A stretch of 64,000 nt of DNA from Candidatus Azambacteria bacterium (GTDB lineage: Bacteria > Patescibacteriota > Minisyncoccia > UBA10092): positions 206,203 to 270,202 of the forward strand of contig JACRAJ010000001.1 of NCBI GenBank assembly GCA_016213445.1. Reading direction: 5' to 3'. The position numbers and the translations under genes were made by a program. How positions within the stretch are numbered: position 1 is the first letter of the stretch; each line of letters opens with the position of its first letter. Of the stretch, positions 1-64,000 are shown piece after piece. The notes under the pieces are model-generated. The model searched no databases and had not been told where the DNA came from. It saw nothing but the letters and a program-made list of their open reading frames with translations.

Positions 1-2
1 AG

Positions 3-290
3 AAAAAGGATCAGCTTGAAAATTCTCTTCAAAACGAACAAAAAAACATAGAAAAAGAGATGAGTGAAGCTGACCAGAAAAAAGAAGAACTTGAGCAGAA
101 AGAAGAACAAGAGGCAATAGAGGCGGAGGAAGCAAAGGAGGCTGATGAGCCGGAAGAGGTTGAAGAACCAAAGGAGGCCGCAAAACAGCCGGAGGCAGAA
201 GAAAAAGATAACAAGAAAGATAATTCTCAAAATTCAAGTTCCTCAAATCAGGGCGATCAAAATACCACCAAGACGGAAGACAACGAGTAA
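3..290 (+). CDS. 3' end of an acidic Glu/Lys/Gln-rich low-complexity protein (5' end outside window)
   Basis: Frame open from window edge to TAA 288-290; translation ...KKDQLENSLQNEQKNIEKEMSEADQKKEELEQKEE... is coiled-coil-like; no recognisable domain. Confidence 0.5.
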   Translation, partial: KKDQLENSLQNEQKNIEKEMSEADQKKEELEQKEEQEAIEAEEAKEADEPEEVEEPKEAAKQPEAEEKDNKKDNSQNSSSSNQGDQNTTKTEDNE

Positions 291-366
291 GATTCACAAA
301 TTAGAATCGTTGGTAAAGAAAAAATTTTCTTTCCGGAAAACGCCGGATGGGCGCGCAAATTCGAAG

Positions 367-395
367 TTGACAAATATTTTTTTACGGTATAAACT
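367..395 (+). promoter_or_regulatory. sigma70-type promoter upstream of nusA
   Basis: TTGACA (367-372), 17-nt spacer, TAAACT (390-395); about 110 nt upstream of nusA ATG. Confidence 0.5.
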
Positions 396-423
396 GATAA
401 AGATAATTCAGACATGACTTTTT

Positions 424-449
424 GAGTCCGCCGGCGCGCGGACTTTATT
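424..449 (+). promoter_or_regulatory. GC hairpin plus T-rich tail inside the nusA leader (attenuator/terminator-like)
   Basis: GTCCGC (426-431) pairs with GCGGAC (438-443), followed by TTTATT; lies between the predicted promoter and nusA. Confidence 0.4.
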
Positions 450-505
450 AATAAAAATTCCGTATTTTTAGAAATTAGAAATTAGGATTTAGAAATTTAT
501 AAATT

Positions 506-2092
506 ATGGATTTAAAACAATTCGCTTCGGCTTTAAGCCAAATTTCCGAGGAAAAAGGCATATCTCCGGAAAAAGTGCTTGAAACCATAGAAATCGCTCT
601 GGCCGCGGCTTATAAAAAAGAATACGGCGAAAAAGGCCAAATCGTTAAGGCTAAATTTGATCCGAAAACGGGAGACGCGAAGTTTTCCCAGGTTAAAATT
701 GTCGTTGACCAGTCGATGTTGAAACCGGAAGGCGAGGAAGAGGAAGGCGGGGAATTGCCCCTCGCTAAAACCGCGGAGGGCGAGGAAGGCGAGAAAAAAA
801 TAAAATTTAACGCCGAGCGGCATATTATGCTCGATGACGCCGAAGAAATAAAAAAAGGCGTTGCGGTTGGCGACGAGCTTGAATTTCCGCTTGAAACTCA
901 TGAAGATTTCGGCCGTATTGCCGCCCAAACGGCCAAACAAGTTATTATCCAGCGAATTCGCGAGGCGGAAAGAGAAGCGGTTTGGAATGAATATAAAGAC
1001 AAGGAAGGCGAGCTTATCAGCGGCCTCGTGCAGAGAATCGAGCCTTACAATATTTTTATAGATTTGGGAAAAACCGTAGCCGTTTTTCCAAAAGAGGAGC
1101 AGGTGTTCGGCGAAAAATATTACGTCGGCTCCAGAATGAAATTTTATATTTTAGCGGTTAATTCCGACCCGAGAGGGCCGGGCATAGTTTTGTCGCGCTC
1201 TCATCCGAAAATGATTTCGAGGCTTTTTGAGCTTGAAGTGCCGGAAATCGGCGCCGGAACGGTTGAAATAAAATCAATCGCGCGCGAAGCCGGAAGCCGC
1301 ACGAAAATCGCCGTGGCGTCGAATGAAGAAGGCATTGATCCGATCGGTTCCTGCGTCGGCCAAAAAGGCACTCGCGTGTCCGCGGTTATTTCGGAAATCA
1401 GCGGCGAAAAAGTAGACATAATCGAGTGGTCGGAAGATCCGGAAATTTTCGTTTCCAACGCAATGTCGCCGGCCAAAGTTATGAAAATTGAAATTATGCC
1501 GAATCGGCATGCGGCGAAAGTTTTCGTTCCGGAAGACCAGTTGTCTTTGGCGATTGGCAAGGCCGGCCAGAACGTTCGTTTGGCCGCCAAGCTTACCGGC
1601 TGGAAAATCGACGTGGCCGGCGCCGCCATCGCAATGGGCGCGCTAAAAGAAAGCAAAAGTTTGGAAGATTTGGAAGGCGTCGGTGAAAAAACCGCCGCGG
1701 CTTTGCGCGGCGCCGGTTTTAACACTCCTCAAGATATTTTAAATTCTTCGATTGAAGAAATTAAGGGAATCGAGGGAATCGGAGAAAAAACCGCGGAGAA
1801 AATTTTCAAATCGGCGGGCGATTTGCTAGGCCGAAAAGAAGCGGAAAGCGAAGAAATTGCCGCGGAAGGCGAGCCGGAGTCGGCGGAAGAAATTAATAAA
1901 GAAACTCGGGAAGAGGAAAAAGTTGTTGAAAAGGCGGCTGAAGCGGCGGAAGAAGAGCTTGCCGCCGAAGCGAAAGAAAAAGACGAGGCCGAAGGGCTTT
2001 CCGAATCGGAATTGTCGCAGGCGGGATACGAAACCGAACCGTCGGCCGAAAAAGAAATCGAGGAAGACTTAAAACCGAAAGACTTTGAGTAA
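506..2092 (+). CDS. nusA: Transcription termination/antitermination factor NusA with long acidic C-terminal tail
   Basis: N-terminal NusA domain, S1 region, two KH motifs (GSCVGQKGTRV, LAIGKAGQNVRLA), HhH repeats (GVGEKTAAAL, GIGEKTAEKI), then ~90 aa Glu/Ala/Lys-rich tail. Confidence 0.95.
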   Translation: MDLKQFASALSQISEEKGISPEKVLETIEIALAAAYKKEYGEKGQIVKAKFDPKTGDAKFSQVKIVVDQSMLKPEGEEEEGGELPLAKTAEGEEGEKKIKFNAERHIMLDDAEEIKKGVAVGDELEFPLETHEDFGRIAAQTAKQVIIQRIREAEREAVWNEYKDKEGELISGLVQRIEPYNIFIDLGKTVAVFPKEEQVFGEKYYVGSRMKFYILAVNSDPRGPGIVLSRSHPKMISRLFELEVPEIGAGTVEIKSIAREAGSRTKIAVASNEEGIDPIGSCVGQKGTRVSAVISEISGEKVDIIEWSEDPEIFVSNAMSPAKVMKIEIMPNRHAAKVFVPEDQLSLAIGKAGQNVRLAAKLTGWKIDVAGAAIAMGALKESKSLEDLEGVGEKTAAALRGAGFNTPQDILNSSIEEIKGIEGIGEKTAEKIFKSAGDLLGRKEAESEEIAAEGEPESAEEINKETREEEKVVEKAAEAAEEELAAEAKEKDEAEGLSESELSQAGYETEPSAEKEIEEDLKPKDFE

Positions 2093-2127
2093 AAATTTAA
2101 AATCAATGTAATTAACATTATCGCGCT

Positions 2128-4167
2128 ATGTTTAATTCTCTTTTTATTTCTTTGTTCTTTCCGTTCATCGCTTTGGTTTTCGCGGCGTATTTCATTTATT
2201 GGATAATGAAAAAAGATCAAGGGACGGATGAAATGAGACGCGTTAGCGATGCCATTCGCGAAGGCGCCGGCGCCTTCATTAACCGGCAGTATCGCGCTAT
2301 CGGGTTGATAAGCGTTATCGCGGCTTTGAGCCTTTGGGCCGCTTATTATCTATTCAACAAACCAATGCTTGGCTGGCAAATGGCGTTGGCATTTATTTTT
2401 GGCGCCGCATCTTCGGCGGTTTCGGGAATCATCGGCATGGCTATCGCGGTTCGCGCCAATTCGCGATCGGCCGCGGCCGCCAAGAGAAGCTTTAATGAAG
2501 CTTTAACTGTGGCTTTGCGCGGCGGAGCGGTTTCAGGACTGACAATCGTGGCTTTAAGCTTGATCGGCATCGCCGGTCTTTTCGGCATTTACAGGCTTTT
2601 CGGTTATGAGGCGATAAAAATTCCCTCTTTAATCGTCGGCTACGGATTTGGCGCTTCGCTGGTGGCGCTTTTCGCCCAGCTTGGCGGCGGAATTTACACG
2701 AAAGCGGCGGACGTCGGCGCCGACTTGGTCGGTAAAATCGAAGCCGGTATTCCGGAAGACGATCCGAGAAATCCGGCGGTGATTGCCGATTTGGTCGGCG
2801 ATAATGTCGGCGATTGCGCCGGCCGCGGCGCCGATCTTTTCCAGTCGACGGCGGCGGAAAACGTGGGCGCGATGATTTTAGGCGTGGCGCTTTTTCCGTA
2901 TTTCGGGATTTCCGGAATTATGTTTCCGCTGGTATTAAGAGCATTTGGGCTTTTGGCCGCCATTATCGGCGTTTTGTTTGCCAGAGCCAAAGAAAATGAC
3001 AATCCGATGAAAGCTTTAAATAAAGGTTATTTTATCACTTCCGGATTGGCGGCTTTGGCGTTTTATTTCATCACCCAAAAAATGCTCGGAAATATGTGGT
3101 TTTTCTGGGCCGGCTTGGTAGGAATTTTAACCAGCCTTATTTTCGTTTATATCACCCAATATTACACCGAAGCGAGATTTCGGCCGGTGAGAGAAATAGC
3201 CGAAGCGAGCCAGACCGGCCACGCCACAAATATTATCACCGGATATGCCGTCGGCCTCGAATCAACCGGATTCACGGTTATCGCCATTTCTTTCGCGCTT
3301 TTATCTTCATATAAATTCGGGTCGCTTTCGGGGATTCCTGGCGGCGGACTCTATGGCACGGCGGTTGCCACAATGGGAATGCTTGCCACCGCGGCGTATA
3401 TTTTGGCGATGGACACATTCGGCCCCATTGTTGACAATGGCGCCGGCATTGCCGAAATGGCGGGCGAATCCGGCCACATGCGAGACGTGATGGATAAACT
3501 GGATTCAGCCGGCAACACCACCAAAGCGCTCACCAAAGGCTATGCCATCGGTTCGGCCGCTTTGGCGACTTTTCTTCTTTTTTTGGCTTATTTGGAAGAA
3601 ACCCATCTCCAGGCGGTTGACTTGGCGAAAGTAGAAGTTTTTATAGGGGCGCTTTTAGGCGCGGCTTTGGTTTTTATTTTTTCATCTTTGGCGATTCGCG
3701 CCGTCGGGAAAGCGGCTTACGCCATAATTAACGAAGTGAGGAGGCAGTTTAAAGAAAATCCGGGCATCATGGCCGGTTCCGAAAAACCCGACTACTCAAA
3801 AGCGGTTGGCATTACCACCGGCGCCGCTTTGAAACAAATGATTTTGCCGGGAATTTTGGCCGTTGCCGTTCCGATTGCCGTTGGCCTTACGTTAAGGGCG
3901 GAAGCCGTAGCCGGATTGATTATGGTCGGCACCATTGCCGGCATTTTAATGGCGACATTTATGAACAATGCCGGCGGCGCTTGGGACAACGCCAAAAAAT
4001 GGATTGAAGCCGGCAATTTAGGCGGCAAAAAATCCCCAGCCCATCAGGCGGCCGTGACCGGCGACACCGTTGGCGATCCGTTCAAAGACACCGCCGGCCC
4101 CTCGCTTCATGTTTTAATCAAATTACTTTCCACCTTAACCCTCGCCCTCGCCGCCTTGTTTGTTTAA
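2128..4167 (+). CDS. hppA: Membrane-bound H+-translocating pyrophosphatase, K+-independent type
   Basis: GGGIYTKAADVGADLVGK and DNVGDCAGRGADLF motifs, many TM segments; GNTTKA (Lys variant) is the published K+-independence signature. Confidence 0.95.
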   Translation: MFNSLFISLFFPFIALVFAAYFIYWIMKKDQGTDEMRRVSDAIREGAGAFINRQYRAIGLISVIAALSLWAAYYLFNKPMLGWQMALAFIFGAASSAVSGIIGMAIAVRANSRSAAAAKRSFNEALTVALRGGAVSGLTIVALSLIGIAGLFGIYRLFGYEAIKIPSLIVGYGFGASLVALFAQLGGGIYTKAADVGADLVGKIEAGIPEDDPRNPAVIADLVGDNVGDCAGRGADLFQSTAAENVGAMILGVALFPYFGISGIMFPLVLRAFGLLAAIIGVLFARAKENDNPMKALNKGYFITSGLAALAFYFITQKMLGNMWFFWAGLVGILTSLIFVYITQYYTEARFRPVREIAEASQTGHATNIITGYAVGLESTGFTVIAISFALLSSYKFGSLSGIPGGGLYGTAVATMGMLATAAYILAMDTFGPIVDNGAGIAEMAGESGHMRDVMDKLDSAGNTTKALTKGYAIGSAALATFLLFLAYLEETHLQAVDLAKVEVFIGALLGAALVFIFSSLAIRAVGKAAYAIINEVRRQFKENPGIMAGSEKPDYSKAVGITTGAALKQMILPGILAVAVPIAVGLTLRAEAVAGLIMVGTIAGILMATFMNNAGGAWDNAKKWIEAGNLGGKKSPAHQAAVTGDTVGDPFKDTAGPSLHVLIKLLSTLTLALAALFV

Positions 4168-4213
4168 TTGTCTGTGGATAGTTTGTTTGGCTGTTTTATT
4201 GTAGAATTATGGA

Positions 4214-4747
4214 ATGGAAGATCGGGGTTTTATAAACATCGATAAAATTGTTGATCAGCTTGATATAAAGCCTAATATGACGGTTGCCGATTTTGGCGCC
4301 GGGCACGGTTTTTTTTCCATTGCTTTTGCAAAGAGAGTCGGTTTGTCCGGCCAAGTTTACGCCATAGATGTTTTGCCGCAGGCGCTGGAAGCGGTGCGTT
4401 CCAGAGCTAAGCTTGAAGGCTTGTTTAATATAAAATTAGCGCAGGGAGATTTGGATAAGCCGCGGGGTTCATCGCTTGAAAATGAAAGTTGCGACGTTGT
4501 TTTTGTCGCCAATGTCTTGTTTCAGGTTCAAAACAAGTCCGCGCTGATAAATGAAGCGAATCGCGTTTTAAAAAAAGACGGAATATTGGCGGTTATTGAA
4601 TGGAAACCGTATATTAGCCTCGGTCCGCAAAAAGGCGCGCGACTTTCGGAAGAAGAATTAAAACAGCTTGTTATCGCGAGCGGCTTTGGCGACGCGAAAC
4701 AAATTGACGCCGGCACGCATCATTTTGGTTATATTTTTAAAAAATAA
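4214..4747 (+). CDS. Class I SAM-dependent methyltransferase
   Basis: Motif I VADFGAGHGFF, Rossmann-type spacing, 177 aa; substrate unknown. Confidence 0.8.
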   Translation: MEDRGFINIDKIVDQLDIKPNMTVADFGAGHGFFSIAFAKRVGLSGQVYAIDVLPQALEAVRSRAKLEGLFNIKLAQGDLDKPRGSSLENESCDVVFVANVLFQVQNKSALINEANRVLKKDGILAVIEWKPYISLGPQKGARLSEEELKQLVIASGFGDAKQIDAGTHHFGYIFKK

Positions 4748-4865
4748 AATTTTCAATTTCTGATTTCTAAACAATTTCCAATAAACCAGTGTTTTAAACG
4801 CTTAATAATTAAAACATTGAATCATTGTTTGAAAATTGAAAATTGAGAATTGAAAATTGAAATTT
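4748..4865. repeat. Family C: AT-rich heptad-periodic imperfect palindrome filling the gap up to 16 nt before the next ATG
   Basis: 5' arm AAATTTTCAATTTCTGATTTC... faces 3' arm ...GAAAATTGAAAATTGAGAATTGAAAATTGAAATTT; right half ~85% identical to 36585-36636. Confidence 0.7.
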
Positions 4866-4881
4866 AAACATCAATGAACAA

Positions 4882-6207
4882 ATGAACATAGGAGCACATC
4901 AAATTACCCGCGGAACGCTGATTATCGCCGGCATCGTTATTTTTATTTTTCTTCTTTTGTCATTGATTTTTTTGGGCGTGTTGCCCGGTTCGCGGCCGGC
5001 AACCCCATCGCAGATAACGCTTGAATTTTGGGGGCTTTTTGACGGTTCGGCCGTTTGGCAGCCGATTTTCGACGCTTACAGAAAAGCCAATCCCAATGTT
5101 TTTTTCAATTACGTCCAAAAAAATCCCGACACTTACGAACGGGATTTGGTTGAGGCTTTGGCTTCGGGCAAGGCGCCGGATATTATAATGTTTCATTCTT
5201 CATGGCTTCCGAAACACGGCAATAAAATTTCTCCGCTTCCGGAAACGCTGATGAATATGAGGAATTTTCAGGAAACTTTTCCCGATGTCGCCACCGCCGA
5301 TTTTGTTTCGCAAAATAAAATTTACGCCTTGCCGGTGTGGACCGATGTTTTGGCGATGTTTTACAATAAGGATTTGTTCAACGCCGCCGGTATCGCCGCG
5401 CCGCCGAAAAATTGGGACGACTTTATCAAGGTTGTTAAAAAATTATCGGCGAAAGACAAATTCGGAAATTTGACTAAATCCGGCGCCGCTATCGGCGCGG
5501 CCGATAATGTTAATAACGCTTCGGACATTTTAAGTTTATTAATGCTCCAGGCCGGCGCAAAAATGATAAGCGACGACGGCAGGGAAGCGGCTTTTGATCG
5601 GCTGGTTGCCGTTGACGGATCGAGGTATAATCCCGGCGAATCGGCTTTGCGATTTTATACCGATTTTGCCAATCCTCTTTCCACCGCCTATGCCTGGAAT
5701 AATAATTTTCAGAATTCTTTCGACGCTTTCGCTTCCGGCCAAACGGCGATTATGTTGGATTATGCCGTAAATATGCCGCGCTTAAAACAACGGGCGCCGA
5801 ATTTGCGCCTGGGCGTCGCCCCGGTTCCCCAGCTTGCCAACGCGTCCAAATTTGTCAATTACGCCGATTTTTGGGGATACAGCGTTTCTTCCGCGTCGAA
5901 AAACTCTTCAGCGGCGTGGAATTTTTTAATTTATTTGACCGGAAAAGACATGAATAAATATTTTTCAAACACAGTTTCAAGGCCGGCTTCGCGGCGCGAT
6001 GTTTTAAGCGAAGAACAATCGTTGCCCGACATCGGAATTTTTGCCGAATCGATTTTATCGGCCGCGAATTGGTATCAAGTCGATCCGCCGGCGATTGACG
6101 GCATATTTAAAAGTATGATCAATGCTGTTGTGTCGGGAGGCGCCAAACCGGCCGATGCGATTGCCGACGCCGCCGCTCGAGTTTCATCATTAATGAGAAA
6201 ACAATGA
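4882..6207 (+). CDS. Extracellular solute-binding protein (ABC family-1-like), orphan, N-terminal membrane anchor
   Basis: 441 aa, N-terminal TM (IIAGIVIFIFLLLSLIFLGVL), size and aromatic-rich pattern of sugar-binding SBPs; no permease/ATPase genes adjacent. Confidence 0.65.
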   Translation: MNIGAHQITRGTLIIAGIVIFIFLLLSLIFLGVLPGSRPATPSQITLEFWGLFDGSAVWQPIFDAYRKANPNVFFNYVQKNPDTYERDLVEALASGKAPDIIMFHSSWLPKHGNKISPLPETLMNMRNFQETFPDVATADFVSQNKIYALPVWTDVLAMFYNKDLFNAAGIAAPPKNWDDFIKVVKKLSAKDKFGNLTKSGAAIGAADNVNNASDILSLLMLQAGAKMISDDGREAAFDRLVAVDGSRYNPGESALRFYTDFANPLSTAYAWNNNFQNSFDAFASGQTAIMLDYAVNMPRLKQRAPNLRLGVAPVPQLANASKFVNYADFWGYSVSSASKNSSAAWNFLIYLTGKDMNKYFSNTVSRPASRRDVLSEEQSLPDIGIFAESILSAANWYQVDPPAIDGIFKSMINAVVSGGAKPADAIADAAARVSSLMRKQ

Positions 6208-7055
6208 ACCTTGATTTTTTAAAAGGCCTCGTGCCTTGCGGAACGAGCTACGCGCCCCATGCTTGCACGGTTTGCGATTTTTTCGCCTTGGCTCAAAACA
6301 TCATTAATTTTATGCTTTTTATTTTCGCGCCTTTGGCGACGCTCATGGCGATTTACATCGCTTTTATTTTTTTATTGTCCGGCGGTTCGCCGGCAAAAAT
6401 CACTGACGCCAAAGAAAAACTGCGGCTTTTGGTTTTGGGCATTTTTTGGGTTTTGGGTTCATGGCTGGTTTTAAACACGGTTTTGAACTTTGCCGTTGAT
6501 AAAAGCGTTTTCCCTTGGCCTTGGAATCGGGTTGTGTGCGAAGTCGCTCCGCCGCCCGTTGTTCAGCCGCCTGTCAGCCAGCCGCCCGGCGCCGGCGAAG
6601 GAAAATTCGGCGGCGGTGGCACTGAAGGAACCGCAGGTCCGGAAGGAACGCTGACCGAACAGGAAGCGAGAAGCACGCTTCAAAATTCGGGTATCACGAT
6701 TAATAAAAGCGCTTGTCCGACAGGCGTCAGATATCAAGACGTTTCGGGCGGTTGCACTTCGCTTGACGGCATAAGCGCTTCAACAATAGCGCAGGCGATT
6801 CAATTAAAAAACCAATGCAATTGCAATTTTACGATTACCGGAGGAACGGAGCTCGGACACGCCGCGGGAGCGGCAGGTCATTCCAGCAGAAACAAGTTAG
6901 ATTTGGGTTTAAATCCGGCGCTGGACCAATATATTCAGAATCACTCCACCTATATAGGTGTAAGAAGCGATGGCGCTTTGCAATACCAGACACCGAACGG
7001 AACGATATATGCGAAAGAGGGCACTCATTGGGATGTAAAATTTCCAAATTTGTGA
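6204..7055 (+). CDS. Fusion protein: TrbC/VirB2-like 'pilin' membrane domain + Pro/Gly linker + putative LAS/M15-type zinc peptidase domain
   Basis: N-term LVPCG..C..C...two TM...LLSGGSPAKITDAKEKL like the two downstream pilins; linker PPPVVQPPVSQPPGAGEG; C-term ITGGTELGH..GHSSRNKLD (H-x6-D) and THWDV. ATGA overlap with upstream gene. Confidence 0.6.
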   Translation: MNLDFLKGLVPCGTSYAPHACTVCDFFALAQNIINFMLFIFAPLATLMAIYIAFIFLLSGGSPAKITDAKEKLRLLVLGIFWVLGSWLVLNTVLNFAVDKSVFPWPWNRVVCEVAPPPVVQPPVSQPPGAGEGKFGGGGTEGTAGPEGTLTEQEARSTLQNSGITINKSACPTGVRYQDVSGGCTSLDGISASTIAQAIQLKNQCNCNFTITGGTELGHAAGAAGHSSRNKLDLGLNPALDQYIQNHSTYIGVRSDGALQYQTPNGTIYAKEGTHWDVKFPNL

Positions 7056-7077
7056 AATAAATCCCACATGATATAAT
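7050..7077 (+). promoter_or_regulatory. sigma70-type promoter placing the start site at the pilin ATG (leaderless)
   Basis: TTGTGA (7050-7055, includes the upstream stop codon), 16-nt spacer, TATAAT (7072-7077), 7 nt, ATG 7085. Confidence 0.55.
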
Positions 7078-7084
7078 ATAAATT

Positions 7085-7429
7085 ATGAAAATAAAAACTT
7101 TTTTGATTTTTTCGTTATTTTTTGTTATATTGTTAAGTGCTGGCGCGGCGTCGGCGGATATAACGCTTCTAAATCCTCTGGGAAGCGCCGGAAGCGATAT
7201 CCCCACTTTAATTAACAGGATTGCCGTGTGGCTTTTGGAAATCGGAACCATTATCGCCACAATCGTAATTCTCTGGGCGGCAATTATTTTTATGACAAGC
7301 GGGGGCAATAAGGAAAGAGTGACGAAGGCGCGGCAAATGTTATGGTATGCTATAATCGGAATTGTGATTTTGCTGGTAGCCACGGGGTTGACGAGCGTTA
7401 TTCAAAAATTTTTAAGCGGCCAATTTTAA
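7085..7429 (+). CDS. TrbC/VirB2-like small 'pilin' (Patescibacteria pilin family)
   Basis: Signal peptide, then LINRIAVWLLEIGTIIATIVILWAAIIFMTSGGNKERVTKARQMLWYAIIGIVILL: two TM helices around an SGG..K..AK motif. Confidence 0.75.
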   Translation: MKIKTFLIFSLFFVILLSAGAASADITLLNPLGSAGSDIPTLINRIAVWLLEIGTIIATIVILWAAIIFMTSGGNKERVTKARQMLWYAIIGIVILLVATGLTSVIQKFLSGQF

Positions 7430-7502
7430 ATTTAACAAATTAATAATTAACAATTAATAATTTTAGCCACAGGCGAACTCGTCTCTGGCGAAAAAAACAA
7501 TT

Positions 7503-7853
7503 ATGAATAAAAATGTTTTTAAAAAAGCAGTGGCGGGAATAACATTTGGTTTCGCGCTTTTGCCGTTTTTAGCGTTGGCGCAGGTACCCGGCGTCCCCGG
7601 TCCGATTATTACCAGTCCGCAGAGTATTTTTACCATACTTAACAACGTTTTGAATTTTCTTGCGGCGGCCGTTTTTGTCATCGCCATAATTATGCTGCTT
7701 TACGCGGCGATATTATTTCTTACGGCCGGCGCCAGCGAAACTGTTCACGCCAAGGCAAAAAGCGTTTTAATGTATGCCATTGTGGGCATTGTGGTCGCAT
7801 TGTTGACTTATTCGGTGATACCGTTTATCCAAAACTTCTTTTTAGGCAAATAG
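7503..7853 (+). CDS. TrbC/VirB2-like small 'pilin', second paralog
   Basis: Signal peptide ...ALA/QVPG, then FLAAAVFVIAIIMLLYAAILFLTAGASETVHAKAKSVLMYAIVGIVVALL; same architecture as 7085-7429. Confidence 0.75.
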   Translation: MNKNVFKKAVAGITFGFALLPFLALAQVPGVPGPIITSPQSIFTILNNVLNFLAAAVFVIAIIMLLYAAILFLTAGASETVHAKAKSVLMYAIVGIVVALLTYSVIPFIQNFFLGK

Positions 7854-7883
7854 AGTCGATTTAAGCGGCAAATTTTGAAAAAA

Positions 7884-7908
7884 GCCCCGCCTTGGCGCGG
7901 GGTTTTTT
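7884..7908 (+). terminator. Rho-independent terminator after the pilin genes
   Basis: CCCCGC (7885-7890) / GCGGGG (7897-7902) stem followed by TTTTTT. Confidence 0.8.
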
Positions 7909-7913
7909 GTTGT

Positions 7914-7942
7914 TTGACAGGAAATTTGATGTGGTGTATAAT
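7914..7942 (+). promoter_or_regulatory. Consensus sigma70 promoter for the 8001-8855 gene
   Basis: TTGACA (7914-7919), 17-nt spacer, TATAAT (7937-7942); followed by ~50-nt leader with GGAGGTG. Confidence 0.75.
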
Positions 7943-8000
7943 ATGGGGAAAGATAAAAAGGAGCATTGCTCTTTAAATTTTAAAATATCGGAGGTGTTTG

Positions 8001-8855
8001 ATGAAGAAGTATAAGAAGTTTTTGGCCTTCTTTTGGGAAAGAAGGCGATGCATTTTTACGCTGCTTTTAGCGGCGGCTGTATTTGTTAGCGGTTTCAAGT
8101 CGGCTCTGTGGCTGGAAGGCTACAAGAGCTTGAAAAGGGAAGTAATCCAATTGCGCGGGCAATTGGACAAATGCGAAAAGGCGCGGTCGAAAAAACCCGC
8201 GCCGCCTGTCGCAAAAAAGGCGGCGCCGGCTCCAAAAAAACTGATAAAACCCGCGGCGAAGTATGTTGAGCCCCCAGCCGCAAAAAAAGCGGCGCCTGTC
8301 GCAAAAAAAGCGGCGCCGATCATTCCGGCGACCATACCTCCGCACACTTTGCGACTGAACGTCGTAGAGTGGAGCGATTCGCTTAGCGGCGAGTCGCGGA
8401 AGATCGGCCCGGCGATCCGCAAAGGGTTGGCCGACGGCTCGGTAAAGCGGGCTTCGGCGCCGATTAGGTTCCGGATCGAATGGCGGCAGGGCGCGGCGCG
8501 GCTCGCCGGAAAGACCATAATGGTCAACGGCGAGAAAAAAACGCTGCCATCGAATTTTGCCGACGGCGGTGCTATCGAAGTGCTTGTCCGTAGCGGACAG
8601 GCGACTATCGAGCTTGATGCAAGCGCGATAGGGCCGGAAACCGTTTTAGTTGTTCACCCGCCGCGGGACGCGCGCCTGGCGTCGCCTCCGGACGAATTGC
8701 CTTTGATAACTACCCCCGGAGAATTAGAGGGGCAGATTAGCAAAGGCTTTCAGGTGATAAATTTCAATTTTGTTTTATCGCCTGGTAAGAGGGCGAACAC
8801 CTATTCGCCCTCATATAAAGGGCCGCCTTATACGCTGGCCCCGGATGGACAGTAA
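8001..8855 (+). CDS. Membrane-anchored hypothetical protein with Ala/Pro/Lys repeats; GC-rich relative to neighbours
   Basis: ATG 8001 preceded by GGAGGTG (7990-7996); N-terminal TM, coiled segment, KKAAPAPKK/AAKKAAPVAKKAAP repeats, ~190-aa C-terminal domain of unknown function; own promoter and terminator. Confidence 0.7.
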   Translation: MKKYKKFLAFFWERRRCIFTLLLAAAVFVSGFKSALWLEGYKSLKREVIQLRGQLDKCEKARSKKPAPPVAKKAAPAPKKLIKPAAKYVEPPAAKKAAPVAKKAAPIIPATIPPHTLRLNVVEWSDSLSGESRKIGPAIRKGLADGSVKRASAPIRFRIEWRQGAARLAGKTIMVNGEKKTLPSNFADGGAIEVLVRSGQATIELDASAIGPETVLVVHPPRDARLASPPDELPLITTPGELEGQISKGFQVINFNFVLSPGKRANTYSPSYKGPPYTLAPDGQ

Positions 8856-8858
8856 TTT

Positions 8859-8893
8859 CGGAAAGCTCTAAGTTGTATCATTAGAGCTTTCCG
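8859..8893 (+). terminator. Hairpin terminator after 8001-8855
   Basis: 12-bp stem CGGAAAGCTCTA / TAGAGCTTTCCG followed by T-rich tract. Confidence 0.6.
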
Positions 8894-8966
8894 TCTCTAT
8901 CTTTATTTTTGTTATGCTAACGAAAATAAAGAAAGGGATTTTGGAAATTTTGAAATTTTAAAGAAT

Positions 8967-9947
8967 ATGAAATATTTTGAATCCGTAAAATTAAATTACA
9001 AAAAAATATCGATAACGGCGGTTTTGGCAATGGCGTTTTTCGCGCTGTCTTTAAATAATTTTATACCGACTGCTCACGCGCAATACGAGGGCGATGTTGG
9101 CGGATATTCTATGGGCGATGCCGGCGGGTATTCCGTTGGCGACGCGGGAGGTTATGATTATTCAACCGGCGACGCAGGCGGTTATTCATCCGTTAGCGAT
9201 GCGGGAGGATATTCTTATCCTTCCGTTAGCGACGCCGGCGGTTATAGTTATCCTTCTGCGAGCAATGGCAGCTATAGCTATCCATCTGTAGGCGGTTCAG
9301 AAAGTTATTATTATCCGGCAAGCGGCGTAGGCTATTATGCTTTTTCTCCGGTATTTTATACCGGAACTTACGATTATCCCGCATCGAACATAAACTCTTA
9401 CAGCTTCCCTTCGGTTTCTTATCCGTCAACTTACGATTATCCCGCATCGAACATAAACTCTTACAGCTTCCATTCGGTTTCTTATCCGTCAAATCAAGGC
9501 CATGCCGCGACTGTCGGTTCATATAATTTTCCTTTAACCGCTTATGCCTCGACTTATAATTATCCGGCATCGGACATAGGCTCTTATAGTTTTCCTTCGA
9601 TTTCTTATCCGGGAACTTACGATTATCCGGCATCTTATAATGTCGGAAGCTTATATTATCCATCGACGTCATTTTTTGGCGATTATTCCACTCCGGTAGC
9701 GGAAGCGGCAACGGAAATTCGTCCGGTTGCCGCTGTTCCGACAGGTCCCGAAGATATTTTACCGTTGATTTTACCGGCAGGATTGATTTTATCCGTTGCC
9801 GTGTATTTAATATTATTTAAGGTTCGCTTCGGCGGCAGGCTTTCTTTTGCCGGCGCTTACGCGAATGTCGTTCTTGAAAGAAAAATCAGGAAAATAAAAA
9901 GAGAAGAATTGAAATCAGGCGCAAACGAAAATGAAAATAACTTTTAA
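8967..9947 (+). CDS. Secreted Tyr/Ser/Pro/Gly-rich repeat protein with C-terminal sorting-signal-like segment
   Basis: Signal peptide ...PTAHA/QY; GDAGGYS repeats; four ~21-aa TYDYPASNINSYSFPSVSYPS-type repeats; C-term AAVPTGPEDILPLILPAGLILSVAVYLILFKVRFGGR; 17-nt overlap with sortase gene. Confidence 0.7.
   Translation: MKYFESVKLNYKKISITAVLAMAFFALSLNNFIPTAHAQYEGDVGGYSMGDAGGYSVGDAGGYDYSTGDAGGYSSVSDAGGYSYPSVSDAGGYSYPSASNGSYSYPSVGGSESYYYPASGVGYYAFSPVFYTGTYDYPASNINSYSFPSVSYPSTYDYPASNINSYSFHSVSYPSNQGHAATVGSYNFPLTAYASTYNYPASDIGSYSFPSISYPGTYDYPASYNVGSLYYPSTSFFGDYSTPVAEAATEIRPVAAVPTGPEDILPLILPAGLILSVAVYLILFKVRFGGRLSFAGAYANVVLERKIRKIKREELKSGANENENNF
9366..9491 (+). repeat. Near-perfect 2 x 63-bp tandem repeat inside the Tyr/Ser-rich gene
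   Basis: ACTTACGATTATCCCGCATCGAACATAAACTCTTACAGCTTCC(C/A)TTCGGTTTCTTATCCGTCA twice (period 63 = 21 codons); two diverged units follow. Confidence 0.9.
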
Positions 9948-10557
9948 TCTTAAAAAAGAACTCGCAATATTTTTCGCGATATTAATAGCGATTAGCGCCG
10001 CGATTTATCTGTTGTTAAACGCGGGAGCTTATTTTTCCATTTTCCGCTATAACGATAACGGATCGATTTTCGATTTAAAAATTTCATCGGCAAAACAAAC
10101 GGCCAAAAACGGCGAAAATTATTATCTCCACATTCCCAAAATCGGCGTAACGGCCCCCATTGTTTTTCCAAAAGACGAGTCCGATAAAAGCGTCTTGGAC
10201 AGCCTTGAAGAGGGGGTCGGGATTTATCCGGGATCGCAGTTGCCCGGAGAAATCGGCCGTTCGGTAATTTTGGGCCACAGCTCAAGAGCGGATTGGTATA
10301 AAGGAAAATTTGCCTATATTTTTGCTCTTTTGGGCAAGCTGGAAAAAGGCGATGAATTTTACATAGTTTCCGAAAATAAAAAATTGGTTTATAAAGTTTT
10401 TGCCAAGGATATTTTAACGCCGGACAAAACCGACGAGCTTCTTTCGAAAGTTCCGGAAAATGAATCGGAAGTCGCTTTAATTACCTGCTGGCCGATAGGT
10501 TCTTCTTCATTGCGAACCGTCGTTTTTGCGAAGTTTGATCGTGAAGAGAAATTGTAA
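9931..10557 (+). CDS. Sortase family transpeptidase
   Basis: N-terminal TM; YLHIPKIGVTAPIV; catalytic His (VILGHSS), Cys (LITCWP) and Arg (LRTVVFA) in the expected order. Confidence 0.85.
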   Translation: MKITFNLKKELAIFFAILIAISAAIYLLLNAGAYFSIFRYNDNGSIFDLKISSAKQTAKNGENYYLHIPKIGVTAPIVFPKDESDKSVLDSLEEGVGIYPGSQLPGEIGRSVILGHSSRADWYKGKFAYIFALLGKLEKGDEFYIVSENKKLVYKVFAKDILTPDKTDELLSKVPENESEVALITCWPIGSSSLRTVVFAKFDREEKL

Positions 10558-10574
10558 ATTATCACGCCAAATAA

Positions 10575-10583
10575 TGCTATAAT
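10575..10583 (+). promoter_or_regulatory. Extended -10 promoter element for tRNA-Leu
   Basis: TGCTATAAT (TGn + TATAAT) about 30 nt upstream of the tRNA 5' end. Confidence 0.5.
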
Positions 10584-10613
10584 TTTTCAAACGCGCCCGT
10601 GGCGAAATTATTT

Positions 10614-10695
10614 GTCGGGATGGCGAAACTGGTAGACGCGCCAGCCTTAGGAGCTGGTGGGGCAACCCTTGGGAGTTCGACTCTCCCTCCCGACA
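10614..10695 (+). tRNA. tRNA-Leu (anticodon TAG)
   Basis: Acceptor GTCGGGA/TCCCGAC, anticodon loop CTTAGGA, long variable arm, T-arm GGGAGTTCGACTCTCCC; CCA not encoded. Confidence 0.9.
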
Positions 10696-10751
10696 CAAAC
10701 ATTGAGGTTTGACCCTGCGGGTCATCGCCCGTAGGGCGACAAGTCCTCTCG

Positions 10752-10818
10752 GGCACGCAACCAATTTTTTTCTTTAAAATGTCCTTTCCTTTTTTAAGAA
10801 AAAAATTGGTTGCGTGCC
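10752..10818. repeat. Isolated long perfect hairpin (20-bp stem, 27-nt loop)
   Basis: GGCACGCAACCAATTTTTTT (10752-10771) pairs perfectly with AAAAAAATTGGTTGCGTGCC (10799-10818). Confidence 0.85.
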
Positions 10819-10820
10819 AT

Positions 10821-10851
10821 AACAAACACCGGCCTAAGGCCGGTGTTTGTT
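10821..10851. terminator. Bidirectional hairpin between tRNA-Leu (+) and hsp20 (-)
   Basis: 14-bp stem AACAAACACCGGCC / GGCCGGTGTTTGTT, loop TAA, 4 nt from the hsp20 stop; weak U tracts. Confidence 0.6.
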
Positions 10852-10855
10852 GTTA

Positions 10856-11332
10856 TTATTCTTCGTGGTGCTTGATTTCGATTTTTTTGGTTTTGATTTT
10901 TTCCGATTTCGGAAGGCGTATCGTGAGCACTCCGTTTTTCAAAGTGGCGAGAGATTTGTCGGTTTGCACGTCAACCGGCAGAATAATCGAGCGGGAAAAA
11001 GGGCCCCAATAGCACTCTTGGTAGAAATAATCGTCTCTGGTGAGTTCTTCCTCGGCTTCCCGTTTGCCGCGAATGGTTACCATATCGTTGGTAATGGCGA
11101 TATCCAAATGTTCCGGCTTTACTCCCGCTATAGTCGACTTTATAACTATATCGGCCGGCGTTTGAAAAACGTCGATTGAAAGCTGGCCTTCGGTTTCGCT
11201 CGGCGCCCAATCGGTTTTTTTTGTTTCTGTTTCCATTTTTGTTGAAGCCGGATCTATTTTAGAATCCGGAACGCTAATTTTTTTATCTTGTTTTTTGCTT
11301 GAAGAGGCGGTTAATTTTCCAAAAAAAGACAT
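10856..11332 (-). CDS. hsp20: Small heat-shock protein, Hsp20/alpha-crystallin family
   Basis: Alpha-crystallin domain: GQLSIDVFQT...VKPEHLDIAITNDMVTIRGKRE...FSRSIILPVDVQTDKSLATLKNGVLTIRLPK. Confidence 0.92.
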   Translation of the reverse strand: MSFFGKLTASSSKKQDKKISVPDSKIDPASTKMETETKKTDWAPSETEGQLSIDVFQTPADIVIKSTIAGVKPEHLDIAITNDMVTIRGKREAEEELTRDDYFYQECYWGPFSRSIILPVDVQTDKSLATLKNGVLTIRLPKSEKIKTKKIEIKHHEE

Positions 11333-11342
11333 ATTCGATTAA

Positions 11343-11372
11343 ATTATAATTTACGATCGTTCGGTTCGTCAA
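11343..11372 (-). promoter_or_regulatory. sigma70-type promoter for hsp20 embedded in the 3' end of prsW
   Basis: Minus strand TTGACG (11372-11367), 18-nt spacer, TATAAT (11348-11343), 10 nt, ATG 11332. Confidence 0.55.
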
Positions 11373-12114
11373 CAGCGGCTTGTTGATAAGTTTGAAAATG
11401 TTTCAGGCGGTTGAACATAAAAATCACCAAGGCGGCTCCCGCTCCAAGAAGAATACCGGCTAAAACCATCGGAACGGCATCTCTGTTGCTTACCAGAAAA
11501 TTATACAGACCGTGGAAAGACGCGGCAAAAAACAATCCTTTGGCGATCAGGAATTTATCTTTTTTTATAAAATAAAACTTGGCGAAATAATATCCGGAAA
11601 TTCCGGATGCCAATCCGTGCAAGGCAACAGCAGTGATGAATCTCATCGACATAAAATTGAAAGCGGCGGAAAAATATCCCGGATCGCCGATAGGTATGAA
11701 AGAAAAAATGGCAAAAACATTTTCAATGGCCGCAAAACCCAGCGCCACAACGATTACATAAATCATCGCGTCGACCGGTTCGTCCATAATCGGATTTTTA
11801 TTTAAAGCCAAATGAGCCGCGCCGTATTTCGCCGCTTCTTCAATAAAAGGAGCGATGAAAAATAGCAGTAAGGCGCCTTCAAGGTATCCGCCTCCGAGGG
11901 GAGAGATGGAGAAGAGGTTGAAGGCTTTGCTCGCGGCCATTTCCAGAGAAATAACTATCGGCGCCAAAACGATGCCCATAAGGAACATTATAAAAATCCA
12001 ATAGCGCGGTTCCGGATTCGTATCTTCTTTTAAATAAAAAAACAGCCAAATCAAACTCGGCGAAACCGCGAGAAACAAAATTGGCAGCAATGTCGGCAAC
12101 CCTTGGCCAAACAT
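11344..12114 (-). CDS. prsW: PrsW-family intramembrane metalloprotease
   Basis: Multi-TM protein with FIEEAAKY and ENVFA/HGLYN motifs; start moved to ATG 12114 (MFGQGL...), 1 nt after valS stop. Confidence 0.75.
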   Translation of the reverse strand: MFGQGLPTLLPILFLAVSPSLIWLFFYLKEDTNPEPRYWIFIMFLMGIVLAPIVISLEMAASKAFNLFSISPLGGGYLEGALLLFFIAPFIEEAAKYGAAHLALNKNPIMDEPVDAMIYVIVVALGFAAIENVFAIFSFIPIGDPGYFSAAFNFMSMRFITAVALHGLASGISGYYFAKFYFIKKDKFLIAKGLFFAASFHGLYNFLVSNRDAVPMVLAGILLGAGAALVIFMFNRLKHFQTYQQAAVDEPNDRKL

Positions 12115-12115
12115 T

Positions 12116-14341
12116 TTATTTTGGCCACGATTCAATAATAAGCGCATCGGTTTGGAGTCCCTCGGATTTTAAGCCGCCCCAAATTTCTTCGGTTATGAAC
12201 GGCAAAAAGGGATGAAGCATTTTTATGGAATTCGTTAAAATGTAAAATAAAATTTGAGCGGTGTTTTTGGCGAGTTTAGGGTTGGCCGATTGCTGTTTTG
12301 ATTTCTCGATATAAACATCGCAGAAATCATGCCAGAAAAAATCGTATAATTTGCGCAACGCTTTTCCGAATTCATATTTTTCCAGTTGTTTTTCAATTTC
12401 TTTTTTGGTTTTTTTAAAGTCGTTAAGTATTTTTTTATCATATTTTGATAATTTTAATTTGGAAATTGTTTTAAAATTGAAAATTGAAAATTGAAAATTC
12501 TCGGTTTGTAATAGTACAAACCGAGTTGCATTCCAAATTTTATTGCAGAATTTTTTTCCGGTAATCATGGCGTCTTCGGCAAACCTGATGTCTTGATTGC
12601 CGAGATTTTGGTAAATCAGGCCGAAGCGGGTGGCGTCGGCGCCGTACTTGTCGATCAGAAGAAGGGGATCGATGCCGGTGCCGAGCGATTTGGACATTCT
12701 TTTGCCCTCCTTGGTTAAAATGGTGGCGTGAATATGCGCCGTTTTAAACGGCGATTTTCCCGTGAATTCCTTTCCCGAAAAAATCATTCTTATAATCCAA
12801 AGGTTTAAAATTTCCCTTGCCGAGGCGATGTAATCGGTTGGGTAGTATGTTTTTAAATCGGCGGTTTTTTGGGGCCAGCCGAGGGTTGCGAACGGCCAAA
12901 GCGCGGACGAAAACCAGGTATCCAAAACATCGACGCTTTGTTCCATTTCGCAATTTTTGCAAATAGGACATTCTTTTGGTTTTTCCAATGAGACTATAAA
13001 ATTATCATCCTTAATTTTATTTTTTCCTTTTTTTTGTTTAGAAATTGAAAATTGAAAATTGAAAACTCCTGTCTGGTTTTTACAAAACCAGACAGGCAAC
13101 TGGTGCCCCCACCACAATTGCCGCGAAATGTTCCAGTCGCGGATATTTTTTAGCCAGTTTAACGCCATTTTTTCCCATTTTTTCGGATGCAGCGCTGTTT
13201 CTTTGCTTTTTATGGTTTTGATCGCCGACTCGGAAAGTTTGGCCATTTTCAAAAACCATTGTTTCGAAAGGCGCGGTTCGATTTTCGCGCTGCAGCGTTC
13301 GCAAAAGGCGACGTTGTGGACATAGTCTTCGGTTTTTTCGAGCAATTCGAATTTTTGAAGTTCTGCAACCACTTTTTCCCGGCATTCAATCGCTTTAAGG
13401 CCTTCGCAAATAGGTCCGGCCGTATTCGCCATTATGCCTTTTTCGTCGATTATTTTTATTTTCGGCAAATTATGCCGAAGCGACATTTCGAAATCGGCAA
13501 CATCGTGGGCCGGCGTCACCTTTACCGCGCCGGTGCCGAAATCCATATCGACGCCGCGGTCGGCGATTACGGGTATTCTGCGGTTTTGAATCGGCAGGGC
13601 GACAAATTTTCCGACCAGATGTTTATAACGGCCGTCTTTCGGGTTGACGGCTACGGCCGCGTCGCCGAGCATCGTTTCTGGCCGCGTTGTGGCAACAGTT
13701 ATAAATCCCGATTTATCGGCCAGCGGGTATTTTATATGATATAATTTTCCTTTTTCTTCGCGATATTCGATTTCCAAATCCGATATGCCGGTTTCGCATC
13801 GCGGACACCAGTTGATAACGCGTTCTCCGCGGTAAATCCATCCTTTTTTGTGGTAATGAATAAAAGCTTCCTGAACGGCTTTCGCGTAATCGTGGTCTAA
13901 AGTAAATCGCGTCCGCGACCAGTCGGGAAGCGCTCCGATTTTTTTAAGCTGTCCCAAAATAATGTGGCCGTATTTTTCTTTCCACGCCCACATTTTTTCG
14001 GTAAATTTTTCGCGGCCCAGATCTTGCCGGCGCAAACCTTCTTTGCGCAAGCTTTTTTCAACGACATTTTGCGCGGCGATGCCGGCATGGTCGATGCCCG
14101 GAAGCCACAGCGTTTTAAATCCCTGCATCCGCTTCATTCTTATAAGAATATCGATCATCGTGTTTTCCAGCGCGTGGCCAAGATGCAACGATCCGGTAAT
14201 GTTCGGCGGCGCCATCATCACCGAAAATTTTTTGGTTCTTTTTCCCGGAAGTTTGTCGGGGTTAAAACAGCCCGATTTTTCCCAAAGTTTGTATATCCGT
14301 TCTTCAACGTCTTTCGGATTGTAAGCGGTGTTTAATTTCAT
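12116..14341 (-). CDS. valS: Valyl-tRNA synthetase, short form lacking the C-terminal coiled-coil
   Basis: PPNITGSLHLGHA (HIGH), GIDHAGIAAQ, WWGHQLPVWF, DVLDTWFSS, RMSKSLG (KMSKS); ends ...IIESWPK right after the anticodon-binding domain (741 aa). Confidence 0.95.
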   Translation of the reverse strand: MKLNTAYNPKDVEERIYKLWEKSGCFNPDKLPGKRTKKFSVMMAPPNITGSLHLGHALENTMIDILIRMKRMQGFKTLWLPGIDHAGIAAQNVVEKSLRKEGLRRQDLGREKFTEKMWAWKEKYGHIILGQLKKIGALPDWSRTRFTLDHDYAKAVQEAFIHYHKKGWIYRGERVINWCPRCETGISDLEIEYREEKGKLYHIKYPLADKSGFITVATTRPETMLGDAAVAVNPKDGRYKHLVGKFVALPIQNRRIPVIADRGVDMDFGTGAVKVTPAHDVADFEMSLRHNLPKIKIIDEKGIMANTAGPICEGLKAIECREKVVAELQKFELLEKTEDYVHNVAFCERCSAKIEPRLSKQWFLKMAKLSESAIKTIKSKETALHPKKWEKMALNWLKNIRDWNISRQLWWGHQLPVWFCKNQTGVFNFQFSISKQKKGKNKIKDDNFIVSLEKPKECPICKNCEMEQSVDVLDTWFSSALWPFATLGWPQKTADLKTYYPTDYIASAREILNLWIIRMIFSGKEFTGKSPFKTAHIHATILTKEGKRMSKSLGTGIDPLLLIDKYGADATRFGLIYQNLGNQDIRFAEDAMITGKKFCNKIWNATRFVLLQTENFQFSIFNFKTISKLKLSKYDKKILNDFKKTKKEIEKQLEKYEFGKALRKLYDFFWHDFCDVYIEKSKQQSANPKLAKNTAQILFYILTNSIKMLHPFLPFITEEIWGGLKSEGLQTDALIIESWPK
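12473..12525. repeat. (AAAATTG)n heptad array plus perfect 11-bp hairpin, in-frame inside valS
   Basis: AAAATTG x3 + AAAATTC (12473-12500) then CTCGGTTTGTA-ATAG-TACAAACCGAG (12500-12525); encodes ...TRFVLLQTENFQFSIFNFK... Confidence 0.85.
13040..13096. repeat. (GAAAATT)n heptad array plus perfect 13-bp hairpin, in-frame inside valS
   Basis: AGAAATT GAAAATT GAAAATT GAAAACT (13040-13067) then CCTGTCTGGTTTT-TAC-AAAACCAGACAGG (13068-13096); encodes ...LPVWFCKNQTGVFNFQFSIS... Confidence 0.85.
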
Positions 14342-15450
14342 AAACTAAGATTAGCATCGGCTTCCAATTTTTTCCAGCCGTCTTTCGCAGGTTTTTTGCG
14401 AAGATAATTGAAGTATCCGGCGGCGGCGATCATCGCGGCGTTGTCAGTGGCGCAAGATAAATCCGGCGCGAAGAAGGGGATTCCGCATGAATTGATTTTT
14501 GCGGCCATTGCTTCCCGCAGTTTTTTATTCGCCGAAACGCCGCCGGCAATCATCACGATTTTGGGATTAAAGTTTTTAACCGCCCGGGCGGTTTTAGCCG
14601 TTAAAACGTCAATTACGGCGTTTTGAATTTCCGCGGCCATTGCCGGTTTTATTTCTTCGGGCGGGTATTTTTTTATCAAATCGTTGTATAAATATAAAAC
14701 GGCGGTTTTGAGGCCGGAAAAGGAAAAATTATAATCTTTGGAATTGATCATTGGCCGCGGCAGTTCAATATGTAATTTGTGTTTTGTAATTTGTAATTTT
14801 TTTCGGACTTCAGACTTCGGATTTGAGATTTTTGCCGCTTCTGCGGCAATAGCCGGGCCTCCGGGGAATCCCAATCCCAAAAGCCGCGCGGTCTTGTCGA
14901 AGCATTCGCCCGCCGCGTCGTCCAAAGTTCGCCCGATGATTTTATATTTTCCGTAATCGCTCATTAAAATCAGTTCCGTATGTCCCCCGGAAACAATGAG
15001 GATGACAGATGGAAAAATCCCGCCTATCCTTTCACTTAGCCAATTAGAGAAAATATGTCCCTCCATATGATTAACTCCAATTATAGGTTTCCGAAACCTA
15101 TAAGCCAAAGCGCGGGCGGCGTTGACGCCGATTAAAAGCGACGGCATCAAACCCGGCCCTCGCGTTACTGCGATAAGGTCTATATCACCGAGTTTGGTTT
15201 TTGCCGCGCTTAAAGCGCCCTTTATCGTGGGCATGATTTTTTCCAAATGGGCGCGGGAAGCGAGATTCGGCACGATGCCGCCGAATTTTTTATGAATGGC
15301 CACTTGGGAATATGATACGTTCGACAAGATCGAAAAACCCGCCTGCGCCGAGGCTTCGGTGGGCAGGGACGGATTGGCAAATCCGCCCTTTGCTTCCACC
15401 ACCGCCGCGGCGGTGTCATCGCATGATGTTTCTATTCCAAGAATTCGCAT
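14338..15450 (-). CDS. tsaD: tRNA N6-adenosine threonylcarbamoyltransferase TsaD with low-complexity insertions
   Basis: MRILGIETSCDDTAAAVV, GVNHMEGH, GGVSAN; start moved to ATG 15450 (the longer ORF runs into the toxin remnant); ATGA overlap with valS start. Confidence 0.93.
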   Translation of the reverse strand: MRILGIETSCDDTAAAVVEAKGGFANPSLPTEASAQAGFSILSNVSYSQVAIHKKFGGIVPNLASRAHLEKIMPTIKGALSAAKTKLGDIDLIAVTRGPGLMPSLLIGVNAARALAYRFRKPIIGVNHMEGHIFSNWLSERIGGIFPSVILIVSGGHTELILMSDYGKYKIIGRTLDDAAGECFDKTARLLGLGFPGGPAIAAEAAKISNPKSEVRKKLQITKHKLHIELPRPMINSKDYNFSFSGLKTAVLYLYNDLIKKYPPEEIKPAMAAEIQNAVIDVLTAKTARAVKNFNPKIVMIAGGVSANKKLREAMAAKINSCGIPFFAPDLSCATDNAAMIAAAGYFNYLRKKPAKDGWKKLEADANLSL

Positions 15451-15455
15451 AGTAG

Positions 15456-15615
15456 TTATTGATAAATAGAATGGTCGCCGACAGAATGAAACCAAACTAT
15501 ATCTTTTTTATCAAAATTAAAAATAATCCGATATTTATCGTTAATAGAAAAAGCCCAGTACTCTCGGCAACTTTTTATATTCCCGTTCGAATTTTGAAGA
15601 ATAATAAATCCTCAT
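15456..15615 (-). pseudogene. Degraded RelE/ParE-superfamily toxin gene (internal deletion plus frameshift)
   Basis: Frame 1 from ATG 15615: MRIYYSSKFEREYKKLPR...stop. The +1 frame continues ...EYWAFSINDKYRIIFNFDKKDIVWFHSVGDHSIYQ*. 160 nt, not a multiple of 3; ~30 central residues of a normal toxin are missing. Confidence 0.6.
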
Positions 15616-15623
15616 AAATGGAT

Positions 15624-15839
15624 TTATCGCAAATCTTTGAACGATTTCAATAATTTTCCTCCGCCATTGCGAAGTTCTTGACGGCTTTCTTCCAATTCTT
15701 TGGCGAGCCTTCCCTCCATCCAGGAACGGAGCAACGCGCGGAAAAATTCGCTTTTGCTTGAAAAGTGTTCTCTTTTTACGCCGTCTTCAACCGCCTTAAC
15801 CATTTCTTCCGGCAATGAAATATTTACGATATTTCGCAT
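15624..15839 (-). CDS. Ribbon-helix-helix (CopG/ParD-like) antitoxin
   Basis: MRNIVNISLPEEMVKAVEDGVKREHFSSKSEFFRALLRSW: beta-strand then two helices typical of RHH; stop is 8 nt upstream of the toxin remnant ATG. Confidence 0.75.
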   Translation of the reverse strand: MRNIVNISLPEEMVKAVEDGVKREHFSSKSEFFRALLRSWMEGRLAKELEESRQELRNGGGKLLKSFKDLR

Positions 15840-15853
15840 AGGTTTATGTTTTA

Positions 15854-15876
15854 ATTGTAATAATTTATATTACAAT
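15854..15876. promoter_or_regulatory. Palindromic operator candidate upstream of the RHH antitoxin gene
   Basis: ATTGTAAT (15854-15861), 7 nt, ATTACAAT (15869-15876); overlaps TATAAA-like -10 sequences on the minus strand. Confidence 0.45.
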
Positions 15877-15909
15877 AATAACAGTTTGGTTGATGTTATC
15901 AAATGATTG

Positions 15910-15981
15910 TAGCCCTAAGGGGAATCGAACCCCTGTTACCAGGATGAAAACCTGATGTCCTAACCACTAGACGATAGGGCC
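15910..15981 (-). tRNA. tRNA-Glu (anticodon TTC)
   Basis: GGCCCTATCGTCTAGTGGTTAGGAC..., anticodon loop TTTTCAT, T-arm AGGGGTTCGATTCCCCT, acceptor with G1-U72. Confidence 0.88.
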
Positions 15982-16048
15982 TTAAAAAACCTTGATTGGC
16001 GTATTTTACTGAATTTTTGAATTTTTGGCAATTTTTGTGTTATAACTC

Positions 16049-17617
16049 ATGCGAGCAATGGCGGATACTAATTTTTATCTGAATATCGGGCGGGCTTCCG
16101 AAATAACCGATAAAAAGGAGCGGCGTTTTTATCGCGCGCTGGAAATTCTTCCCGCCGCGCTGTCTTGGCTTACGCTTTTTCTGGTTTTATTGTTGTCTTG
16201 GCTTTTGCCAGTTTGGATGGCGATTTTCATTATCGCGTTCGACGTTTACTGGCTTTTTAAGACGATATTCCTGTCGCTTCATATGCGCGCGGCCTTCAAT
16301 AAGATGAAAATTAATTTGAAAAAAAACTGGCTTGAAGAGTTGAAGCGCGTCGAAGCCGGTTCGGAAATTTTGGCGGGCGCCAAATGGCAAGATATATACC
16401 ATTTGGTTATTCTTCCGATGTACAAGGAGTCGCTTGAAGTCGCAAGAGCGAGTTTTTCGAGCTTGATGAAAATAAATTATCCTCCGGATAAATTGATCGT
16501 GGTTTTGGCGATTGAAGAGAGCGGCGGAGAGGCGGCTTTGAAGACGGCCGAAGAAATTGAGCGCGAATTCGGCGATAAATTTTTCAAATTTTTGATAACT
16601 GTTCATCCCGCTAATATTGCGGGAGAAATTGCCGGAAAGGGCAGCAACGACGGCTGGGCGATAAAGGAAGCAAAAAATAAAATCATTGATCCGCTTAAAA
16701 TTCCGTATGAAAGAATTATCGTTTCTTGTTTCGACGTTGACACCGTCGTCCATTTAGACTTTTTCGGCTGTTTGACTTTTCATTACTTAAAATCCGAAAA
16801 GCCGCTTCGCTCGTCGTTCCAGCCCATTCCGCTTTTTACGAACAACATTTGGCGCGCGCCGGCCTTTGCCAGAGTTTTTGCTTTTTCAACCACTTTCTGG
16901 CAGATGATCCAACAATCGCGTCCCGAACGGCTTATAACTTTTTCTTCCCAGTCCATCGGTTTTAAGCCGCTGGCCGATATCGGCTTTTGGCAAACGAACG
17001 TGGTTAGCGAGGATTCGAGAATTTTTTGGCAGTGCCTTCTTCATTTTGACGGCGATTGGCGCACGGTTCCGCTTTATTTTCCGGTATACATGGACGCCAA
17101 TGTTGCCGAAACTTTTTGGCAAACTTTAAAAAATCAATACAAGCAAATTCAACGCTGGGCTTACGGCGTCGAAAATAATCCTTATTTTTTGTACGGGTTT
17201 GCGAAAAATAAAAAAATAAGCCGAAGCAAAAAATGGCGCCTCGGATTCGTTATGGTTGAAAGCGCGCATTCGCTCGCCACAAATTCTTTGATTATTTTCT
17301 TGTTGGGGTGGCTTCCGACATTTGTCGGTCGTGGCCGTTTTTCCGAAACTCTTCTTTCTTACAATTTGCCGTCCGTAACCCGCTGGATTATGACTTTGGC
17401 GATGGTGGGTTTGGTTTTTACCACTATTTTGGCAATCAACCTTTTGCCGCCCAAACCGCCTTATTATGGCCGCTTTAAGTATGCATGGATGGTTTTGCAA
17501 TGGTTATTGCTTCCGATAAACATGATTATTTTCGGCGCCATTCCGGCCCTGGACGCTCAAACCCGCTTGGCGCGCGGAAAATACATGGGATTTTGGAACA
17601 CCCCGAAATCGAGATGA
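16049..17617 (+). CDS. Membrane-embedded processive family-2 glycosyltransferase (cellulose/chitin-synthase-like)
   Basis: TM helices flank a GT-A domain with ILPMYKES, SCFDVDT, VSEDSRIF (TED-like) and QIQRWAYG (QxxRW). Start may be ATG 16058. Confidence 0.8.
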   Translation: MRAMADTNFYLNIGRASEITDKKERRFYRALEILPAALSWLTLFLVLLLSWLLPVWMAIFIIAFDVYWLFKTIFLSLHMRAAFNKMKINLKKNWLEELKRVEAGSEILAGAKWQDIYHLVILPMYKESLEVARASFSSLMKINYPPDKLIVVLAIEESGGEAALKTAEEIEREFGDKFFKFLITVHPANIAGEIAGKGSNDGWAIKEAKNKIIDPLKIPYERIIVSCFDVDTVVHLDFFGCLTFHYLKSEKPLRSSFQPIPLFTNNIWRAPAFARVFAFSTTFWQMIQQSRPERLITFSSQSIGFKPLADIGFWQTNVVSEDSRIFWQCLLHFDGDWRTVPLYFPVYMDANVAETFWQTLKNQYKQIQRWAYGVENNPYFLYGFAKNKKISRSKKWRLGFVMVESAHSLATNSLIIFLLGWLPTFVGRGRFSETLLSYNLPSVTRWIMTLAMVGLVFTTILAINLLPPKPPYYGRFKYAWMVLQWLLLPINMIIFGAIPALDAQTRLARGKYMGFWNTPKSR

Positions 17618-17621
17618 AATT

Positions 17622-19745
17622 TTATTCCAAATGAATTTTGTTTCTAAATTCTGCGAGGCGGGTTTTTAATAACGGATACGCGTTTAAATTGGGGTCGCGG
17701 GAAATTATTTCTTTCGCGGCCGCGCGTGTTTGTTCGACAAGCTTTGCGTCGGTCAGCGAGGCGATGGCCAAATCCGGAAGCCCTGCCTGGCGGACGCCGG
17801 TAAAATCGCCCGGGCCCCTTATTTCCAAATCGCGCTCGGCCAAATCAAAGCCGCTTTGGGCCGATTCAAGAGCTTTCAGCCGCCGGTTTGTTTTATCGGA
17901 CGGCGATTCGGTTAAGAGGAAGCAATAAGATTGATGTTCGCCGCGGCCCACTCGGCCACGAAATTGGTGCAGCGAAGCCAAGCCGAAACGGTCGGCGCCT
18001 TCTATCATCATTATCGTGGCGTTCGGAATATCAATGCCCACTTCGACCACCGAAGTCGCTACCAGAATATCCAGATTTTTATCCAAAAATTCCGACATTA
18101 TTTTTTCCTTTTCTTTCGGTTTCAAACGGCCGTGAAGAAGCCCGATTTTAAATTCCGGAAAAATTTTTTCCTGAAGCCTCTCTTGTTCTTTTTTTGCCGC
18201 TTTTATTTCTCTGGCTTCAAGAAGTTTTTCCGACAGTTTTTTCGATTCCTCGATAAGGGGGCAGACGATGAAAGCCTGGCGGCCTTTTTTAATTTCGGTT
18301 TTTATGAATTCATAGATTCGGTTGCGACCTTCCGGCGGCGCGATTTCGGTTATGATGTTTTTTCGTCCCTTCGGCATTTCCTTTATCAAAGACAAATCAA
18401 GGTCTCCCCAAACGGTCAAACCGAGAGTTCTCGGGATCGGCGTGGCCGACATTGATAATAAATGGGGGACTAATTGCGGCGCGGGGCGCCGCAAAATTTC
18501 GGCTCTTTGATTAACGCCGAAACGATGCTGTTCATCGATAATCGCCAAAGCCAGATTTTTGAAACGGATGTTTTTTTGGATAAGCGAATGAGTGCCGATA
18601 ACTATTTTAATTTCTCCGGAAGCGACTTTTTCGATGAATTTGTTTTTGGAAATTTTTTCGCCTTTATCATTGAAAATTTTGGCTTCCGAAGAAGTTAATA
18701 GGCCGGTGGCAATATTGAATTTGTTTAAAAGCGGCGAAATTTTTTCAAAATGCTGGCGGCTCAAAATTTCCGTCGGCGCCATAAAAGCCGTTTGATAGCC
18801 GTTTGAAGCGGCGAGGCAAGCCGCCATTGCGGCGACGACGGTTTTTCCGCTGCCGACATCTCCTTCCAAAAGGCGATTCATAGGCCGATTTTTCGACATA
18901 TCCTGGATTATCTGCCAGGCGGCTTTTTTCTGGTCGCCGGTCAATTCGAATGGCAACGCGCCGACGAATTTTTTGGCCATTTTCTCGTCGAACGGCACTT
19001 CCGGCGCTTTTTGTTTTTGAAGTTTGAGGCGGCTCTGCCCCATAAAAAGCTGTAAAATAAAAAGTTCTTCAAAAGCGAAGCGTTTTTTGGCGAGCGCGGC
19101 TTTTTCGGCGGTTTCGGGAAAATGCATTTGAGACAAGGCGCTGTTCAAATCCGGAAGATTATTATCTTTTTTAATTTCTTTCGGCAGAGGGTCGGGAATT
19201 TGGGCGACGAAGCGAAGCAAAGGCTTGATTATCAGCCTTAACCAGCGGGAAGTGAGCCCGTAGGTTTCGGGATAAACCGGCACCAATCGGCCGGTATGCA
19301 AGGTTTCTTTTTGTCGGCGCGAATCTCCGTCGCGGCCCGTGATTTCATAAGCCGGATTGGAAAAACAAAGCCGCTTTTTGCTTAAAACGACTTTGCCGGA
19401 AAGATTGATTTGGTTGCCGGGCTGGAATTGGTTTAAAAGATAGGGCTGGTTAAACCAAACCGATTTAATTTCGCCGGTTCCGTCTTCAATCAATATTTCC
19501 GTCAAAACCATGCGCCTTCTGAAAATATTTATGTTTTTGGCGCTTAAAATTTTTCCGCCGGCCGTGGCTTGGCAGTCCGTTTTGATGTCGGCAATAGAAA
19601 TGAAATTTGAAAAATCCTCATAGCGGAAGGGGAAATGGTAAAGCAGGTCCCGAACCGTTTTTATTTTAAGTTTGGCCAGTTTTTTTACCGCCGCCGGCCC
19701 GAAATATTTTATATTTTGAATCGGCGCGTCAAGAATTTGTACCAT
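17622..19745 (-). CDS. recG: ATP-dependent DNA helicase RecG
   Basis: Wedge/OB N-terminus, GDVGSGKTVVA (Walker A), IIDEQHRFGV, helicase C motifs QFRGRVGRG; 707 aa. Confidence 0.95.
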   Translation of the reverse strand: MVQILDAPIQNIKYFGPAAVKKLAKLKIKTVRDLLYHFPFRYEDFSNFISIADIKTDCQATAGGKILSAKNINIFRRRMVLTEILIEDGTGEIKSVWFNQPYLLNQFQPGNQINLSGKVVLSKKRLCFSNPAYEITGRDGDSRRQKETLHTGRLVPVYPETYGLTSRWLRLIIKPLLRFVAQIPDPLPKEIKKDNNLPDLNSALSQMHFPETAEKAALAKKRFAFEELFILQLFMGQSRLKLQKQKAPEVPFDEKMAKKFVGALPFELTGDQKKAAWQIIQDMSKNRPMNRLLEGDVGSGKTVVAAMAACLAASNGYQTAFMAPTEILSRQHFEKISPLLNKFNIATGLLTSSEAKIFNDKGEKISKNKFIEKVASGEIKIVIGTHSLIQKNIRFKNLALAIIDEQHRFGVNQRAEILRRPAPQLVPHLLSMSATPIPRTLGLTVWGDLDLSLIKEMPKGRKNIITEIAPPEGRNRIYEFIKTEIKKGRQAFIVCPLIEESKKLSEKLLEAREIKAAKKEQERLQEKIFPEFKIGLLHGRLKPKEKEKIMSEFLDKNLDILVATSVVEVGIDIPNATIMMIEGADRFGLASLHQFRGRVGRGEHQSYCFLLTESPSDKTNRRLKALESAQSGFDLAERDLEIRGPGDFTGVRQAGLPDLAIASLTDAKLVEQTRAAAKEIISRDPNLNAYPLLKTRLAEFRNKIHLE

Positions 19746-19748
19746 ATG

Positions 19749-19820
19749 TCCCCTCGGTAGGAATCGAACCTACATCGCGAGAACCGCAATCTCGTGTCCT
19801 GTCCATTGAACGACGAGGGG
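19749..19820 (-). tRNA. tRNA-Arg (anticodon GCG)
   Basis: Acceptor CCCCTCG/CGAGGGG (C1-G72), D-arm GTTCAATGGACAGGAC, anticodon loop TTGCGGT, T-arm GTAGGTTCGATTCCTAC; discriminator is 3 nt from the recG ATG. Confidence 0.85.
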
Positions 19821-19841
19821 ATTTTGAACTTACATCGTACC

Positions 19842-20309
19842 TTAAAAAAATCTTTTTCTCAACAAATCTATCAACGATTCTTGTTCTTCTTTTTCCGGCA
19901 GATATTTTTCAAGAATCGCTCTTATTTTATTTTCATCATCGCCGTAAAAGGGCGCGACGAGAAGCGGCGACAAATGCCTTTTGCGCCGCAAAACCAATTC
20001 CGGATTTTTTCCGATATGGGCGGGGAAAATCCAAAAAGATTCAAAATCTTCATACGGGGATATTTTTTTTTCGATATGAAATCCTTCGCCGTCCAAACGG
20101 AAATTAATAAGTTCCGGCTTTTGGTTTTTGTTGGCGTAAATGATAAACATCGCCAAGGCTACTATCGCAATCAGGAGATAATTTTTCAGCAAAATTGAAA
20201 AAACAACGAGCGCGAACGCCAAAATTCCCAAAGCCCAAAACCATTCCGCGCTTTTCGGCGTAAAATCCGGCTCTTCTATTTTCCATTCAAAATTGTTTTC
20301 GATTTCCAT
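19842..20309 (-). CDS. Hypothetical two-TM membrane protein
   Basis: Start moved to ATG 20309 (MEIENNFEWK...) because the longer ORF overlaps tRNA-Ser; WFWALGILAFALVVFSILL and LLIAIVALAMFIIY helices; soluble C-terminal ~85 aa. Confidence 0.6.
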   Translation of the reverse strand: MEIENNFEWKIEEPDFTPKSAEWFWALGILAFALVVFSILLKNYLLIAIVALAMFIIYANKNQKPELINFRLDGEGFHIEKKISPYEDFESFWIFPAHIGKNPELVLRRKRHLSPLLVAPFYGDDENKIRAILEKYLPEKEEQESLIDLLRKRFF

Positions 20310-20398
20310 GGCGGAAGCGGGAGGATTCGAACCTCCGATGCCCTTTCGGGCATACCGCATTTCGAGTGCGGCCCATTCGGCCTCTCTGGCACGCTTCC
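20309..20398 (-). tRNA. tRNA-Ser (anticodon CGA), CCA encoded
   Basis: GGAAGCGTGCCAGAGAGGCCGAATGGG..., anticodon loop CTCGAAA, long variable arm TATGCCCGAAAGGGCATC, T-arm GGAGGTTCGAATCCTCC, ...CGCTTCCGCCA; terminal A is the A of the next ATG. Confidence 0.9.
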
Positions 20399-20463
20399 AC
20401 AATACCCAATTTTAATACTTTGCGGCGGATTTTGCCAAATATTTCTGAACTTGCGCAAATAAA

Positions 20464-20494
20464 AAGGGCGGCGTCAAAGACGCCGCCCATAGCT
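20464..20494 (-). terminator. Rho-independent terminator after the small membrane-protein gene
   Basis: Minus strand GGGCGGCGTC-TTT-GACGCCGCCC followed by TTTTTATTT. Confidence 0.8.
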
Positions 20495-20506
20495 TCGCGA
20501 GAAAAT

Positions 20507-20731
20507 CTACTTGACGTAGATTTTCTCATATGTTGGCGGAAGCGGGGAAAGCGGCAGGGGCTTTCCCTTTGCATCCTCCACAGCCAAAATTTTATTTTGG
20601 CTGACGGAAAACTTTACCCTGGGCATGTCGGTGCAAGACCGGACACCCCAAAGTAGTTCAAAAAAGACAATCGCGATTGCCGCGATTGTCAAAACAAACT
20701 TTACTGCCTTTACTGCAAATTTTGCCGCCAT
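20507..20731 (-). CDS. Small single-TM protein with Pro-rich tail
   Basis: Strong RBS GAAAGGAGGAGAAG immediately upstream of ATG 20731; FVLTIAAIAIVFFELLWGV helix; overlaps the response-regulator 3' end by 74 nt out of frame. Confidence 0.6.
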   Translation of the reverse strand: MAAKFAVKAVKFVLTIAAIAIVFFELLWGVRSCTDMPRVKFSVSQNKILAVEDAKGKPLPLSPLPPTYEKIYVK

Positions 20732-21119
20732 CTTCTCCTCCTTTCTTAAATCTATTCCTCAAACAATCACTGATCACATAACGCAACCAGTCTAAACCAA
20801 ATGGTTTATCAATCACCCCGTCGGCAAGATGATGGGGTGGAATCGCGTCCGAATTGCCTGTCATTATAATGACAGGCAATTCGGGTCTTAAAGTTTTTGC
20901 TTTTTTCGCGAGTTGGACACCATTTAACCCGCGTCCCCCCGAGAGATTGAAATCTGTAATTATCAGATCAACCCCTTCTATATGCTCAATGGCCTGTTCG
21001 CCATTTTCACATATAATCGGTTGGTGCGACATTGATCGGACTAAGTGTCCGACCAACTTTCCAATCGGCTTCTCATCGTCAATGATGAGAATTTTTTTTC
21101 CTGTCTTTTTTCCTGCCAT
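20658..21119 (-). CDS. Stand-alone CheY-like response-regulator receiver protein
   Basis: KILIIDDEK, LIITDFNLSG (phospho-Asp), IIMTGNSD, IDKPF; RBS AAGGAGA; no output domain, 28-aa basic/Cys-containing tail. Confidence 0.88.
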   Translation of the reverse strand: MAGKKTGKKILIIDDEKPIGKLVGHLVRSMSHQPIICENGEQAIEHIEGVDLIITDFNLSGGRGLNGVQLAKKAKTLRPELPVIIMTGNSDAIPPHHLADGVIDKPFGLDWLRYVISDCLRNRFKKGGEDGGKICSKGSKVCFDNRGNRDCLF

Positions 21120-21162
21120 AATTTCTCCTTGTTTTAAAAGATCTCGTTTTATTATACGTTAT

Positions 21163-21191
21163 GTTATATCAACTGTAAACAGATTTGTCAA
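21163..21191 (-). promoter_or_regulatory. Consensus-like sigma70 promoter for the response-regulator operon
   Basis: Minus strand TTGACA (21191-21186), 17-nt spacer, TATAAC (21168-21163), ~45-nt leader with SD. Confidence 0.65.
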
Positions 21192-21205
21192 ATTTACCGG
21201 CATTG

Positions 21206-21276
21206 TCCCCCCACTAGGAATCGAACCTAGATCAATTGCTTAAGAGGCAACTGCTTTACCACTAAGCTATGGGGGG
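21206..21276 (-). tRNA. tRNA-Lys (anticodon CTT)
   Basis: Acceptor CCCCCCA/TGGGGGG (C1-G72), TAGCTTAGTGGTAAAGC, anticodon loop CTCTTAA, T-arm CTAGGTTCGATTCCTAG. Confidence 0.85.
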
Positions 21277-21299
21277 CTTTTGCGCGCCCTGTAGGATTC

Positions 21300-21341
21300 G
21301 CCACGGGATGAACCCGTGGCGCCCCGAGTTCATCTCGGGGC
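21300..21341 (-). ncRNA. Two abutting 21-nt hairpins with mutually complementary loops in the tRNA-Arg/tRNA-Lys spacer
   Basis: Plus strand GCCACGGG-ATGAA-CCCGTGGC then GCCCCGAG-TTCAT-CTCGGGGC; loops are reverse complements (7 nt including closing pairs). Confidence 0.5.
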
Positions 21342-21351
21342 GAACCCCTTG

Positions 21352-21423
21352 CGCGCTCTAGAGGAATTGAACCCCTATCACCGGTTCCGAAGACCGGTGC
21401 TCTATCCGTTGAGCTAAGAGCGC
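21352..21423 (-). tRNA. tRNA-Arg (anticodon TCG)
   Basis: GCGCTCTTAGCTCAACGGATAGAGC, anticodon stem CCGGT/ACCGG with loop CTTCGGA, T-arm AGGGGTTCAATTCCTCT, acceptor AGAGCGC. Confidence 0.88.
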
Positions 21424-21444
21424 CGAAGAAAAATACCATAAAAA

Positions 21445-23010
21445 TCACTTTTCGGCAAGAATTTTCAACAAGCTTTTGCCGGTCATTTCCGGCGGTTGCG
21501 GCAAACCCATCAATTCCAAAATCGTCGGCGCCACATCGGCCAAGATGCCGCCGACTTCGATTTTTTCCACTTCGATTTTTTCCACCGATTTTTCCCGTTT
21601 GAAATCGTCGCCAACCAGATAAAAAGGCACGGGATTGGAAGTGTGTTCGGTGATTGGCATGCCCGTTAGAAGGTTTATTTTTTCATCGGCATTGCCGTGA
21701 TCGGCGGTGATGGCCAACACTCCGCCGCTTTTTAAAACCTCGGCCATAACTTTTCCGATTTCTCCGTCTAAAATTTCAATCGCCGAAACCGTGGCTTTAA
21801 AATTTCCGGTGTGGCCGACCATATCGGCGTTGGCATAGTTCATAATGATGAAATCGTATTTTTTTGAATTGATCGCTTCAATTAATTTTTCGGTAACCTC
21901 GGAAGCGGACATTGCCGTATTTTCGGCAAAGTCATGGTCTTTTCTCGTCGGTATTAAAATTCGGTCTTCGTTGGGAAAGGGGGTTTCTACGCCGCCGTTG
22001 AAGAAATATGTTACATGGGCGTATTTTTCCGTTTCGGCGACATGCAGCTGCGTCTTTCCGGCATCGGAAACAACTTTGGCAAGCATATTTTTTATTTGGA
22101 GCGGTTCGAACAAAACGTTCGGCGTCAGGCCTTTTTCATAGAGGGTCATTGTCGCGATATATAGTTTGCCGATTTTTTTTCTTTCGAATTTGTCGAAATT
22201 TTCCTCGGCGAAAGCGCGCGTCAATTGCCGGGCGCTGTCTTCCCGAAAATCGATGAATATTATTGCGTCGCTTTCTTTAACGGGTTCGTTTTCTATGACT
22301 TTTGGCTCGATGAATTCGTCTTCTATGTTTTTATCATAATCCGATTTAATGGCGCTTGCGGCGTCGGAAAAAATTTCTCCCTTGCTTTCCGTCATCAGGC
22401 GATAGGTGGTTTCGGTTCTGTCCCAGTTGTTATTCCGATCCATGGCAAAATGCCGGCCGATTAAACTGGCAATTTTGACGAACGGATAATCGCTATTCAG
22501 CCTGTTTTGGATTTTTTCATAAAGGTTTAAAGCGTCTTTTGGCGGCGAGTCGCGGCCGTCGGTAAAAGCGTGGATAAAAACTTTTTGGAGATTTTCTTTT
22601 TTGGCGAATTCCAAAATGGCGTAAAGGTGGTCGATATAGCTGTGCACGTTGCCGCTTCCGACAAGGCCGGCGATATGAAGCGCGGAATTATTTTTTTTCA
22701 CCTGTTCGGCGGCTCCAACGAGCGCCGGTATTTTAAAAAACGAGCCGTCGCGGATGGCGAAAGTGATGCGGGGGAGGTATTGGTAAACAATTTGGCCGGC
22801 TCCCAAATTCAAATGGCCGACTTCGGAATTGCCTTCTTCGCCCCAAGGCAGTCCCACGGCGATGCCCGAAGCTTGCAGATTGGTCATCGGGAAATTTTTT
22901 TCGATGGAATCGATATTCGGCTTTTTCGCTTTGAAGATGGCGTTGGCCGCGTTTTCCGGCCCGCGTCCGTAGCCATCAAGTATCACCAAAATAACAGGTT
23001 TATATGTCAT
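21445..23010 (-). CDS. gpmI: 2,3-bisphosphoglycerate-independent phosphoglycerate mutase
   Basis: PVILVILDGYG, NSEVGHLNLGAG, FTDGRDSPP, ITADHGNA; first ATG is 23010 (the ORF-track start 23025 is a TTG). Confidence 0.95.
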   Translation of the reverse strand: MTYKPVILVILDGYGRGPENAANAIFKAKKPNIDSIEKNFPMTNLQASGIAVGLPWGEEGNSEVGHLNLGAGQIVYQYLPRITFAIRDGSFFKIPALVGAAEQVKKNNSALHIAGLVGSGNVHSYIDHLYAILEFAKKENLQKVFIHAFTDGRDSPPKDALNLYEKIQNRLNSDYPFVKIASLIGRHFAMDRNNNWDRTETTYRLMTESKGEIFSDAASAIKSDYDKNIEDEFIEPKVIENEPVKESDAIIFIDFREDSARQLTRAFAEENFDKFERKKIGKLYIATMTLYEKGLTPNVLFEPLQIKNMLAKVVSDAGKTQLHVAETEKYAHVTYFFNGGVETPFPNEDRILIPTRKDHDFAENTAMSASEVTEKLIEAINSKKYDFIIMNYANADMVGHTGNFKATVSAIEILDGEIGKVMAEVLKSGGVLAITADHGNADEKINLLTGMPITEHTSNPVPFYLVGDDFKREKSVEKIEVEKIEVGGILADVAPTILELMGLPQPPEMTGKSLLKILAEK

Positions 23011-23016
23011 AAATAC

Positions 23017-23045
23017 ATAATACAATTTTTAAGTTTTATTGACAA
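23017..23045 (-). promoter_or_regulatory. sigma70-type promoter placing the start site at the gpmI ATG (leaderless)
   Basis: Minus strand TTGTCA (23045-23040), 17-nt spacer, TATTAT (23022-23017), 6 nt, ATG 23010. Confidence 0.55.
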
Positions 23046-23067
23046 AATTATGAAACGATATTAAATT
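23039..23067 (+). promoter_or_regulatory. sigma70-type promoter placing the start site at the rpsL ATG (leaderless)
   Basis: TTGACA (23039-23044), 17-nt spacer, TAAATT (23062-23067), 7 nt, ATG 23075; its -35 overlaps the -35 of the divergent gpmI promoter. Confidence 0.6.
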
Positions 23068-23074
23068 ACAGCGT

Positions 23075-23485
23075 ATGCCGACAATTCATCAATTAATAAA
23101 AAAACCAAGGAAGTCAAAAAAGAGCAAAACCAAGTCTCCGGCTTTGCAGTACTATTTTAATTCCATCAAAAACCGGCCGGTTTTTTCCGCGTCGCCGTTT
23201 AAGCGCGGCGTTTGCGTAAAAGTTTTCACCACCACCCCGAAAAAACCGAACTCGGCTTTGCGGAAAGTGGCCAGGGTCCGCCTCACCAACGGAAAAGAAG
23301 TGGCGGCTTATATTCCGGGCGAAGGCCATAATTTACAGGAACACTCCGTGGTGGTTATCCGCGGCGGCAGGGTAAAAGACCTTCCGGGCGTCCGCTACCA
23401 TATAGTTCGGGGAGTTTTGGATTTCTCCGGCGTTGACGGCAGAAAACAGCAAAGGTCCAAATACGGCGCGAAAACACCTAAGTAG
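23075..23485 (+). CDS. rpsL: 30S ribosomal protein S12
   Basis: [10 protein letters not shown]...[56 protein letters not shown]. Confidence 0.98.
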
Positions 23486-23491
23486 TAACAA

Positions 23492-23557
23492 GTGACATGA
23501 GACAAGAAATTATTTTTTATTACATGTCGCATGCCGCGTGTTATATGTCGCAAATTT
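23492..23557 (+). repeat. Left arm of a long inverted repeat bracketing rpsG
   Basis: GTGACATGAGACAAGAAATTATTTTTTATTACATGTCGCATG...ATGTCGCAAATTT; begins 6 nt after rpsL stop, ends at the rpsG ATG; complementary to 24024-24110. Confidence 0.85.
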
Positions 23558-24025
23558 ATGAGAAGAAAAACAAAAATAAAAAAAGTTGAAAATATTGATC
23601 CGAAGTACGGCAGTCCCTTGGTGGGCAAATTTGTCAATTACATCATGCGCCAAGGGAAAAAATCCACGGCCCAAAGGGTGGTTTACGGCGCTTTTGATAT
23701 TATAAAAGAAAAAACCAAGGGCGATCCGATGGAATTGTTCGAAAAGGCGATTAAAAACATCACGCCGGCTTTGGAAGTGAAATCCCGCCGTGTCGGTGGC
23801 GCCAATTATCAGGTGCCCCAGCCGGTGCGTCCGGACAGGAAAATCCAGCTGGCTTTCAGGTGGGTTATTAACGCCGCCAAAGCGAAAAAAGGCAAGTCGA
23901 TGGCCGAAAAGTTGGCCGAAGAATTTATGCTGGCGGCAAACAACGAAGGCGCGGCTATCAAGAAAAAACTGGATACCCACAGAATGGCGGAAGCGAACAG
24001 AGCGTTCGCGCATTTTAGCTGGTAA
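23558..24025 (+). CDS. rpsG: 30S ribosomal protein S7
   Basis: [46 protein letters not shown]...GGANYQVP; start moved to ATG 23558 by comparison with the usual S7 N-terminus. Confidence 0.95.
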
Positions 24026-24110
24026 ATTTGCGACATGTAATATGCAACATGCAACATGCAACATGTGACATATAATAAAAAATAATTTTTTGTCTCTTGT
24101 CTCTTGTCAC
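24024..24110 (+). repeat. Right arm of the inverted repeat bracketing rpsG
   Basis: AAATTTGCGACAT...(CATGCAA)x3...AATAAAAAATAATT...TGTCTCTTGTCTCTTGTCAC; starts inside the rpsG stop codon, ends 6 nt before fusA ATG. Confidence 0.85.
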
Positions 24111-24116
24111 TAAACT

Positions 24117-26234
24117 ATGGTTGTTAAACAAAATTATCCAATCGAAAAAGTCCGCAATATCGGCATTATCGCTCATATTGACGCCGGAAAAACAACGGTT
24201 TCCGAGCGTGTTTTGTTTTACACCGGAATTTCCCATAAAATCGGCGAGGTTCACGAGGGCGCGGCCGTTATGGACTGGATGGAGCAGGAAAGAGAGCGCG
24301 GCATCACAATTACCGCCGCGGCCACGACCGCTTTCTGGACGCCGACGCGATACGTTGCCGCCGACGCCGGCAAAGAAAACGAACATCGCATCAATATTAT
24401 AGACACCCCCGGGCACATTGATTTTACCGTTGAAGTTCAGCGGTCATTGAGGGTTTTAGACGGCGCGGTGGTGGTTTTCGACGGCGTTGCCGGCGTTGAG
24501 CCGCAATCGGAAACCGTGTGGCGCCAGGCCGACAAATACGGCGTGCCGCGAATTTGTTTTATCAACAAGCTCGACCGAACGGGCGCGTCTTTTGAAAAAA
24601 GTTTGCAGTCGATTCGCGAGCGGCTTACTTTAAACGCCGTTCCGGCGAATTTTCCGATGGGCCTTGAAGACAAATTCGAAGGCGTTGTCGATTTAATTGA
24701 AAACAAGCTTGTTCGTTTTTTTGGCGAACACGGGGAAAAATTGGAATTTTCGGAAATTCCCGAAAATTTAAAACAAGAAGCCGAGAGCGCCCGGAAACAT
24801 TTGATTGAAAAAGTCGTTGAAACCGATGACAAATTGATGGAAAAATATCTTGAAGGCGCGAAAATTTCGAGCGATGAAATCAGGCGGGCGATGAGAAGCG
24901 CGGTGATTGCCAACAAATTGGCGCCGGTTTTTTGCGGCTCGGCTTTGAAAAATAAGGGAGTTCAATTGATGCTTGACGCGGTTGTCGATTATTTGCCAAA
25001 TCCGATTGAATTGCCGCCGACCAAAGGAATCGCTCCGAGAACGGGCGAAGAATTGGAACGCCGGCCGGATGAAAACGAGCCGTTCACCGCTTTGGCTTTT
25101 AAAATCGCCACCGATCCTTATGTCGGTTCGCTTACTTTTTTCCGCGTTTACTCCGGAAAATTATCCAAAGGCTCCTATGTTTTAAATTCAACCAAAGATT
25201 CCAAAGAACGGATCGGCAGAATTTTATTGATGCACGCCAACGAAAGGGAGGAGCTTGATGAAATTAAAGCCGGGGAAATCGGCGCGGCCGTGGGTTTGAA
25301 AAACACCACCACGGGCGACACGCTTTCCGATGAAGAACATCCGATAATTTTGGAGCAGATTGTTTTTCCGGAACCGGTTATTTCCCAAAAAATCGAACCG
25401 AAAACCAAGGCCGACCAGGAAAAAATGGGCATGGCTTTGAAGCGTTTGTCCGATGAAGACCCGACTTTCAGGATTAAAACCGATGCCGACACGGGCGAAA
25501 CCATTATTTCCGGCATGGGCGAACTTCATCTTGAAATCATCGTCGATCGGATGCAAAGGGAATTCAAAGTCGGCGCCAATATTGGCCGGCCGCAGGTGGC
25601 ATATAAAGAAACAATCAAGAAAACCGCCGAAGCCGAAGGAAAATACGTAAGGCAATCCGGCGGCCGCGGCCAATACGGCCATGTTTGGTTGAGAGTCGAA
25701 CCCGGCGAACGCGGTTCCGGCTTTGAATTTATGAATGAAATCAAGGGCGGCATCATTCCGCAGGAATTTATTCCGGCTACTGAAAAGGGCGTTATCGAAG
25801 CGATGGAAAAAGGCGTAAAAGCCGGTTTTCCCGTGGTTGATATGAAAGTGGCTCTTTACGACGGCTCTTTCCATGAAGTCGACTCTTCCGAAGCCGCTTT
25901 CAAAATTGCCGGCTCCATGGCTTTCCAAGAAGCCGCGAGGCGTGCCACCGTGATTTTGCTTGAGCCGATTATGAAAGTCGAGGTGGTTGTGCCCGAGCAG
26001 TTTTTCGGCGATATCACCGGAGATTTGAATTCCAAGCGCGGCAAAATTGAGCAAATGTCCGAACGGGCGATGTTGAAAGTGATTGACGCCAAAGTGCCTC
26101 TTTCGGAAATGTTCGGCTACGCCACGAAATTGCGCTCGATGAGCCAAGGCCGCGCGAGCTATACGATGGAATTCGACCACTACGAAGAAGTGCCGAACAA
26201 CGTCGCGGAAATGATCATCGCCGGAAAAAAATAA
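24117..26234 (+). CDS. fusA: Elongation factor G
   Basis: [27 protein letters not shown], domains II-V; 705 aa. Confidence 0.98.
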
Positions 26235-26237
26235 CTT

Positions 26238-26368
26238 TAAAATTTCTAATTATTCTAATTTCTAATTAACCTAATCAAATCTCAAATCCCAATGACTAAA
26301 CCTTAGACATTAAAAATTGGAGCTTGATTAGAAATTAGGTCAATTAGAGCAATTAGGTTAATTTTAAA
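26238..26368. repeat. Family C-like AT-rich periodic imperfect palindrome between fusA and the next ORF
   Basis: Arms built from ..CTAATT / AATTAG.. units (TTAAAATTTCTAATTATTCTAATTTCTAATTAACCTAAT ... ATTAGGTCAATTAGAGCAATTAGGTTAATTTTAA); centre CAAATCCCAATGA resembles 36535-36548. Confidence 0.65.
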
Positions 26369-26370
26369 AT

Positions 26371-26715
26371 ATGTATCAAACGATAAAAAAATTTTTGGCG
26401 GAAGGCGGAAAATGCCTTTTGATTGAAGACGACAAGCCTATCGGGGTTATTTTAACCATGGAAGAATATGAGCTCTTGCAGAGCAAACCCGAAACCAAAA
26501 ATTCCAAACAAGAAAAAAATTTATTTTCCGAAATCGACAATAAATTCGCTGGCGCGGACGCGCCCGCTAAAACCACTCCCGCTCCGGCCGCAAATCCCAT
26601 CGGCGAGATGATGGCAAGGGAAATGGACTATCCCGAAGCTTCGGCCGATCTCTCCGACATCGAATCCGCCGACCTCAATCTCGAAGACCTCGGAATTGAT
26701 GAACGGCTTTATTGA
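26371..26715 (+). CDS. Hypothetical acidic protein inserted between fusA and tuf; N-terminus Phd/YefM-antitoxin-like
   Basis: KCLLIEDDKPIGVILTMEEYELL resembles the Phd/YefM beta-alpha core; the rest is low-complexity and acidic (DLSDIESADLNLEDLGIDERLY); no toxin partner. Confidence 0.5.
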   Translation: MYQTIKKFLAEGGKCLLIEDDKPIGVILTMEEYELLQSKPETKNSKQEKNLFSEIDNKFAGADAPAKTTPAPAANPIGEMMAREMDYPEASADLSDIESADLNLEDLGIDERLY

Positions 26716-26724
26716 TTCGTTTTG

Positions 26725-26753
26725 TTGACAAGGTTGATTTTATTGACTACAAT
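26725..26753 (+). promoter_or_regulatory. Near-consensus sigma70 promoter for tuf
   Basis: TTGACA (26725-26730), 17-nt spacer, TACAAT (26748-26753); ~85-nt AT-rich leader. Confidence 0.7.
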
Positions 26754-26842
26754 GTAAGTTGTGTGTTAAATAAACTAAGGCAAAGCTATTTGTCTCTGGT
26801 TAGAAGTTTCACTAATTAAAAATAATTAATTTTTTTAAAAAT

Positions 26843-28036
26843 ATGGCAGAAAAATTTGAACGAAAAAAGCCTCACGTAAACGTAGGCACCATCGGCCACG
26901 TTGACCACGGAAAGACCACCTTAACGGCGGCTATTACGCATGTCCTTCATATGAAAGGCTTGGCGAAGAAAGAAGAGTCGGTTGACGATATCGACAAGGC
27001 GCCGGAAGAAAAAGCGCGCGGGATTACGATACAGCTGCACCACTCGGAATACGAAACCGACAAGCGCCACTACGCGCACATCGACGCTCCGGGACACGCC
27101 GACTACATTAAAAACATGATCACCGGCGCGGCGCAGATGGACGGCGCGATATTGGTTGTCGCCGCCACCGACGGCCCGATGCCTCAAACTCGCGAACACA
27201 TTCTTTTGGCTCATCAGGTGGGCGTTCCCAAGATTGTCGTTTTTCTTAACAAAGTTGACATGGTTTCCGATCCGGAATTGGTTGATTTAGTTGAGGCCGA
27301 AGTCCGCGAACTTTTGACCAAATATCATTACGATGGTGACGCCACTCCGGTTATTCGCGGTTCGGGCTTGAAAGCCTTGGCAACGAAATCTCCGGATGAT
27401 GAAGCCGCCAAACCGATTTTGGAATTGGTTAAGGCTCTCGATGAATATATTCCCGATCCGGTCCGCGAAACCGACCAGCCGTTTATTATGCCTATCGAAG
27501 ACATTTTCTCGATTGAAGGCCGCGGTACCGTGGTTACCGGCAGAATCGAAAAAGGCGTCGTAAAAATCAACGATGAAGTGGAAGTCGTGGGTTTGAAACC
27601 GACCCAGAAAACCGTCATCACCGGCATTGAAATGTTCAACAAACAGCTCGACGAAGGCCAGGCGGGCGACAACGCGGGCATTCTTTTGCGCGGCCTTAAG
27701 AAAGAAGACGTTGAGCGCGGCCAGGTTTTGGCCAAACCGGGTTCAATTACTCCGCACACCGAATTTGAATCGGAAGTGTATGTTTTAACCAAAGAAGAAG
27801 GCGGCCGCCACACTCCGTTTTTCACCAACTACAAACCGCAATTCTACATCCGAACAACCGACGTTACCGGCGAAGTCGCTTTAGCTCCGGGCGTGGAAAT
27901 GGTTATGCCCGGCGACACTGTGACATTTAACGTTAAGTTAATCGCGCCCGTGGCTCTTACAGAACAGCAAAGATTCGCTATTCGCGAAGGAGGCAGAACC
28001 GTCGGCGCCGGCGTGGTTACCAAGATTACGAAATAA
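26843..28036 (+). CDS. tuf: Elongation factor Tu
   Basis: [25 protein letters not shown]; 397 aa. Confidence 0.98.
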
Positions 28037-28073
28037 TGAATCGCCGGCCGTTCTTTAAAACTTATTGACAAAA

Positions 28074-28397
28074 ATGGTTAAAAAAGAAGAAGCAAAACAA
28101 AGAATAAGAATCAGAATCAGGGCTTACGACAATAAGATAGTCGATTCTTCGGCTCGCCAGATCGTGGAGACGGCGCAGAGGCAGGGCGCCGAAATAACGG
28201 GTCCCGTGCCTTTGCCGACCGAAACCAGAAAATATACGGTTAATTCTTCCACTTTTGTCCATAAGAACAGCCGCGACCAGTATGAAATGCGCGTTCACAA
28301 GCGACTCATAGATATCATCAGTCCCACTTCAAAGACTATCGACGCCTTGATGAACCTTAATTTGCCGGCCGGCGTTGATATCGAAATAAAAATGTAG
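28074..28397 (+). CDS. rpsJ: 30S ribosomal protein S10
   Basis: [49 protein letters not shown]; ATG 28074 preferred over the upstream TTG. Confidence 0.95.
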
Positions 28398-28406
28398 GGC
28401 CTTTTC

Positions 28407-28439
28407 AAAAACTTCGCCCTGTAATCGGGCGAAGTTTTT
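28407..28439 (+). terminator. Strong intrinsic-terminator-like hairpin between rpsJ and rplC
   Basis: 13-bp stem AAAAACTTCGCCC / GGGCGAAGTTTTT, 7-nt loop; the 3' arm ends in TTTTT and is followed by GTTG; a second hairpin TCCTTCG...CGAAGGA follows. Confidence 0.7.
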
Positions 28440-28484
28440 GTTGAATCCCTCCTTCGTTAAAACTTCGAAGGACAAGAAAAAAAT

Positions 28485-29111
28485 ATGTCTAAATTTATAC
28501 TAGGAAAAAAATTAGGAATGAGCCAGGTTTTCAAGGGGGACAATGTCGTTCCGGTAACTTTGATAGAAAGCGGGGCGAATGTTGTCGTTCAAGTGAAAAC
28601 TTCGGAAAAAGACGGCTATAGCGCCGTTCAAATTGGATTTGGCGAAAGAAGGGAAAAGAATATTAAAAAGCCCCAGAGAGGACATTTGGCCAAAATCCCA
28701 AACCAGAATTCCGAAACCAGAAATTTAAGATTTCTAAAAGAATTTCGTATTGATGCTACGGAGCTCAAAACGGGAGACGAAATTAATCCGGAAATTTTTA
28801 ATGTCGGCGATAAAGTTAACGTGATTGCCGTTTCAAAAGGCAAAGGATTTCAGGGCGTTGTGAAGCGGCACGGATTCTCCGGCGGTCCGAAAAGCCACGG
28901 TCAGAAAGACAGGCTTCGCGCGCCGGGTTCCATTGGTTCTTCCTGGCCCCAGCACGTTTTGAAAGGTTTGAAAATGGCCGGCAGAATGGGCGGCGATAAG
29001 GTAACGGTCAAGAATTTGGAGATTGTCGAAATCGACAAAGAAAATAATCTAATGGCGATAAAAGGCGCGATTCCCGGCAGGCGCGGCACGCTTGTGATGA
29101 TAAAAGGCTAA
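28485..29111 (+). CDS. rplC: 50S ribosomal protein L3
   Basis: GKKLGMSQVF, KGKGFQGVVKRHGFSGGPKSHG. Confidence 0.97.
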   Translation: MSKFILGKKLGMSQVFKGDNVVPVTLIESGANVVVQVKTSEKDGYSAVQIGFGERREKNIKKPQRGHLAKIPNQNSETRNLRFLKEFRIDATELKTGDEINPEIFNVGDKVNVIAVSKGKGFQGVVKRHGFSGGPKSHGQKDRLRAPGSIGSSWPQHVLKGLKMAGRMGGDKVTVKNLEIVEIDKENNLMAIKGAIPGRRGTLVMIKG

Positions 29112-29120
29112 AATAAATAA

Positions 29121-29756
29121 ATGTCAACGGTAAAAGTTTACAATCAAGAAGGAAAGGAAGTTTCCGAATTAAAGCTTAATGAAGCCGTTTTCGGCTTGCC
29201 GCTCAATGCCGATTTGGTTCATCAGGTTGTGAGGGTGGCTTTGGCAAACCAAAGGCAGGTATTGGCTTCAACCAAGGGGCGAAGCGAAGTTTCCGGCGGC
29301 GGCCGCAAACCGTGGCGCCAAAAAGGCACCGGCAGAGCCCGCCATGGCTCGATTCGTTCTCCGCTTTGGCGGCACGGCGGCGTTACATTCGGCCCGACCA
29401 GCGAGAAAAATTTCAAATTGAAAATAAATAAAAAAATGGCCAAAAAAGCTTTGCTCGCGGCGCTTTCCGGCAAGGCGAAAGACGGCGAATTGGTGGTTTT
29501 CGACGAATTGAAAATTTCCGTCCCCAAAACCAAGGAAATGGCGAAAATTATGGCTAATTTTCCCCAAATAAAAAACGGACTTTTGGTTTTGTCCGGAAAA
29601 AACGAAGATGTGAAAAAAGCCGGCCGCAATTTGCCTAATTTGAGCGTTATTAATATGGAAAACTTGAATATTTTGGATGTTTTGAGGTATAAATATCTGA
29701 TTTTAACCAAAGAAGGAATTGAGAATTTGAATAAAAAATATGCCGCTATTAAATAA
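29121..29756 (+). CDS. rplD: 50S ribosomal protein L4
   Basis: SGGGRKPWRQKGTGRARHGSIRSPLWRHGGVTFGP. Confidence 0.97.
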   Translation: MSTVKVYNQEGKEVSELKLNEAVFGLPLNADLVHQVVRVALANQRQVLASTKGRSEVSGGGRKPWRQKGTGRARHGSIRSPLWRHGGVTFGPTSEKNFKLKINKKMAKKALLAALSGKAKDGELVVFDELKISVPKTKEMAKIMANFPQIKNGLLVLSGKNEDVKKAGRNLPNLSVINMENLNILDVLRYKYLILTKEGIENLNKKYAAIK

Positions 29757-30153
29757 ATTATTCAAAAAAACCGGCGAGGGAAAAAAGAAAGAAGTGAAAA
29801 AACCGGCGGTAAAAAAAGAGCCGGTAAAGGCGGTTGGGGGAAAAAAACCGGAAACCGAAATTAAAAAAGAAGCTGTTTTAACTTCAAAAGTTTTAGTTTC
29901 TCCCCATATGGCCGAAAAAGCCATGGCGGCTCAACGGCTGAATCAGTATGTTTTCAAAGTCGGCGACAAGGCCAACAAAATTATAGTGGCGAATGAATTG
30001 AAGAAAAATTACAATGTCAAAGTTTTGAAAGTGAATATAATAAATGTTCCGAAAAAAGCCCGGCGGGTTGGCAAGAGCCAGGGATTTAAAGCGGGTTATA
30101 AAAAAGCGATTATAACTTTGGCCGCCGGACAAAGCATAGAGTTTAAACAATAA
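29740..30153 (+). CDS. rplW: 50S ribosomal protein L23 with ~45-aa Lys-rich N-terminal extension
   Basis: Core ...[10 protein letters not shown]...[30 protein letters not shown]...KKAIITL; preceded by [22 protein letters not shown]. Confidence 0.9.
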
Positions 30154-30160
30154 AATTTTT

Positions 30161-30997
30161 ATGGCAATCAAGATTTACAATTCAACATCTCCCGGAAGGC
30201 GCGAAATGACAGGCGTTGATTTTTCTATGATTACCAAAAGCGAGCCGGAAAAGAGCCTGACGAGCGGAATCAAGAAAACATCCGCCAGAAACAATCGGGG
30301 AAGAATAACAACTCGCCATCAGGGAGGCGGCCACAAAAAACTTTACCGCCTTGTGGATTTTAGGCAAGATAAGTATGATATTCCCGGCCGGATTGCCTCT
30401 ATTGAATATGATCCGAACCGCACGGCGTTTATTGCCCTGGTGGTTTATAAAGACGGCGAAAAAAGGTATATTTTGGCGCCGCGCGACATTAAAGTCGGCG
30501 ACGAAATTATTGTTTCCGAGAACGCGCCGCATAATGTCGGCAACCGCTTGATGCTTAAAAATATTCCGGTCGGAACATTTGTCCATAATGTTGAATTGTT
30601 TCCGGGAAAGGGCGGGCAGTTGGCGAGATCGGCCGGAACTTCGGTTCAGGTGATGGCGCAGGAAGGCGGCTACACCAACATTCTTTTGTCGTCTTCGGAA
30701 GTAAGAAAAGTTTTGGACGCGGGTTATGCCTCAATCGGTTCGCTTTCAAACGCCGAATGGAACGCCGTTAGCTTTGGCAAAGCGGGCCGTTCCCGATGGC
30801 TTGGCATAAGGCCGACGGTTCGAGCTTCGGCTATGAACCCGAGAGACCATAAGTATGGCGGCGGCGAAGGCCGGGCCGTAAGAGGCACGCGCCGGCCGAA
30901 AACCAAATGGGGGCAAATTACCGGCGGCCGCAAAACCAGAAAGAAAAACAAAAGGTCGAATGTCTTTATTGTCAGAAGAAGGAAGAAAAATAAATAA
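30161..30997 (+). CDS. rplB: 50S ribosomal protein L2
   Basis: [34 protein letters not shown]. Confidence 0.98.
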
Positions 30998-31003
30998 AGT
31001 AAT

Positions 31004-31321
31004 ATGTCCAGAAGTATTAAAAAAGGCCCTTGGGTGGATCCTAAACTGCTCAAGAAAATAAGCAAATTAAAACCCGGCGACAAGACGGTTGTTAAAACTT
31101 GGTCGCGCGACTGCATGATTTCTCCCGAAATGGTCGGCTTTACTTTTGGCGTTCATAATGGGAGAATTCATATCCCGGTTTTTATTGTCGAGGAAATGGT
31201 AGGCCATCGCCTCGGCGAGTTTTCTTTTACCAGAAAATTCACAAGGCACGGCGGCAAGATGCAGCGCGAGCTCGAACAAAAAGCCGCGGGAGCGGGCCAG
31301 CCGGCGGCGCCCAAAAAATAA
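31004..31321 (+). CDS. rpsS: 30S ribosomal protein S19
   Basis: [17 protein letters not shown]..., [17 protein letters not shown]. Confidence 0.97.
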
Positions 31322-31333
31322 AGGCATTCAATT

Positions 31334-31867
31334 ATGCAATACAAATTCCATTTGAATAATTTAAGAATGGCTCCGAGAAAAGTGAGGCGAGTCGCCGCGC
31401 TTATTAAAAAGTTGCCGGTCGAAGAAGCTGAAACGCAATTAAAATTCAGAAATATGAGAGCGGCTTTGCCGATTTTAAAATTATTAAAATCCGGCGCCGC
31501 GTCGGCGAATAATAATTTTAATTTGCCGATCGACAATTTGTACGTTTCCAATATTTTTGTCGACGAAGGCCAAATGCTGAAGCGGTTTATGCCGCGAGCT
31601 TTTGGCAGAGCCGGCGCCATTCATAAAAAAACCAGCCATATAACTTTGGTTTTGGAAGAAAAAATTCCGGGCGTTAAAAAAGCCAAGAAAAAGGTCGTTA
31701 AAGAAATCGGCTCGAAAGCGGCGGGTATGAAAAAAGCGGAATCGGCGGAAGAAAAAAAGCCTTCTTTTGCCAAAACGGAAGGCAGAGAAGCGCCGAAAGA
31801 AATAAAACCGAGAAGAAAATCAGAAGGCGTTGCCAGAAAAATATTCAGGAGAAAAGCGATAGGATAA
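31334..31867 (+). CDS. rplV: 50S ribosomal protein L22 with ~65-aa Lys-rich C-terminal extension
   Basis: LRMAPRKVRRVAALIKK..., FVDEGQMLKRFMPRAFGRAGAIHKKTSHITLVL, then a KKAKKKVVKE... tail. Confidence 0.93.
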   Translation: MQYKFHLNNLRMAPRKVRRVAALIKKLPVEEAETQLKFRNMRAALPILKLLKSGAASANNNFNLPIDNLYVSNIFVDEGQMLKRFMPRAFGRAGAIHKKTSHITLVLEEKIPGVKKAKKKVVKEIGSKAAGMKKAESAEEKKPSFAKTEGREAPKEIKPRRKSEGVARKIFRRKAIG

Positions 31868-31871
31868 AATT

Positions 31872-32555
31872 ATGGGACATAAAATACATCCGACAAATTT
31901 CAGATTGGGCGTGATTGAAAATTGGAAATCCCGCTGGTTAAATAAGAAACTCTTCCGCTATTTTCTGGAAGAGGATCTTAAAATTCGCGAATTTTTGATG
32001 AAGCAATACAATCGAATGGGAATCGGCGAGGTTGAAATAGAACGCTCCGGCGATAATCTTTCGGTTATCATAAACAGCGCCAAGCCCGGTTTGATTATCG
32101 GCCGCGGAGGCTCCGGTTTGGGAGATTTGAAAACCAAATTGGAAAAAATCGTCAAAAAATTGAGAACAAGCGGCGGTTATGGCACCGGCAAATGGGAATT
32201 GAAGCTTATTGTCAATGAAATTAAAAAATCCGAAAGCGAGGCTAAAATTGTTGCCCAAAATATCGCTTCCGACCTGGAAAAAAGAATGCCTTTCAGAAGG
32301 TCGATGAAAAGCGCTTTGGAAAAAATGATGGCGCAAAAAGACGTTTTGGGCGCCAAAATAAATTTGGCGGGCCGGCTTAACGGCAGTGAAATGGCTCGCC
32401 GCGAATGGCTTAGCAAGGGCAAGGTGCCTTTGCAGACGCTTCGCGCCAGCATCGGCTATGCCCAAGAAGAAGCGTTGACGACTTACGGCAAGATCGGAAT
32501 AAAAGTTTGGATTTATAAAGGTGAAGTATTTGAAGATTCAAAAGTAAAATCTTAA
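31872..32555 (+). CDS. rpsC: 30S ribosomal protein S3
   Basis: MGHKIHPTNFRLGV, KH motif GLIIGRGGSG, GRLNGSEMARREW. Confidence 0.97.
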   Translation: MGHKIHPTNFRLGVIENWKSRWLNKKLFRYFLEEDLKIREFLMKQYNRMGIGEVEIERSGDNLSVIINSAKPGLIIGRGGSGLGDLKTKLEKIVKKLRTSGGYGTGKWELKLIVNEIKKSESEAKIVAQNIASDLEKRMPFRRSMKSALEKMMAQKDVLGAKINLAGRLNGSEMARREWLSKGKVPLQTLRASIGYAQEEALTTYGKIGIKVWIYKGEVFEDSKVKS

Positions 32556-32591
32556 ATTTTTATATTTTATTTTTGATTTTTAATTTGTATT

Positions 32592-33002
32592 ATGTTAATT
32601 CCAAAAAAAGTAAAACATAGAAAATGGCACAAAGGCCGGAGGCGGTTTAAGGGGATAGAAACTCGCGGAACGCAGTTGGCTTTTGGCAGTTACGGCCTGA
32701 AATCCCAAGGCCGAGCCTGGATTACCGCAAGGCAGATTGAATCGGCGAGAAGGGCGATGACGCGCTATGTGGCTCGGGGCGGCAAGATTTGGATTAGAAT
32801 TTTTCCCGACAAGCCGATCACTAAAAAAGGCGCCGAAACTCCGATGGGCGGTGGCAAAGGAAGCGTTGACCACTATGTGGCTCCGATAAAACCGGGCCGG
32901 ATTCTTTTTGAGATGGACGGCGTTGCGAAGGATATGGCGGAAGAAGCTATGAAGCGCGCTTCTTATAAATTGCCGATTAAAACGAAATTCATAACCAAAT
33001 AA
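32592..33002 (+). CDS. rplP: 50S ribosomal protein L16
   Basis: [16 protein letters not shown]..., [19 protein letters not shown]. Confidence 0.97.
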
Positions 33003-33003
33003 T

Positions 33004-33288
33004 ATGGACGCGTCTAAATTAAAAAAATCAAAAATTTTAAAAGGCCTCGTGGTTTCCGATAAGATGGCGAAAACCGTGGTTGTGAGAGTTGATGATTATA
33101 AAAAACATCCTCTTTATAATCGCTATTATCGGACGAGTAAAAAATATAAAGCTCATGACGAGAAGGGGGAATTTCACGTCGGCGACAAGGTTTTTATTAA
33201 AGAAGTCAAACCGATGTCGAAAGACAAACACTTCATGGTAATGTCAAAAATAAAAAATAAAAGCGAAAAGTCGGAAATTAATGATTAA
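33004..33288 (+). CDS. rpsQ: 30S ribosomal protein S17
   Basis: LKGLVVSDKMAKTVVVRVDDYKKHPLYNRYYRTSKKYKAHD; starts 1 nt after the rplP stop (no rpmC in between). Confidence 0.95.
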   Translation: MDASKLKKSKILKGLVVSDKMAKTVVVRVDDYKKHPLYNRYYRTSKKYKAHDEKGEFHVGDKVFIKEVKPMSKDKHFMVMSKIKNKSEKSEIND

Positions 33289-33318
33289 ATTTTTCCGCCA
33301 AAGACGTAAATAATAAAT

Positions 33319-33684
33319 ATGGTACAACCAAGAACAATTTTAAAAGTAGCGGATAACACGGGAGCCAAAACTCTAAGGGTTTTTAAAATTTTGGGCGGCA
33401 CCAGGCGGCGCTATGCCGGATTGGGCGACATTGTGGTTGCTTCAGTCCAAGAAGCCGAACCGAGAAAGGCAGTTAAGAAAAAAGACGTCGTTAAAGCCGT
33501 GATTGTTCGCCAAAAAAAGGCTTTTCGCCGGAAAGACGGCAGTTATATTCGCTTTGATGATAATGCCGCGGTGATTGTCGACGGCCTTGACCCGAAAGGC
33601 AGCCGTATTTTCGGCCCGATTGCCAGAGAGCTTAGAGAGAAAGGATTTACAAAATTAATTTCTTTGGCTCCCGAGGTTTTGTAA
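33319..33684 (+). CDS. rplN: 50S ribosomal protein L14
   Basis: [27 protein letters not shown]. Confidence 0.98.
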
Positions 33685-33688
33685 ATTT

Positions 33689-33997
33689 ATGAACATCAAA
33701 AAAGGAGACAATGTAATAGTGGCGAGCGGCAAAGATAAAGGCAAGCAAGGCAAGGTTGTTAAAGTTTTAATTGGCGAGAATAAAATTATCGTTGAAAACG
33801 TTAATTTGAAAAAAAAGCATCAGCGCGCCAAAACCGGCGGAAAAAAGGGGGAGAAAATAGAAGTGCCGCGTCCGATTTCCGCGTCGGCCGCGATGATTGT
33901 TTGCAAAAATTGCGGAAAGCCGGCCCGTGTCGGCCGCCGGGTATCGCCGGATGGAAAAAAAATTAGAATTTGCAAAAAATGCGGCGCGGAAGCGTAA
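33689..33997 (+). CDS. rplX: 50S ribosomal protein L24 (C-terminal CxxC...CxxC)
   Basis: KOW motif KKGDNVIVASGKDKGKQGKV; C-terminus CKNCGKPARVGRRVSPDGKKIRICKKCG has four Cys. Confidence 0.95.
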   Translation: MNIKKGDNVIVASGKDKGKQGKVVKVLIGENKIIVENVNLKKKHQRAKTGGKKGEKIEVPRPISASAAMIVCKNCGKPARVGRRVSPDGKKIRICKKCGAEA

Positions 33998-34002
33998 AAT
34001 TT

Positions 34003-34539
34003 ATGACTAAGTTTAAAGATAATTACCAAAAGAAAATAATTCCGGCTTTAAAGAAAGAATTGGGCGTAAAAAGCGTTATGGCTTTGCCGAGGCTGAAAAA
34101 AGTTGTTATTAATATCGGCCTCGGCCGGTCGCTTAAAGATGAGAAATTTTTAGAGGTGGCAACCAAGGACCTTGCTTTAATCGCGGGCCAAAAACTTAAA
34201 ACTACGGCGGCTAAACAATCAATAGCTAATTTCAAAACCAGGCAAGGAATGATTGTCGGCGCCATGGCCACTTTGAGAGGCGAGCGAATGTATGACTTTG
34301 TAAGCCGCTTGATAGACGTCGCGCTTCCCAGAAGCCGCGATTTTCGGGGTCTGAATCCGAAATCGATCGACAAGTCGGGAAACTTGACAATCGGCGTAAA
34401 AGAACATATTGTCTTTCCAGAAATAAAAGGCGAGGAAGTGCGCAATATTTTCGGTTTTGAAATCACTTTCGCAGTTAAAGCCAAAAATAGGGATGAGGCG
34501 ATTGTTTTGTATAAAACTTTAGGATTTCCGATGAAATAA
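34003..34539 (+). CDS. rplE: 50S ribosomal protein L5
   Basis: [35 protein letters not shown]; start moved to ATG 34003, after the rplX stop. Confidence 0.96.
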
Positions 34540-34540
34540 T

Positions 34541-34726
34541 ATGCCGAAAAAATCGCAAATTGCCAAATCGAAAAAAAAGCCGAAATTCGTTACCCGAGTT
34601 GTGAGACGCTGTTTTAAATGCGGGCGCCGGCACGGATATATAAGAGATTTTGGCCTTTGCCGCATTTGTTTCCGGGAAGCAGCGAGAAAGGGAGAGATTC
34701 CCGGCATAAAAAAATCATCATGGTAG
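34541..34726 (+). CDS. rpsN: 30S ribosomal protein S14, zinc-binding short type
   Basis: 61 aa, CFKCGRRHG...CRICFRE. Confidence 0.96.
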
Positions 34727-35100
34727 ACCCAATTTCAGACATGTTAACAAGAATAAGGAATGCCCAATCGGCCGAACATAAAACGGTTGTTATTCCTTTA
34801 TCGAAAATAAAATTGGAAATCGCCGGAATTTTAAAGAAGGAAAATTATGTCGGCGATTATAAAAAAATCGGCAAAGGCAACAATAAAATGATGGAAATCG
34901 ATTTGCAGTATCCCGCGGTTATAAACGAAATAAAAAGAATCAGCAAGCCGGGCCACCGGATTTATGTCAAAGCGGCCGAATTGAAATCCGTTAAAAGCGG
35001 CTACGGCGTTTCCGTTATTTCCACTCCGAAGGGGCTCATGACCAATAAAGAAGCGCGCAAAGCCGGTTTGGGCGGAGAAATATTATTTGAAATTTGGTAA
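34720..35100 (+). CDS. rpsH: 30S ribosomal protein S8
   Basis: [15 protein letters not shown]; ATG 34720 overlaps the S14 stop (ATGGTAG). Confidence 0.96.
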
Positions 35101-35115
35101 AACTAATTATTGATT

Positions 35116-35658
35116 ATGTCTAAAGTCGGCAAAAAACCAATAGCGATTCCGGGAGGCGTTGCGGTGAGCGTTGAAGACAACGCGGTTAAAGTTAAGGGCT
35201 CTAAAGGCGAACTCTCGTTTAATTTGCCCAAGGAAGTGGAATTAAAATTGGACGGCAATCAAATTTTGGTTTTGCCCGTTGGCAAATCAAAGAAAACCCC
35301 GGCTTTATGGGGGACTGTCAGGGCCATCGTCGCCAATATGGTTGTCGGCGTGGAAAAAGGATTTGAAAAGAAATTGGAAATTGAAGGCGTCGGTTTTAAA
35401 GTCCAGCTTCAAGGCAATGATCTGGTTTTGAATTTGGGATTTTCTCACCCCGTTGTTTTTAAAACTCCCGAAGGCGTTAAAATCGGCGTTGAAAAAAACA
35501 CGATCACCGTTAGCGGCGTCTCATTGGAATTAGTCGGGCAAACTGCCGCGAATATCAGGGCGCTTAAAAAACCCGAGCCTTACAAGGGCAAAGGGATTCG
35601 TTATGCCGGCGAAGTTATTAAGCGCAAAGCCGGAAAGAAAGTCGCCGGTTCCGCTTAA
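35116..35658 (+). CDS. rplF: 50S ribosomal protein L6
   Basis: MSKVGKKPIAIPGGV..., two L6 repeats, PEPYKGKGIRY. Confidence 0.96.
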   Translation: MSKVGKKPIAIPGGVAVSVEDNAVKVKGSKGELSFNLPKEVELKLDGNQILVLPVGKSKKTPALWGTVRAIVANMVVGVEKGFEKKLEIEGVGFKVQLQGNDLVLNLGFSHPVVFKTPEGVKIGVEKNTITVSGVSLELVGQTAANIRALKKPEPYKGKGIRYAGEVIKRKAGKKVAGSA

Positions 35659-35675
35659 TTTGAAAATAAATTGAT

Positions 35676-36011
35676 ATGACCAAGATTAAAAATATAAAAA
35701 TTAAAAAACAAGCGAGGCATAAAAGAATCAGAGCGAAAATAAAAGGGGCGGAAAATCGGCCGCGAATTTCGGTTTTTAAATCGAATAAATATATTTACGC
35801 CCAGCTTATCGACGATAAAAACGGCAAAACATTGATTGCGATTTCAGGCGATAAGGGGCTTAAATCGGCTTACGAAGTCGGAAAGTCATTGGCGAAGAAA
35901 GCGGCGGCAAAGGGAGTAAGCGAGGTTGTTTTTGATCGCGGCGGATATAAATTTCACGGAGCGGTTTTAGAATTAGCAAAAGGCGCGAGGGAAGGCGGCC
36001 TTAAATTTTAA
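35676..36011 (+). CDS. rplR: 50S ribosomal protein L18
   Basis: [41 protein letters not shown]. Confidence 0.96.
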
Positions 36012-36020
36012 TTTTCAAAT

Positions 36021-36509
36021 ATGTTGAACAAAAGAAATCCCAATATTAAAAGAGGTTTCCAAAGGGAAAAATCTGAATTTGATCAGAAAGTTTTGGATAT
36101 CAGAAGGGTAACCCGAGTTGTGGCCGGCGGAAAAAGGTTTCGTTTTCGAGCCACGATTGTTTTAGGCGACCATAAAGGGCGCGTTGGCGTTGGCATTGCC
36201 AAAGGCGCCGATACTTCGGAAGCCATAGAAAAAGCCGGGCGGAGCGCGAAAAAGAATCTGATTTTTGTTCCGATGAAAAACAGCACCATTCCCCATGAAG
36301 TTGTCGGCAAATTTTCCAGCGCCGTGGTATTGTTCAGGCCGGCCGGGGAAGGCAGGGGCATTGTGGCCGGCGGCCCGATTCGGGCTGTGGCGAGTTTGGC
36401 GGGCATAGGCAATGTCACGTCCAAGATTTTGGGAACGACCACCAACAAATTAAACAACGCTCGGGCGGCGATAGAAGCGCTGAAAAAATTAAAATCTAAA
36501 CGACAATAA
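36021..36509 (+). CDS. rpsE: 30S ribosomal protein S5
   Basis: VLDIRRVTRVVAGGKRFRFRATIVLGD, GIGIAKG. Confidence 0.96.
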   Translation: MLNKRNPNIKRGFQREKSEFDQKVLDIRRVTRVVAGGKRFRFRATIVLGDHKGRVGVGIAKGADTSEAIEKAGRSAKKNLIFVPMKNSTIPHEVVGKFSSAVVLFRPAGEGRGIVAGGPIRAVASLAGIGNVTSKILGTTTNKLNNARAAIEALKKLKSKRQ

Positions 36510-36638
36510 TTTTCAAATTTACAATTTACAATTTTCAAATCCCATTGAATTTTCAATGAATCAATGTTCCAAACATTTGAAAATTAAAACATTAAATCAT
36601 TGATTGAAAATTGAGAATTGGAAATTGGAAATTTTTAA
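36510..36638. repeat. Family C AT-rich heptad-periodic imperfect palindrome occupying the slot where rpmD (L30) normally lies
   Basis: TTTCAAATTTACAATTTACAATTTTCAAATCCCATTGAATTTTCAATGAATCAATG ... CATTAAATCATTGATTGAAAATTGAGAATTGGAAATTGGAAATTTTT; ends 4 nt before rplO ATG. Confidence 0.7.
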
Positions 36639-36642
36639 TAAT

Positions 36643-37083
36643 ATGCAATTACACAATATAAAACCGAAAAATAAATTAAGGAAATCAAAAAGAGTCGCCC
36701 GCGGAGGAAAGCGCGGCGGTTATTCCGGCCGCGGCATCAAAGGCCAAAAGTCCCGCGCCGGCGCGAAAATCAGGCCGGCAATTCGCGACTTAATGATGAA
36801 ATTTCCTAAAGCGCGCGGCCGAGCGAAGCATGCTTTTAAGAGTATAGTTGCCAAGCCGGCGATTTTGAATTTGAAAGACATAGAAAATAATTTTCAAAAT
36901 GGAGAAATAGTGAGCCCAAACGTTCTTTTTGAAAAAAGTTTGGTTGGACGGCCCAAAAAAGGTAAGCTGAAAGTAAAAATTTTAAGCGAAGGAGAAATTT
37001 CTAAAAAACTTTCTTTCCAGAATGTTTCACTGTCAAAAGCGGCGCGCGATAAAATTGAAAAAGCGGGAGGCAGTATAAAATAA
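36643..37083 (+). CDS. rplO: 50S ribosomal protein L15
   Basis: MQLHNIKPKNKLRKSKRVARGGKRGGYSGRGIKGQKSR; start moved to ATG 36643 (the upstream extension is translated repeat). Confidence 0.95.
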   Translation: MQLHNIKPKNKLRKSKRVARGGKRGGYSGRGIKGQKSRAGAKIRPAIRDLMMKFPKARGRAKHAFKSIVAKPAILNLKDIENNFQNGEIVSPNVLFEKSLVGRPKKGKLKVKILSEGEISKKLSFQNVSLSKAARDKIEKAGGSIK

Positions 37084-37090
37084 GATTAAG

Positions 37091-38362
37091 ATGATCGAAA
37101 AAATCGTTCAACTTTTTAAAGTGAAAGATTTGCGAAACCGAATTTTTTTCGTTTTGGCGCTTTTGGCGGTTTTCCGCCTTATGGCCGTTATTCCGGTTCC
37201 CGGCGTCGATGTGATTCGTTTGAAGTCTTTTTTTGAAGGCAATCAGCTTTTCGGATTGCTTAATATTTTTTCCGGCGGCGCCTTGTCTAATCTTTCCATC
37301 GTGATGCTTGGCGTCGGCCCTTACATCACCGCTTCAATTATTATGCAGCTTTTAACAATGCTTATTCCGGCATTGAAAGAGCTTTACAGCGAAGAAGGCG
37401 AAATAGGCCGCCAGAAATTTAATCAATACACAAGATATTTGGCGGTGCCTTTGGCCGCCCTTCAGGGGTTCGGCCTTTTGGTTTTGTTAAGAAATCAGCA
37501 AATTATAACCACGCAAAGTTCGCTGGTCTTCTTGTCATCGGTTTTTACGGTGACGGCCGGTTCGATATTTTTAATGTGGATCGGCGAATTGATAACGGAA
37601 AAAAACGTCGGCAACGGCATTTCGCTTTTAATTTTTGCCGGCATTATCGCCCGATTGCCGACTGATTTGAAGCAAACGTTAATCAATTACGACCCTTCAC
37701 AAATTCCGGTTTATCTCGCTTTTATTGTTGTTTCTTTGATAGTTATCGCCGGAGTTGTCGTGATCACCGAGGGCGAAAGGGCTATACCGGTGGCTTATGC
37801 AAAAAGAGTGAGAGGTAGCAGGGTTTATGGCGGTTCCATGGCGCATTTGCCGTTAAGGGTTAATCAGGCCGGCGTTATTCCGATTATTTTCGCTCTTTCG
37901 ATTTTGCTTTTCCCGCAGCTTATCGCCAAAATGCTCAGCAATTCGCACATTTTATGGCTCTCCCAATTGGCGCAAGGGGTGGAGATATTTTTAAGGAATC
38001 AGTTTGTTTACGGTTCGATGTATTTTTTACTGGTAATTCTATTCACATATTTTTACACGGCGGTCACTTTCGATCCCGAACAAATTTCCCAAAATCTGCA
38101 AAAGCAGGGCGGATTTATTCCCGGCATCAGGCCCGGAAATTCCACTGCGGAATATATAAAACATATTTTAAACAGAGTGGTTTTAATTGGCGCCGTATTT
38201 TTGGGCGCGGTGGCGATTTTGCCGATAATTGTGCAATATTTTACCGGAATCGCCACTTTAACCATTGGCGGCACCGCTCTTTTGATTGTGGTTTCGGTGA
38301 TTTTGGAAAGCATGAAACAAATCAACTCTCAATTGGCGATGCGTGAATATGAAGGGTTCTAA
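37091..38362 (+). CDS. secY: Preprotein translocase subunit SecY
   Basis: 10-TM profile, FSGGALSNLSIVMLGVGPYITASIIMQLL, GGFIPGIRPG. Confidence 0.97.
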   Translation: MIEKIVQLFKVKDLRNRIFFVLALLAVFRLMAVIPVPGVDVIRLKSFFEGNQLFGLLNIFSGGALSNLSIVMLGVGPYITASIIMQLLTMLIPALKELYSEEGEIGRQKFNQYTRYLAVPLAALQGFGLLVLLRNQQIITTQSSLVFLSSVFTVTAGSIFLMWIGELITEKNVGNGISLLIFAGIIARLPTDLKQTLINYDPSQIPVYLAFIVVSLIVIAGVVVITEGERAIPVAYAKRVRGSRVYGGSMAHLPLRVNQAGVIPIIFALSILLFPQLIAKMLSNSHILWLSQLAQGVEIFLRNQFVYGSMYFLLVILFTYFYTAVTFDPEQISQNLQKQGGFIPGIRPGNSTAEYIKHILNRVVLIGAVFLGAVAILPIIVQYFTGIATLTIGGTALLIVVSVILESMKQINSQLAMREYEGF

Positions 38363-38960
38363 AATCGCCATAGTTATTTTGGGCCGGCCCGGCTCGGGCA
38401 AAGACACGCAGGCAAAACTTTTGGCGAAAAAATTCGGGTTGGTTCACATAATTTCAAGCAAAGTTATTGAAAAAGCTTTAAAATCCCGCGAAACAAACAT
38501 TAAGCTTGGAGGCAGGGTTTATAATCTCGAACGCGAGCGCCGCTTGCAAAAAAGCGGTTCTTTAAATACTCCCGAATTCGTTTTGGCGCTTATCAAATCG
38601 GAAATAGAATCGGCGGCTTTGCGCGGTCGGGGGATTGTGATGAGCGGCTCGCCGAGAACTTTAAAAGAATTGAAGGGCGAGTGGCCGCTGATTGAAAAAT
38701 TATACGGAAAAAATATTTTCGCTTTTAACGTGATTATCAGCCCCAAGGAATCTTATATCAGGAATTTGAAGCGGCGCCGCAAAGATTTGCCGGAGCTCGA
38801 CACTCGGAAACTTATAAAAAAACGATTGGCGGTTTTTATGAACGAAACTTGGCCGGCGATAAAACTGCTGAAATCCAAAAAAATGATTATCGACATCGAC
38901 GGCGAACGGCCGATAATGAAAATCCACAAAAATATTTTGAAAATATTGTCGCTAAAATAA
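38349..38960 (+). CDS. adk: Adenylate kinase-like nucleoside-monophosphate kinase (divergent)
   Basis: P-loop ILGRPGSGKDTQ, GSPRT in place of GFPRT, conserved secY-adk-map position; ATG 38349 (GTG 38343 also possible). Confidence 0.75.
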   Translation: MKGSKIAIVILGRPGSGKDTQAKLLAKKFGLVHIISSKVIEKALKSRETNIKLGGRVYNLERERRLQKSGSLNTPEFVLALIKSEIESAALRGRGIVMSGSPRTLKELKGEWPLIEKLYGKNIFAFNVIISPKESYIRNLKRRRKDLPELDTRKLIKKRLAVFMNETWPAIKLLKSKKMIIDIDGERPIMKIHKNILKILSLK

Positions 38961-39107
38961 AAACAACCCCGTATTCGTTTTCTCGCGGGTTGTGAGCCCG
39001 AGCGGGCATGGTTCTTCCGCCGAAGGCGGAAGAGAGCGAGGGCGAACCCTTTCATTTCCCTCGCAGGGGGAAATGAAAAAAGCGAGAAAGTGAATGCGGG
39101 GTTGTTT
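38961..39107 (+). repeat. Family B structured intergenic element, copy 1
   Basis: Outer stem AAACAACCCCGTATTC / GAATGCGGGGTTGTTT; core GCGGGTTGTGAGCCCGAGCGGGCATGGTT-[hairpin, loop GAA]-AGAGCGAGGGCGAACCCTTTCATTTCCC...GGGAAATGAAAAAAGCG; homologous to 47229-47370 inverted. Confidence 0.85.
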
Positions 39108-39122
39108 GTAAAGAAAGAAAAG

Positions 39123-39887
39123 ATGATCACGATAAAAACAAAAGAAGAAATAGAAATTTTGAAAGAAGGCGGGAAAATTTTAGCCGATGTGTTAAATGAG
39201 ATTTCAAAATTTGCGAAGCCCGGCGTCAGTACCGGTTTGTTGAATCAAAAAGCCCGCGAGATGATTTTGGCTCGCGGCGCCGAACCGTCATTCGAGGGAT
39301 ATAAGCCGAGTTTTTCCGCCAAACCGTATCCGGCCGCCATTTGCGCGTCGCTCAATAGCGTCGTGGTTCATGGTCTGCCTTCCGAAAATGTTTTTTTAAA
39401 AGACGGAGATATTTTAAAATTAGACTTCGGAGTTAAATATAAAAATCTTTTCACCGATGCGGCGACAACAATCGGCGTCGGCAAAATGGCCGGTGAAAAA
39501 AACAAATTGATCGAAACCACGAAACGCGCGCTGGAGCTGGCTGTTAATGAGGTGAAATCGGGAAACCGCATCGGCGATATCGGCTACGCCATAGAAAATT
39601 ACGTTAAAAAACAAGGATTTTCCGTTGTTGAAGTTTTGGTCGGCCACGGCGTCGGCTACGCGGTTCACGAGGAGCCGAATATTCCGAACTACGGCAAAAA
39701 AGGCGATGGATTGGTTTTGAAATCGGGGATGGTTTTAGCCATCGAGCCGATGGTAACCATGGGAAGCGACAAGGTTAAAGAATCCCAAGACGGTTTCGGC
39801 TATGAAACCGTTGACGGCTCCCTTGCGGCTCATTTCGAACACACCGTCGCCGTCACGGACACCGGCGGCTTAATATTGACGAAATAA
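39123..39887 (+). CDS. map: Methionine aminopeptidase, type I
   Basis: MITIKTKEEIEILKEGG, AICASLNSVVVHGLP, DFGVKY, HGVGYAVHEEP, LAIEPM; start moved to ATG 39123 outside the repeat. Confidence 0.95.
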   Translation: MITIKTKEEIEILKEGGKILADVLNEISKFAKPGVSTGLLNQKAREMILARGAEPSFEGYKPSFSAKPYPAAICASLNSVVVHGLPSENVFLKDGDILKLDFGVKYKNLFTDAATTIGVGKMAGEKNKLIETTKRALELAVNEVKSGNRIGDIGYAIENYVKKQGFSVVEVLVGHGVGYAVHEEPNIPNYGKKGDGLVLKSGMVLAIEPMVTMGSDKVKESQDGFGYETVDGSLAAHFEHTVAVTDTGGLILTK

Positions 39888-39889
39888 TT

Positions 39890-40261
39890 ATGAAAATTTT
39901 GGGAATTGATTATGGGTTGAAATGGATTGGGACGGCCGTTTCCGACGATGAAAGGAAAATGGCTTTTCCTTATGAAACCTTGGAAAATAATTCCAAGCTT
40001 TTTTCGCGTTTGAATGATATAGTAAAAAAAGAGGAGATATATAAAATAGTCATCGGCTTGCCGCTGAATAAAAAAATGAAGCCGACAAACCAAACAACGG
40101 AGGTTGAAAACTGGGCCGAGAGATTGATTAAAAATGTTGAAGTTCCGATTGATTTCGAAAATGAGATTTTTACAAGCAAAGCGGCAGCTAGATACGGGAT
40201 AAAAAACAATCACTCGGCCGCCGCCGCGATTTTATTGCAAAGTTATTTGGATAGAAAATAA
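39890..40261 (+). CDS. ruvX: Putative pre-16S rRNA nuclease / Holliday-junction-resolvase-like RuvX (YqgF)
   Basis: MKILGIDYGLKWIGTAVSD (RNase H-fold DxG), IVIGLPLN, 123 aa. Confidence 0.85.
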   Translation: MKILGIDYGLKWIGTAVSDDERKMAFPYETLENNSKLFSRLNDIVKKEEIYKIVIGLPLNKKMKPTNQTTEVENWAERLIKNVEVPIDFENEIFTSKAAARYGIKNNHSAAAAILLQSYLDRK

Positions 40262-40280
40262 AACTTTTTATGTCTCTTTT

Positions 40281-40425
40281 TTCAAACCAATATAAATAAT
40301 TTTCCTCGCGCATTCGGCCGCCCAGCGGCGGCCTCATTGTCCGATGAAAGCGTTTTGCTCCGCTATGCGGAGACCATGCCAAAACGCTTTCATAAGCTTC
40401 GTAAAATTATTTATATTGTTTTGAA
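40281..40425 (+). repeat. Family A structured intergenic element, copy 1
   Basis: 23-bp outer stem TTCAAACCAATATAAATAATTTT / AAAATTATTTATATTGTTTTGAA (1 mismatch); hp1 GGCCGCC-CAGC-GGCGGCC; 14-bp stem ATGAAAGCGTTTTG / CAAAACGCTTTCAT enclosing hp2 CTCCGC-TAT-GCGGAG. Confidence 0.9.
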
Positions 40426-40465
40426 ATGAAAAAAGCGAAAAAATAAAATAATTGATTTTTTTCGC

Positions 40466-40495
40466 TTGAAATTCATTATCTGAATCTGTTAAAAT
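40466..40495 (+). promoter_or_regulatory. Extended -10 promoter placing the start site at the GT2 ATG (leaderless)
   Basis: TTGAAA (40466-40471), 18-nt spacer, TGtTAAAAT (40487-40495), 7 nt, ATG 40503. Confidence 0.55.
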
Positions 40496-40502
40496 AATTA
40501 CA

Positions 40503-41240
40503 ATGTCCAAGCATTTATCTGTCATTATTCCGGTTTATAATGAAGAACGGAGAATAGGAAGCACTCTTGAAGCTGTTTATAATTATTTGTCGCGGCAAAA
40601 TTATTCGTGGGAAGTGATTGTTGTTTCCGACGGCAGTTCCGACAGGACTGTTGAAGTGGTTTCCAAGTTTATAAGCGATAAACCCGGATTCAGTTTGCTT
40701 GCCAATACCGTAAATCATGGCAAAGGTTTTGTGGTAAGGCAGGGAATGTTGCGGGCTCAAGGCGATTTTCGCCTTTTTACCGATGCCGATAATTCCACTT
40801 CGATAGAACAAATAGAAAAGTTCTGGCCATATCTCAATGAAGGCTACGATGTTGTTATCGGATCAATTGAATTGCCCGGCGCCGTGATTAACGAGCAGGC
40901 CCAATGGTACAGGCGTTTTTTGGGCCGCTATTCGAAATATTTGATTCGGGTTGTGGCGGGGCTTTGGCAGATTCGCGACACCCAAAGGGGTTTTAAATGT
41001 TTTAGCGCCAAATCGGCTCATGATATTTTTTCCCGCGCCGAAATCAATCGCTTCGGTTTTGATATAGAAATTTTGGCTTTGGCAAAAAAATTTGGATATA
41101 AAATAAAAGAATTGCCGGTTGTCTGGAATAATCCCGGCAATTCCACGGTTGGTTTGAAGAGTTATTTTCAGGTTTTGAAAGATTTGTTCAAAATAAGATT
41201 TAATTTGTGGCTTAACGTTTATGGCGCCGCAAAAAAATAA
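40503..41240 (+). CDS. Family-2 glycosyltransferase (dolichyl/polyprenyl-phosphate hexosyltransferase-like)
   Basis: LSVIIPVYNEE, VIVVSDGSSD, FTDADNS, 245 aa soluble GT-A fold. Confidence 0.85.
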   Translation: MSKHLSVIIPVYNEERRIGSTLEAVYNYLSRQNYSWEVIVVSDGSSDRTVEVVSKFISDKPGFSLLANTVNHGKGFVVRQGMLRAQGDFRLFTDADNSTSIEQIEKFWPYLNEGYDVVIGSIELPGAVINEQAQWYRRFLGRYSKYLIRVVAGLWQIRDTQRGFKCFSAKSAHDIFSRAEINRFGFDIEILALAKKFGYKIKELPVVWNNPGNSTVGLKSYFQVLKDLFKIRFNLWLNVYGAAKK

Positions 41241-41250
41241 AAAAGATTTC

Positions 41251-42228
41251 ATGTCGGAATTCCGCCAGGATCTTGTTTCCGGCGACTGGATTTTACTCGC
41301 TCCCAAAAGAGGGGAGAGGTTTGGATTTAAAGAAAGGGCGAAGGTAAAACTTGCGAAAAACAAATGCCCTTTTGAAAATCCCGCTAAATTCGGAAACGCG
41401 CCGGCGGTTTTGGTTTATCAAAATAAAAAAAAAGACGATTGGTTTTTACAGGTGATTCCGAACAAGTATCCGGCAGTCGGGCGAGGGAATTGCGAGCCGA
41501 CGCACCGAAAAGATTTGCATAAAATGCACGCCGGAACGGGTTTTCATGAAATAGTCATTTATAGAGATCATAACCGTTATTTGGCCGATTTTATCGCGGA
41601 TGATATTAAAAATATCGCGGCGGCTTTTCAAGATCGGTATAAAAGTTTGGCTGAAGATAAATGCATTGAGTATATTTCCATTTTTCATAATCACGGCAAG
41701 GAAGCCGGTTCGACCGTGCCTCATCCCCATTCCCAAATCCTGGCCATGCCGATTATTCCGCCCGATGTCAGCCACAGCATCAACGGCTCGCGCCGCTATT
41801 TTAACGAATACGGAAAATGCGTTCATTGCCAAATGCTGGCTCAAGAACTTAAAGAGGGGGAAAGAGTGATTTATGAAAATAACGGAATGGTTGTCATTGC
41901 TCCTTTCGCTTCCCGCACGAATTTCGAAATAAGGATTTTTCCAAAAAAACACTCCGCTTATTTTGAAAAAGCCGGCGAACAAGAATTGGCGCATCTTGCC
42001 GACGCTTTGAAGTTTTCGCTTTCTAAAATTAACAAAAAGTTGAAAGATCCGGCTTTTAATTTCTTCATTCACACGGCGCCGGCGGTTAAAAGCCGCGATT
42101 ACAGCCATTATCACTGGCATGTGGAAATTTTGCCGAAATTCGGCATTTTCGGCGGCTTTGAATTGGGCACGGGCATGGATATTATCACTATGGCTCCGGA
42201 AAAAGCCGCTGAAATTTTACGCAAATAA
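41251..42228 (+). CDS. galT: Galactose-1-phosphate uridylyltransferase family (HIT-like) protein
   Basis: FRQDLVSGDWILLAPKR, FHNHGKEAGSTVPHPHSQI (HxHxQ); start at ATG 41251 preferred, ATG 41221 also open. Confidence 0.8.
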   Translation: MSEFRQDLVSGDWILLAPKRGERFGFKERAKVKLAKNKCPFENPAKFGNAPAVLVYQNKKKDDWFLQVIPNKYPAVGRGNCEPTHRKDLHKMHAGTGFHEIVIYRDHNRYLADFIADDIKNIAAAFQDRYKSLAEDKCIEYISIFHNHGKEAGSTVPHPHSQILAMPIIPPDVSHSINGSRRYFNEYGKCVHCQMLAQELKEGERVIYENNGMVVIAPFASRTNFEIRIFPKKHSAYFEKAGEQELAHLADALKFSLSKINKKLKDPAFNFFIHTAPAVKSRDYSHYHWHVEILPKFGIFGGFELGTGMDIITMAPEKAAEILRK

Positions 42229-42229
42229 T

Positions 42230-42829
42230 ATGGAATCTTTTTTCGGATTTGATCTTGCGACATTTATCAAGGCGGCCGGCTATCTCGGCATTTTGGGGAT
42301 TGTTTTTGCCGAGTCGGGCCTTTTTCTCGGCTTTTTTCTTCCCGGGGATTCCTTGGTTTTTACCGCCGGTTTTTTGGCGTCTCAAGGATATTTTAATATC
42401 GCGATCCTGTGCTCGATATGCTTTGCCGGAGCGGTTTTGGGTGACAGTTTTGGCTACGCTTTCGGCAAAAAAACCGGTCCCAAATTATTCAAAAAAGAAG
42501 ATTCTTTTCTATTTAAAAAAAGCCATCTTGAAAAAGCGCGGATTTTTTATGAAGCTTATGGTGGCAAAACAATTGTCCTGGCGCGGTTTATGCCGATTGT
42601 CAGAACATTCGCTCCCATTCTCGCCGGCGTCGGCGAGATGAATTATTTTGTTTTTTTGTTTTATAATATTATCGGCGGCGCGTTATGGGCGGTGGGATTG
42701 TCGCTGGTCGGTTATTTGCTGGGAAATGTTATTCCGAATGTCGACAGGTATATAATTCCCATCGTGGTTGCCATAATCATCGCTTCAATTTTGCCGCCGA
42801 TTATTCATATATTGAGGGATAAAAAATAA
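42230..42829 (+). CDS. dedA: DedA-family membrane protein
   Basis: GILGIVFAESGLFLGFFLPGDSLVFTAGFLA, RFMPIVRTFAPILAG; start moved to ATG 42230, 1 nt after the galT stop. Confidence 0.88.
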   Translation: MESFFGFDLATFIKAAGYLGILGIVFAESGLFLGFFLPGDSLVFTAGFLASQGYFNIAILCSICFAGAVLGDSFGYAFGKKTGPKLFKKEDSFLFKKSHLEKARIFYEAYGGKTIVLARFMPIVRTFAPILAGVGEMNYFVFLFYNIIGGALWAVGLSLVGYLLGNVIPNVDRYIIPIVVAIIIASILPPIIHILRDKK

Positions 42830-42840
42830 CTGTTGGAATT

Positions 42841-43593
42841 ATGGAAAAAAAAATTATCATCGCCAATTGGAAAATGAATCCCCAGAACGCCGAAGAAGCG
42901 TTGCGCATTGTCAAAGGAATCGCGGGACAGCGATTTTCAAACAATGTCGAATTGGTAATCGCGCCGCCGTTTATTTATCTTGATTTAATTAAAAAAAACT
43001 GCGGCAAAGAAATAAAATTAGCCGCCCAAAACGCCGGTTGGGCCGAGCGCGGCGCTTACACTGGGGAAATTTCAAGTTTGATGTTGAAAAATCTCAGTTG
43101 CGATTATGTAATCATCGGCCATTCGGAAAGGCGGTATAAAATGGGCGAGACCGAGGAAATGATAAATTTAAAAATAAAAGCAGTTTTTAAAACGGGTTTA
43201 ACGCCAATTTTAGCCGTCGGAGAAAAAGGGCAAAACGACGATATTATCGAAGCTTTGACTCGGCAGGTTAAAAGCGCTTTGGAAGGCAGTGGAGCGTCGG
43301 AAATTGGCCGGTTGATTGTCGCTTATGAGCCGGTTTGGGCCATTGGCACCGGACTATCCGACACGTCGGACCACGCGCTTTCGGCCGCTTTGCTTATAAG
43401 AAAAATCGTTGGCAACTTGTACGGTTCCGATTGGGCAAAAGATTTGCCGGTGCTTTACGGCGGGTCGGTTTCCGGCGATAACGCCCGCGATTTCATCGGC
43501 CAAAACGGCATAAACGGCGCTTTGGTCGGCGGCGCTTCGCTCGAGCTCGATAATTTTATAAAAATAATCAAAGCGGCGGGAACCAATGAATAA
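42841..43593 (+). CDS. tpiA: Triosephosphate isomerase
   Basis: IIANWKMN, IIGHSERR, AYEPVWAIGTG, GGASL. Confidence 0.96.
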   Translation: MEKKIIIANWKMNPQNAEEALRIVKGIAGQRFSNNVELVIAPPFIYLDLIKKNCGKEIKLAAQNAGWAERGAYTGEISSLMLKNLSCDYVIIGHSERRYKMGETEEMINLKIKAVFKTGLTPILAVGEKGQNDDIIEALTRQVKSALEGSGASEIGRLIVAYEPVWAIGTGLSDTSDHALSAALLIRKIVGNLYGSDWAKDLPVLYGGSVSGDNARDFIGQNGINGALVGGASLELDNFIKIIKAAGTNE

Positions 43594-44575
43594 GAAAATA
43601 ATTTACATAATTTTATTTTTAATCGCCGTTGTTTTTATTTCCGCTTTTATTTTTTGGCGGCAGATAAAAACGCCGCTCAATCCGGCGGGCGAGACTAAGA
43701 TTTTCAAAGTGGCGAAAGGGGATTCGGCGAAAACAATCTCTGAAAATCTTAAAAAATCCGGTTTGATTAAAAGCCCTTTTCTTTTCCGCTTGTATGTTTT
43801 TTTATCTTTAAACCAATATTATTTACAGCCCGGCGAATATGAACTTTCGCCCAAAATGCCGATTCGCGATATCGGCGACATGTTGGCCGCCGGCGGAACA
43901 AACGAAGTTGTCATCACTGTTCCGGAAGGCTTTAATTTAAAACAAATTGAAGATCGGCTGGTTGCGGCGGGTTTGGCGAAATCGGGCGATTTGGCGAATT
44001 ACAAGTTTTCCATGAGTGAGCCGCCGATTTTGGAAGACAAGCCGAAATCCGCTTCTCTCGAAGGCTATTTGTTTCCCGACACATATCGATTTTTTAAAGA
44101 TGCGGTTTTATCCGATGTCGTCGGTAAAATGGTTGGCAATTTTGACGGCAAATTAACTCCGGATTTGCGGGCGGCGATAAAAAATTCCGGCCATAGTTTT
44201 TACGAAATTTTAACAATGGCTTCTCTTGTGGAAAAAGAGATTTCAAAAGATTCGGATCGGCCGATTGTATCCGGCATATTATGGAAACGGCTTGATGCCG
44301 GCGTTCCTTTGCAAGTTGACGCGACTCTTGTTTATATCACCGGCCGCAATGAAATTTCATCGGCCGATAAAAAAATAAACTCGCCTTACAACACATATCT
44401 TTACCGCGGTTTGCCGAAATGCCCCATTGCCAACCCGGGACTATCCGCCATTAAAGCGGCGATCTTTCCGGAAGCGAGCCCGTACTGGTATTACCTTTCA
44501 TCAAAAGACGGCACAACTATTTTCTCCAAAACCTTGGAAGAACACAACCGCAACAAAGCGGCTTATTTGAAATGA
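43586..44575 (+). CDS. mltG: Endolytic murein transglycosylase MltG (YceG-like)
   Basis: N-terminal TM, LEGYLFPDTY, ILTMASLVEKE, YNTYLYRGLPKCPIANPG. Confidence 0.9.
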   Translation: MNKKIIYIILFLIAVVFISAFIFWRQIKTPLNPAGETKIFKVAKGDSAKTISENLKKSGLIKSPFLFRLYVFLSLNQYYLQPGEYELSPKMPIRDIGDMLAAGGTNEVVITVPEGFNLKQIEDRLVAAGLAKSGDLANYKFSMSEPPILEDKPKSASLEGYLFPDTYRFFKDAVLSDVVGKMVGNFDGKLTPDLRAAIKNSGHSFYEILTMASLVEKEISKDSDRPIVSGILWKRLDAGVPLQVDATLVYITGRNEISSADKKINSPYNTYLYRGLPKCPIANPGLSAIKAAIFPEASPYWYYLSSKDGTTIFSKTLEEHNRNKAAYLK

Positions 44576-44576
44576 A

Positions 44577-44675
44577 TCCCGTTAGAAATTTTATGTTATC
44601 AACGCAACAAGAATTGAGATTAGTAATTATTAATGCTGTTATAATTAAGAAAAAAACAGCAGATTTCTAACGGGA
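44577..44675 (+). promoter_or_regulatory. Intercistronic hairpin bridging the mltG stop to the ligA start codon
   Basis: 13-bp perfect stem TCCCGTTAGAAAT (44577-44589) / ATTTCTAACGGGA (44663-44675); last paired base is the A of the ligA ATG; inner hairpin GCTGTT...AACAGC. Confidence 0.6.
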
Positions 44676-46774
44676 TGAAAACATCTTTAACTAAAAACGA
44701 AGCGAAAGAAAGGATTGAAAAATTAAAGAAGGCGATAAATCGTTATCGCTATTCGCGATTGGTTTTAAATAAAGAGTTAATTTCTCCCGAAGCCGAAGAT
44801 GCTCTTAAAAAAGAGCTTTTCGATTTGGAAACCCAGTTTCCGGAATTGATCACCCTCGATTCGCCGACGCAAAGAATCGGCGGAAAGCCGCTTAAAAAAT
44901 TTCCCAAAATCCGCCATTTTACGCGCATGCTTTCTTTCAACGACGCCTTTTCGCAAGAAGATATGAAAGATTGGCGCGACAGAAATTTAAAACTATTGCC
45001 CCGCGGCGCCAAGATCGATTTTTACTGCGAACTGAAACTCGACGGTTTGGCAATCAGCATGGTTTACGAAAACGGCATTTTAAAAACCGGCGCGACGCGC
45101 GGCGACGGGCTTGTCGGTGAAGACGTCACTAACAACATCAAAACTATCGAAGCCATTCCTCTTTCCTTATTGCCCAAAGAAGAGGTTTTGGAAAATTTGG
45201 AGAAATTAAAGCTTTATCATATTGCCAATCATTTGAAAAAATCATGGCCGAAAACAATCGAAGCGCGAGGCGAGGTTTTTATGAATAAAAAAGATTTTGA
45301 AGCGCTCAATAGAGAGCAGGCCAAAAAGGGCCTTCAAGTTTACGCCAATCCCAGAAATGTGGCCGCGGGATCGATTCGCCAATTGGATCCGAAAATCACC
45401 GCCGCCCGCCGCCTTGATTCTTTCTCCTATATTTTAGTCACCGATCTCGGCCAAAAAACCCATGAGGAAGAACATTTAATTTTGCGCGCATTGGGTTTTA
45501 AAACCAATCCCAATAACAAACGACTCAATTCGCTTGATGAAGTTTTTGAATTTCGCGATTATTGGGCCAAACATCGCGACAAGTTGCCGTTTGAAATCGA
45601 CGGCATTGTGGTGATGGTAAATTCGGAAGAATATTTGAAGCGGCTTGGCGTTGTCGGCAAGGCGCCGCGGGGCGGAATCGCCTATAAATTTTCCGCCAAA
45701 GAATCGGAAACAATCGTTGAAGATATCATTGTCCAAATCGGCCGAACGGGCGTATTGACGCCGGTAGCAATTCTTAGGCCGGTTCAAATCGGCGGCGTTA
45801 CCGTAAGCCGCGCCACATTGCACAATGAAGACGAGATAAAGCGCTTGGGGCTGAAAATCGGCGACACGGTTATCGTCGGCCGGGCCGGCGACGTGATTCC
45901 CGACGTCGTGAAAGTTTTGAAAGAACTGCGAACCGGACGCGAAAAAAAATTTCATTTTCCAAAAGAATTTTGCGGCCAAAAAGTGATAAGAATTTCCGGA
46001 GAAGCGGCGCATAAAATCGCGCATCCGGAAAAATGCGAATTGGTAAATCGCCGGCGGCTTTATCATTTCGCTTCCAGAGCGGCTTTCGATATGGAAGGCG
46101 TCGGCCCGAAAATTATCGACGCGCTTATGGATAGTAATCTCATTTCCGACGCCGCCGATTTATTTAATTTGGAAGAAGGCGATCTCTTGCCGGTTGAACG
46201 TTTCGCTGAAAAATCAGCCAAAAACGTTATTGCCGCCATTAAAAAAAGCAAAATAATCGGTTTGTACAAGTTTATTTTCGCTTTGGGCATTGCGCGCATT
46301 GGCGAGGAAACGGCGGTTGATATAGGTAAAAAATTGATCGAACGCAAAACTATCAAAAGCCCGCAAAATGTTATTGAAGCCGCGGAGAGTTTTGAATTGG
46401 AAGATTGGCAAGCGATTCCCGATATCGGCCCCAAAACGGCTGAAAGCATTTTTGAATATTTCAAAAATAAAACTAATATCGCCTTCATTAAAAAACTTGA
46501 TGACGCCGGCATAAAAATAATTTCGCCGAAGATTGGCGCGGCCGCAACGAAGCTGAAAGGAAGAGTTTTTGTTTTAACAGGCGGTTTGGAAACCTTGACG
46601 CGGGAAGACGCTAAGAGCAAAATTAGGGCAGCGGGAGGCGACATATCTACGTCTGTCAGCCCGTCGGTTGACTATGTCGTGGCCGGATCCGAACCCGGAG
46701 AAAAATACGAAAAGGCGAAAAAATTGGGAGTGAAAATAATCAATGAAAAAGAATTTTTGAAAATGGTAAAATAA
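44675..46774 (+). CDS. ligA: NAD-dependent DNA ligase
   Basis: CELKLDG (adenylation Lys), OB fold, Zn finger, HhH repeats, C-terminal BRCT (VFVLTGGLETLTREDAK). Confidence 0.96.
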   Translation: MKTSLTKNEAKERIEKLKKAINRYRYSRLVLNKELISPEAEDALKKELFDLETQFPELITLDSPTQRIGGKPLKKFPKIRHFTRMLSFNDAFSQEDMKDWRDRNLKLLPRGAKIDFYCELKLDGLAISMVYENGILKTGATRGDGLVGEDVTNNIKTIEAIPLSLLPKEEVLENLEKLKLYHIANHLKKSWPKTIEARGEVFMNKKDFEALNREQAKKGLQVYANPRNVAAGSIRQLDPKITAARRLDSFSYILVTDLGQKTHEEEHLILRALGFKTNPNNKRLNSLDEVFEFRDYWAKHRDKLPFEIDGIVVMVNSEEYLKRLGVVGKAPRGGIAYKFSAKESETIVEDIIVQIGRTGVLTPVAILRPVQIGGVTVSRATLHNEDEIKRLGLKIGDTVIVGRAGDVIPDVVKVLKELRTGREKKFHFPKEFCGQKVIRISGEAAHKIAHPEKCELVNRRRLYHFASRAAFDMEGVGPKIIDALMDSNLISDAADLFNLEEGDLLPVERFAEKSAKNVIAAIKKSKIIGLYKFIFALGIARIGEETAVDIGKKLIERKTIKSPQNVIEAAESFELEDWQAIPDIGPKTAESIFEYFKNKTNIAFIKKLDDAGIKIISPKIGAAATKLKGRVFVLTGGLETLTREDAKSKIRAAGGDISTSVSPSVDYVVAGSEPGEKYEKAKKLGVKIINEKEFLKMVK

Positions 46775-46779
46775 AAAGT

Positions 46780-46920
46780 ATATTGCCAAATAATAATTTT
46801 CCGAAGCTTATGAAAGCGTTTTGGCATGGCTCCCCCGCAGGGGGACAAAACGCTTTCATCGGACAATGAGCCTCGCGCTGGCGAGGCGAATGCGCGAGGA
46901 AAATTATTATTTGGCAATAT
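46780..46920 (-). repeat. Family A structured intergenic element, copy 3 (inverted orientation)
   Basis: Perfect 21-bp outer stem ATATTGCCAAATAATAATTTT / AAAATTATTATTTGGCAATAT; same core as 40281-40425 but hp1 = GCCTCGC-CAGC-GCGAGGC and hp2 = TCCCCC-TGC-GGGGGA. Confidence 0.9.
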
Positions 46921-46928
46921 AACAATAT

Positions 46929-47225
46929 ATGTTAACAAAAAAAGAAGTTGAAAAAATCGCCGGATTGGCGAGGCTGGAATTGGCCGAAAAAGAAAAAGAA
47001 AAATTCGCCGAAGATTTGTCTTCGGTGATCGGTTATGTCCAAAAACTGTCGGAAGTGAATGTTGAAAAAGTTGAGCCGATGGCGGGCGGAACGAATTTGA
47101 AAAGCGTCGTGCGAAAAGACGATGAAACCAAATGTATTTCCGATCCCGAAATGAGGAAACAAATTTTAAGCGCCGCTCCGGATCGCGAAGGCGATTATTT
47201 TAAGGTTCCGTCGATATTGGAATGA
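46929..47225 (+). CDS. gatC: Asp/Glu-tRNA amidotransferase subunit C
   Basis: 98 aa, LTKKEVEKIAGLARLELAEKEKEKFAEDLSSVIGYVQKLSEV. Confidence 0.9.
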   Translation: MLTKKEVEKIAGLARLELAEKEKEKFAEDLSSVIGYVQKLSEVNVEKVEPMAGGTNLKSVVRKDDETKCISDPEMRKQILSAAPDREGDYFKVPSILE

Positions 47226-47228
47226 TTT

Positions 47229-47370
47229 GAAAATTTTTTAATATTCATCCTCACGCTTTTTTCATTTCCCCCAGCGCGGGAAATGAAAGGGTTCGCCCTC
47301 GCTCTTGCTTCGCAAACCGTGCCTGCTCGGGCTCACAACCCGCTTTGAGGATAAATATTAAAAAATTTTC
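47229..47370 (-). repeat. Family B structured intergenic element, copy 2 (inverted orientation)
   Basis: 25-bp outer stem GAAAATTTTTTAATATTCATCCTCA / TGAGGATAAATATTAAAAAATTTTC (one C-A mismatch); core matches 38961-39107 inverted; variable hairpin TTGC-GAA-GCAA. Confidence 0.85.
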
Positions 47371-47376
47371 CTAAAT

Positions 47377-48828
47377 ATGAATTTAAAAGAATTAACAATT
47401 AAAAAAGCTCACGAACTTCTTAAAAAACGGGAAGCGAGTTCGGTTGAATTGGTTGAGGCGCATTTTGACGAGATTAAAAAACGCGACGGCGATATTTGCG
47501 CCTTTTTATCTTTAGCTGAAAAAGAGGCGACGGAGGCGGCGAAAAAAGTGGATGGAAGAATTGCGAAAGGCGAGCCGATTGAATTGCTTGCCGGAATTCC
47601 GGCGGCGATTAAAGACAATATTTTAATTCGCGGAGCCAAAGCCACCGCGGCTTCGAAAATTCTTGAAAATTATATCGCGCCTTACGACGCGACCGTTATT
47701 AAAAAACTCAAAGAAGAAGAAGCGGTATTTTTGGGAAAAACGAACATGGACGAGTTTGCCATGGGTTCTTCAACCGAAAATTCCGCTTTCGGGCCGACAA
47801 AAAATCCGATTGATTTGGAAAGAGTGCCCGGCGGTTCTTCCGGCGGTTCGGCGGCGGCGGTTAAAGCCGGCTTTTGCGTTTACGCTTTAGGTTCCGATAC
47901 CGGCGGCTCGATTCGCCAGCCGGCGGGTTTTTGCGGCGTAGTGGGCTTTAAACCGACTTACGGCGCCGTTTCCCGCCACGGATTAATGGCAATGGCTTCT
48001 TCTTTGGATCAAATCGGGCCGATCGCCAAAAATGTTGACGACGCGGCCGCGGTTTTCGAGGCGATTCGCGGCGCCGACGCGCTGGATTCTACCAGCGTTG
48101 ATATGGAATGGCAGGATTATTGGAATGAACCGGTAGATATAGAAGAAATAAAAATCGGCGTGCCGCGGGAATATTTTATCCACGGCTTGAATCCGGAAAT
48201 AGAAAAAAATATAAAATTCGCCATTCGCGCGCTGGAAAAAGAAGGCGCGAAGATTGTGGAAATTTCTTTGCCGTACAGCGAATGGGCTTTGGCGACTTAT
48301 TATATTATTATGCCGGCGGAAGTTTCGGCCAATCTGGCTCGATTTGACGGCATAAAATACGGGCATTCGGCAATCGACAAAGAAGAAAAATTGCAAAATT
48401 TATTGAAGGTTTATAATAAAAGCAGGGGAGAAAGCTTTGGAGCCGAAGCGAGGCGGAGAATTATGCTCGGAACCTACATTCTTTCCGCCGGCTATTACGA
48501 TGCTTATTATTCTCGGGCTCAAAAAGTGCGCCGGCTGATTAAACAAGATTTTGATCGCGCTTTTAAAGAAGTAGATGCCATTATAACGCCAACTTCGCCG
48601 ACAACCGCTTTCAAGTTCGGGGAAAAAATGCAAGATCCCTTGTCTATGTATCTGGCCGACATCTATACTGTTTCAATAAATTTGGCCGGCATTCCCGCCA
48701 TTTCCATTCCCGTGAAAGAAGTAAATAATTTGCCGGTCGGGCTTCAATTAATCGGCAATAATTTTGATGATATTAAATTGCTTAAAATCGCCAAGGTGGT
48801 TGAGATATTAAATAAACAGAATTTATGA
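47377..48828 (+). CDS. gatA: Glutamyl-tRNA(Gln)/Asp-tRNA(Asn) amidotransferase subunit A
   Basis: Amidase signature GGSSGGSAAAV, GSDTGGSIRQPA. Confidence 0.96.
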   Translation: MNLKELTIKKAHELLKKREASSVELVEAHFDEIKKRDGDICAFLSLAEKEATEAAKKVDGRIAKGEPIELLAGIPAAIKDNILIRGAKATAASKILENYIAPYDATVIKKLKEEEAVFLGKTNMDEFAMGSSTENSAFGPTKNPIDLERVPGGSSGGSAAAVKAGFCVYALGSDTGGSIRQPAGFCGVVGFKPTYGAVSRHGLMAMASSLDQIGPIAKNVDDAAAVFEAIRGADALDSTSVDMEWQDYWNEPVDIEEIKIGVPREYFIHGLNPEIEKNIKFAIRALEKEGAKIVEISLPYSEWALATYYIIMPAEVSANLARFDGIKYGHSAIDKEEKLQNLLKVYNKSRGESFGAEARRRIMLGTYILSAGYYDAYYSRAQKVRRLIKQDFDRAFKEVDAIITPTSPTTAFKFGEKMQDPLSMYLADIYTVSINLAGIPAISIPVKEVNNLPVGLQLIGNNFDDIKLLKIAKVVEILNKQNL

Positions 48829-49358
48829 TCGAATACGCCGCGAATATATTAAACAACTGGCAATCTTATATTATAAAACTTGGCGGTTCCGAATGGATTT
48901 TCGGCCTCAAATTGCTTGGAGGTTTTTTAGTGCTTGTTTTTGGCGGTTTGGCCGCGCTTTTGATTATAAAAATGCAGATATTCGACAAGTGGTTTAAAAC
49001 CACCGGCAATTTTCTTTTGATTCAAAAATTTCCGAAAAGGCATTTGAATAAATCATGGCAAAAAATCGCAACGCGTTTAAGTAAAAATGATGAGGCTAAT
49101 TTGCGGCTGGCTTTAATAGAGGCCGACAATCTTTTCGACAATTTATTGAAGCAAATGGGACTTCCGGGGGAGTCGATGGCCGATCGGCTGAAACTTGTCA
49201 ATTCTTCCCAAATTGCCAATATTGACGCAATTTGGCGCGCTCATAAATTGAGAAACCAAATCGTGCACAGCGCCGATTATCATGTTGATAGAAACGAAAT
49301 CGAATTCAACGTTCAGGCCTACGAAAAGGCGCTGAAAGAATTGGAGTTTATCGATTAG
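48825..49358 (+). CDS. Hypothetical single-TM protein translationally coupled to gatA
   Basis: ATGA overlap with the gatA stop; TM LLGGFLVLVFGGLAALLII; helical C-terminal domain; no recognisable family. Confidence 0.55.
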   Translation: MIEYAANILNNWQSYIIKLGGSEWIFGLKLLGGFLVLVFGGLAALLIIKMQIFDKWFKTTGNFLLIQKFPKRHLNKSWQKIATRLSKNDEANLRLALIEADNLFDNLLKQMGLPGESMADRLKLVNSSQIANIDAIWRAHKLRNQIVHSADYHVDRNEIEFNVQAYEKALKELEFID

Positions 49359-49361
49359 ACA

Positions 49362-49508
49362 AAAAACAAAAACAAAATCATTTTCCTCGCGCGCTCGTCC
49401 CGCCAGCGCGGGACTCGCTGTCCGATGAAAGCATTTTAGTCCCGCTTTGCGGGACACCGCGCTATAACGCCTTCATAAGCTTCGGAAAATGATTTTGTTT
49501 TTGTTTTT
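49362..49508 (+). repeat. Family A structured intergenic element, copy 4 (most diverged)
   Basis: Perfect 23-bp outer stem AAAAACAAAAACAAAATCATTTT / AAAATGATTTTGTTTTTGTTTTT; hp1 GTCCCGC-CAGC-GCGGGAC, hp2 GTCCCGC-TTT-GCGGGAC; central stem keeps 11 of 14 pairs. Confidence 0.85.
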
Positions 49509-49531
49509 ATGACACTGTTGCAATTTTTCTG

Positions 49532-49607
49532 CGCGGTGGAAGGGATTCGAACCCTCGATCTCCTCCGTGACAGGGAGGCGCTTTAAACCGGGCTAAGCTA
49601 CCACCGC
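49532..49607 (-). tRNA. tRNA-Asp (anticodon GTC)
   Basis: GCGGTGGTAGCTTAGCCCGGTTTAAAGC, anticodon stem CCTCC/GGAGG with loop CTGTCAC, T-arm GAGGGTTCGAATCCCTT. Confidence 0.9.
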
Positions 49608-49622
49608 ATATTTTAAATTCTA

Positions 49623-49694
49623 TGCCAGGAGTGAGGATCGAACTCACGACCTCGGCCTTATGAAAGCCTCGCTCTACCACTGAGCTATCCTGGC
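49623..49694 (-). tRNA. tRNA with CAT anticodon, elongator type (Met, or Ile2 if lysidine-modified)
   Basis: GCCAGGATAGCTCAGTGGTAGAGC, anticodon loop TTCATAA, T-arm GTGAGTTCGATCCTCAC; lacks initiator features. Confidence 0.8.
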
Positions 49695-49809
49695 GCGCCG
49701 CTCTATCCGGGGAATTTTTTAATGCTCACTTCGTTCGCTAAGATTCTCATAAAAGCTCGCCTGCTCGCTTTTATCCACTTCGCTACATAGGCGCATTTAA
49801 ACGCGGTAT

Positions 49810-49838
49810 TTGCCATATTATCAGAAATAGTTTATATT
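49810..49838 (+). promoter_or_regulatory. sigma70-type promoter for initiator tRNA
   Basis: TTGCCA (49810-49815), 17-nt spacer, TATATT (49833-49838), 5 nt before the tRNA 5' end. Confidence 0.65.
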
Positions 49839-49843
49839 TTCAA

Positions 49844-49917
49844 TGCGGGGTAGAGCAGTCTGGTAGCTCGCAAGGCTCATAACCTTGAGGTCGTTGGTTC
49901 AAATCCAACCCCCGCAA
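49844..49917 (+). tRNA. Initiator tRNA-fMet (anticodon CAT)
   Basis: TGCGGGGTAGAGCAGTCTGGTAGCTCGCAAGGCTCATAACCTTGAGGTCGTTGGTTCAAATCCAACCCCCGCAA is close to the E. coli tRNA-fMet as I recall it; A11-U24 pair present; position 1-72 is U-A rather than C-A. Confidence 0.85.
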
Positions 49918-49922
49918 CAAAG

Positions 49923-49957
49923 GCCCCTTGCGAGTCAAAACGCAAGGGTTTTTTGTT
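49923..49957 (+). terminator. Rho-independent terminator after tRNA-fMet
   Basis: CCCTTGCG-AGTCAAAA-CGCAAGGG followed by TTTTTTG. Confidence 0.8.
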
Positions 49958-49984
49958 GCCTTTGTCTTACAATTTTGATATAAT
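49956..49984 (+). promoter_or_regulatory. sigma70 promoter placing the start site at ATG 49991 (leaderless small ORF-pheST operon)
   Basis: TTGCCT (49956-49961), 17-nt spacer, TATAAT (49979-49984), 6 nt, ATG 49991. Confidence 0.6.
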
Positions 49985-50166
49985 TTTCATATGCTTGCGG
50001 GGAATCGCTGGCCTTATCTGGCCGCTTTAATTTTAACGAATATTCTGGCCGGAATTTCTTTTTTTGGCATGGTTTTTTTCACCAATCCCGGAAGCGCCGG
50101 CGCATTTGGCGCCGTTGTTTTGGCCGCGAGTTTCATATTAATCTTAATCTGTTCGGCGGTTTTAAT

Positions 50167-51198
<1,032 letters not shown>

Positions 51199-51199
51199 A

Positions 51200-55215
<4,016 letters not shown>

Positions 55216-55262
55216 GGGCTTATAAATAAAAGCCCTCGGGCTTTTTAAAATTACCCAAATTT

Positions 55263-55451
55263 ATGTTGGAGCGGATAAAAAATTATTTTAAGGAAGTTAA
55301 GGTTGAAATGGCCAAAGTTAAGTGGCCGACGAAAAATCAGGCCGTTAATTATACTTTGACGGTTGTCGGCGCGTCTCTCGCGGCCGCGGCTTTTTTAGGC
55401 GCTTTGGACTATATTTTCAGCTTGGGTTTGAATTTCTTTTTGTTTAAATAA
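55263..55451 (+). CDS. secE: Preprotein translocase subunit SecE
   Basis: 62 aa, FKEVKVEMAKVKWPTKNQ then a single TM; conserved position before nusG. Confidence 0.9.
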   Translation: MLERIKNYFKEVKVEMAKVKWPTKNQAVNYTLTVVGASLAAAAFLGALDYIFSLGLNFFLFK

Positions 55452-55455
55452 GATG

Positions 55456-55533
55456 ATGTGGGCGGCCCCGCCATGAAGGCAGGGCGCTCATAAATTTAGC
55501 TAAAAATATTAATTTTTAGAAATTTATGGCGAA
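55456..55533 (+). repeat. 78-nt leader repeat, copy 1 (upstream of and into nusG)
   Basis: ATGTGGGCGGCCCCGCCATGAAGGCAGGGCGCTCATAAATTTAGCTAAAAATATTAATTTTTAGAAATTTATGGCGAA, 100% identical to 56078-56155. Confidence 0.95.
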
Positions 55534-56068
55534 ACAGCAATCACAAGGCAAAAATTGGTACGTGCTTCACACTTATTCCGGTTATGAAGACGCGGTGGCG
55601 CGCAATTTGAAGCAAAGAGTTGAATCCCTGGACATGCAGGACAAGATTTTTAACGTTTTGGTTCCAAAGGAAAAGAAAATAAAAATCAAGAACGGCAAAC
55701 GGCGGGTTATTGAAGAAAAAATTTATCCGGGTTACGTTTTGGTTGAAATGATTGTTTCCGATGATTCGTGGTATGTGGTGCGCAACACGCCTCGCGTTAC
55801 GGGATTTATCGGTTCCGGCACCATGCCGATTCCGGTGTCTTTGGAAGAAATGAAAGACTTGCAGAGGCGGATGGGCGGCACCGAATCGAAGTATAAGATT
55901 GAGTTTTCGGTTGGCGATCCGGTGAAAATTATCGACGGTCCATTCAAAGATTTTGACGGCAAAGTGAATGAAGTTGATGAAGAGCGCGGCAAGGTCAAGG
56001 TTATGATATCGATGTTTGGCCGGGAAACGGCGGTAGAACTTGACTCATTGCAGATTAAGAAGTTATAA
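55526..56068 (+). CDS. nusG: Transcription termination/antitermination factor NusG
   Basis: NWYVLHTYSGYEDAV (NGN), KOW motif GDPVKIIDGPFKDFDGKV. Confidence 0.96.
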   Translation: MAKQQSQGKNWYVLHTYSGYEDAVARNLKQRVESLDMQDKIFNVLVPKEKKIKIKNGKRRVIEEKIYPGYVLVEMIVSDDSWYVVRNTPRVTGFIGSGTMPIPVSLEEMKDLQRRMGGTESKYKIEFSVGDPVKIIDGPFKDFDGKVNEVDEERGKVKVMISMFGRETAVELDSLQIKKL

Positions 56069-56077
56069 GGATATGTA

Positions 56078-56155
56078 ATGTGGGCGGCCCCGCCATGAAG
56101 GCAGGGCGCTCATAAATTTAGCTAAAAATATTAATTTTTAGAAATTTATGGCGAA
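56078..56155 (+). repeat. 78-nt leader repeat, copy 2 (upstream of and into rplK)
   Basis: Identical to 55456-55533, including the ATG and the next 5 nt (ATGGCGAA); offset 622 nt. Confidence 0.95.
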
Positions 56156-56573
56156 GAAAATAAAAACAATCGTAAAAATTCAAATTCCAGCCGGGGCGGC
56201 GACAGCCCAGCCGCCGGTTGGCACCGCTTTGGGTCCGCATGGGCTGAATCTTGGCGAATTCGTCAGCAAATTCAATTCGGCCACAAGAGAAATGGCCGGC
56301 GATATTATTCCGGTTGAAGTGACGGTTTATGAAGACCGGACTTACGATATGAGATTCAAAACTTCTCCGGCGGCTTCGCTTTTGAAAAAAGCGGCCGGCA
56401 TTGAAAAGGGAAGTGGCAATCCGAAGAAACAGAAAGTCGGAAAAGTCAGCATGGCCCAGATTCGGGAAATCGCCGAAAAGAAAATGGTTGATTTAAATGC
56501 CAACGATATTTCAGCGGCGGAAAAAATCATCATGGGCGCCGCCCGAAGCATGGGTATCGAGGTTGTTAAATAA
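56148..56573 (+). CDS. rplK: 50S ribosomal protein L11
   Basis: [29 protein letters not shown], 141 aa. Confidence 0.97.
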
Positions 56574-56603
56574 AAAAATCTGTTCTTTGGAGGAAGAAAA
56601 GAA

Positions 56604-56771
56604 ATGAGAGACAGAAAACCCAAATTGGGGCGAGTATTTTTTAGGGTTGTCAGGTGGAATAAATTGGCGTGTCACTTGCGATTGCAGTCGGCGCGCTACC
56701 GCCATTATAAGCAAACACTGTATAATCCTTGCCATCGGTTGTATCGGTTTAATTTCCGACAGACTTTGTAA
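56604..56771 (+). CDS. Candidate 55-codon ORF for a very basic Cys/His-containing peptide, in the slot where rplA normally lies
   Basis: GGAGGA (56589-56594), 9 nt, ATG; MRDRKPKLGRVFFRVVRWNKLACHLRLQSARYRHYKQTLYNPCHRLYRFNFRQTL; followed by a strong terminator. May instead be a non-coding RNA. Confidence 0.3.
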   Translation: MRDRKPKLGRVFFRVVRWNKLACHLRLQSARYRHYKQTLYNPCHRLYRFNFRQTL

Positions 56772-56788
56772 GTTTTTAATGAAGCGAT

Positions 56789-56811
56789 CCCCGCCGAGGC
56801 GGGGTTTTTTT
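56789..56811 (+). terminator. Rho-independent terminator ending the secE-nusG-rplK unit
   Basis: CCCCGC-CGAG-GCGGGG followed by TTTTTTT. Confidence 0.85.
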
Positions 56812-56855
56812 ATTTGAGATATTATGGTACTTTTAAACTAAGTTTAAATACAAAC

Positions 56856-58325
56856 ATGGCTAAATACCAGCCGGTGATAGGTTTGGAAATACACGCGGAA
56901 CTGAAAACGAAAACAAAAATGTTTTGCGCGTGCAAAAACGATCCGGATGAACGCCATCCCAATGTTAATATTTGCCCGATTTGTTCCGGCCAGCCGGGTA
57001 CTTTGCCCGTTATCAATGAAGAAGCGGTTCATAAAGTTATCCGAGTTGGCTTGGCTGTGAAAAGTAAAATTTCGGAAATAACAAAATGGGACAGAAAAAA
57101 CTATTTCTATCCCGATTTGCCGAAAGGCTATCAGATATCGCAATATGACGAGCCGATTTGTTTGGGCGGAATTTTAAATATTCCGGGTTTTGAAAAGAAT
57201 ATCAAAATAACGCGAGTTCATCTTGAAGAAGACACGGGGCGGCTGGCTCACTTCGGCCATATAGGCCATTCTTTGGTTGATTTTAACCGCGCCGGCGTGC
57301 CGCTGATGGAGCTTGTAACCGAGCCGGATTTGAATTCCGGCGACGAGGCGAGCGCTTTTGCGCAGGAATTGCAATTATTATTGCGTTATCTCGGCGTTTC
57401 CGATGCCGATATGGAAAAAGGGCAAATGCGAGTCGAAGCTAATTTGTCGCTCAAAGTTGCGGGTGAAAAAGAATTCGGCGTTAAAGTTGAAATTAAAAAC
57501 TTGAACTCTTTTAAAGCCGTTCGCGACGCCGTAAATTACGAAATCAAGAGGCAAACTGCGCTTCTTGAAAGCGGCAAAAAAGTCGTTCAAGAAACGCGCG
57601 GCTGGAATGAAACCAATGGGGAAACGGTATCGCAAAGAATCAAGGAAGAATCGCACGACTATCGTTATTTTCCGGAACCGGATTTGCCGCCTTTAAAAAT
57701 AAATTTTGCGGTTGTGGAAGAATTTGAAAAAGGCTTGCCGGAATTGCCGGCCGATAAAAGGAAAAGATTCAAATCCGAATACAAATTGACCGCCAATCAA
57801 ATCGATATTTTGATTGGCGATGAAAAATTAGCCGGATTTTTTGAAAATGTTGTAAGCGAATCGTTAAGCAATATTGAGCCGGATATGGTTGAAAAAGAAA
57901 AACAGGCGATTGTGAACCTGGCGGCTAATTATATGCTTAGCGATTTTCTGGGCCTTTTAAACGAAGCTTCGGCCGAAGTTGACGATACGCGAATTGGCGC
58001 CGAAAATTTTGGCGAGTGGATTGAATTAATCCATAAGGGCGCAATCACTTCCCGCGCCGCCAAAGATATTTTAAAAGAAATGTGGGCGAGCGGGAAAGAT
58101 CCGTCGCAGATTATCGAAGAAAAAAATTTGGATCAAATTGAAGACGCGGGCGCTATTGAAAAAATCGCTTCAAAAGTTATCGCTGACAATCCGAAAGCCG
58201 CGGAGGATTATAAAAAGGGAAAAGAAACGTCGCTGCAATTTTTGGTTGGCGCGGTGATGAGAGAATCGCGGGGAACGGCGCGCGTTGAAATTACGGTTGA
58301 CATCTTGAAAAAGTTGCTAAAATAG
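56856..58325 (+). CDS. gatB: Asp/Glu-tRNA amidotransferase subunit B
   Basis: MAKYQPVIGLEIHAEL, CPICSGQPGTLP, RVHLEEDTG, C-terminal YqeY-like domain; start at ATG 56856. Confidence 0.95.
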   Translation: MAKYQPVIGLEIHAELKTKTKMFCACKNDPDERHPNVNICPICSGQPGTLPVINEEAVHKVIRVGLAVKSKISEITKWDRKNYFYPDLPKGYQISQYDEPICLGGILNIPGFEKNIKITRVHLEEDTGRLAHFGHIGHSLVDFNRAGVPLMELVTEPDLNSGDEASAFAQELQLLLRYLGVSDADMEKGQMRVEANLSLKVAGEKEFGVKVEIKNLNSFKAVRDAVNYEIKRQTALLESGKKVVQETRGWNETNGETVSQRIKEESHDYRYFPEPDLPPLKINFAVVEEFEKGLPELPADKRKRFKSEYKLTANQIDILIGDEKLAGFFENVVSESLSNIEPDMVEKEKQAIVNLAANYMLSDFLGLLNEASAEVDDTRIGAENFGEWIELIHKGAITSRAAKDILKEMWASGKDPSQIIEEKNLDQIEDAGAIEKIASKVIADNPKAAEDYKKGKETSLQFLVGAVMRESRGTARVEITVDILKKLLK

Positions 58326-58406
58326 TGTATACTTATAAAGTAATGGTAATTTAAGTTAAAGCCAAAAAGGTCTTTTCAATTTAATAATTTAAAGGAGGTG
58401 AGAGCG

Positions 58407-59165
58407 ATGGAAAAGTTATTCAGCATGGAAAAACTAGAGGCGCTTGTCGATTTTCAGGAGAAAATCGACAGGCTTAAATTTACCGATTTAGTGGATTTGT
58501 CGGTAAAACAAATCGCGGAAATTTTAAAAATTGAACGATGTTCTATTTTTAAAGTCAGCGAGGATTTTCAAAGGGTTTGCCTAATCGCCGCCGAACCTAG
58601 GGATGGCCATGGGTTGGGGATGAATTTTTTGCTCGACGAACTAAAGGCTGTAAAAAAAATCGTCGAGGATGGCAAATACCACGTGATAAACAATCCCATC
58701 GATAATGAATTAACCATCGCCAGCCGGGATCTGATTTATTATAAGTGTATTAATGCCATATTGTTCGTCCCTTTCATCGCCGGGGAAAAAGTAATTGGCG
58801 TGATCGCGATTGACGCGACGGGCGAGAAGAAGGGTTTTTATGAGGAGGAGATTTGTTTTTGTTTGAATATAGCCAACTTGATCGGCTTACTTCTTGAAAG
58901 AGACATGCTTTTAAAGAAAGAAGCCGAAAAAGAAAATCTCCTCATTTTGAGCCGATTGGTGGATGAAGCGGCCGACAGGTTGCGGAATCCTTTAACCGCT
59001 ATTGGCGGTTTCGCCAGAAGATTGGCGAAAAAATCGGCCGGATCGCTATTTCAAGAAGAAATAGCGACCATCATCGAAGAAGTGGAGAAAATGGAAGCGA
59101 ATTTCAACCAATTATTAGAAGAAATGAAGAGGTTGAGATCGCAAATTAAAACACAAGGCAATTAA
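58407..59165 (+). CDS. GAF-domain protein with a degenerate histidine-kinase dimerisation (DHp) helix and no ATPase domain
   Basis: AAGGAGGTG 8 nt upstream of the ATG; GAF-like region (ERCSIFKV...VIGVIAIDA); H-box-like AADRLRNPLTAIGGFARRL with Asp where the phospho-His is expected; protein ends ~55 aa later. Confidence 0.7.
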   Translation: MEKLFSMEKLEALVDFQEKIDRLKFTDLVDLSVKQIAEILKIERCSIFKVSEDFQRVCLIAAEPRDGHGLGMNFLLDELKAVKKIVEDGKYHVINNPIDNELTIASRDLIYYKCINAILFVPFIAGEKVIGVIAIDATGEKKGFYEEEICFCLNIANLIGLLLERDMLLKKEAEKENLLILSRLVDEAADRLRNPLTAIGGFARRLAKKSAGSLFQEEIATIIEEVEKMEANFNQLLEEMKRLRSQIKTQGN

Positions 59166-59201
59166 GAGGCGTGATGACTAAAAAGGTCCGCCTCTTTTTT
59201 T
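59164..59201. terminator. Bidirectional terminator between the GAF gene (+) and miaA (-)
   Basis: AAGAGGCG ... CGCCTCTT stem (17-nt loop) followed by TTTTTTT on the plus strand. Confidence 0.6.
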
Positions 59202-59204
59202 GTT

Positions 59205-60086
59205 TTAATACAATTTTTTTACAAGCTTTTCAGCTTCTTTATAATTTTTTATCCAATGAATTTTTTTGTCTTTTTTAAACCAGGTCATTTGGCGCTTGGC
59301 GTAATGTTCTATTTCTTTTTGCAGTTTTTCAACCATTTCATTGTAAGAAAGTTTATTTTGAAGGTAATAGGCGACATAGCGGTATTCCAGGCCGAAATCT
59401 TCAAGCCGTTTGTAGCTTAATCCTGATTTTTTTAAATTTATAACTTCTTTAACCAAGCCTTGTTTTAATCGCTTCAAAAGCCGTGTTTTTATCGCTTCTT
59501 TCAGTTCTTTGGCGTTTCGTTTTATTCCTATCAGCAGTGCTTCATATTTCGGCTCGGCTTTCAGCGCAGGCACTTTTTTGCCCGATTTAATGATTATTTC
59601 CAAAGCCCGGATCAAACGGCGGCGGTTGTTTTTATCTACATTTTCAGCCCGCCGCGGGTCCAATTTTTTCAGCCGGTTGAATAATTCTTTTGTTGATTTT
59701 TTTTCCAGTTCGGCTCGCAGTTTGGCGTCGGGTTTTATTTCCGGAATCGATATATTATCCGCGATGGTTTGGATGTAAAATCCGGTGCCGCCGACGATAA
59801 GGGGAATTTTTTTGCGGCCGTAAATTTTTTTTATGGCTTTTTCCGCCATTTTTTTAAATTGAGCGGCGGTGAACTGTTTTTTGGGGCTTGCGACATCCAA
59901 AAGATAGTGGGGGATTTTGCCCATTTCTTTTTTGGTCACTTTGCCCGTGCCGATATCCATGCCTTTGTAGACTTGGCGCGAATCGGCGGAAATAATCTCG
60001 CCGCCGAATTTTTTGGCGATTTTAATTGAAAGATCGGTTTTTCCCGACGCCGTCGGCCCGACAATCACGATGATTTTTTGTTTCAT
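59205..60086 (-). CDS. miaA: tRNA dimethylallyltransferase
   Basis: IIVIVGPTASGKTDLSI, ISADSRQVYKGMDIGTGK, 293 aa. Confidence 0.95.
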   Translation of the reverse strand: MKQKIIVIVGPTASGKTDLSIKIAKKFGGEIISADSRQVYKGMDIGTGKVTKKEMGKIPHYLLDVASPKKQFTAAQFKKMAEKAIKKIYGRKKIPLIVGGTGFYIQTIADNISIPEIKPDAKLRAELEKKSTKELFNRLKKLDPRRAENVDKNNRRRLIRALEIIIKSGKKVPALKAEPKYEALLIGIKRNAKELKEAIKTRLLKRLKQGLVKEVINLKKSGLSYKRLEDFGLEYRYVAYYLQNKLSYNEMVEKLQKEIEHYAKRQMTWFKKDKKIHWIKNYKEAEKLVKKLY

Positions 60087-60105
60087 ATTCTGTATAAAAT
60101 TTCAC

Positions 60106-60250
60106 TTCAAACCAATATAAATAATTTTTCTCGCGCATTCGGCCGCCCAGCGGCGACCTCATTGTCCGATGAAAGCGTTTTGCTCCGCTACGCGGAGACC
60201 ATGCCAAAACGCTTTCATAAGCTTCGTAAAATTATTTATATTGTTTTGAA
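60106..60250 (+). repeat. Family A structured intergenic element, copy 2
   Basis: About 97% identical to 40281-40425 including the outer stem; differences are a C-to-T in TTTTCCTCG, a G-to-A in the hp1 3' arm (C-A on plus, U-G on the transcribed minus strand) and a T-to-C in the hp2 loop. Confidence 0.9.
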
Positions 60251-60294
60251 ATAACCAATAATATATCCTAAACCCAATCTCATTGCTTTTTATC

Positions 60295-61491
60295 TCATGC
60301 TTTATTTTCAATCTCTTCTTTTATTTTTTCAACGAATTTTTCCAATTTCATTGCGCCCAAGTCGCCCTTGCCTCTTTGGCGAACCGCCACTGAACCATCT
60401 TTTTCTTCTTTTCCGCCAACAACAAGACTGTAGGGGATTTTTTCAATTTCGGCGTTGCGGATTTTTTTGCCAATGGTTTCGTTTGAGTCGTCCGCTTCGG
60501 CGCGAATGTTGTTTTTTGCAAGCTCGGCGCGGATTCTTTCGGCGTAATTTTCATTTTGCGATCCTATCGGCAAAATTCTTGCCTGAACCGGCGAGAGCCA
60601 CAAAGGAAAAGCGCCCTGGTAATTTTCAACCAAAATTCCGATGAATCTTTCAAACGAGCCGAAAACGGCGCGGTGGATCACAACCGGCCTCTCTTTTTTT
60701 CCTTCCGGGCCCGTAAAACTTAAGTTGAATTTTTCGGCAAGATTAAAATCGACTTGGATGGTGCCGAGTTGCCATGATCGGCCCAGAGAATCTTTGACGT
60801 GAATTTCTATTTTAGGGCCGTAAAAGGCTCCTTCTTTAGGCTGTAATTCGTATTTTATTTTATTTTTTTTCAAGGCTTGGGTCAGAGCATCCTCGGCTTT
60901 ATCCCATAAATTTTTATCGCCCATGGCTTTATCCGGGCGAGTGGCGAGATAATAAGCCGTTTTAAATTCGAAAATGGCGTAAAAATTATTTATCAAACTT
61001 ATCAACCCGTCGATTTCATCAAGCATCTGTTCGGGGCGGACGTAGATATGCGCGTCATCCATTGTGATTTGTCTCACTCTGAACAATCCGTTTAAAACCC
61101 CGGAGAGCTCTTTCCGGTGAAGCCGGCCGATTTCCGAAAATCGCAAAGGCAAGTCGCGCCAGCTTCTGGTTTTAGTCGAATAAACAATGGCGCTTTCGGG
61201 GCAATTCATCGGCTTTAAAACAAAAGTCTGGTTGTCGACTTTCAAAGTGAACATCAGGTCTTTATAAAACTGGAAATGGCCGGATTTTTCGAAAAGGTCT
61301 TTTCTGACCATGATGGGAGTTGATATTTCCTGATAATCTTGTTTGTCGAGCGCTTCGCGGATCGCTTTTTCAAGTTCTTTGAAAATTATCATCCCTTTGG
61401 GATGCCAGAAAGGAGCGCCCGGAGATATTTCATGGAAAGAATATAAATCAAGCTGCGCGCCCAATTCCTGATGACTCAATAATTTTTTCAT
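60295..61491 (-). CDS. thrS: Threonyl-tRNA synthetase, catalytic core plus anticodon-binding domain only (no TGS or editing domains)
   Basis: Starts at ...HQELGAQLDLYSFHEISPGAPFWHPKG (equivalent to E. coli ~residue 240); PMNCPES, TMDDAHIY, IHRAVFGS zinc/class II motifs; 398 aa; only 21 nt to the dnaE stop. Confidence 0.9.
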   Translation of the reverse strand: MKKLLSHQELGAQLDLYSFHEISPGAPFWHPKGMIIFKELEKAIREALDKQDYQEISTPIMVRKDLFEKSGHFQFYKDLMFTLKVDNQTFVLKPMNCPESAIVYSTKTRSWRDLPLRFSEIGRLHRKELSGVLNGLFRVRQITMDDAHIYVRPEQMLDEIDGLISLINNFYAIFEFKTAYYLATRPDKAMGDKNLWDKAEDALTQALKKNKIKYELQPKEGAFYGPKIEIHVKDSLGRSWQLGTIQVDFNLAEKFNLSFTGPEGKKERPVVIHRAVFGSFERFIGILVENYQGAFPLWLSPVQARILPIGSQNENYAERIRAELAKNNIRAEADDSNETIGKKIRNAEIEKIPYSLVVGGKEEKDGSVAVRQRGKGDLGAMKLEKFVEKIKEEIENKA

Positions 61492-61512
61492 TTTTTTGTA
61501 TTTTCTAAAATT

Positions 61513-64000
61513 TTAATTTTTTTCGGCGGAAACATTTGTTCGATATTCGGGCGGCGCAAATTCTTTGGCGCTGTTGCAAATGACGCTTAAAACGCCGTTG
61601 CGTTCCGACACTTTGCCCTGCACCAAAATAATGTTGTCTTCCCGCCAGATATCCGGATTTTTTTCCAGAATGTCGGGAAACACAACCACCTCTATTTTAT
61701 TAGCCCAATCTTCAAGTTTTGTAAAGAGCATTAATTTGCCGTTTTTAGCAACATGTTTCTGGACACCGGAAATAAGCCCGCCGATAATGACTTTTTGGTT
61801 TACCAAAGCTGGTTTTATTTTTTGAATCAATAACGATTTTTTTTCCATAATTTCCCTGTAATCATGCATCGGATGTTCCGAAATATACAATCCCAGCAGT
61901 TCTTTTTCCCAAGCCAGTTTTTCTTTTTTGACGGCCGGTTCGGCGTCTTTAAGTTTTAAAGGCGCCGCGGTTGAATAAGACGCGAAAAGGCCGGTTTGGG
62001 AGGATGCGCTGTTTTTATGCATGTCTCTCAAATAGCGCAAAAGCTCTTCGATGTTTACGTTCAGTCGGCGGCGCTCTTCGAAGCAATCGAAAGTTCCGCA
62101 TTTAATGAGCGCTTCAAGCGATTTTTTATTTAAGTCGCGCGACGGAATTCTTTCCAGAAAATTTTTGAGATCTAAAAACCGGCCGCTTTTTTTTCTTTCC
62201 GCGATTATGCTTTGAGTGGCGTTGTCGCTTAAATTTTTTATCGCCGACAGGCCGAATCTGATTTTTATCGGTTCATTTTTTAGCTCTTCGGAGATTTCGC
62301 CGTTTTCGGCAGGGTTAACCAAAGTGAAATTTTCCAAGCTTTCGTTTATGTCCGGCGGCAGAATGTCTATTCCCATTTTTTTGGCCTCGCCGATGATTAC
62401 AGCCACCCGTTCAAGGTTGAAACTTTCGGCGTTTAGAAGAGCGGTCATAAATTCTCCCGGGTAATTGGCTTTAAGATACGCCGTTTGGTAGGCGATAATG
62501 GCGTAACAGGCGGCGTGGGAGCGGTTGAATCCATACTGGGCGAAAGGCTCGACATATTGCCAGATTTTTTCCGCGATGATTCTCGGGATGCCGTTATTTA
62601 CCATTCCGCTCACAAGTTTTTCCGACTGTTCTTCCAAAAGTTTTTTGATTTTTTTACCGACGGCTTTTCTCAAAACATCGGCCTCGGCCAAGGTGAAGCC
62701 GCCGAGCTGGTTGGCGATTTGCATCAGCTGTTCCTGGTACACGGCGATGCCGTAAGTATTTTTTAAAATCGGCTCCAGTTTGGGATGAATGTAGGAAACT
62801 TTTTCATGTCCGTGTTTTCTCGCGATATAGTTGGGAATAAATTCCATCGGGCCGGGCCGGAACAAGGCCACCATTACAATAATATCTTCAATGTTGGTGG
62901 GTTTAAGCTCTTTTAAATAGCGTCTCATTCCCGAAGATTCAAGCTGGAAAACGCCGGTGGTGTCTGTTTTTTTCAAAAGCTCGAAAGTTTTTTCATCATC
63001 CAGCGGAATGTCATAAATGTCTATTTTTTCGCCGCGGTTTTTTTCGATAAGCTCGAGCGCTTTTTCAATAACGGTAAGGTTTCTTAGTCCCAGAATATCC
63101 ATTTTTAAAAGCCCTAACGATTCGACGGAGCGCATTTCGTATTGAGTCACCAAAGCCTGTTCTTCATCTTTTTTGCCGCCGGATTTTGTCGCCCATTGGA
63201 GGGGCATATAATCGGTGATCGGGTTTTTGGTGATGACGACGCCGCAAGCGTGGGTGGAAGCGTGGCGCGCCACTCTTTCCAGTTTTTTGGCGGTTTGGAC
63301 AAGTTGCCGCGCTTGGAGATCGGTGTCGATGGCTTGTTTCAGTTCGGCGGTGATTTCTATCGCTTTTTCAAGAGTGATGCCGGGCCCGAAAGGCACCATT
63401 TTGGCGATGGCGTCGCAAAAACTATAGCCGAAGCCCAAGGCGCGCCCGGCGTCGCGGATGGCGGCGCGCGCCGCCATTGTTCCAAAAGTGATAATCTGCG
63501 CCACGTGTTCGCGGCCGTATTTTTTAGCGATATATTCCAAAACCTCGCCGCGCCGATGGTCGGCGAAATCGAGGTCGATGTCGGGCGGCGCGATTCTGTC
63601 GGGATTAAGGAATCTTTCAAAAAGCAAATTGTATTTTATCGGATCGATATTGGTGATACCTGTTAAATACGAAATAAGCGAGCCGGCGGCGGATCCGCGC
63701 CCCGGCCCGACGGCGATTCCTTGGTTTCTTGCCCAATTTACAATGTCCCACACGATTAAGATATACGAAGCGAAACCGATTTTTTTAATTACGCCGATTT
63801 CAAATTTAAAACGGTCGGCCAATTCTTTCGGCGCTTCTTCAAGCGAGGCGCAATTAAACCTTTTTTTTAGGCCTTCCAGGGCGAGATTTTCTAGAAAGTT
63901 TTCGGCCGTTTCTCCGCTCGGCAGTTCGAATTGGGGAAAATGCAGGTTTCCGAATTCAAATTCAAAATCAATGGCATCGGCGATTTTCTTGGTGCTCAAA
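61513..64000 (-). CDS. dnaE: DNA polymerase III alpha subunit (C-terminal ~828 codons; 5' end outside window)
   Basis: PDIDLDF, palm/fingers (GLLKMDILGLRNL, FNRSHAACYA), beta-binding and OB-fold regions; ORF is open to the window edge. Confidence 0.95.
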   Translation of the reverse strand, partial: LSTKKIADAIDFEFEFGNLHFPQFELPSGETAENFLENLALEGLKKRFNCASLEEAPKELADRFKFEIGVIKKIGFASYILIVWDIVNWARNQGIAVGPGRGSAAGSLISYLTGITNIDPIKYNLLFERFLNPDRIAPPDIDLDFADHRRGEVLEYIAKKYGREHVAQIITFGTMAARAAIRDAGRALGFGYSFCDAIAKMVPFGPGITLEKAIEITAELKQAIDTDLQARQLVQTAKKLERVARHASTHACGVVITKNPITDYMPLQWATKSGGKKDEEQALVTQYEMRSVESLGLLKMDILGLRNLTVIEKALELIEKNRGEKIDIYDIPLDDEKTFELLKKTDTTGVFQLESSGMRRYLKELKPTNIEDIIVMVALFRPGPMEFIPNYIARKHGHEKVSYIHPKLEPILKNTYGIAVYQEQLMQIANQLGGFTLAEADVLRKAVGKKIKKLLEEQSEKLVSGMVNNGIPRIIAEKIWQYVEPFAQYGFNRSHAACYAIIAYQTAYLKANYPGEFMTALLNAESFNLERVAVIIGEAKKMGIDILPPDINESLENFTLVNPAENGEISEELKNEPIKIRFGLSAIKNLSDNATQSIIAERKKSGRFLDLKNFLERIPSRDLNKKSLEALIKCGTFDCFEERRRLNVNIEELLRYLRDMHKNSASSQTGLFASYSTAAPLKLKDAEPAVKKEKLAWEKELLGLYISEHPMHDYREIMEKKSLLIQKIKPALVNQKVIIGGLISGVQKHVAKNGKLMLFTKLEDWANKIEVVVFPDILEKNPDIWREDNIILVQGKVSERNGVLSVICNSAKEFAPPEYRTNVSAEKN

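Follow-up and report, generated by a model that had tools for sequence, protein, structure and literature searches.

tRNA genes abutting ORF155 and recG

The window, a 64,000-nucleotide stretch of a Candidatus Azambacteria genome (G000; 86.6%-complete assembly), carries on its minus strand the gene order tRNA-Ser(CGA), ORF155, tRNA-Arg(GCG), recG. ARAGORN places tRNA-Ser(CGA) at 20398..20312, from its 5' end to a discriminator G, and tRNA-Arg(GCG) at 19820..19749, ending on a discriminator A. Both match Rfam family RF00005 (53.0 and 58.2 bits, respectively; gathering score 29), and each has an acceptor stem with all 7 of 7 pairs formed. tRNA-Ser(CGA) is the sole tRNA of its anticodon in G000, and CGU/CGC codons are served by tRNA-Arg(GCG) alone; a tRNA with an ACG anticodon was not found in this genome.

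Both tRNAs directly abut a coding sequence. The discriminator G of tRNA-Ser (20312) is followed by two C residues and then by the ORF155 ATG (20309..20307), giving a linker of 2 nt; the encoded CCA (20309..20311, minus strand) thus shares its A (20309) with the first base of the start codon. The discriminator A of tRNA-Arg (19749) is separated from the recG ATG, at 19745, by a 3-nt CAT linker (19746..19748, minus strand) that is identical in five genomes while the first residues of recG differ among them. Gene order and junctions, as seen by ARAGORN, RF00005 and direct reading, are those described in an earlier sequence-only reading of this DNA.

ORF155 (19842..20309, minus strand; 155 aa) encodes a membrane protein for which two hydrophobic helices are predicted, along with a C-terminal domain. 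A profile search matched it to no Pfam family, and its atlas matches are 'hypothetical protein' clusters only, with weak PH-like leads; it is conserved across the CPR, where 52 of 61 genomes carry a homologue. recG (17622..19745, minus strand; 707 aa) encodes a protein with RecG wedge, DEAD, Helicase_C and RecG_dom3_C domains. Its ATG has no in-frame start codon before it, a TAG lying at 19772..19770, and the Pfam RecG_wedge alignment begins at residue 8. Homologues of ORF155 and RecG start 0–3 residues from the called Met codons, and we judge both start codons to be sound.

No SD-like motif precedes either ATG, and linkers of 2–3 nt leave no room for one. There is likewise no TANNNT hexamer at −14 to −9 of either start codon. 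The two genes thus combine an AUG start with the lack of an SD that is expected of leaderless messages, and in predicted folds of the precursors the cloverleaf is kept and the AUG is unpaired. The leaderless theme that had been noted in the window also holds genome-wide, as a leaderless or SD-poor one. Among 379 genes of G000, an SD-like 4-mer occurs at −17 to −5 in 32, compared with 16 in a control window, and TANNNT occurs at −15 to −6 in 112, compared with 44. The 3' end of the 16S rRNA reads UCUCC, not CCUCC, such that the anti-SD is degenerate. A second genome of the class, G028, has no CCUCC, and a third, G020, has the canonical CCUCC but is equally SD-poor and has no tight junctions. 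We considered whether tight junctions go with loss of the anti-SD but make no such claim, three genomes (with 3, 3 and 0 such junctions in G000, G028 and G020) being too few.

Promoter-like sites and conservation of the junctions

Upstream of tRNA-Ser, at 20456..20488 on the minus strand, lies a hairpin resembling an intrinsic terminator, with 10 pairs, nine of them G-C (stem 20488..20466), followed by the T tract TTTTTATTTG. This putative terminator closes the upstream unit. It is followed by a promoter-like sequence, TTGGCA-18-TAAAAT (20409..20438, minus strand; 10 of 12 consensus matches), that ends 10 nt 5' of tRNA-Ser; an alignment of eight loci from family relatives preserves TGGnAAAA and a hexamer resembling TAnAAT. 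A second such sequence, TTGAGA-17-TACGAT (19834..19862, minus strand; 9 of 12 matches), overlaps the last codons and the stop of ORF155 and ends 13 nt 5' of tRNA-Arg. Five loci of the same genus keep the hexamers TTGAGA/C and TAnnnT with a gap of 20–21 nt, and three loci with a longer gap keep TGgTAAAAT. Between each tRNA and its coding sequence, by contrast, we detected neither a −10-like hexamer nor a terminator at the sequence level, in agreement with the earlier statement that neither gene has an SD or a promoter of its own.

The same layout of promoter, tRNA and coding sequence recurs elsewhere. In G000, tRNA-Glu(CTC) is preceded by TTGAAT-17-TATAGT and followed by a 14-nt linker that contains neither an SD nor a promoter, and the layout is also seen at tRNA-Gln and tRNA-Trp of G028. 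A promoter upstream of the tRNA serving a promoterless coding sequence, as in operons of the tufB type, is found here at the level of consensus matches. The locus had been described as a single operon; with a conserved promoter-like site before each tRNA, two tandem units are probably the better description, with read-through from the tRNA-Ser unit into the tRNA-Arg unit possible. Each tRNA and the coding sequence behind it are likely co-transcribed. Since each such transcript would begin with the tRNA, its coding sequence cannot owe its translation to coupling with an ORF further upstream.

Junctions peculiar to this locus and absent from relatives would, by its own terms, have refuted the sequence-only reading; they are instead conserved in relatives, and other tRNA–gene pairs resemble them. 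The linker between tRNA-Arg(GCG) and recG is ≤9 nt in 10 of the 19 relatives' loci that hold recG, namely those of 9 of 12 family genomes and one genome of another family. Linkers of ≤7 nt join tRNA-Val(GAC) to an RluA-like gene in 6 of 27 loci and, in a further one of the 27, tRNA-Leu(TAG) to rluD; these seven tight junctions span four families. Some relatives have 7–9-nt linkers, and some have looser spacing at the recG and RluA-like junctions. A survey of all tRNA-to-gene distances in three genomes of the class, a check that the sequence-only reading had proposed for this genome, gave linkers of ≤9 nt at 3 of 43 tRNAs in G000, 3 of 46 in G028 and 0 of 47 in G020. In G000, all three remain when the limit is a coding sequence (ATG, ≥80 aa) starting ≤5 nt past the discriminator. 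In G028, Fpg starts with MPELPEVE 7 nt past tRNA-Arg(CCG), tRNA-Gln is followed after 1 nt by the start of a ROK-like kinase, and CCA and ATG overlap at tRNA-Trp. All tabulated tight junctions have ATG starts, the only start codon covered by the search. To our knowledge, and as in G020, such junctions are unusual elsewhere. Given three among 43 tRNAs and their conservation in relatives, we consider the tight junctions of G000 to be beyond chance.

Proposed release of the messages and competing explanations

We conclude that the arrangement is real and conserved, and that it is a near-leaderless one that probably depends on processing. Our favoured reading, in which belief and doubt are about evenly balanced, is one of units of promoter, tRNA and coding sequence in which the tRNA acts as the 5' leader and cleavage frees a near-leaderless mRNA. 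RNA polymerase would start a few bases before each tRNA, which would in effect be the 5' leader of the message. RNase P would trim the 5' side of the tRNA, and an endonuclease would cut at or just past the discriminator, or past C74, freeing the tRNA for addition or repair of CCA. The same cut would leave an mRNA with a 5' monophosphate and its AUG 0–3 nt from the new end, and this RNA would be translated in the SD-independent way that prevails in this SD-poor lineage. At tRNA-Ser the cut must precede the A of CCA, since the start codon would otherwise be destroyed; hence, repair of CCA would be required there. Linkers of 7–9 nt, together with the 14-nt linker of tRNA-Glu, indicate that recognition of a strictly 5'-terminal AUG would not be the whole story. 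That a cut is made, where it falls, which enzyme makes it and that its product is translated are inferences from the DNA; a sequencing-run search lists the G000 sequence in three DNA runs of one groundwater study and in no RNA run.

The inventory of processing enzymes fits this scheme in part. G000 has rnpA (75.3 bits); RNase P RNA was not found in its incomplete assembly but turned up in 22 of 25 relatives, among them all 5 from the same genus. No enzyme but RNase Z is known to cleave precisely past the discriminator, and no match to its profile (TIGR02651) exceeded the cut-off in G000 or in the 61 genomes of the class, with partial RNase Z-like ORFs in G021, G044 and G050 only. Thus, of the three genes that the earlier reading had proposed to look for, rnpA was found, RNase Z was not, and rnpB is represented in relatives. 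Three candidate RNase Z matches were set aside: one in G005, a genome of the same genus (94.8 bits), is a probable contamination, lying on a 1164-bp high-GC contig beside a PyrR-like ORF; a 296-aa MBL protein of G000 is a ComEC-type domain adjoining the ComEC membrane part; and the other G000 match is RNase J. A CCA nucleotidyltransferase is present (291.9 bits; NCBIfam cut-off 290), as is a second PolyA_pol-family protein, and 38 of 43 tRNAs in G000 lack an encoded CCA. RNase Y, RNase J and PNPase are present; searches of G000 for RNase E/G and for RNB-family exonucleases found none. A beta-CASP RNase occurs in 50 of 61 relatives and is missing from the G000 assembly. We consider the nuclease to be an enzyme other than RNase Z; candidates are RNase Y, RNase J and the beta-CASP RNase seen in relatives. 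Against the processing reading stand the failure to find RNase Z, RNase E/G and RNB enzymes, the gaps for beta-CASP RNase and RNase P RNA in G000, the 7–9-nt and 14-nt linkers, and the class genome with no tight junctions among its 47 tRNAs; short linkers could also owe something to deletion bias in a compact genome.

The strongest competitor, which we regard as rather unlikely, is co-transcription without precise release, with SD-less internal initiation on an uncut or 5'-trimmed chimera of tRNA and mRNA. Initiation would take place on an A/U-rich unpaired stretch past the acceptor stem, with the tRNA fold perhaps protecting the 5' end against RNase J. The tRNA would be recovered later through cuts by RNase Y or RNase J, 3'-to-5' trimming by PNPase and addition of CCA, such that a transcript would serve first as message and then as tRNA, or as just one of the two. 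In its favour, PNPase, RNase Y, RNase J and a CCA enzyme are present but no RNase Z was found; SD-less initiation is general in the lineage, the AUGs are unpaired in the predicted folds, and the 7–9-nt and 14-nt linkers fit any short unstructured leader better than a strictly leaderless start. The 30S subunit, however, normally accommodates roughly 12–15 nt of upstream mRNA, for which there is no room when the AUG lies 1–3 nt from an acceptor stem of 7 stable base pairs. The recG linkers also fall into two groups, of 2–8 nt and of ≥24 nt; the promoter scan covered the short group and the 24-nt case, L030, which carries a −10-like TANNNT hexamer. Moreover, tying the maturation of the only CGU/CGC reader to decay of a message seems costly.

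A neutral origin of the tight junctions by genome shrinkage, or their creation by wrong start calls, with no role in expression, is improbable. G000 is very compact (ORFs of ≥100 aa cover ~393 of 426 kb), one genome of the class has no such junctions, and some relatives have loosened the same ones. The starts, however, are fixed by homology (the RecG wedge at residue 8, MPELPEVE in Fpg, and the conserved N-terminal sequences of ORF155 and RluA), expression must come from this context since the genes are intact and conserved, and the junctions persist across genera and families despite divergence of the neighbouring codons. About as improbable is a promoter hidden within the tRNA gene that would make the coding sequence as a primary, triphosphate-ended leaderless mRNA independent of the tRNA: these genomes do have many leaderless-type promoters, with TANNNT ~6–9 nt ahead of the ATG, also at looser tRNA–gene spacers such as L030 and several in G028, but none of the 22 junctions with linkers of ≤9 nt (26 junctions were tabulated) has TANNNT starting at −14 to −9, which falls in the G+C-rich strand of T stem and acceptor, and the sole hexamer upstream of recG begins at −27, within the T arm.

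A broader form of the processing reading, which we put forward tentatively and with more doubt than confidence, is that CPR bacteria of the Minisyncoccota type use tRNA genes class-wide as 5' cassettes, an RNase Z-independent cut yielding a repairable tRNA and a leaderless mRNA with a 5' monophosphate. The cutter would perhaps be the conserved CPSF73-like beta-CASP RNase, acting past the discriminator or past the almost universally encoded C74, and the mRNA would be read by ribosomes with a degenerate or lost anti-SD.

Relation to known systems

The arrangement had been likened to mitochondrial tRNA punctuation, reportedly described by Ojala, Montoya and Attardi in 1981. The likeness holds in that tRNAs abut coding sequences at 0 to a few nt, excision would leave an mRNA with no usable leader, and initiation is SD-independent. 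It does not extend to the RNase Z (ELAC2) step, for which no enzyme was detected in G000 or, above the cut-off, in any of the 61 genomes. In addition, the units described here have a promoter-like site per tRNA and complete stop codons, involve roughly 3 tRNAs out of the 45 or so in a genome, and are known from their sequence alone. Among mixed operons of tRNA and mRNA in E. coli are thrU-tyrU-glyT-thrT-tufB, tyrT-tpr and secG-leuU, with spacers of tens to about a hundred nt and a normal SD. As there, a promoter upstream of the tRNA would serve the protein gene and a precursor would be cut for both products; here, however, the spacers are 1–9 nt and no leader with an SD is found.

Primary leaderless mRNAs of Actinobacteria and Deinococcus have an AUG at or near the 5' end and are SD-independent, according to the parts of the reports consulted (PMC4633059, PMC3848588, PMC4007540). 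Their signature, a −10 element just before the ATG, is also enriched in G000, but their 5' ends arise by transcription initiation and bear a triphosphate, whereas ends made by cleavage, as proposed here, would bear a monophosphate. Propionibacterium acnes has no obvious tRNase Z, and in the sections consulted its tRNA 3' ends are shown to be cut endonucleolytically, in some cases between the two C residues of an encoded CCA; the CCA enzyme is proposed to repair such ends (PMC3848588). A cut within CCA followed by repair is exactly what the overlap of tRNA-Ser and ORF155 would need; those sections, however, report no protein gene that starts at the cut sites, and P. acnes has machinery of the RNase E type, for which no counterpart was found in G000. 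In Nanoarchaeum, Thermococcus and plants, dicistronic units of tRNA and snoRNA are released by RNase Z, as far as the consulted part of the source describes (PMC4247193). There, too, the tRNA is a processing handle that frees a functional RNA downstream, but the product is a small non-coding RNA of archaea or eukaryotes rather than a bacterial mRNA. Our literature word searches returned no paper on bacterial protein genes that begin directly where a tRNA ends and whose messages are processed leaderless mRNAs; supplementary site tables of PMC3848588 and PMC4681348 may hold cases.

For gene calling in these genomes, the junctions imply a rule that start codons may touch or overlap a tRNA. The precursors of tRNA-Arg with recG and of tRNA-Ser with ORF155 are simple substrates for a nuclease hunt and for the study of SD-independent initiation where the 16S anti-SD is degenerate or has been lost. 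If the cassette reading is true, free-living bacteria would have a counterpart to mitochondrial tRNA punctuation. If the messages are indeed processed to a near-leaderless form, non-organellar bacteria would make translatable messages by excising tRNAs, an endonuclease distinct from RNase Z would cut tRNA 3' ends in lineages in which, as in G000, most tRNAs lack an encoded CCA, and initiation of the leaderless type would work on RNAs with a 5' monophosphate across a large radiation of uncultured organisms.

Two tRNA-CDS units on the minus strand

On the minus strand, a strong terminator-like hairpin (20488..20466) is followed by a promoter-like site, TTGGCA-18-TAAAAT (20438..20409), directly upstream of tRNA-Ser(CGA) (20398..20312). 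The encoded CCA of this tRNA (20311..20309) runs into ORF155, an ORF encoding 155 aa (20309..19842). A second promoter-like site, TTGAGA-17-TACGAT (19862..19834), overlaps the ORF155 stop and lies directly upstream of tRNA-Arg(GCG) (19820..19749), after which comes recG (19745..17622). The first junction reads discriminator G, CC, ATG, the A of the start codon also being the A of CCA; the second reads discriminator A, CAT, ATG. ARAGORN predicts nine tRNAs in the window, all confirmed by Rfam, and the acceptor stems of tRNA-Ser(CGA) and tRNA-Arg(GCG) each form 7 of 7 pairs; the gene order and both junctions described in the sequence-only reading are exact. That reading also held that neither protein gene has promoter-like sequence of its own, and indeed we found no -10-like hexamer at a usable distance before either CDS.

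In an alignment of eight family loci, the tRNA-Ser site is conserved. The site before tRNA-Arg is kept in five same-genus loci as TTGAGA/C plus a TAnnnT hexamer, with a gap of 20-21 nt; three loci with a longer gap between ORF155 and tRNA-Arg have TGgTAAAAT in place of the TTGAGA/C-type site. We interpret the locus as a tandem pair of promoter-tRNA-CDS units, with both promoters predicted from sequence. There is no terminator between the first and second units, so read-through from one into the other is possible. The earlier proposal of a single tRNA-punctuated operon stands as to gene order and possible read-through, but the promoter-like site at each tRNA makes two units more probable. Nearby (window 21151-21423), a near-consensus promoter-like site, TTTACA-17-TATAAT (21179..21151), comes after tRNA-Arg(TCG) and tRNA-Lys(CTT), and a 153-aa response-regulator-like ORF starts 31 nt past the -10 hexamer of this site; the tRNA-to-CDS spacer there is ordinary.

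The recG frame has an upstream in-frame stop (TAG, 19772..19770), and its next canonical start lies only at about residue 79. The RecG_wedge profile alignment begins at residue 8, and homologues in the family share an N-terminal M-x-x-(I/F)-L at the same position. Of 61 genomes of the class, 52 have an ORF155 homologue, and the close homologues start within 2-3 residues of the ORF155 methionine. No Pfam family matched ORF155; an atlas search identifies it as a hypothetical membrane protein found across the candidate phyla radiation (neighbours in Minisyncoccota and Saccharimonadota), with weak PH-like leads only.

Conservation of the junctions

We sampled 30 loci around ORF155 homologues (L007-L036). 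tRNA-Arg(GCG) follows the homologue in 27 of them, across many families of the class, with a gap from the ORF155 stop of ≤12 nt in 10 of the 27 and of 1-4 nt in six. This adjacency (19820-19844 in the window) is a protein-gene/tRNA-gene linkage of unusual depth. recG comes next in 19 loci. The linker, counted from the tRNA discriminator to the ATG, is CAT (3 nt) in five genomes, 8 nt in two loci, and 6 nt, 7 nt (in another family) and 2 nt in one locus each; one further locus has 24 nt with its own -10-like hexamer, and the remainder have about 100 nt or more. Tight linkers (≤9 nt) therefore account for 10 of the 19 loci, spanning 9 of the 12 genomes of the family. The 2-nt case is in a relative, G008 (L014:2072-2720), where the recG frame is disrupted downstream of the start: the ORF that opens at the ATG is <80 aa long, and alignment to RecG resumes no earlier than residue 90, reflecting a frameshift or assembly error. 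Between tRNA-Ser(CGA) and ORF155, the linker measures 2 nt in G000, the genome that holds the window; three same-genus genomes have 7-14 nt there, and the other loci 22-100 nt.

An independent second junction shows the same pattern. In G000, a CAAAT linker joins tRNA-Val(GAC) to the ATG of a gene for a 245-aa RluA-like pseudouridine synthase. We compared 27 loci around homologues of this gene, three of them truncated by a contig end: four family genomes have tRNA-Val(GAC) linkers of 2-5 nt, and at this junction the linker consists of CCA alone in G024 and of CCA followed by 4 nt in G022. An rluD-type gene starts 4 nt after tRNA-Leu(TAG) in G025.

The sequence-only reading had proposed surveying all tRNA-to-CDS distances in the genome. 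Applying one script to three genomes (ATG starts, ORFs of ≥80 aa, linkers measured from the discriminator), we found tight linkers at 3 of 43 tRNAs in G000, 3 of 46 in G028 (complete, 651,549 bp) and 0 of 47 in G020 (three contigs, 758,561 bp). G000 also has a 14-nt linker between tRNA-Glu(CTC), which a good predicted promoter precedes, and a 278-aa membrane protein. In G028, 7 nt separate tRNA-Arg(CCG) from Fpg, whose start (MPELPEVE) is certain because its N-terminal proline is catalytic; a ROK-like kinase starts 1 nt past tRNA-Gln, and CCA and ATG overlap at tRNA-Trp. Elsewhere in G000 (G000:C1:62540-62790), the 3' part of tRNA-Lys(UUU) (T arm, acceptor strand and CCA) is duplicated 31 nt downstream, with an anticodon-arm copy upstream; a 323-aa epimerase-like gene begins 13 nt past this second CCA. 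An integration scar or a rearranged tRNA could account for the arrangement.

The G000 assembly, from groundwater, comprises 426 kb in two contigs (86.6% complete, 43% G+C, 43 tRNAs). Its five Arg tRNAs have anticodons CCG, TCT, CCT, GCG and TCG; tRNA-Arg(ACG) was not found in the whole assembly, and tRNA-Arg(GCG) is the sole reader of CGU and CGC.

Translation start context

Start-context figures are rough, the gene sets being the first ATG of long ORFs. Counted at -17..-5, with -40..-28 as control, SD-like 4-mers precede 32 of 379 genes in G000 (control 16), 81 of 617 in G028 (control 63) and 78 of 668 in G020 (control 45); all three genomes are SD-poor. G is scarcer before starts. TANNNT at -15..-6 is enriched in G000 (112/379 versus 44/379), a leaderless-transcript signature, with A/T richness near starts pushing the count up. 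The G000 16S rRNA 3' end (on C2; L001:1490-1560), ...CAUCUCCUUUCU, has UCUCC where CCUCC, the usual anti-SD core, is expected. The G028 16S tail (C1 around 389,650-389,725, minus strand) has no CCUCC past helix 45, and the G020 end (C2:61377-61446) is canonical. G000 encodes a protein of 392 aa containing multiple S1 domains; it scores under the NCBIfam S1 cut-offs.

Proposed separation of tRNA and message

Since tRNAs need maturation, each tRNA must be separated from its message. Both would be released by a single cut, made at position 73 or 74. In the recG unit, the tRNA could then proceed to CCA completion, and the mRNA leader would be 2-3 nt long. In the ORF155 unit, the cut would have to fall before the A of CCA, such that the mRNA would begin C-AUG or CC-AUG and tRNA-Ser(CGA) would need CCA repair. 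Cuts of this kind are reported in P. acnes, which has no obvious tRNase Z, including between the two Cs of an encoded CCA (PMC3848588). In predicted precursor folds of both units, the cloverleaf is retained and the AUG is unpaired. In G000, CCA is encoded by only 5 of 43 tRNAs, and C74 by 37 (in the window, for example, at 19748, 20311 and 21204), followed in 30 by a non-C, mostly A. C74 is also encoded in 32/39 and 52/61 tRNAs of relatives' fetched loci, a biased sample; the bias is weaker in G028 (16/46). This hints that 3' maturation ends at C74 or involves a cut after it.

The sequence-only reading had named rnz, rnpA and rnpB as genes to look for. rnpA is present in G000; RNase Z was not found there, nor was RNase P RNA, which 22 of 25 relatives have. 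G000 also encodes RNase Y (614 bits), RNase J (539 bits), PNPase, an HD-domain CCA nucleotidyltransferase (291.9 bits against a cut-off of 290) and a further PolyA_pol-family protein; we did not find RNase E/G or RNB-family exonucleases in it. Across 61 genomes, RNase Z has no match at the family cut-off; partial RNase Z-like ORFs occur in three. One match, in G005 (L037, G005:C20:1-1164), was rejected: it is a C-terminal fragment beside a PyrR-like ORF on a high-GC 1.1-kb contig in a low-GC genome, probably contamination of the bin. A CPSF73-like beta-CASP RNase of about 450-490 aa (Beta-Casp and RMMBL domains) occurs in 50 of the 61 genomes and 4 of 5 in the genus, for example at L152:1337-2695 (G002), G028:C1:10806-12122 and G020:C1:62577-63989. 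It was not found in the G000 assembly, where RNase J is the only beta-CASP protein found; this RNase and RNase P RNA are probably missing through assembly gaps.

In the main rival to cleavage, translation would start on the intact tRNA-mRNA chimera, and the tRNA would be recovered as the message decays. Our failure to find RNase Z fits this rival, as do the SD-less linkers of 7-14 nt, but it accords poorly with an AUG lying 1-3 nt from a stable helix. That the ORF155 and recG junctions are pure artefact is unlikely, because the starts are fixed by homology. A promoter inside the tRNA gene that drives the CDS is also unlikely: TANNNT starting at -14..-9 is found in 0 of 22 tabulated junctions with linkers of ≤9 nt.

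A literature search returned no description of such a tRNA-CDS arrangement in bacteria. Mixed tRNA-mRNA operons of E. coli are similar, but they carry a leader and SD, which are lacking here. Functionally, the arrangement would correspond to mitochondrial tRNA punctuation, but it differs in that RNase Z was not found and each unit has its own promoter-like site. We conclude that the arrangement is well supported as conserved genomic architecture, with a putative processing mechanism.

Follow-up and report, generated by a model that had tools for sequence, protein, structure and literature searches.

The DNA analysed here, a 64-kb stretch from a Candidatus Azambacteria bacterium (hereafter the window), carries a str-type operon with the gene order rpsL, rpsG, fusA, a 114-aa open reading frame and tuf. 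The rpsL gene (ribosomal protein S12; PF00164, E 9.7e-39) spans positions 23075-23485 of the forward strand and ends on a TAG codon at 23483-23485. It is followed on the same strand by rpsG (23558-24025; PF00177, E 2e-61), which encodes a 155-aa ribosomal protein S7, is intact and is co-oriented with the operon, and by fusA (24117-26234), which encodes EF-G. The products encoded next to rpsG are iPGM, S12 and EF-G, while the 114-aa open reading frame located between fusA and tuf matched no Pfam family.

The S7 start at position 23558 agrees with all relatives and with a 100%-identical NCBI protein (P0001, 'Candidatus Azambacteria bacterium'), and an in-frame ATG located at 23531 is probably not used as the rpsG start. 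No Shine-Dalgarno (SD) sequence precedes the rpsG ATG, and the initiation region of fusA likewise lacks one. A promoter-like site, identified by consensus match only (TTGACA-17-TAAATT, 10/12), is present on the forward strand at 23039-23067, just 5' of rpsL. Within the two spacers which flank rpsG, no terminator was found and promoter-like matches are weak and confined to the minus strand; a perfect TATAAT at 24071-24076 is not accompanied by a usable -35 hexamer. As the sole promoter-like site lies 5' of rpsL and neither spacer contains a terminator, both spacers should be transcribed within an rpsL-rpsG-fusA mRNA.

The rpsG gene is intact and evolves normally, the difference between S7 and S12 divergence amounting to 9.1 points versus 7.9 +/- 5.8 in the other pairs of relatives. 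This normal relationship counts against the arrival of rpsG as a foreign cassette, and horizontal replacement of the gene was rejected on this ground.

Complementary spacers on both sides of rpsG

The rpsL-rpsG spacer (23486-23557, forward strand, 72 nt) and the rpsG-fusA spacer (24026-24116, forward strand, 91 nt) are inverted copies, i.e. reverse complements, of each other and will be referred to as the left and right arms. In the predicted fold, the paired portion of the left arm is 23488-23558 and those of the right arm are 24023-24045 and 24062-24107. A repeat search recovered the arms in two registers: the main one matches 23483-23556 with 24039-24112 (74 nt, 82% complementary) and the second one 23520-23558 with 24023-24061 (39 nt, 82%). 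When the left arm was aligned to the right arm taken in reverse complement, column identity amounted to 80%, and the arms share a perfect 14-bp block (TATTACATGTCGCA/TGCGACATGTAATA) as well as a perfect 13-bp block (ATGTCGCAAATTT/AAATTTGCGACAT) which adjoins the start and stop codons of rpsG. The inverted-repeat alignment score of the arms is 83, versus a mean of 17.7 and a maximum of 30 for shuffled sequences, which confirms that their complementarity is statistically strong and far above chance. Taken by itself, a single arm is weakly palindromic (22 nt, 73%).

The arms are made of 7-nt units. The left arm contains heptads of two types, (GWGACAW) and CATGTCG-type, as well as an AT-rich centre (AAATTATTTTTTATTA); in the right arm, TRF identified period-7 repeats at 24029-24065 (5.3 copies, TGCAACA) and at 24090-24108 (2.7 copies, TTGTCTC). 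An earlier note on this DNA had described heptad-periodic arms, set off by 6 nt each from the rpsL stop and from the fusA start and complementary in three blocks, one of them a perfect 13-bp block touching the rpsG start and stop codons. All these observations stand: the offsets are correct in the sequence, the three blocks are present in agreement with the repeat search, the 13-bp block is the one given above and the periodicity is borne out by TRF. In this delimitation, the arms measure 66 and 87 nt, the right arm exceeding the left one by whole heptad units, and the fusA ATG is located 6 nt past the end of the right arm (24110) and 9 nt past the last predicted pair (24107).

Folding of the whole region (651 nt) led to a minimum free energy (MFE) structure whose paired flanks enclose the S7 cistron as a whole (z = -10.6). 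The predicted duplex comprises 66 pairs, 61 Watson-Crick and five G.U, distributed over helices of 5, 4, 24, 10 and 23 bp. Its two outer helices pair 23488-23492 with 24103-24107 (5 bp) and 23494-23497 with 24098-24101 (4 bp). Helix H3 pairs 23499-23522 with 24073-24096 (24 bp, one G.U), helix H4 pairs 23524-23533 with 24062-24071 (10 bp) and helix H5 pairs 23536-23558 with 24023-24045 (23 bp, three G.U), all of them on the forward strand. In H5, the rpsG start and stop codons are juxtaposed, and the innermost predicted pair is formed by their first letters, the A of ATG and the T of TAA. Between the helices lie two U.U mismatches, one C.A mismatch and a 2x16 loop, whose right strand is an unpaired 16-nt bulge (24046-24061) formed by the extra CATGCAA heptads.

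Cofolding of the arms, including the start- and stop-codon bases, gave -86.8 kcal/mol, versus -29.6 +/- 2.9 kcal/mol with shuffled partners and -30.4 kcal/mol for the sum of the two local folds. Across computations, spacer-spacer pairing scored between -83 and -87 kcal/mol. In the ensemble, the left spacer engages in long-range pairing with a probability of 0.91 and in local pairing with a probability of 0.00, its local fold reaching -16 to -18 kcal/mol. The proposal that the left spacer has a long-range partner, their pairing leaving the whole S7 cistron in a loop, thus holds in silico, the two spacers being each other's best partners with a gain of ~53-56 kcal/mol over local folding. Neither the wobble-pair counts nor the comparison of strand folding gave a clear signal of selection on the sense-strand RNA. 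Indeed, the antisense strand folds nearly as well as the sense strand (-79.7 vs -86.8 kcal/mol). Regarding wobble pairs, the MFE register, which was picked by the folding algorithm, contains five G.U versus one C.A mismatch, and the gap-free register four G.U versus six A.C.

The rpsG junctions in related genomes

When the two flanks of each of 66 genes of the window were cofolded, rpsG stood apart with a ddG of -56 kcal/mol (next best, -16; median, -4.9). The comparison with other genomes covers 167 orthologous rpsG loci, i.e. 80 GTDB species representatives, 80 metagenome loci and seven loci retrieved via the closest S7 proteins; the total collection holds 168 loci, L168 being a NusA contig outside the rpsG count. 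Both spacers are at least 30 nt long in 28 of the 167 loci, and the best of these reached -9.2 kcal/mol in the same cofold, versus -52.8 kcal/mol with 63 inter-spacer pairs for the flanks of the window. An inverted repeat flanking rpsG was found in none of the 167 orthologous loci. Mild flank scores obtained for L007 and L065 in a first scan were traced to hairpin elements and to REP-like repeats, respectively. Some contigs of relatives end near rpsG, and the idea that a conserved inverted repeat had broken the assemblies there was rejected, the overlap between L004 and L008 being accounted for by a 12-nt tandem repeat and an inserted gene.

The closest relatives (L161-L167, L082-L084 and others) encode S7 proteins 83-88% identical to that of the window (86-88% for the very nearest), 88% being the highest identity among the loci compared, and share the same iPGM-rpsL-rpsG-fusA order. 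Their rpsL-rpsG spacers are 3 nt long, or the genes overlap, and their rpsG-fusA spacers measure 0-5 nt. The earlier note had named a lack of complementary flanks in close relatives as evidence against its reading; in this comparison, the closest relatives turned out to lack the flanks altogether, which goes against the S7-feedback half of that reading. As both spacers are missing from the nearest relatives, the arms appear to be insertions which took place on the branch leading to this genome, and the ancestral rpsG junctions were probably ~3 nt long, as judged from these neighbours. The stem shows neither conservation nor covariation because it is carried by one genome only.

Searches for known families did not assign the arms. 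Further copies were found neither in the 64-kb window nor in the 168 loci, which yielded AT-rich chance matches only. Rfam searches of the rpsG region, of the other hairpins of the window and of the elements of relatives, at gathering and permissive thresholds (E <= 5 for the rpsG region), returned only tRNAs and spurious miRNA-hairpin matches. The arms were also considered as attC-like sequences, and this was rejected on direct reading, which revealed no R'/R'' consensus ends.

Hairpin elements and heptad arrays in the lineage

The window contains three multi-copy hairpin families, designated A, B and C, and many period-7 arrays. Family A, represented by four copies in the window, is ~147 nt long and consists of a GC-rich core bounded by perfect, AT-rich outer stems of 24-25 bp. 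It has homologues in L088, L095 and L093, and its consensus structure displays compensatory changes at 29 of 54 pairs. The outer stems of family A are perfect despite a divergence of 15-21% between the cores of the different copies, which suggests that some process, either selection or arm-to-arm correction in replication, keeps nearby arms complementary; this process could act on the rpsG arms too. Family B has two copies in the window. Family C comprises heptad hairpins, (AATTTTC)n/(GAAAATT)n, which are also present in the rpsG spacers of L001, L032 and L098/99. Period-7 tandem arrays were located at more than a dozen places in the window, mostly in or beside spacers. Being so widespread in the spacers of this genome, they indicate that the heptads of the arms are a habit of the genome and not an S7-specific feature.

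Hairpins also occupy the rpsG junctions of several relatives. In L088, the same element occurs once in each rpsG spacer, in direct orientation, with a stem (GAGACAAGAAAATAAAATTTAAAAATTC) and a core made of a hairpin between GGCGGGGGCGAGCC and GGGGCTAAG; both spacers self-fold (-49.8 and -49.3 kcal/mol) and no pair forms between them. An L088-type element lies 3' of rpsG in L001, whereas in L007 it lies 5' of the gene in reversed orientation, accompanied by a core-less hairpin on the 3' side. L087 contains a half-deleted copy, and other hairpins are found in the rpsG spacers of L081 and L093. The rpsG junctions of relatives are thus recurrent landing sites for hairpin elements. The hairpins of L088, L001, L007, L081, L087 and L093 resemble the arms of the window in their location at the same junctions, in their AT-rich, long-stem style and in being lineage-specific. 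In contrast to the spacers of the window, which pair mutually (-53 kcal/mol), each of their spacers pairs with itself and the inter-spacer ddG ranges from 0 to -9 kcal/mol. The outer end of the left arm is identical over 13 nt (ATGAGACAAGAAA) to the first bases of the downstream element of L088, a match which, with an E value of 0.6, may serve as a lead only. A literature search returned no description of hairpin elements or 7-nt arrays landing in ribosomal-protein operon junctions of CPR bacteria.

Origin and possible roles of the rpsG stem

With a probability of about 60%, we consider that the arms are a young, lineage-specific pair of inverted-repeat insertions, made of 7-nt units and an AT-rich centre, which filled both rpsG junctions. 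Their material is best read as being of the same kind as the hairpin-forming spacers found elsewhere in this genome and in its relatives. Two routes to such a pair can be proposed. An insertion in one junction could have been copied in inverted orientation across 470 nt, by fold-back or template switch. Alternatively, a state similar to that of L088, with one element per junction, could have preceded the present one, each element then losing its inner half; the half-deleted copy in L087 indicates that such half-deletions of hairpin elements do occur. Several observations nevertheless weigh on the young-insertion reading. The arms are known from one carrier genome, whose next S7 relative is 88% identical. 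They have no significant homologue in the 64-kb window or in the 168 loci, and thus give no sign of belonging to a mobile family. Furthermore, two related insertions flanking one gene with no third copy nearby would be an odd coincidence for random transposition. Finally, the five G.U versus one C.A of the MFE register could hint at a constraint at the RNA level, a hint which is weakened by the gap-free register and by the antisense fold.

The position of the arms inside the str transcript should lead the mRNA to form an imperfect 66-bp duplex, closing off the S7 cistron once the right arm has been made. RNase III, which is specific for double strands, would then probably cut the 23-24-bp helices, and/or the SD-less initiation regions of rpsG and fusA would be masked after transcription of the right arm. 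With two helices of 23-24 bp, the duplex is indeed a plausible substrate for a double-strand-specific RNase, and as it covers the 23 nt located 5' of the rpsG start codon and, on the far side of the gene, stops only 9 nt short of that of fusA, de novo initiation should be hindered. Ribosomes terminating on rpsL and on rpsG would transiently melt the outer and the inner end of the stem, respectively. No signature of an RNase III gene was found in the 64-kb window.

Known insertion sequences of this kind offer a partial parallel. The Correia elements of Neisseria are self-contained and 100-155 bp long. They are multi-copy, with a conserved core between their inverted repeats, and RNase III binds them and either cleaves or protects them (PMC2649163). 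More generally, Correia/NEMIS and MITE/REP elements are described as co-transcribed and interacting with RNase III (PMC2649163; PMC3184786). Like them, the rpsG arms are short, non-coding inverted-repeat insertions located in spacers and co-transcribed with their neighbours. They differ in that they bound an essential 468-nt gene, that each arm folds poorly alone and that no further copy was present in the searched sequence. Where MITE and Correia elements have terminal repeats around a short non-coding unit, the repeats enclose here the rpsG coding sequence (468 nt).

At the RNA level, the stem might instead be a selected device, namely a processing stem which excises or destabilizes the rpsG segment, or a structure restoring a translational coupling that the insertions had broken. 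rRNA-operon processing stems, whose RNase III sites arise from the sequences flanking 16S and 23S rRNA, are a precedent: there too, the 5' flank pairs with the distant 3' flank over helices of more than 20 bp which enclose a whole functional RNA, and the 66-bp duplex, with its uninterrupted 24- and 23-bp helices, has the unit-enclosing helix of at least ~20 bp typical of such stems and long enough for double-strand RNases. Unlike rRNA stems, which enclose a stable RNA and are conserved with covariation across bacteria, the rpsG stem encloses an mRNA cistron in one lineage and was found in 0 of 167 orthologous loci. The geometry of the stem is exact, as its base sets the rpsL stop (6 nt before) by the fusA start (6 nt after) and its top sets the rpsG stop by the rpsG start; long-range pairing dominates the ensemble (P = 0.91), and the predominance of G.U pairs over the C.A mismatch in the MFE register points the same way. 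Coupling is consistent with the distance of 0-5 nt between the three genes in the nearest relatives, and the folded S12-S7 spacer of E. coli has been proposed to bring stop and start codons together and to aid coupled translation (PMC3616713). Absence of conservation and covariation in a single carrier genome, lack of a clear strand asymmetry and the presence of local hairpins in those relatives which have long spacers argue against a selected device, which we regard as rather unlikely, a processing or coupling role being possible. A more specific version, in which the stem would be a topological patch restoring coupling, appears improbable. At its base, only ~12 nt across the helix would separate the fusA start from the rpsL stop, and a ribosome terminating on rpsL would open the outer helices and make fusA accessible in a shunt-like manner. 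At its top, where the rpsG stop faces the rpsG start, a ribosome terminating on rpsG would melt the inner helix and free the start site of this very cistron, which would yield a closed-loop, self-recycling S7 message. The first round of translation would be co-transcriptional, before the right arm exists. Still more doubtful is the feedback device suggested in the earlier note, in which S7 would bind the rpsL-rpsG spacer as an autogenous operator with the long-range partner as part of it. Position is its sole support: the left arm sits where the E. coli operator sits, in the same operon and folded between the rpsL stop and the rpsG start. The E. coli RNA folds locally within ~97 nt and carries conserved S7-contact motifs, i.e. 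a 5'-CCA / 5'-UUGGA three-stem junction and the H-III bulge (PMC3616713), whereas the spacer of the window pairs across rpsG and, on direct reading, its 72 nt contain neither CCA nor TTGGA. In addition, the spacer is missing from the closest relatives, no Rfam match was obtained even at E <= 5, and Fu et al. (PMC3616713) found the E. coli structure in Gammaproteobacteria only. Collectively, these data did not sustain the feedback proposal, which is very improbable.

Two further explanations concern the DNA itself. A fold-back chimera or another assembly or amplification artefact could be suspected, as the feature occurs in a single MAG and as no independent assembly was found to encode proteins identical to its S12, S7 and EF-G. 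Fold-back artefacts give perfect reverse complements, whereas the rpsG arms differ by 18% and by whole heptads (66 vs 87 nt); moreover, rpsL, rpsG and fusA are all intact and in frame, and, elsewhere in the window, positions 468-2730 match an independent, NusA-bearing 2.3-kb Logan contig (run SRR12113407) at 100% identity, which leaves very little credence for an artefact. Inverted repeats with 23-24-bp blocks around a 468-bp segment could also form an inversion switch, their recombination flipping rpsG. After such a flip, the only promoter would read the antisense strand of a single-copy gene which is essential; no recombinase lies adjacent (the neighbours being iPGM, S12 and EF-G), the arms are only 82% identical, and rpsG is co-oriented with its neighbours wherever rpsL (161) or fusA (143) could be located among the 167 loci. 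A switch is accordingly very unlikely. Returning to the young insertion pair, no sign of a selected regulator emerges, and the arms may be neutral or slightly deleterious, arm-to-arm correction maintaining their complementarity.

On present evidence, the rpsG stem is a structural oddity of a single genome and a single lineage, produced by the repeat dynamics of these genomes, and not a conserved control device. If it forms in vivo, it would provide a natural case in which a long double-stranded RNA stem surrounds the cistron of an essential ribosomal protein within a tightly coupled operon. It would then be a test case for the structure tolerated at coupled operon junctions, for the handling of long-range, mRNA-internal stems by double-strand RNases, and for how inverted repeats arise and remain complementary. 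The context may outweigh this single site, since hairpin families and 7-nt arrays of small CPR genomes repeatedly land in ribosomal-protein operon junctions, and the hairpin repertoire of these operons is arguably a more promising lead than the rpsG stem. Regarding a target-site duplication, for which the 3-nt junctions of relatives are the only empty sites for comparison, the outer borders of the arms, TAACAA and TAAACT, share TAA only.

Multi-copy hairpin elements in the spacers of the window

Several families of hairpin elements are found in intergenic spacers of the window. Family A is a hairpin element of ~147 nt with four copies in the window, three on the forward strand (40280-40427, 60105-60252 and 49362-49508) and one on the reverse strand (46779-46921). 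Its outer stems are AT-rich and perfect over 24-25 bp, their sequence varying from copy to copy, and they enclose a conserved GC-rich core of ~95 nt (…GUCCGAUGAAAGCGUUUU…AAAACGCUUUCAUAAGCUUCGGAAAAU). Compensatory changes were observed in 29 of the 54 pairs of the consensus structure, and comparison of the family with Rfam returned no match. Among the orthologous rpsG loci of relatives (L001-L167), copies are located at L088 5696-5830, L095 5580-5703 and, in reverse orientation, L093 2936-3095; a copy 86% identical occurs in a genome whose S7 is only 80% identical. Family A could be a structured RNA or a mobile element that has not been described before.

Family B, a hairpin element which also possesses a GC core, is present in two copies (38961-39089 and, on the reverse strand, 47229-47370) sharing 80% identity across 111 nt, with outer stems of 25-29 bp. 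The spacers around 46775-49530 are crowded with copies of families A and B. The genes at 46929-49358 are bracketed by two oppositely oriented family A copies, which form a 62-nt inverted repeat of 84% identity.

In family C, a hairpin spacer, the arms consist of heptad arrays, (AATTTTC)n and (GAAAATT)n. The window contains several copies of it (4731-4881 and 36506-36633, with partial copies at 12445-12499 and 13034-13065), and several other Parcubacteria carry it in their rpsG spacers (L001 2912-2991, L032 2902-2996 and L098/L099 3484-3582). Period-7 tandem repeats are strikingly frequent throughout the window, mostly within or next to intergenic spacers, as exemplified by 468-506, 4829-4862, 12473-12499, 13042-13065, 14767-14799, 26241-26267, 32558-32586, 36516-36538 and 36603-36633. 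These arrays are often complementary across one spacer, as in the hairpin after fusA (26228-26272 / 26321-26365). The gene rpsE (S5) is bracketed by a 25-nt inverted repeat of 88% identity (36006-36030 / 36565-36589), far weaker than the one bracketing rpsG.

Insertions and repeats around rpsG in relatives

Another hairpin element, whose stem is long and AT-rich and whose core reads GGYGGGGGCGAGCC-(variable covarying hairpin)-GGGGCTAAG, occupies rpsG-flanking spacers of relatives in both orientations: L088 2925-2964 and 3500-3539, L001 3530-3576 and, reversed, L007 2907-2948, with a truncated copy at L087 ~2973-2986. Downstream of rpsG in L007 (3466-3530), the stem is found without the core, which looks as though the core had been inserted into the loop of a hairpin.

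In L166 and L167 (S7 86% identical), a GIY-YIG endonuclease gene of 101 aa (771-1076 and 237-542, respectively) lies directly upstream of rpsL or overlaps it, the rpsL call of L166 reaching 75 aa only; this gene is another mobile element at the str locus. An extra small ORF is inserted between rpsG and fusA in L003, L085, L086 (from ~3490) and L004/L008, where the spacer extends to 532-739 nt. REP-like GC-rich repeats (…GAGCGGAGCGAA…) flank rpsG on both sides in L065 (~2840-3000 and 3466-3640), in which 12 nt of the rpsG end (CTTCGCCTGGTAA) are duplicated, a sequence feature that may represent a target-site duplication. L065, L093 and L096 have in common the motif TGTAGCTAAAWTTT…GCTACA, ~40 nt upstream of rpsG.

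The rpsG start and other sites of the window

Within the left arm, an ATG in frame with rpsG lies 27 nt ahead of the gene's start, and its use would add MPRVICRKF (23531-23557) to S7. This extension opens with MPR, the canonical N-terminus of bacterial S7. The likeness is probably a coincidence, given that 23558 is the start used in relatives as well as in the NCBI annotation.

Between fusA and tuf, a 114-aa ORF without Pfam family (26371-26715) is preceded by a heptad hairpin spacer. Finally, a 78-nt direct repeat, 100% identical between its copies (55456-55533 and 56078-56155), lies directly upstream of nusG and rplK and covers the first 8 nt of each. Within it lie a hairpin rich in G and C (GGGCGGCCCCGCC…) and a palindrome rich in A and T (TTTAGCTAAAAATATTAATTTTTAGAAATTT). 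The repeat may represent the duplication of a leader or promoter.

Follow-up and report, generated by a model that had tools for sequence, protein, structure and literature searches.

A structured, probably mobile intergenic repeat with a strand-specific branched fold in Candidatus Azambacteria, Omnitrophota, and an Aminicenantes-like bacterium

In the stretch of Candidatus Azambacteria DNA analysed here (64,000 nt of contig JACRAJ010000001.1, positions 206,203 to 270,202; called the window below), all large open reading frames with a Pfam match are housekeeping genes and four have no Pfam match. An inverted-repeat scan of the window yielded six elements with outer stems of 23 to 29 bp that enclose 92 to 99 nt, flanked among others by adk, map, gatC, gatA, ligA, and ruvX. 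Two of them belong to the family studied here, family B, and four to family A. The first B copy (B1; inverted repeat I5) occupies positions 38958 to 39110 of the plus strand, compared to 38961 to 39107 in the initial annotation, and the second (B2; inverted repeat I6) positions 47229 to 47370 of the minus strand; they scored 92.9 bits (E = 4e-31, for the whole element from P1 to P1′) and 88.9 bits (E = 1e-29), respectively, with a covariance model. Both copies were thus confirmed in opposite orientations and in the tight stop-to-start placement that had been described for them. B1 is sense to its host genes and is flanked by the adk stop codon TAA (38958-38960), which lies within its outer stem, and the map start codon ATG (39123). 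B2 is antisense to its host genes, with the gatC stop codon (47223-47225) on one side and the gatA start codon (47377) on the other.

The outer stem P1 of B1 is formed by a 5′ arm at 38958-38986 and a 3′ arm at 39082-39110, which are 29 nt long and 86% complementary, with three G·T pairs and zero A·C mismatches. The 5′ strand of P2 (GGGTTGT) and an adjoining GA follow at 38987-38995. GGGTT/GT pairs with AACCC at 39045-39049 in a helix (helix 1) that covaries, and the GA forms a tandem G·A with the GA at 39044-39045. In block M1, GCCCGAGCGGGCATGG (38996-39011), GCCC and GC pair across a tandem G·A with GGGC and GC of block M2, and GGGCAYGG represents a conserved bulge. The variable hairpin P3 at 39012-39033 consists of a U and UCUUCCGCC-GAA-GGCGGAAGA. 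Block M2, GAGCGAGGGCGA (39034-39045), provides the 3′ strand of the GC/tandem-GA/GGGC helix and then the second tandem GA, and the hairpin P4 (TTTCATTTCCC/GGGAAATGAAA; 39050-39078) carries the loop TCGCAGG at 39061-39067, which is of the conserved type. The corresponding parts of B2, all on the minus strand, are M1, GCCCGAGCAGGCACGG (47317-47332); P3, TTTGCGAAGCAA (47305-47316), which includes a GCGAAGC mini-hairpin; M2, GAGCGAGGG (47296-47304); and P4 (47260-47288) with the loop GCGCTGG at 47271-47277.

B1 and B2 have exact blocks of 19, 28, and 18 nt in common. Two of these, GCGGGTTGTGAGCCCGAGC (19 nt) and AGAGCGAGGGCGAACCCTTTCATTTCCC (28 nt), are each present at exactly two places in the 64 kb, with an expectation of zero after dinucleotide shuffling, which substantiates the common core proposed for the two copies. 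Compared to shuffled sequences, folding gave z scores of −9.4 for B1 and −8.6 for B2. The outer stems, previously called unrelated between the copies, are so in their distal parts only; the proximal part is common within a subfamily.

Searches for a known family remained negative. At the gathering threshold, Rfam 15, whose 4227 models cover every curated ribozyme, riboswitch, and sRNA as well as the known repeat RNAs, detected only tRNAs in the window, and at E ≤ 10 only hairpin-shaped miRNA noise in B1 and B2. Rfam had no match to the two Omnitrophota loci described below and, at E ≤ 0.5, nothing at the elements of 14 diverse members. Annotated plasmids and phages gave no match in blastn searches, two scans of viral contigs with 17- to 18-mers gave chance matches only, and a literature search by sequence string and keyword returned nothing relevant to the family. 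No known repeat or RNA family thus matched, a result with which the initial annotation stands, and the element family is uncatalogued and, to the present searches, undescribed. Readings as 5S rRNA, tRNA-like element, retron, attC site, terminator, or REP were each checked and rejected; with respect to an intrinsic terminator, a GC-rich hairpin followed by a U tract, neither a terminator-like site nor a T run after P1 was present.

Many further copies exist beyond the window, as had been anticipated. A scan with a two-block pattern detected at least 120 loci in metagenome contigs from groundwater and sediment with G+C contents from 0.34 to 0.69, and about 100 of the matches listed are non-redundant and have one architecture in common. 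When one genome per species was scanned with a 20-mer, most matches were due to chance and lay in GC-rich genomes; true matches came from two Omnitrophota MAGs, which carry a larger version of the same module and are similar to each other in the element alone. On one G+C-rich contig with the element, RNase R was closest to proteins named Candidatus Aminicenantes or Acidobacteriota. The Map protein encoded in the window is 100% identical to an NCBI protein listed under Candidatus Azambacteria. Together with the copies in Candidatus Azambacteria, the family therefore spans at least three phyla: Patescibacteria, Omnitrophota, and an Aminicenantes-like lineage.

The fold common to family B starts with the closing stem P1, which has an ungapped median length of 22 bp in elements with a median length of 144 nt (both among the matches listed) and leads into a three-way junction with two arms. 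The first arm contains, in this order, P2, a tandem G·A, GCCC:GGGC, a second tandem G·A, GC:GC, the asymmetric bulge 5′-GGGCAYGG(U), and the variable hairpin P3. The second arm is the hairpin P4 with a near-invariant closing C-G pair and the loop YCGCNGG(G), also written YCGCUGGG. Extra domains in P3 and P4 are optional, as in Omnitrophota, and about 35 core nucleotides are invariant across the three phyla. When RNAalifold was applied to 36 diverse members, it picked P4, in which seven pairs showed compensatory changes, and along with it the long-range pairs GCCC:GGGC and GC:GC. As the search pattern had fixed the two conserved blocks, copies escaping it were sought by a profile search, by which six contigs proved to have a diverged second copy. 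The long-range helix compensates in five of the six: the pairs read GGCC:GGCC in L056 and L071, ACCC:GGGU in L117, and GGC:GCC in L065, and in L100 the internal loop is changed. In the structure given above 89.1% of cells pair, versus 68.5% in shuffles, and the covariation score was 0.511, versus 0.129 in shuffles (none of 500 reached the observed value) and 0.03 to 0.12 with slid partners. Helix-anchored counts over ~95 copies among the matches listed showed 71 to 98% canonical pairs in P3 and P4, versus 37 to 88% in shuffles. These data show that the helices of the element are kept by compensatory changes.

Of the hairpins proposed initially, the variable GAA-capped hairpin (P3) and the 9-bp stem TCATTTCCC/GGGAAATGA (P4) proved to be real and covary across the family. 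The short AGGG-CGAA-CCCT hairpin and a local GCCC-GAGC-GGGC hairpin had to be abandoned on covariation; their bases form the long-range pairs GCCC:GGGC, GC:GC, and GGGTT:AACCC with tandem G·A instead. A box of 5′-C-GA-G-3′ paired with 5′-C-GA-G-3′, i.e. a tandem G·A, recurs in the central arm and in many P3 hairpins and was also found in P4 of one subfamily, in distal P1 of another, and in family A. Tandem sheared G·A pairs in a Y-GA-R context are stable in DNA too. A kink-turn reading of these boxes was rejected because the G·A pairs are without an adjoining 3-nt bulge. Among the matches listed, 21 of 33 P3 triloops are GNA (p = 9e-18 for the excess over chance), 19 of these being closed by C-G in the style of GCGAAGC, and of 20 tetraloops about 4 are GNRA and none is UNCG. 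The mini-hairpin d(GCGAAGC) is very stable. Three candidate pseudoknots, pairing the family A bulge GCAU with the tail AUGC, the family B bulge CAYG with the 3′ junction CGUG, and M2 with the P4 loop, were discarded because they failed on a 12-copy alignment of family A or across the B subfamilies.

Family A is a distant relative of family B. A covariance model built from B sequences only was run unfiltered over the whole window and ranked four A copies directly after the two B copies (E = 8e-6 to 2e-3), the next match having E = 0.057. These are copy I9 (40280-40426, minus strand, E = 8e-6), located between ruvX and a GT2 gene and antisense to its host genes; I11 (60106-60250, minus strand, E = 3e-5), which has the same stem and core as I9; I7 (46779-46921, E = 1e-4), located between ligA and gatC with the plus strand as sense strand; and I4 (49362-49508, minus strand, E = 2e-3), located downstream of two minus-strand tRNA genes and converging on a plus-strand open reading frame. 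All four matches were full length and on the strand predicted by family A's own G·U evidence. The initial annotation had recognised a common architecture of the families and denied any sequence similarity; the latter statement is incompatible with the retrieval of four of four A copies by a B-only model, whereas the former agrees with the alignment, in which the parts follow in the same order: P1, an arm with the bulge GCAYGGU and then P3, and a hairpin whose loop reads CGCUGG. The idea that A is a circularly permuted B was dropped, as the covariance-model alignment keeps the order of parts. Family A, too, has covarying pairs around tandem G·A boxes, and a profile of the four A copies detected A elements on at least eight contigs that had been retrieved solely for carrying B.

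The strand that folds was deduced from mismatches in P1, scored neutrally with G·U and A·C treated alike. Among the matches listed, the strand reading GCCCGAGC showed 83 G·U versus 26 A·C mismatches (p = 4e-8), and 29 versus 4 where both neighbour genes lie on the opposite strand. P3 agreed with P1 (12 G·U versus 6 A·C), whereas P4 opposed the trend (6 G·U versus 23 A·C), with bulges and G·A boxes distorting the ungapped counting. Also among the matches listed, the sense strand was the more stable one in 76 of 77 elements with RNA parameters, by 10.4 kcal/mol on average, and in 77 of 77 with DNA parameters. The element's own strand corresponds to the mRNA strand at the adk-map site and to the antisense strand at the gatC-gatA site, showing that one defined strand folds and that it is set by the element, whatever the direction of the host genes. 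The initial annotation had left the functional strand open, as a mismatch in copy 2 appeared to oppose those in copy 1. The question is settled because the G·T pairs of both copies fall on the element's own strand. A function in the sense transcript, such as the folding from adk to map that copy 1 had seemed to fit, is not supported by these results, in which the folded strand tracks the element and not the host transcript.

The genomic context of the copies was derived from simple open reading frame calls on contigs with G+C below 0.5, a crude procedure, though stop codons are frequent at that G+C. Among the matches listed, the neighbouring genes are arranged in tandem at 37 elements, convergently at 15, and divergently at 3, and 28 of the 37 in tandem-gene spacers are antisense versus 9 that are sense (p = 0.003). 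Judged from gene distances, the elements almost fill their spacers and leave 0 to 80 nt for signals. No neighbour protein family recurs, the maximum being 5 of about 110 loci among the matches listed. Genes for a transposase, reverse transcriptase, or HUH or Y1 protein were not found among the large open reading frames of the 64-kb window, and an approximate query sequence for IS200 TnpA found none in ~1 Mb of the loci analysed. Promoter or terminator signals tied to the copies were not found: B2 has no promoter-like site upstream on its own strand, and no terminator-like site and no T run after P1 occurs at or after B1 or B2.

Syntenic relatives allowed filled and empty sites to be compared. 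Three relatives with Map proteins 74 to 81% identical retain the gene order secY-adk-map-ruvX-...-ligA-gatC-gatA. In these relatives adk and map overlap (ATGA or TAATG), the gatC-gatA spacer measures 17 nt, and the ligA-gatC spacer measures 4 to 5 nt in L148 and L149, with an additional gene between ligA and gatC in L150. Neither a profile HMM nor a covariance model detected A or B copies in the 20-kb syntenic regions of the relatives. Four sites filled in the window are empty in L148, L149, L150, and L152, i.e. they show the presence/absence polymorphism at orthologous sites that is a criterion of mobile elements. B1, B2, and two family A copies are therefore lineage-specific insertions, one of which broke up a translationally coupled gene pair, adk and map, and the two B elements are recent arrivals and not ancient regulators of operons. 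The empty sites also speak against an action on sense transcripts from adk to map or from gatC to gatA.

Dispersal as a unit was evident from one complete element, including its 24-bp stem, that is present in four unrelated flanks (L064, L083, L139, and L143). These copies differ by whole P3 or P4 modules, showing that the modules were shuffled between them. Module shuffling also explains why B1 and B2 are alike in core and P4 and unlike in P3 and distal P1. Single contigs carry two or three copies, and head-to-head pairs occur. Among the 15 copies with enough flank, the best flanking direct repeats were no longer than in shuffled flank pairs. The comparison of filled and empty sites gave no clear target-site duplication, and no conserved flanking tetranucleotide was seen around the copies in the four flanks.

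We consider it moderately probable that A and B are non-autonomous mobile elements of ~145 nt that spread via a folded single-stranded intermediate. This reading is based on the presence/absence polymorphism, the dispersal as a unit, the module shuffling, the lack of a fixed neighbour, the REP-like placement, and a strand-specific fold that ignores host transcription. The fold would make the element copyable, with a trans-acting enzyme recognising it in the single-stranded intermediate, which we infer to be most likely ssDNA, as for REP/RAYT or IS200/IS605 elements, and less likely RNA. Counted in favour of ssDNA are the GNA triloops, mostly C-GAA-G, the rarity of GNRA caps, the absence of UNCG, and the stability that tandem sheared G·A pairs also have in DNA. 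Recognition by the enzyme would keep the core constant across phyla, and the stems would need only to remain paired. An inserted copy would be a passenger; selection would retain only insertions in spacers after gene ends and would favour the orientation that gives the host mRNA the weaker-folding complement. Any effect on adk-map or gatC-gatA expression, for example by RNase III cutting a hairpin of 22 to 29 bp, would be a by-product, and cis-regulation of these gene pairs is unlikely. Several observations count against this mobile-element reading. The terminal stems vary and the centre is invariant, the reverse of ordinary MITEs, which are defined by terminal inverted repeats, and of REPINs; the 35-nt core that is invariant across three phyla is what is expected of a functional RNA, for example a ribozyme or a protein-binding RNA; and a mobilising gene (transposase, reverse transcriptase, HUH) was not found in the window, nor IS200 TnpA in the ~1 Mb of loci. 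A target-site duplication was not detected in the 15 testable copies, an excised or circular form was not seen, and the P4 mismatches oppose the trend of P1. Moreover, ssDNA transposition of the IS200/IS605 type should leave the folded strand on the lagging-strand template, running in the direction of most genes. The elements are biased the other way, which has to be explained by selection. A more far-reaching version, that A and B represent a hitherto unrecognised cross-phylum class of mobile elements defined by a folded single strand and not by termini, is put forward tentatively. Such a class may take the form of an ssDNA transposon substrate, with the tandem-G·A helix, the bulge, and the loop as recognition platform, or that of a catalytic or enzyme-recruiting RNA copied through an RNA intermediate.

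As a core so constant across phyla also fits a functional RNA, rival readings stay in play. One of them, in our view unlikely, regards the copies as a multicopy family of small-RNA genes whose core is a trans-acting or protein-binding RNA and whose long variable P1 serves for processing, in the manner of the RNase III stems flanking rRNAs, and would free the core from any transcript bearing the element. The pattern of an invariant core with covarying helices in three phyla is that of a functional RNA, the G·U pairs and the energy asymmetry single out one strand, the optional extra P3 and P4 domains, as in Omnitrophota, and the 22-bp median stem, suitable for RNase III, are in agreement with it, and for about half of the copies a gene or tRNA lying upstream in the same orientation is a possible source of transcription. 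However, 28 of the 37 copies in tandem spacers are antisense to the sole evident transcription, B2 is without a promoter-like site upstream on its own strand, and the spacers offer just 0 to 80 nt for signals. Copies are also missing in close relatives with the same essential genes, the hairpins are capped by GNA triloops instead of GNRA or UNCG loops, and modules are shuffled among copies in the manner of selfish repeats. A new self-cleaving or self-ligating ribozyme on a mobile RNA-based element, with the bulge and the P4 loop as putative active site, appears more doubtful still. In its favour, the ~35 invariant nucleotides cluster in one bulge and one loop near a three-way junction whose helices covary, and the multicopy, patchy, cross-phylum distribution with no fixed gene neighbour is compatible with it; hammerhead and twister ribozymes are comparably multicopy, patchy, and cross-phylum. 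The depletion of sense copies upstream of co-oriented genes would also be understandable, as such insertions would be selected against if they led to cutting of the mRNA. Against this stand the lack of a match to any Rfam ribozyme model, the lack of a candidate cleavage site that could be named, triloop statistics that favour DNA, and the lack of a supported tertiary pairing between bulge and loop, the pseudoknots having failed on the family A alignment.

The weakest of the rivals, and an improbable one, is the punctuation of operons in cis proposed in the initial annotation, according to which a structure in the polycistronic mRNA would be cleaved or would stabilise cistrons and thereby adjust adk relative to map and gatC relative to gatA. 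Side effects on operons are familiar from ERIC and Correia elements. Such side effects are also known for REPs (PMC3733652), and the tight stop-to-start placement and a long perfect stem in either orientation are consistent with a role of this kind. However, syntenic relatives lack an element at either site and have adk and map translationally coupled, the core fold is specific for the element strand, which in most operon copies is not the mRNA strand, and the same element adjoins unrelated genes. The empty orthologous sites and the antisense majority are the reasons why we rank this explanation last.

The feature is real and reproducible, and we rate it as a structured intergenic mobile repeat, although the probability of a more unusual nature is considerable. 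The initial annotation was right in describing a genuinely structured, repeated intergenic element that shares its design with family A and has a core that is conserved, inner hairpins that covary, and an outer stem of great length, and more sequences provided strong support for covariation; its operon or sense-transcript role, the unrelatedness of family A, and two local hairpins could not be maintained. CPR genomes are tiny and gene-dense, and still six elements are wedged between essential genes in 64 kb, one of the affected gene pairs being translationally coupled in relatives. The spread across CPR, Omnitrophota, and an Aminicenantes-like lineage with ~35 core nucleotides unchanged implies a conserved machinery or activity. 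If the partner of the element were found, it would add a mechanism of mobility or a new functional nucleic-acid fold. The family also provides a ready marker of strain-level variation in groundwater metagenomes and a warning for annotation, as hairpins resembling regulators are insertions here.

Among known systems, the closest functional analogues of the element would be REP/REPIN and ERIC- or Correia-type repeats. REPs are short, abundant, non-coding intergenic palindromes that fold into hairpins as ssDNA or mRNA; they are non-autonomous and depend on a RAYT transposase whose gene lies at another locus (PMC3116915, PMC3733652). Most of them follow a coding region, between genes that are unidirectional or convergent (PMC3733652), a preference that resembles the context of the present element (37 tandem, 15 convergent, 3 divergent). 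A REP is a unit of 20 to 40 bp with an unpaired GTAG or CGTC tag (PMC3733652); of 77 copies among the matches listed, 1 has GTAG or CGTC close to its 5′ end and 4 have the complement close to the 3′ end. REPINs conserve their arms, the REPs, and the spacer less so (PMC3116915), whereas in the present element the distal arms vary and the centre is a branched fold conserved across phyla. No RAYT gene (HUH Y1) was seen in the window, nor a Y1 transposase in the ~1 Mb of loci analysed.

IS200/IS605 elements share with the present one a strand-specific fold. They are recognised as folded DNA in a strand-specific manner, can do without terminal inverted repeats, and form no target duplication (see also PMC6006769); in the 15 testable copies of the present element none was detected. 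The present element differs in that TnpA was not found in ~1 Mb of the loci analysed, that a conserved flanking tetranucleotide was not seen, that its orientation bias is opposite to the lagging-strand-template rule, and that the whole element is closed by one long stem. With integron attC sites the element has in common a structure conserved above sequence, the folding of one strand, and a tight position between open reading frames; however, the R″ and R′ boxes (RYYYAAC/GTTRRRY) were both present in 0 of 77 copies among the matches listed, the neighbours are housekeeping genes and not cassettes, and the conserved part is central and not terminal. Hammerhead, twister, pistol, and hatchet ribozymes are similar in size, in covarying helices around a few dozen invariant nucleotides, in a variable closing stem, and in a multicopy, patchy distribution; the present element has no covariance-model match to them.

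RNAs of MITE-like repeats form long hairpins that are possible RNase targets. Compared to bacterial MITE-like repeats, no TA or other duplication was seen in the 15 testable copies of the present element, and compared to a classical MITE, its inverted termini are common within subfamilies only and a parent IS was not found. ERIC, Correia/NEMIS, RUP, and BOX elements are ~100 to 150 bp long, carry terminal inverted repeats, and occupy transcribed intergenic spacers in both orientations. Their terminal repeats are constant and their range is one genus or family, whereas the present element combines variable termini with a covarying three-way-junction core in at least three phyla. It is this combination of variable termini and an invariant branched centre that sets the element apart from REP/REPIN, ERIC, and Correia repeats.

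Four copies of family A, a distant relative of the structured intergenic element of about 145 nt that constitutes family B, are present in the window (40280-40426, 46779-46921, 49362-49508, and 60106-60250). In a search with family A's own profile, further A copies were found on at least eight metagenome contigs that also bear B, which shows that the two families occur together in the same genomes. Covarying pairs were observed in family A beside the tandem G·A boxes, at the base of the long outer closing stem, P1, and around the CGCUGG hairpin.

The copies of family B were in several cases found close to one another (L056, 1540-1870; L117, 2600-2880; L144, 2380-3147). Head-to-head pairs with a spacing of about 10-50 nt were present in G+C-rich contigs, and one contig carried three copies within 800 nt. 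This arrangement suggests either clustered insertion or insertion beside copies that were already there. Within the window, the A copy at 40280-40426 (minus strand) is directly followed by GAAATGAAAAAAGCG, which agrees exactly over 15 nt with the 3' end of the B core, and then by the hairpin AAGCGAAAAAA...TTTTTTCGCTT. This stretch (40424-40475) could represent a chance match in AT-rich sequence, a terminator, or a remnant of a B copy.

Between the B copy downstream of adk and the ATG of map lies the purine-rich stretch AAGAAAGAAAAG (39111-39122), which is missing from relatives, whose adk and map overlap. It is a putative ribosome-binding site that may have been gained with or after the insertion of the B copy.

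Within the ribosomal-protein and EF-G/EF-Tu region, intergenic spacers contain two further AT-rich imperfect inverted repeats, one at 36508-36634 (31-nt arms separated by 65 nt) and one at 26228-26365 (45-nt arms separated by 48 nt). Their sequences show no relationship to those of A and B, and they may represent another repeat type. Shortly downstream of the tRNA gene at 10614-10695, a near-perfect 28-bp hairpin with an 11-nt loop (10752-10818) is directly followed by a perfect 15-bp hairpin (10821-10851).

The Omnitrophota versions of the element (L008, 4180-4390, minus strand; L010, 3480-3690, plus strand) are about 200 nt long, with additional hairpins separating the conserved blocks. They also contain a second stretch of conserved sequence, CAAGCGCAGCAA...GCAAGCGGUGCGGCGA, and each lies in antisense orientation between two genes. 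In one subfamily (P1 flanks of L037, L052, L079, L086, L088, L097, L100, L115, L129, and L137), the stem is prolonged past P1 by a conserved GCGAGGA...UCCGAGC box, which is the tandem-G·A motif of the core with its strands swapped.

Follow-up and report, generated by a model that had tools for sequence, protein, structure and literature searches.

Palindromic elements with a covarying three-way-junction core at gene junctions of Parcubacteria, probably MITE-like inserted DNA

Genomes of CPR/Patescibacteria are about 1 Mb in size, tightly packed, and thought to be poor in repetitive DNA. The window analyzed here, a stretch of 64,000 nucleotides from a Candidatus Azambacteria genome (contig JACRAJ010000001.1 of assembly GCA_016213445.1), carries four copies of an intergenic element that we call family A as well as copies of a related element, family B, at the following positions:

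40281..40425, plus strand: family A copy 1, complete (covariance model 153.6 bits; fold -61.5 kcal/mol, z -9.0), between the ruvX stop codon (40261) and the ruvX terminator plus GT2 promoter, sense to the flanking genes (genes by Pfam)
40280..40303, plus strand: A-rich 5' outer arm of copy 1, 24 nt, pairing with 40403-40426
40316..40333, plus strand: hp1 of copy 1, a 7-bp GC stem (GGCCGCC/GGCGGCC) with the invariant CAGC loop
40344..40393, plus strand: long hairpin of copy 1 (predicted structure), with the 14-bp stem P3 formed by 40344-40357 and 40380-40393
40358-40372, plus strand: hp2 of copy 1, capping P3
40373-40379, plus strand: 7-nt 3' bulge ACCATGC in the long hairpin of copy 1
40403..40426, plus strand: T-rich 3' outer arm of copy 1, 96% complementary to the 5' arm, with 99 nt between the arms
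60106..60250, plus strand: family A copy 2, differing from copy 1 at 3 positions and with the same arms, flanked by the miaA start (60086) and by a class II aminoacyl-tRNA synthetase gene that stops at 60295, antisense to both
46779..46921, minus strand: family A copy 3, inverted, with perfect 24-bp arms, occupying the whole gap from the ligA stop (46774) to the gatC start (46929)
49362..49508, plus strand: family A copy 4, with perfect 25-bp arms, three mismatches in P3, and an hp1 stem identical to its hp2 stem, after a 177-aa ORF (stop at 49358) and facing tRNA-Asp (49531-49607, minus strand)
38958..39110, minus strand: family B copy between adk and map, matched over its full length by the family A model (33.5 bits, E 8e-6)
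47229..47370, plus strand: family B copy between gatC and gatA

A sequence-only reading of the window had already located the four family A copies, and we confirmed all of them in the sequence and with a covariance model built from public relatives, which matched them at 142-155 bits (40282-40424, 60107-60249, and 49363-49507 on the plus strand, 46779-46921 on the minus strand). The core motif GTCCGATGAAAGCRTTTT has four exact matches in the window and five matches with up to three mismatches, against 0.29 expected from shuffles; a candidate fifth copy at 10179 is a 2-mismatch match inside a sortase gene (ORF 9931-10557) and was dismissed as chance. Fold z-scores of the four copies range from -7.7 to -9.8 on both strands compared to shuffles. 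Their hp1 stems, hp2 stems, and CAGC loop are as that reading described, and the 14-bp stem around hp2 is present as well, though not intact in copy 4. The outer stems, given there as 21-23 bp of three unrelated sequences, measure 23-25 bp and share their core-proximal 10-15 bp (...AATAATTTTCC or ...AATCATTTTCC), so that the distal parts alone differ; copies 1 and 2, at unrelated loci, even have the whole outer stem in common, mismatch included. The native ruvX terminator is retained just downstream of copy 1.

Public genomes and metagenomes hold 64 distinct full copies of family A, spread over about 80 groundwater metagenome contigs and two MAGs, one of Parcubacteria and one of Azambacteria. 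These elements are non-coding and 135 to 176 bp long (mostly about 140-150 bp). Their GC-rich core spans about 95 nt and is predicted to form a three-way junction of hp1 (loop CAGC) and the 14-bp stem P3; hp2 sits on top of P3, which also has a 7-nt ACCAUGC bulge. Around the core lies an A/T-rich inverted repeat of 17-31 bp (median 24 bp) that forms a near-perfect duplex. A U-tract is missing, as had been observed, yet all 58 copies in the arm-polarity count have an A-rich 5' arm and a T-rich 3' arm. We rejected a small ORF opened by ATGAAAGCG... because changes in hp2 length shift its reading frame and therefore leave no conserved peptide, in agreement with the earlier view that no ORF survives.

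The covariation of the helices, first proposed from the four window copies, is borne out by an alignment of 57 distinct copies in which 94.1% of cells are paired, compared to 41-51% in slid controls. None of 500 shuffles reached any of the observed pairing measures, and two-sided changes occur at 31 of 50 pairs, including 6 of 7 pairs in hp1 and 5 of 6 in hp2. P3 hardly varies in sequence (8 of its 14 pairs are the same in all copies), the junction strands are almost invariant, and hp1 is disrupted in many copies. Mean pairwise identity across copies amounts to 62.5% in the distal arms versus 95.3% in the internal junctions, and the arm sequence is conserved across the family in the core-proximal 12-16 bp only, with complementarity always present. 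At orthologous loci, junctions and P3 are 91-99% identical and the arms mostly 83-97%, compared to 65-88% in the flanks, while hp1 and hp2 at 29-79% fall below the flanking genes. The arms are conserved per locus and not across loci, and the small hairpins hp1 and hp2 recombine between copies as modules. Covariation shows that a single-stranded fold matters, be it as a DNA hairpin or cruciform or as a hairpin in any transcript. It is not proof of a strand-specific functional RNA, and much of it in hp1 and hp2 is the swap of ready-made hairpin modules, not stepwise compensatory substitution.

A C.A mismatch in copy 2 had been taken as a hint of folding at the level of minus-strand RNA. The mismatch is present, and the 57-copy alignment contains 87 A.C cells versus 19 G.U cells on the plus strand, but 34 of the former are one recurrent C.A mismatch at a fixed arm position (34/57 copies), and the hint is thus not decisive. 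We discarded the assignment of a putative RNA strand from these counts, given that one position dominates, that recent single changes go both ways, and that the inference clashes with the mostly sense orientation of the copies toward their flanking genes.

Family A copies were seen between genes only. Their stem lies against the stop codon and the start codon that follows, and upstream ORFs often continue into the A-rich arm, by as much as 16-21 nt. Nearly every element has at least one gene 3' end facing it (6 convergent contexts versus 1 doubtful divergent one). Copies are present in essential operons like gatCAB, adk-map, rpmC-like/rpsQ-like, and the str operon. As the sequence-only reading had stated, both orientations occur, and counted by independent locus they are barely constrained (12 sense, 7 antisense, 5 both). 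The five latter are orthologous loci at which the core is found either way, e.g., L004 and L065, where the core is inverted and the arms are unchanged (checked by eye). Antisense copies are intact, window copies 2 and 3 included, and this nearly free orientation argues against a strand-specific RNA role. Loci L011 and L088 have one flank only in common, and the elements serve as recombination points.

Comparison with relatives that lack the element, as initially proposed, revealed empty junctions at ligA/gatC, adk/map, and miaA/synthetase. Where copy 3 lies in the window, ligA and gatC are separated by a 4-nt spacer in the syntenic relatives L096, L097, and L101 (GatC 77-85% identical). Likewise, L096 and L097 have an ATGA overlap of the gatC stop with the gatA start, the adk and map genes of L103, L104, and L107 overlap, and the miaA and synthetase genes overlap in L051 or lie about 2 nt apart in L014. 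The same junction in L022 contains only a 3'-end remnant of the element, and another degraded, one-ended remnant is found in L106. In L101, the position of copy 4 is taken by an ordinary GC-rich bidirectional terminator. The covariance model found no match over 66 kb of syntenic relatives. Conversely, the window lacks an element at sites that are filled elsewhere, and the content of one junction changes from genome to genome between family A, family C, a different palindrome, and no element at all. Target duplications are inconsistent in length between sites: the family B element at gatC/gatA in the window is bordered on either side by ATGA(A)TTT (about 8 bp duplicated), ATGG(T)AGAAAAA is duplicated around the copy that splits overlapping genes in L091 (about 12 bp), and L084 shows a TTAA-like duplication. 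Copies 1 and 2 and L079 show no visible duplication, with A-rich low-complexity flanks blurring the boundaries, and no conserved tetranucleotide flanks the copies.

Family B has the architecture of family A (its copy at 38958-39110 folds at -87.7 kcal/mol), and the two share unpaired motifs, the CCAGCG loop and the ACC(A/G)UGC bulge. Unpaired junction bases that are so strongly conserved in both families are what a functional RNA or ribozyme would display, and they count against a reading as inserted DNA. Altogether, at least three families (A, B, and C) of 100-170-bp palindromic elements are found at stop/start junctions.

Several of these features are those of MITEs. Family A is small, non-coding, and dispersed (4 copies in the window besides the public ones), and it shows presence/absence polymorphism at ligA/gatC, gatC/gatA, adk/map, miaA/synthetase, and other junctions. 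However, its terminal inverted repeats do not keep a common sequence across the family, and their outermost portions are in fact the least conserved of the whole element. Variable ends around a conserved internal core are the reverse of a classical MITE recognized by a DDE transposase.

The bcr1 repeat of the Bacillus cereus group is mobile, transcribed, about 155 bp long, and flanked by a constant 5-bp direct repeat, and compensatory changes maintain its cruciform-like structure (PMC3184786). Family A resembles it in size, in its non-coding and intergenic nature, in a distribution that differs among related strains, and in its covarying fold, but differs by inconsistent target duplication, hypervariable hairpin-tip modules, a CPR host, and the lack of any sequence similarity. 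The same source describes SPRITE, a mobile repeat that resembles host terminators and is biased to gene 3' ends, and lists Rickettsia palindromic elements (RPE) among small repeats (PMC3184786). Unlike SPRITE, family A has no GC stem with T-run and is found within operons, and unlike RPE it sits between genes only, though ORFs often reach into its A-rich arm. RPE are palindromic selfish elements of 105-146 bp that form several families in the reduced genomes of host-dependent bacteria, where they are tolerated in or beside essential genes and often inserted in frame inside genes.

The Correia/NEMIS elements of Neisseria are 100-155-bp MITEs with terminal inverted repeats of about 26 bp that are co-transcribed with neighboring genes; their long RNA hairpins are reportedly processed by RNase III (work ascribed to Mazzone 2001 and De Gregorio 2002-2003). 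Their terminal repeats have a conserved sequence with TA duplication, an IHF site, and promoter elements, whereas family A is conserved in its core but not in its distal arms, and cleavage by RNase III would be an extrapolation. Integron attC sites are imperfect palindromes of 57-141 bp that directly follow ORFs, are conserved in structure and not in sequence, and are used as folded single strands. Their conserved outer boxes and variable center are the opposite of the family A layout, and they occur in cassette arrays beside intI, whereas syntenic housekeeping genes flank family A. Finally, REP/BIME elements are likewise intergenic palindromes and recombination substrates found in either orientation, and they stabilize or punctuate operon mRNAs. 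Family A does not belong with them by size or architecture, since REPs are single GC-rich hairpins of 20-40 nt with a GTAG head and a RAYT link, while family A is four times larger and built as a three-way junction.

We therefore favor, with a probability of roughly 60%, the reading of family A as non-autonomous, MITE-like palindromic inserted DNA of Parcubacteria akin to bcr1, Correia, RPE, and SPRITE elements. While the sequence-only reading could not place it as a MITE, its empty sites, remnants, and at least three sister families are MITE-like behavior. Family A is a previously uncatalogued family and a variant of known small mobile repeats, and nothing so far shows a new functional RNA. 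A full-text literature search on repeat elements of CPR, Parcubacteria, or Patescibacteria did not turn up a description of it, and neither blastn against phage and plasmid collections nor a pattern search of viral contigs gave a match. Pattern matches in L003, L006, L013, L018, L040, L046, and L082 (Lachnospiraceae, TARA, and others) lie in coding DNA and were discarded as chance.

According to this MITE-like reading, the element inserts into the few bases between a stop codon and the neighboring gene or into their overlap, and it would be mobilized in trans by an enzyme. A resident copy then persists through speciation, its core inverts by recombination between the arms, hp1 and hp2 are swapped with other copies through the conserved junction sequences, and some copies decay to remnants. 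Selection on pairing, DNA-level templating, and module exchange probably maintain the fold together. A mechanism that regenerates complementarity, which the sequence-only reading gave as the alternative to selection on structure, may be at work. Operon transcripts with a copy are predicted to form an AU duplex of about 24 bp, a putative RNase III substrate, and its cutting would explain why copies are tolerated inside essential operons. Conservation of the core could reflect recognition by the mobilizing or processing machinery. Among the 40 of 68 window ORFs scanned with Pfam (a set without the ribosomal-protein block), none encodes a transposase, integrase, or reverse transcriptase. No autonomous insertion sequence with the same ends was detected in these ORFs or in about 700 kb of loci, and no long element with separated halves in the latter.

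It seems unlikely to us that family A is instead a functional cis-acting structured RNA of operon transcripts, i.e., an intercistronic processing or insulating module whose 24-bp outer duplex would be an RNase III site separating cistrons, or whose core would be a self-cleaving ribozyme or protein-binding motif. Such a role would fit junction bases that are unpaired yet nearly invariant while the stems covary, the motifs common to family B, the higher identity of junctions and P3 than of the flanking genes, and the position of the stem next to stop and start codons. It would also suit the copies inside essential operons, where strong polarity is impossible, and the median arm length, given that RNase III requires two helical turns of duplex; one orthologous group even lies immediately upstream of an rnc-like gene (judged from its N-terminal sequence). 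However, antisense copies are intact and orientation is nearly free, hp1 is broken in many copies, and close relatives that have neither the element nor a replacement for it at the same junctions indicate that it is dispensable. Only tRNAs reached the gathering score of Rfam in the window, and the best matches at permissive E-values on both strands stayed at or below 17.6 bits compared to thresholds of 34.7-72 bits, in line with the earlier failure to recognize any known RNA family. Hammerhead (CUGAUGA...GAAA) and hairpin-ribozyme cores did not fit by inspection either. Less probable still in our view is a hypertrophied bidirectional intrinsic terminator that spreads in a SPRITE-like manner, with the A-rich arm, the GC-rich structured tip, and the T-rich arm terminating transcription in both directions. 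The arm polarity, which holds on either strand, the preference for facing gene 3' ends, and the canonical terminator of L101 at the position of copy 4 are consistent with it, as are the ordinary terminators of the host, long palindromes of A-tract, GC hairpin, and T-tract with tips (CCCCGC..GCGGGG) that resemble hp2. Yet many copies lie between translationally coupled genes of essential operons, where efficient termination would be lethal, copy 1 still has the ruvX terminator behind it, and a simple terminator scan called no copy, with no GC stem found immediately before a T-run.

We also give very little credence to family A as a site for structure-reading DNA machinery, modeled on integron attC sites or HUH substrates (IS200/IS605, REP/RAYT), with the folded single strand as the form that would undergo recombination or transposition, or with copying via an RNA intermediate. 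Such machinery would be the reason why pairing and not arm sequence stays conserved, and it would agree with the invariant junction motifs beside the hairpins, with several insertions without target duplication, with the fixed C.A mismatch in the arm, and with one-ended remnants. On the other side, there is no intI, HUH, or RT gene near the copies examined or in the scanned window ORFs, attC R''/R' boxes (RYYYAAC/GTTRRRY) are absent by inspection from the arm ends, which vary, copies occur without a conserved tetranucleotide flank, and core housekeeping genes in conserved synteny, not cassettes, surround them. An outward promoter in the right end gave weak matches only, in AT-rich sequence. 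A wider proposal, also unlikely though less so, is that families A, B, and C form a new structure-defined class of mobile elements of CPR whose core is read as a folded single strand, possibly by a DNA enzyme or reverse transcriptase, or is itself active as a self-cleaving or processing RNA that makes insertion harmless. This would explain conserved pairing and junction bases without conserved arm sequence as well as insertions exactly on stop/start overlaps.

These palindromic elements at stop/start junctions, some of them inside essential operons, break translational coupling, invert in place, and enlarge intergenic space. Anyone who assembles or annotates CPR MAGs, or who searches these genomes for structured RNAs, therefore has to reckon with them. 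The invariant internal junction, hypervariable paired hairpins, and locus-specific arms of family A reverse the textbook MITE layout and make it a good test case for RNA-level selection versus DNA-level palindrome maintenance. If its core were catalytic or read as a folded strand, this would be a new mechanism.

At L091, copy 3, and family B copy 1, the arms may have been lengthened by fold-back copying of the flank, a pattern of few cases in A-rich sequence. Two hairpins at ruvX/GT2 were considered and rejected as excision footprints: that of L104 corresponds to the native terminator, kept in the window downstream of copy 1, and that of L103 is a recurrent TATAG(A/G)TTTC(C)GAAA(T/C)CTATA palindrome. 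Insertion into pre-existing hairpins was similarly discarded, as the empty sites at ligA/gatC, rpmC-like/rpsQ-like, and adk/map have no palindrome; a pre-existing one of 18 bp is seen at L074 only, in comparison with L080 and L083.

The four copies of family A, a palindromic intergenic element of about 145 nt, are present at the places in the window where they had been read from the sequence alone:

40281-40425: copy 1, between ruvX (left) and a GT2 glycosyltransferase gene (right), sense to the genes
60106-60250: copy 2, between miaA (left) and a class II tRNA synthetase gene (right), antisense to the genes
46779-46921, minus strand: copy 3, between ligA (left) and gatC (right), antisense to the genes
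49362-49508: copy 4, between a 177-aa ORF (left) and tRNA-Asp on the minus strand (right), sense to the ORF

The window contains four exact matches to the motif GTCCGATGAAAGCRTTTT; a candidate fifth copy at position 10179 is a chance two-mismatch match inside coding sequence. Folding energies of the copies are -61 to -77 kcal/mol, and against dinucleotide shuffles the z-scores on either strand are -7.7 to -9.8; the proposed anatomy of nested hairpins inside an outer stem is borne out. An A/T-rich outer stem of 23-25 bp (the arms) encloses a core with three conserved junction strands, the hairpin hp1 (7-bp stem, CAGC loop) and the 14-bp stem P3, which is capped by the hairpin hp2 and carries a 7-nt bulge, ACCATGC. 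P3 is present as described except for 3 mismatches in copy 4, but the outer stems are not unrelated between copies as had been claimed, since their core-proximal 10-15 bp are common to them. Copies 1 and 2 differ at 3 positions and have identical arms at unrelated loci, which points to recent copying or gene conversion. That the element is no known RNA family agrees with an Rfam 15 search of the window, which returned only tRNAs at gathering score; at permissive thresholds on both strands, no family came near threshold for the elements.

A 21-22-base gapped pattern was searched against genomes, viral contigs and metagenomes and found real family A copies in the Parcubacteria MAG JACPHB01 (4 contigs) and in Candidatus Azambacteria LCEQ01, none in viral contigs, and 88 matching metagenome stretches, nearly all from groundwater. 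With chance coding matches removed, the family comprises 93 occurrences and 64 distinct full elements. The window is itself Azambacteria DNA, since an Azambacteria protein at NCBI, encoded on a 280-kb contig, is 100% identical to its GatC. A covariance model built from public relatives (R1) recovers every window copy at 142-155 bits and also picks up divergent copies missed by the pattern. In an alignment of 57 sequences (A1), the RNAalifold consensus keeps pairing through two-sided changes in 27 of 49 pairs. Under an explicit structure, two-sided change is seen in 31/50 pairs and standard pairs fill 94.1% of cells, compared to 41-51% with partners slid by 1-3 columns, and 0 of 500 shuffles reach any observed pairing measure. 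The helices thus co-vary as claimed, and this covariation is not in doubt. Two-sided changes are mostly swaps of the transversion type (A-U to U-A, G-C to C-G) with few one-sided intermediates, and hp1 is broken in many copies (e.g., GGTCGCC CAGC GGCTCCC). The fold is probably kept by pairing constraints together with exchange at the DNA level.

R1 also matches, over its full length, two copies of a sister family, B, with relatives among the loci from public genomes and metagenomes that we compared with the window (L-numbers):

38958-39110, minus strand: family B copy at adk/map (R1 match 38963-39105, 33.5 bits)
47229-47370, plus strand: family B copy at gatC/gatA (R1 match 47230-47369, 28.3 bits)
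L004:2483-2626, L032:13432-13572, L074:6133-6274 and L092:12370-12531: family B relatives

Family B elements (~142-160 bp) have nested hairpins on a plan like that of family A around an unlike core: variable A/T arms of 25-29 bp, a first hairpin with a CCAGCG loop, and a second hairpin followed by ACC(A/G)TGC. Both this loop and the hairpin-plus-ACC(A/G)TGC motif are common to the two families.

The junctions filled in the window were compared with those of relatives, that is, contigs syntenic with it (GT2, galT, TIM, yceG, ligA, gatC, gatA and the 177-aa ORF) whose GatC and RuvX homologues share 77-86% identity with the window's. In this comparison, of a kind that the sequence-only reading had proposed, the relatives lack the element: ligA and gatC are spaced by 4 nt, and at the two junctions filled by family B in the window, adk and map overlap, while gatC and gatA overlap (ATGA) in L096 and L097 and lie 17 nt apart in L101. 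R1 gave no match over 66 kb of these relatives. A flank-based search of the collected loci added filled/empty pairs in both directions, including sites filled in L042, L079 and L091 that are empty in the window. Judged by these comparisons, the family A and B copies are insertions. ATGA(A)TTT stands on either side of the gatC/gatA copy, ATGG(T)AGAAAAA is duplicated around the copy in L091, and in L084 ATAA...TTAT stands where two stop codons overlapped as TTAA; no target duplication was seen for copies 1 and 2 or L079. Empty sites are mostly without a palindrome, so the arms arrive with the element; only L074 differs, in that an 18-bp palindrome, made up of the final codons of two convergent genes, is already present at a site that L080 and L083 have filled. 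Remnants are left at ruvX/GT2 in L106 (5' part alone) and at miaA/synthetase in L022 (3' end alone). In these genomes gene junctions seem to take up insertions in general; relatives have small genes inserted at junctions of the same kind:

L096:3432-3833
L099:5664-5966 (also in L100)
L101:3114-3719
L106:1988-2551

These genes encode DUF559 (endonuclease-like), PDDEXK_3 and PaaX_M/Cas2-like proteins, e.g., a PDDEXK_3 gene between ligA and gatC.

We consider the family A copies to be mobile, non-autonomous palindromic elements of Parcubacteria, at a probability of about 60%. Pfam scans of 40 window ORFs (68 called) showed no transposase, integrase or RT domain; no element with separated halves turned up among the collected loci, phage and plasmid collections gave no match, and full-text literature searches on CPR repeat elements brought up no account of such elements in CPR bacteria. 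Known mobile palindromic elements include bcr1, SPRITE, RPE, Correia and ERIC; bcr1 is about 155 bp long, mobile and transcribed, with its structure kept by compensatory changes, while SPRITE is terminator-like (Delihas review, PMC3184786). That the element had not been recognised as a known RNA family or MITE is borne out with respect to Rfam, but family A shares the size, copy number and insertion polymorphism of MITEs and differs in terminal repeats without sequence conservation. It therefore works like a MITE or bcr1-type element without being a plain member, and we file it as distinct from plain MITEs within an already known general kind. The sequence-only reading was right in its observation and in part of its interpretation.

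Inserted copies evidently keep changing. The core lies in either orientation at five orthologous loci:

L004/L031 versus L065
L005 and relatives versus L050/L086
L021 versus L026
window copy 1 versus L047
L012/L074 versus L063

It is flipped also between L080 and L083 at the convergent-gene locus. Distal arms and both flanks of L004 and L065 remain visibly alike despite the flip, which by such comparison is an inversion by exchange within the inverted repeat.

Sequence identity of element parts at orthologous loci (flanking DNA 65-88% identical) and as the mean over all copies
Junctions plus P3: 91-99%; mean 95.3%
Distal arms: 83-97% in 7 of 11 pairs; mean 62.5%
hp1 plus hp2: 29-79%; mean 59.5%

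The hairpins thus change faster than the adjoining genes, yet stay paired. Across A1, the same few hairpin types recur in all combinations (hp1: GGTCGCC/GGCGACC, GTCCCGC/GCGGGAC; hp2: TTCGCC/GGCGAA, CCCCGC/GCGGGG), and we read hairpin modules as probably exchanged between copies via the near-identical junction sequences. L011:1327-1468 and L088:458-602 are alike in the right flank (99.6% protein identity) and differ in the left flank and most of the core; in L001:6111-6255, the 5' half is foreign. Such one-sided replacement suggests ectopic recombination between copies, and the flank shared by L011 and L088 makes the elements likely rearrangement points as well. Some copies carry an additional 33-nt hairpin, CCCCGTATACAACTTGTTGTTATACGGGG, within the 5' junction strand (L010, L022, L037, L049 and others; e.g., L010:2241-2418) or a much longer hp2 (L058:1323-1498, L010:511-683), so the core tolerates added hairpins at fixed points.

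Other palindromes occupy similar junctions:

L032:6220-6320, and right of the family A copy in L007 (about 7215-7264): family C
26228-26365, 36508-36634, 24018-24110 and 44576-44676 (window): intergenic palindromes or short-unit repeats
15080-15104 (window), L060:11867-11897, L033:728-752 and L103:3368-3394: perfect palindrome TATAG(G/A)TTTC(C)GAAA(C/T)CTATA

Family C, a further sister family, has 29-bp A/T arms enclosing the GC core GGGGGCGAGCC(A/G)TTCGCCGAA(A/G)GCGAATGGG; at its L032 junction, L091 has a family A copy instead, and L034 and L073 have no element. Besides it, several AT-rich repeat-armed palindromes lie at further junctions. The four window repeats lie within or beside the ribosomal-protein/str operon and before ligA, with units including TTCTAATT and GCAACAT x3 ... 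TGTCTCT x3, and 26228-26365 occupies a junction where L032, L034 and L073 have family A. The perfect palindrome recurs in intergenic DNA of several genomes and resembles the operator of a dimeric regulator.

A simple ORF-based gene call places 36 distinct copies in sense and 13 in antisense orientation between co-directional genes, 6 in convergent contexts and 1, doubtfully, in a divergent one. The stem starts -21 to +11 nt from a stop codon in 53/67 cases, and a start codon lies within 40 nt of the stem in about 30 of 53 measured distances. Among the 58 copies whose outer stem could be scored, every 5' arm is A-rich (median A/(A+T) 0.75), which is true of both strands because the arms are palindromic. 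When copies are grouped by homologous flanking proteins into 32 independent loci, 12 have sense copies only, 7 have antisense copies only and 5 have both, confirming that both orientations occur; orientation relative to transcription is thus at most weakly constrained. This nearly free orientation, the intact antisense copies and the dispensability of the element in close relatives speak against an RNA function tied to one strand. The surplus of A.C over G.U cells on the plus strand of A1 (87 versus 19) would favour action as a minus-strand RNA; however, 34 of the 87 come from a single arm position at which C.A recurs, near-identical loci show recent single changes in both directions, and the sense strand is more commonly plus. 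The invariant junction bases, partly common to family B, nevertheless argue that something reads the family A core. Recognition of the core in the form of a folded single strand, or catalysis by the core itself, seems unlikely.

Copies inside essential operons exclude efficient termination, and a simple terminator scan called 0 family A copies. A near-perfect 24-bp AU duplex in a transcript is a textbook RNase III substrate, and cleavage of transcripts at the ~24-bp AU duplex would release the start codon that lies downstream. In these genomes, an ordinary terminator is a long bidirectional palindrome of an A-tract, a GC hairpin (e.g., CCCCGC-loop-GCGGGG) and a T-tract with 14-23 paired positions:

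L009:3440-3469
L036:5151-5188
L050:9915-9962
L070:973-1017
L092:2499-2543
L101:8306-8343
others

Their tips resemble hp2, and in A/T polarity their arms match those of family A.
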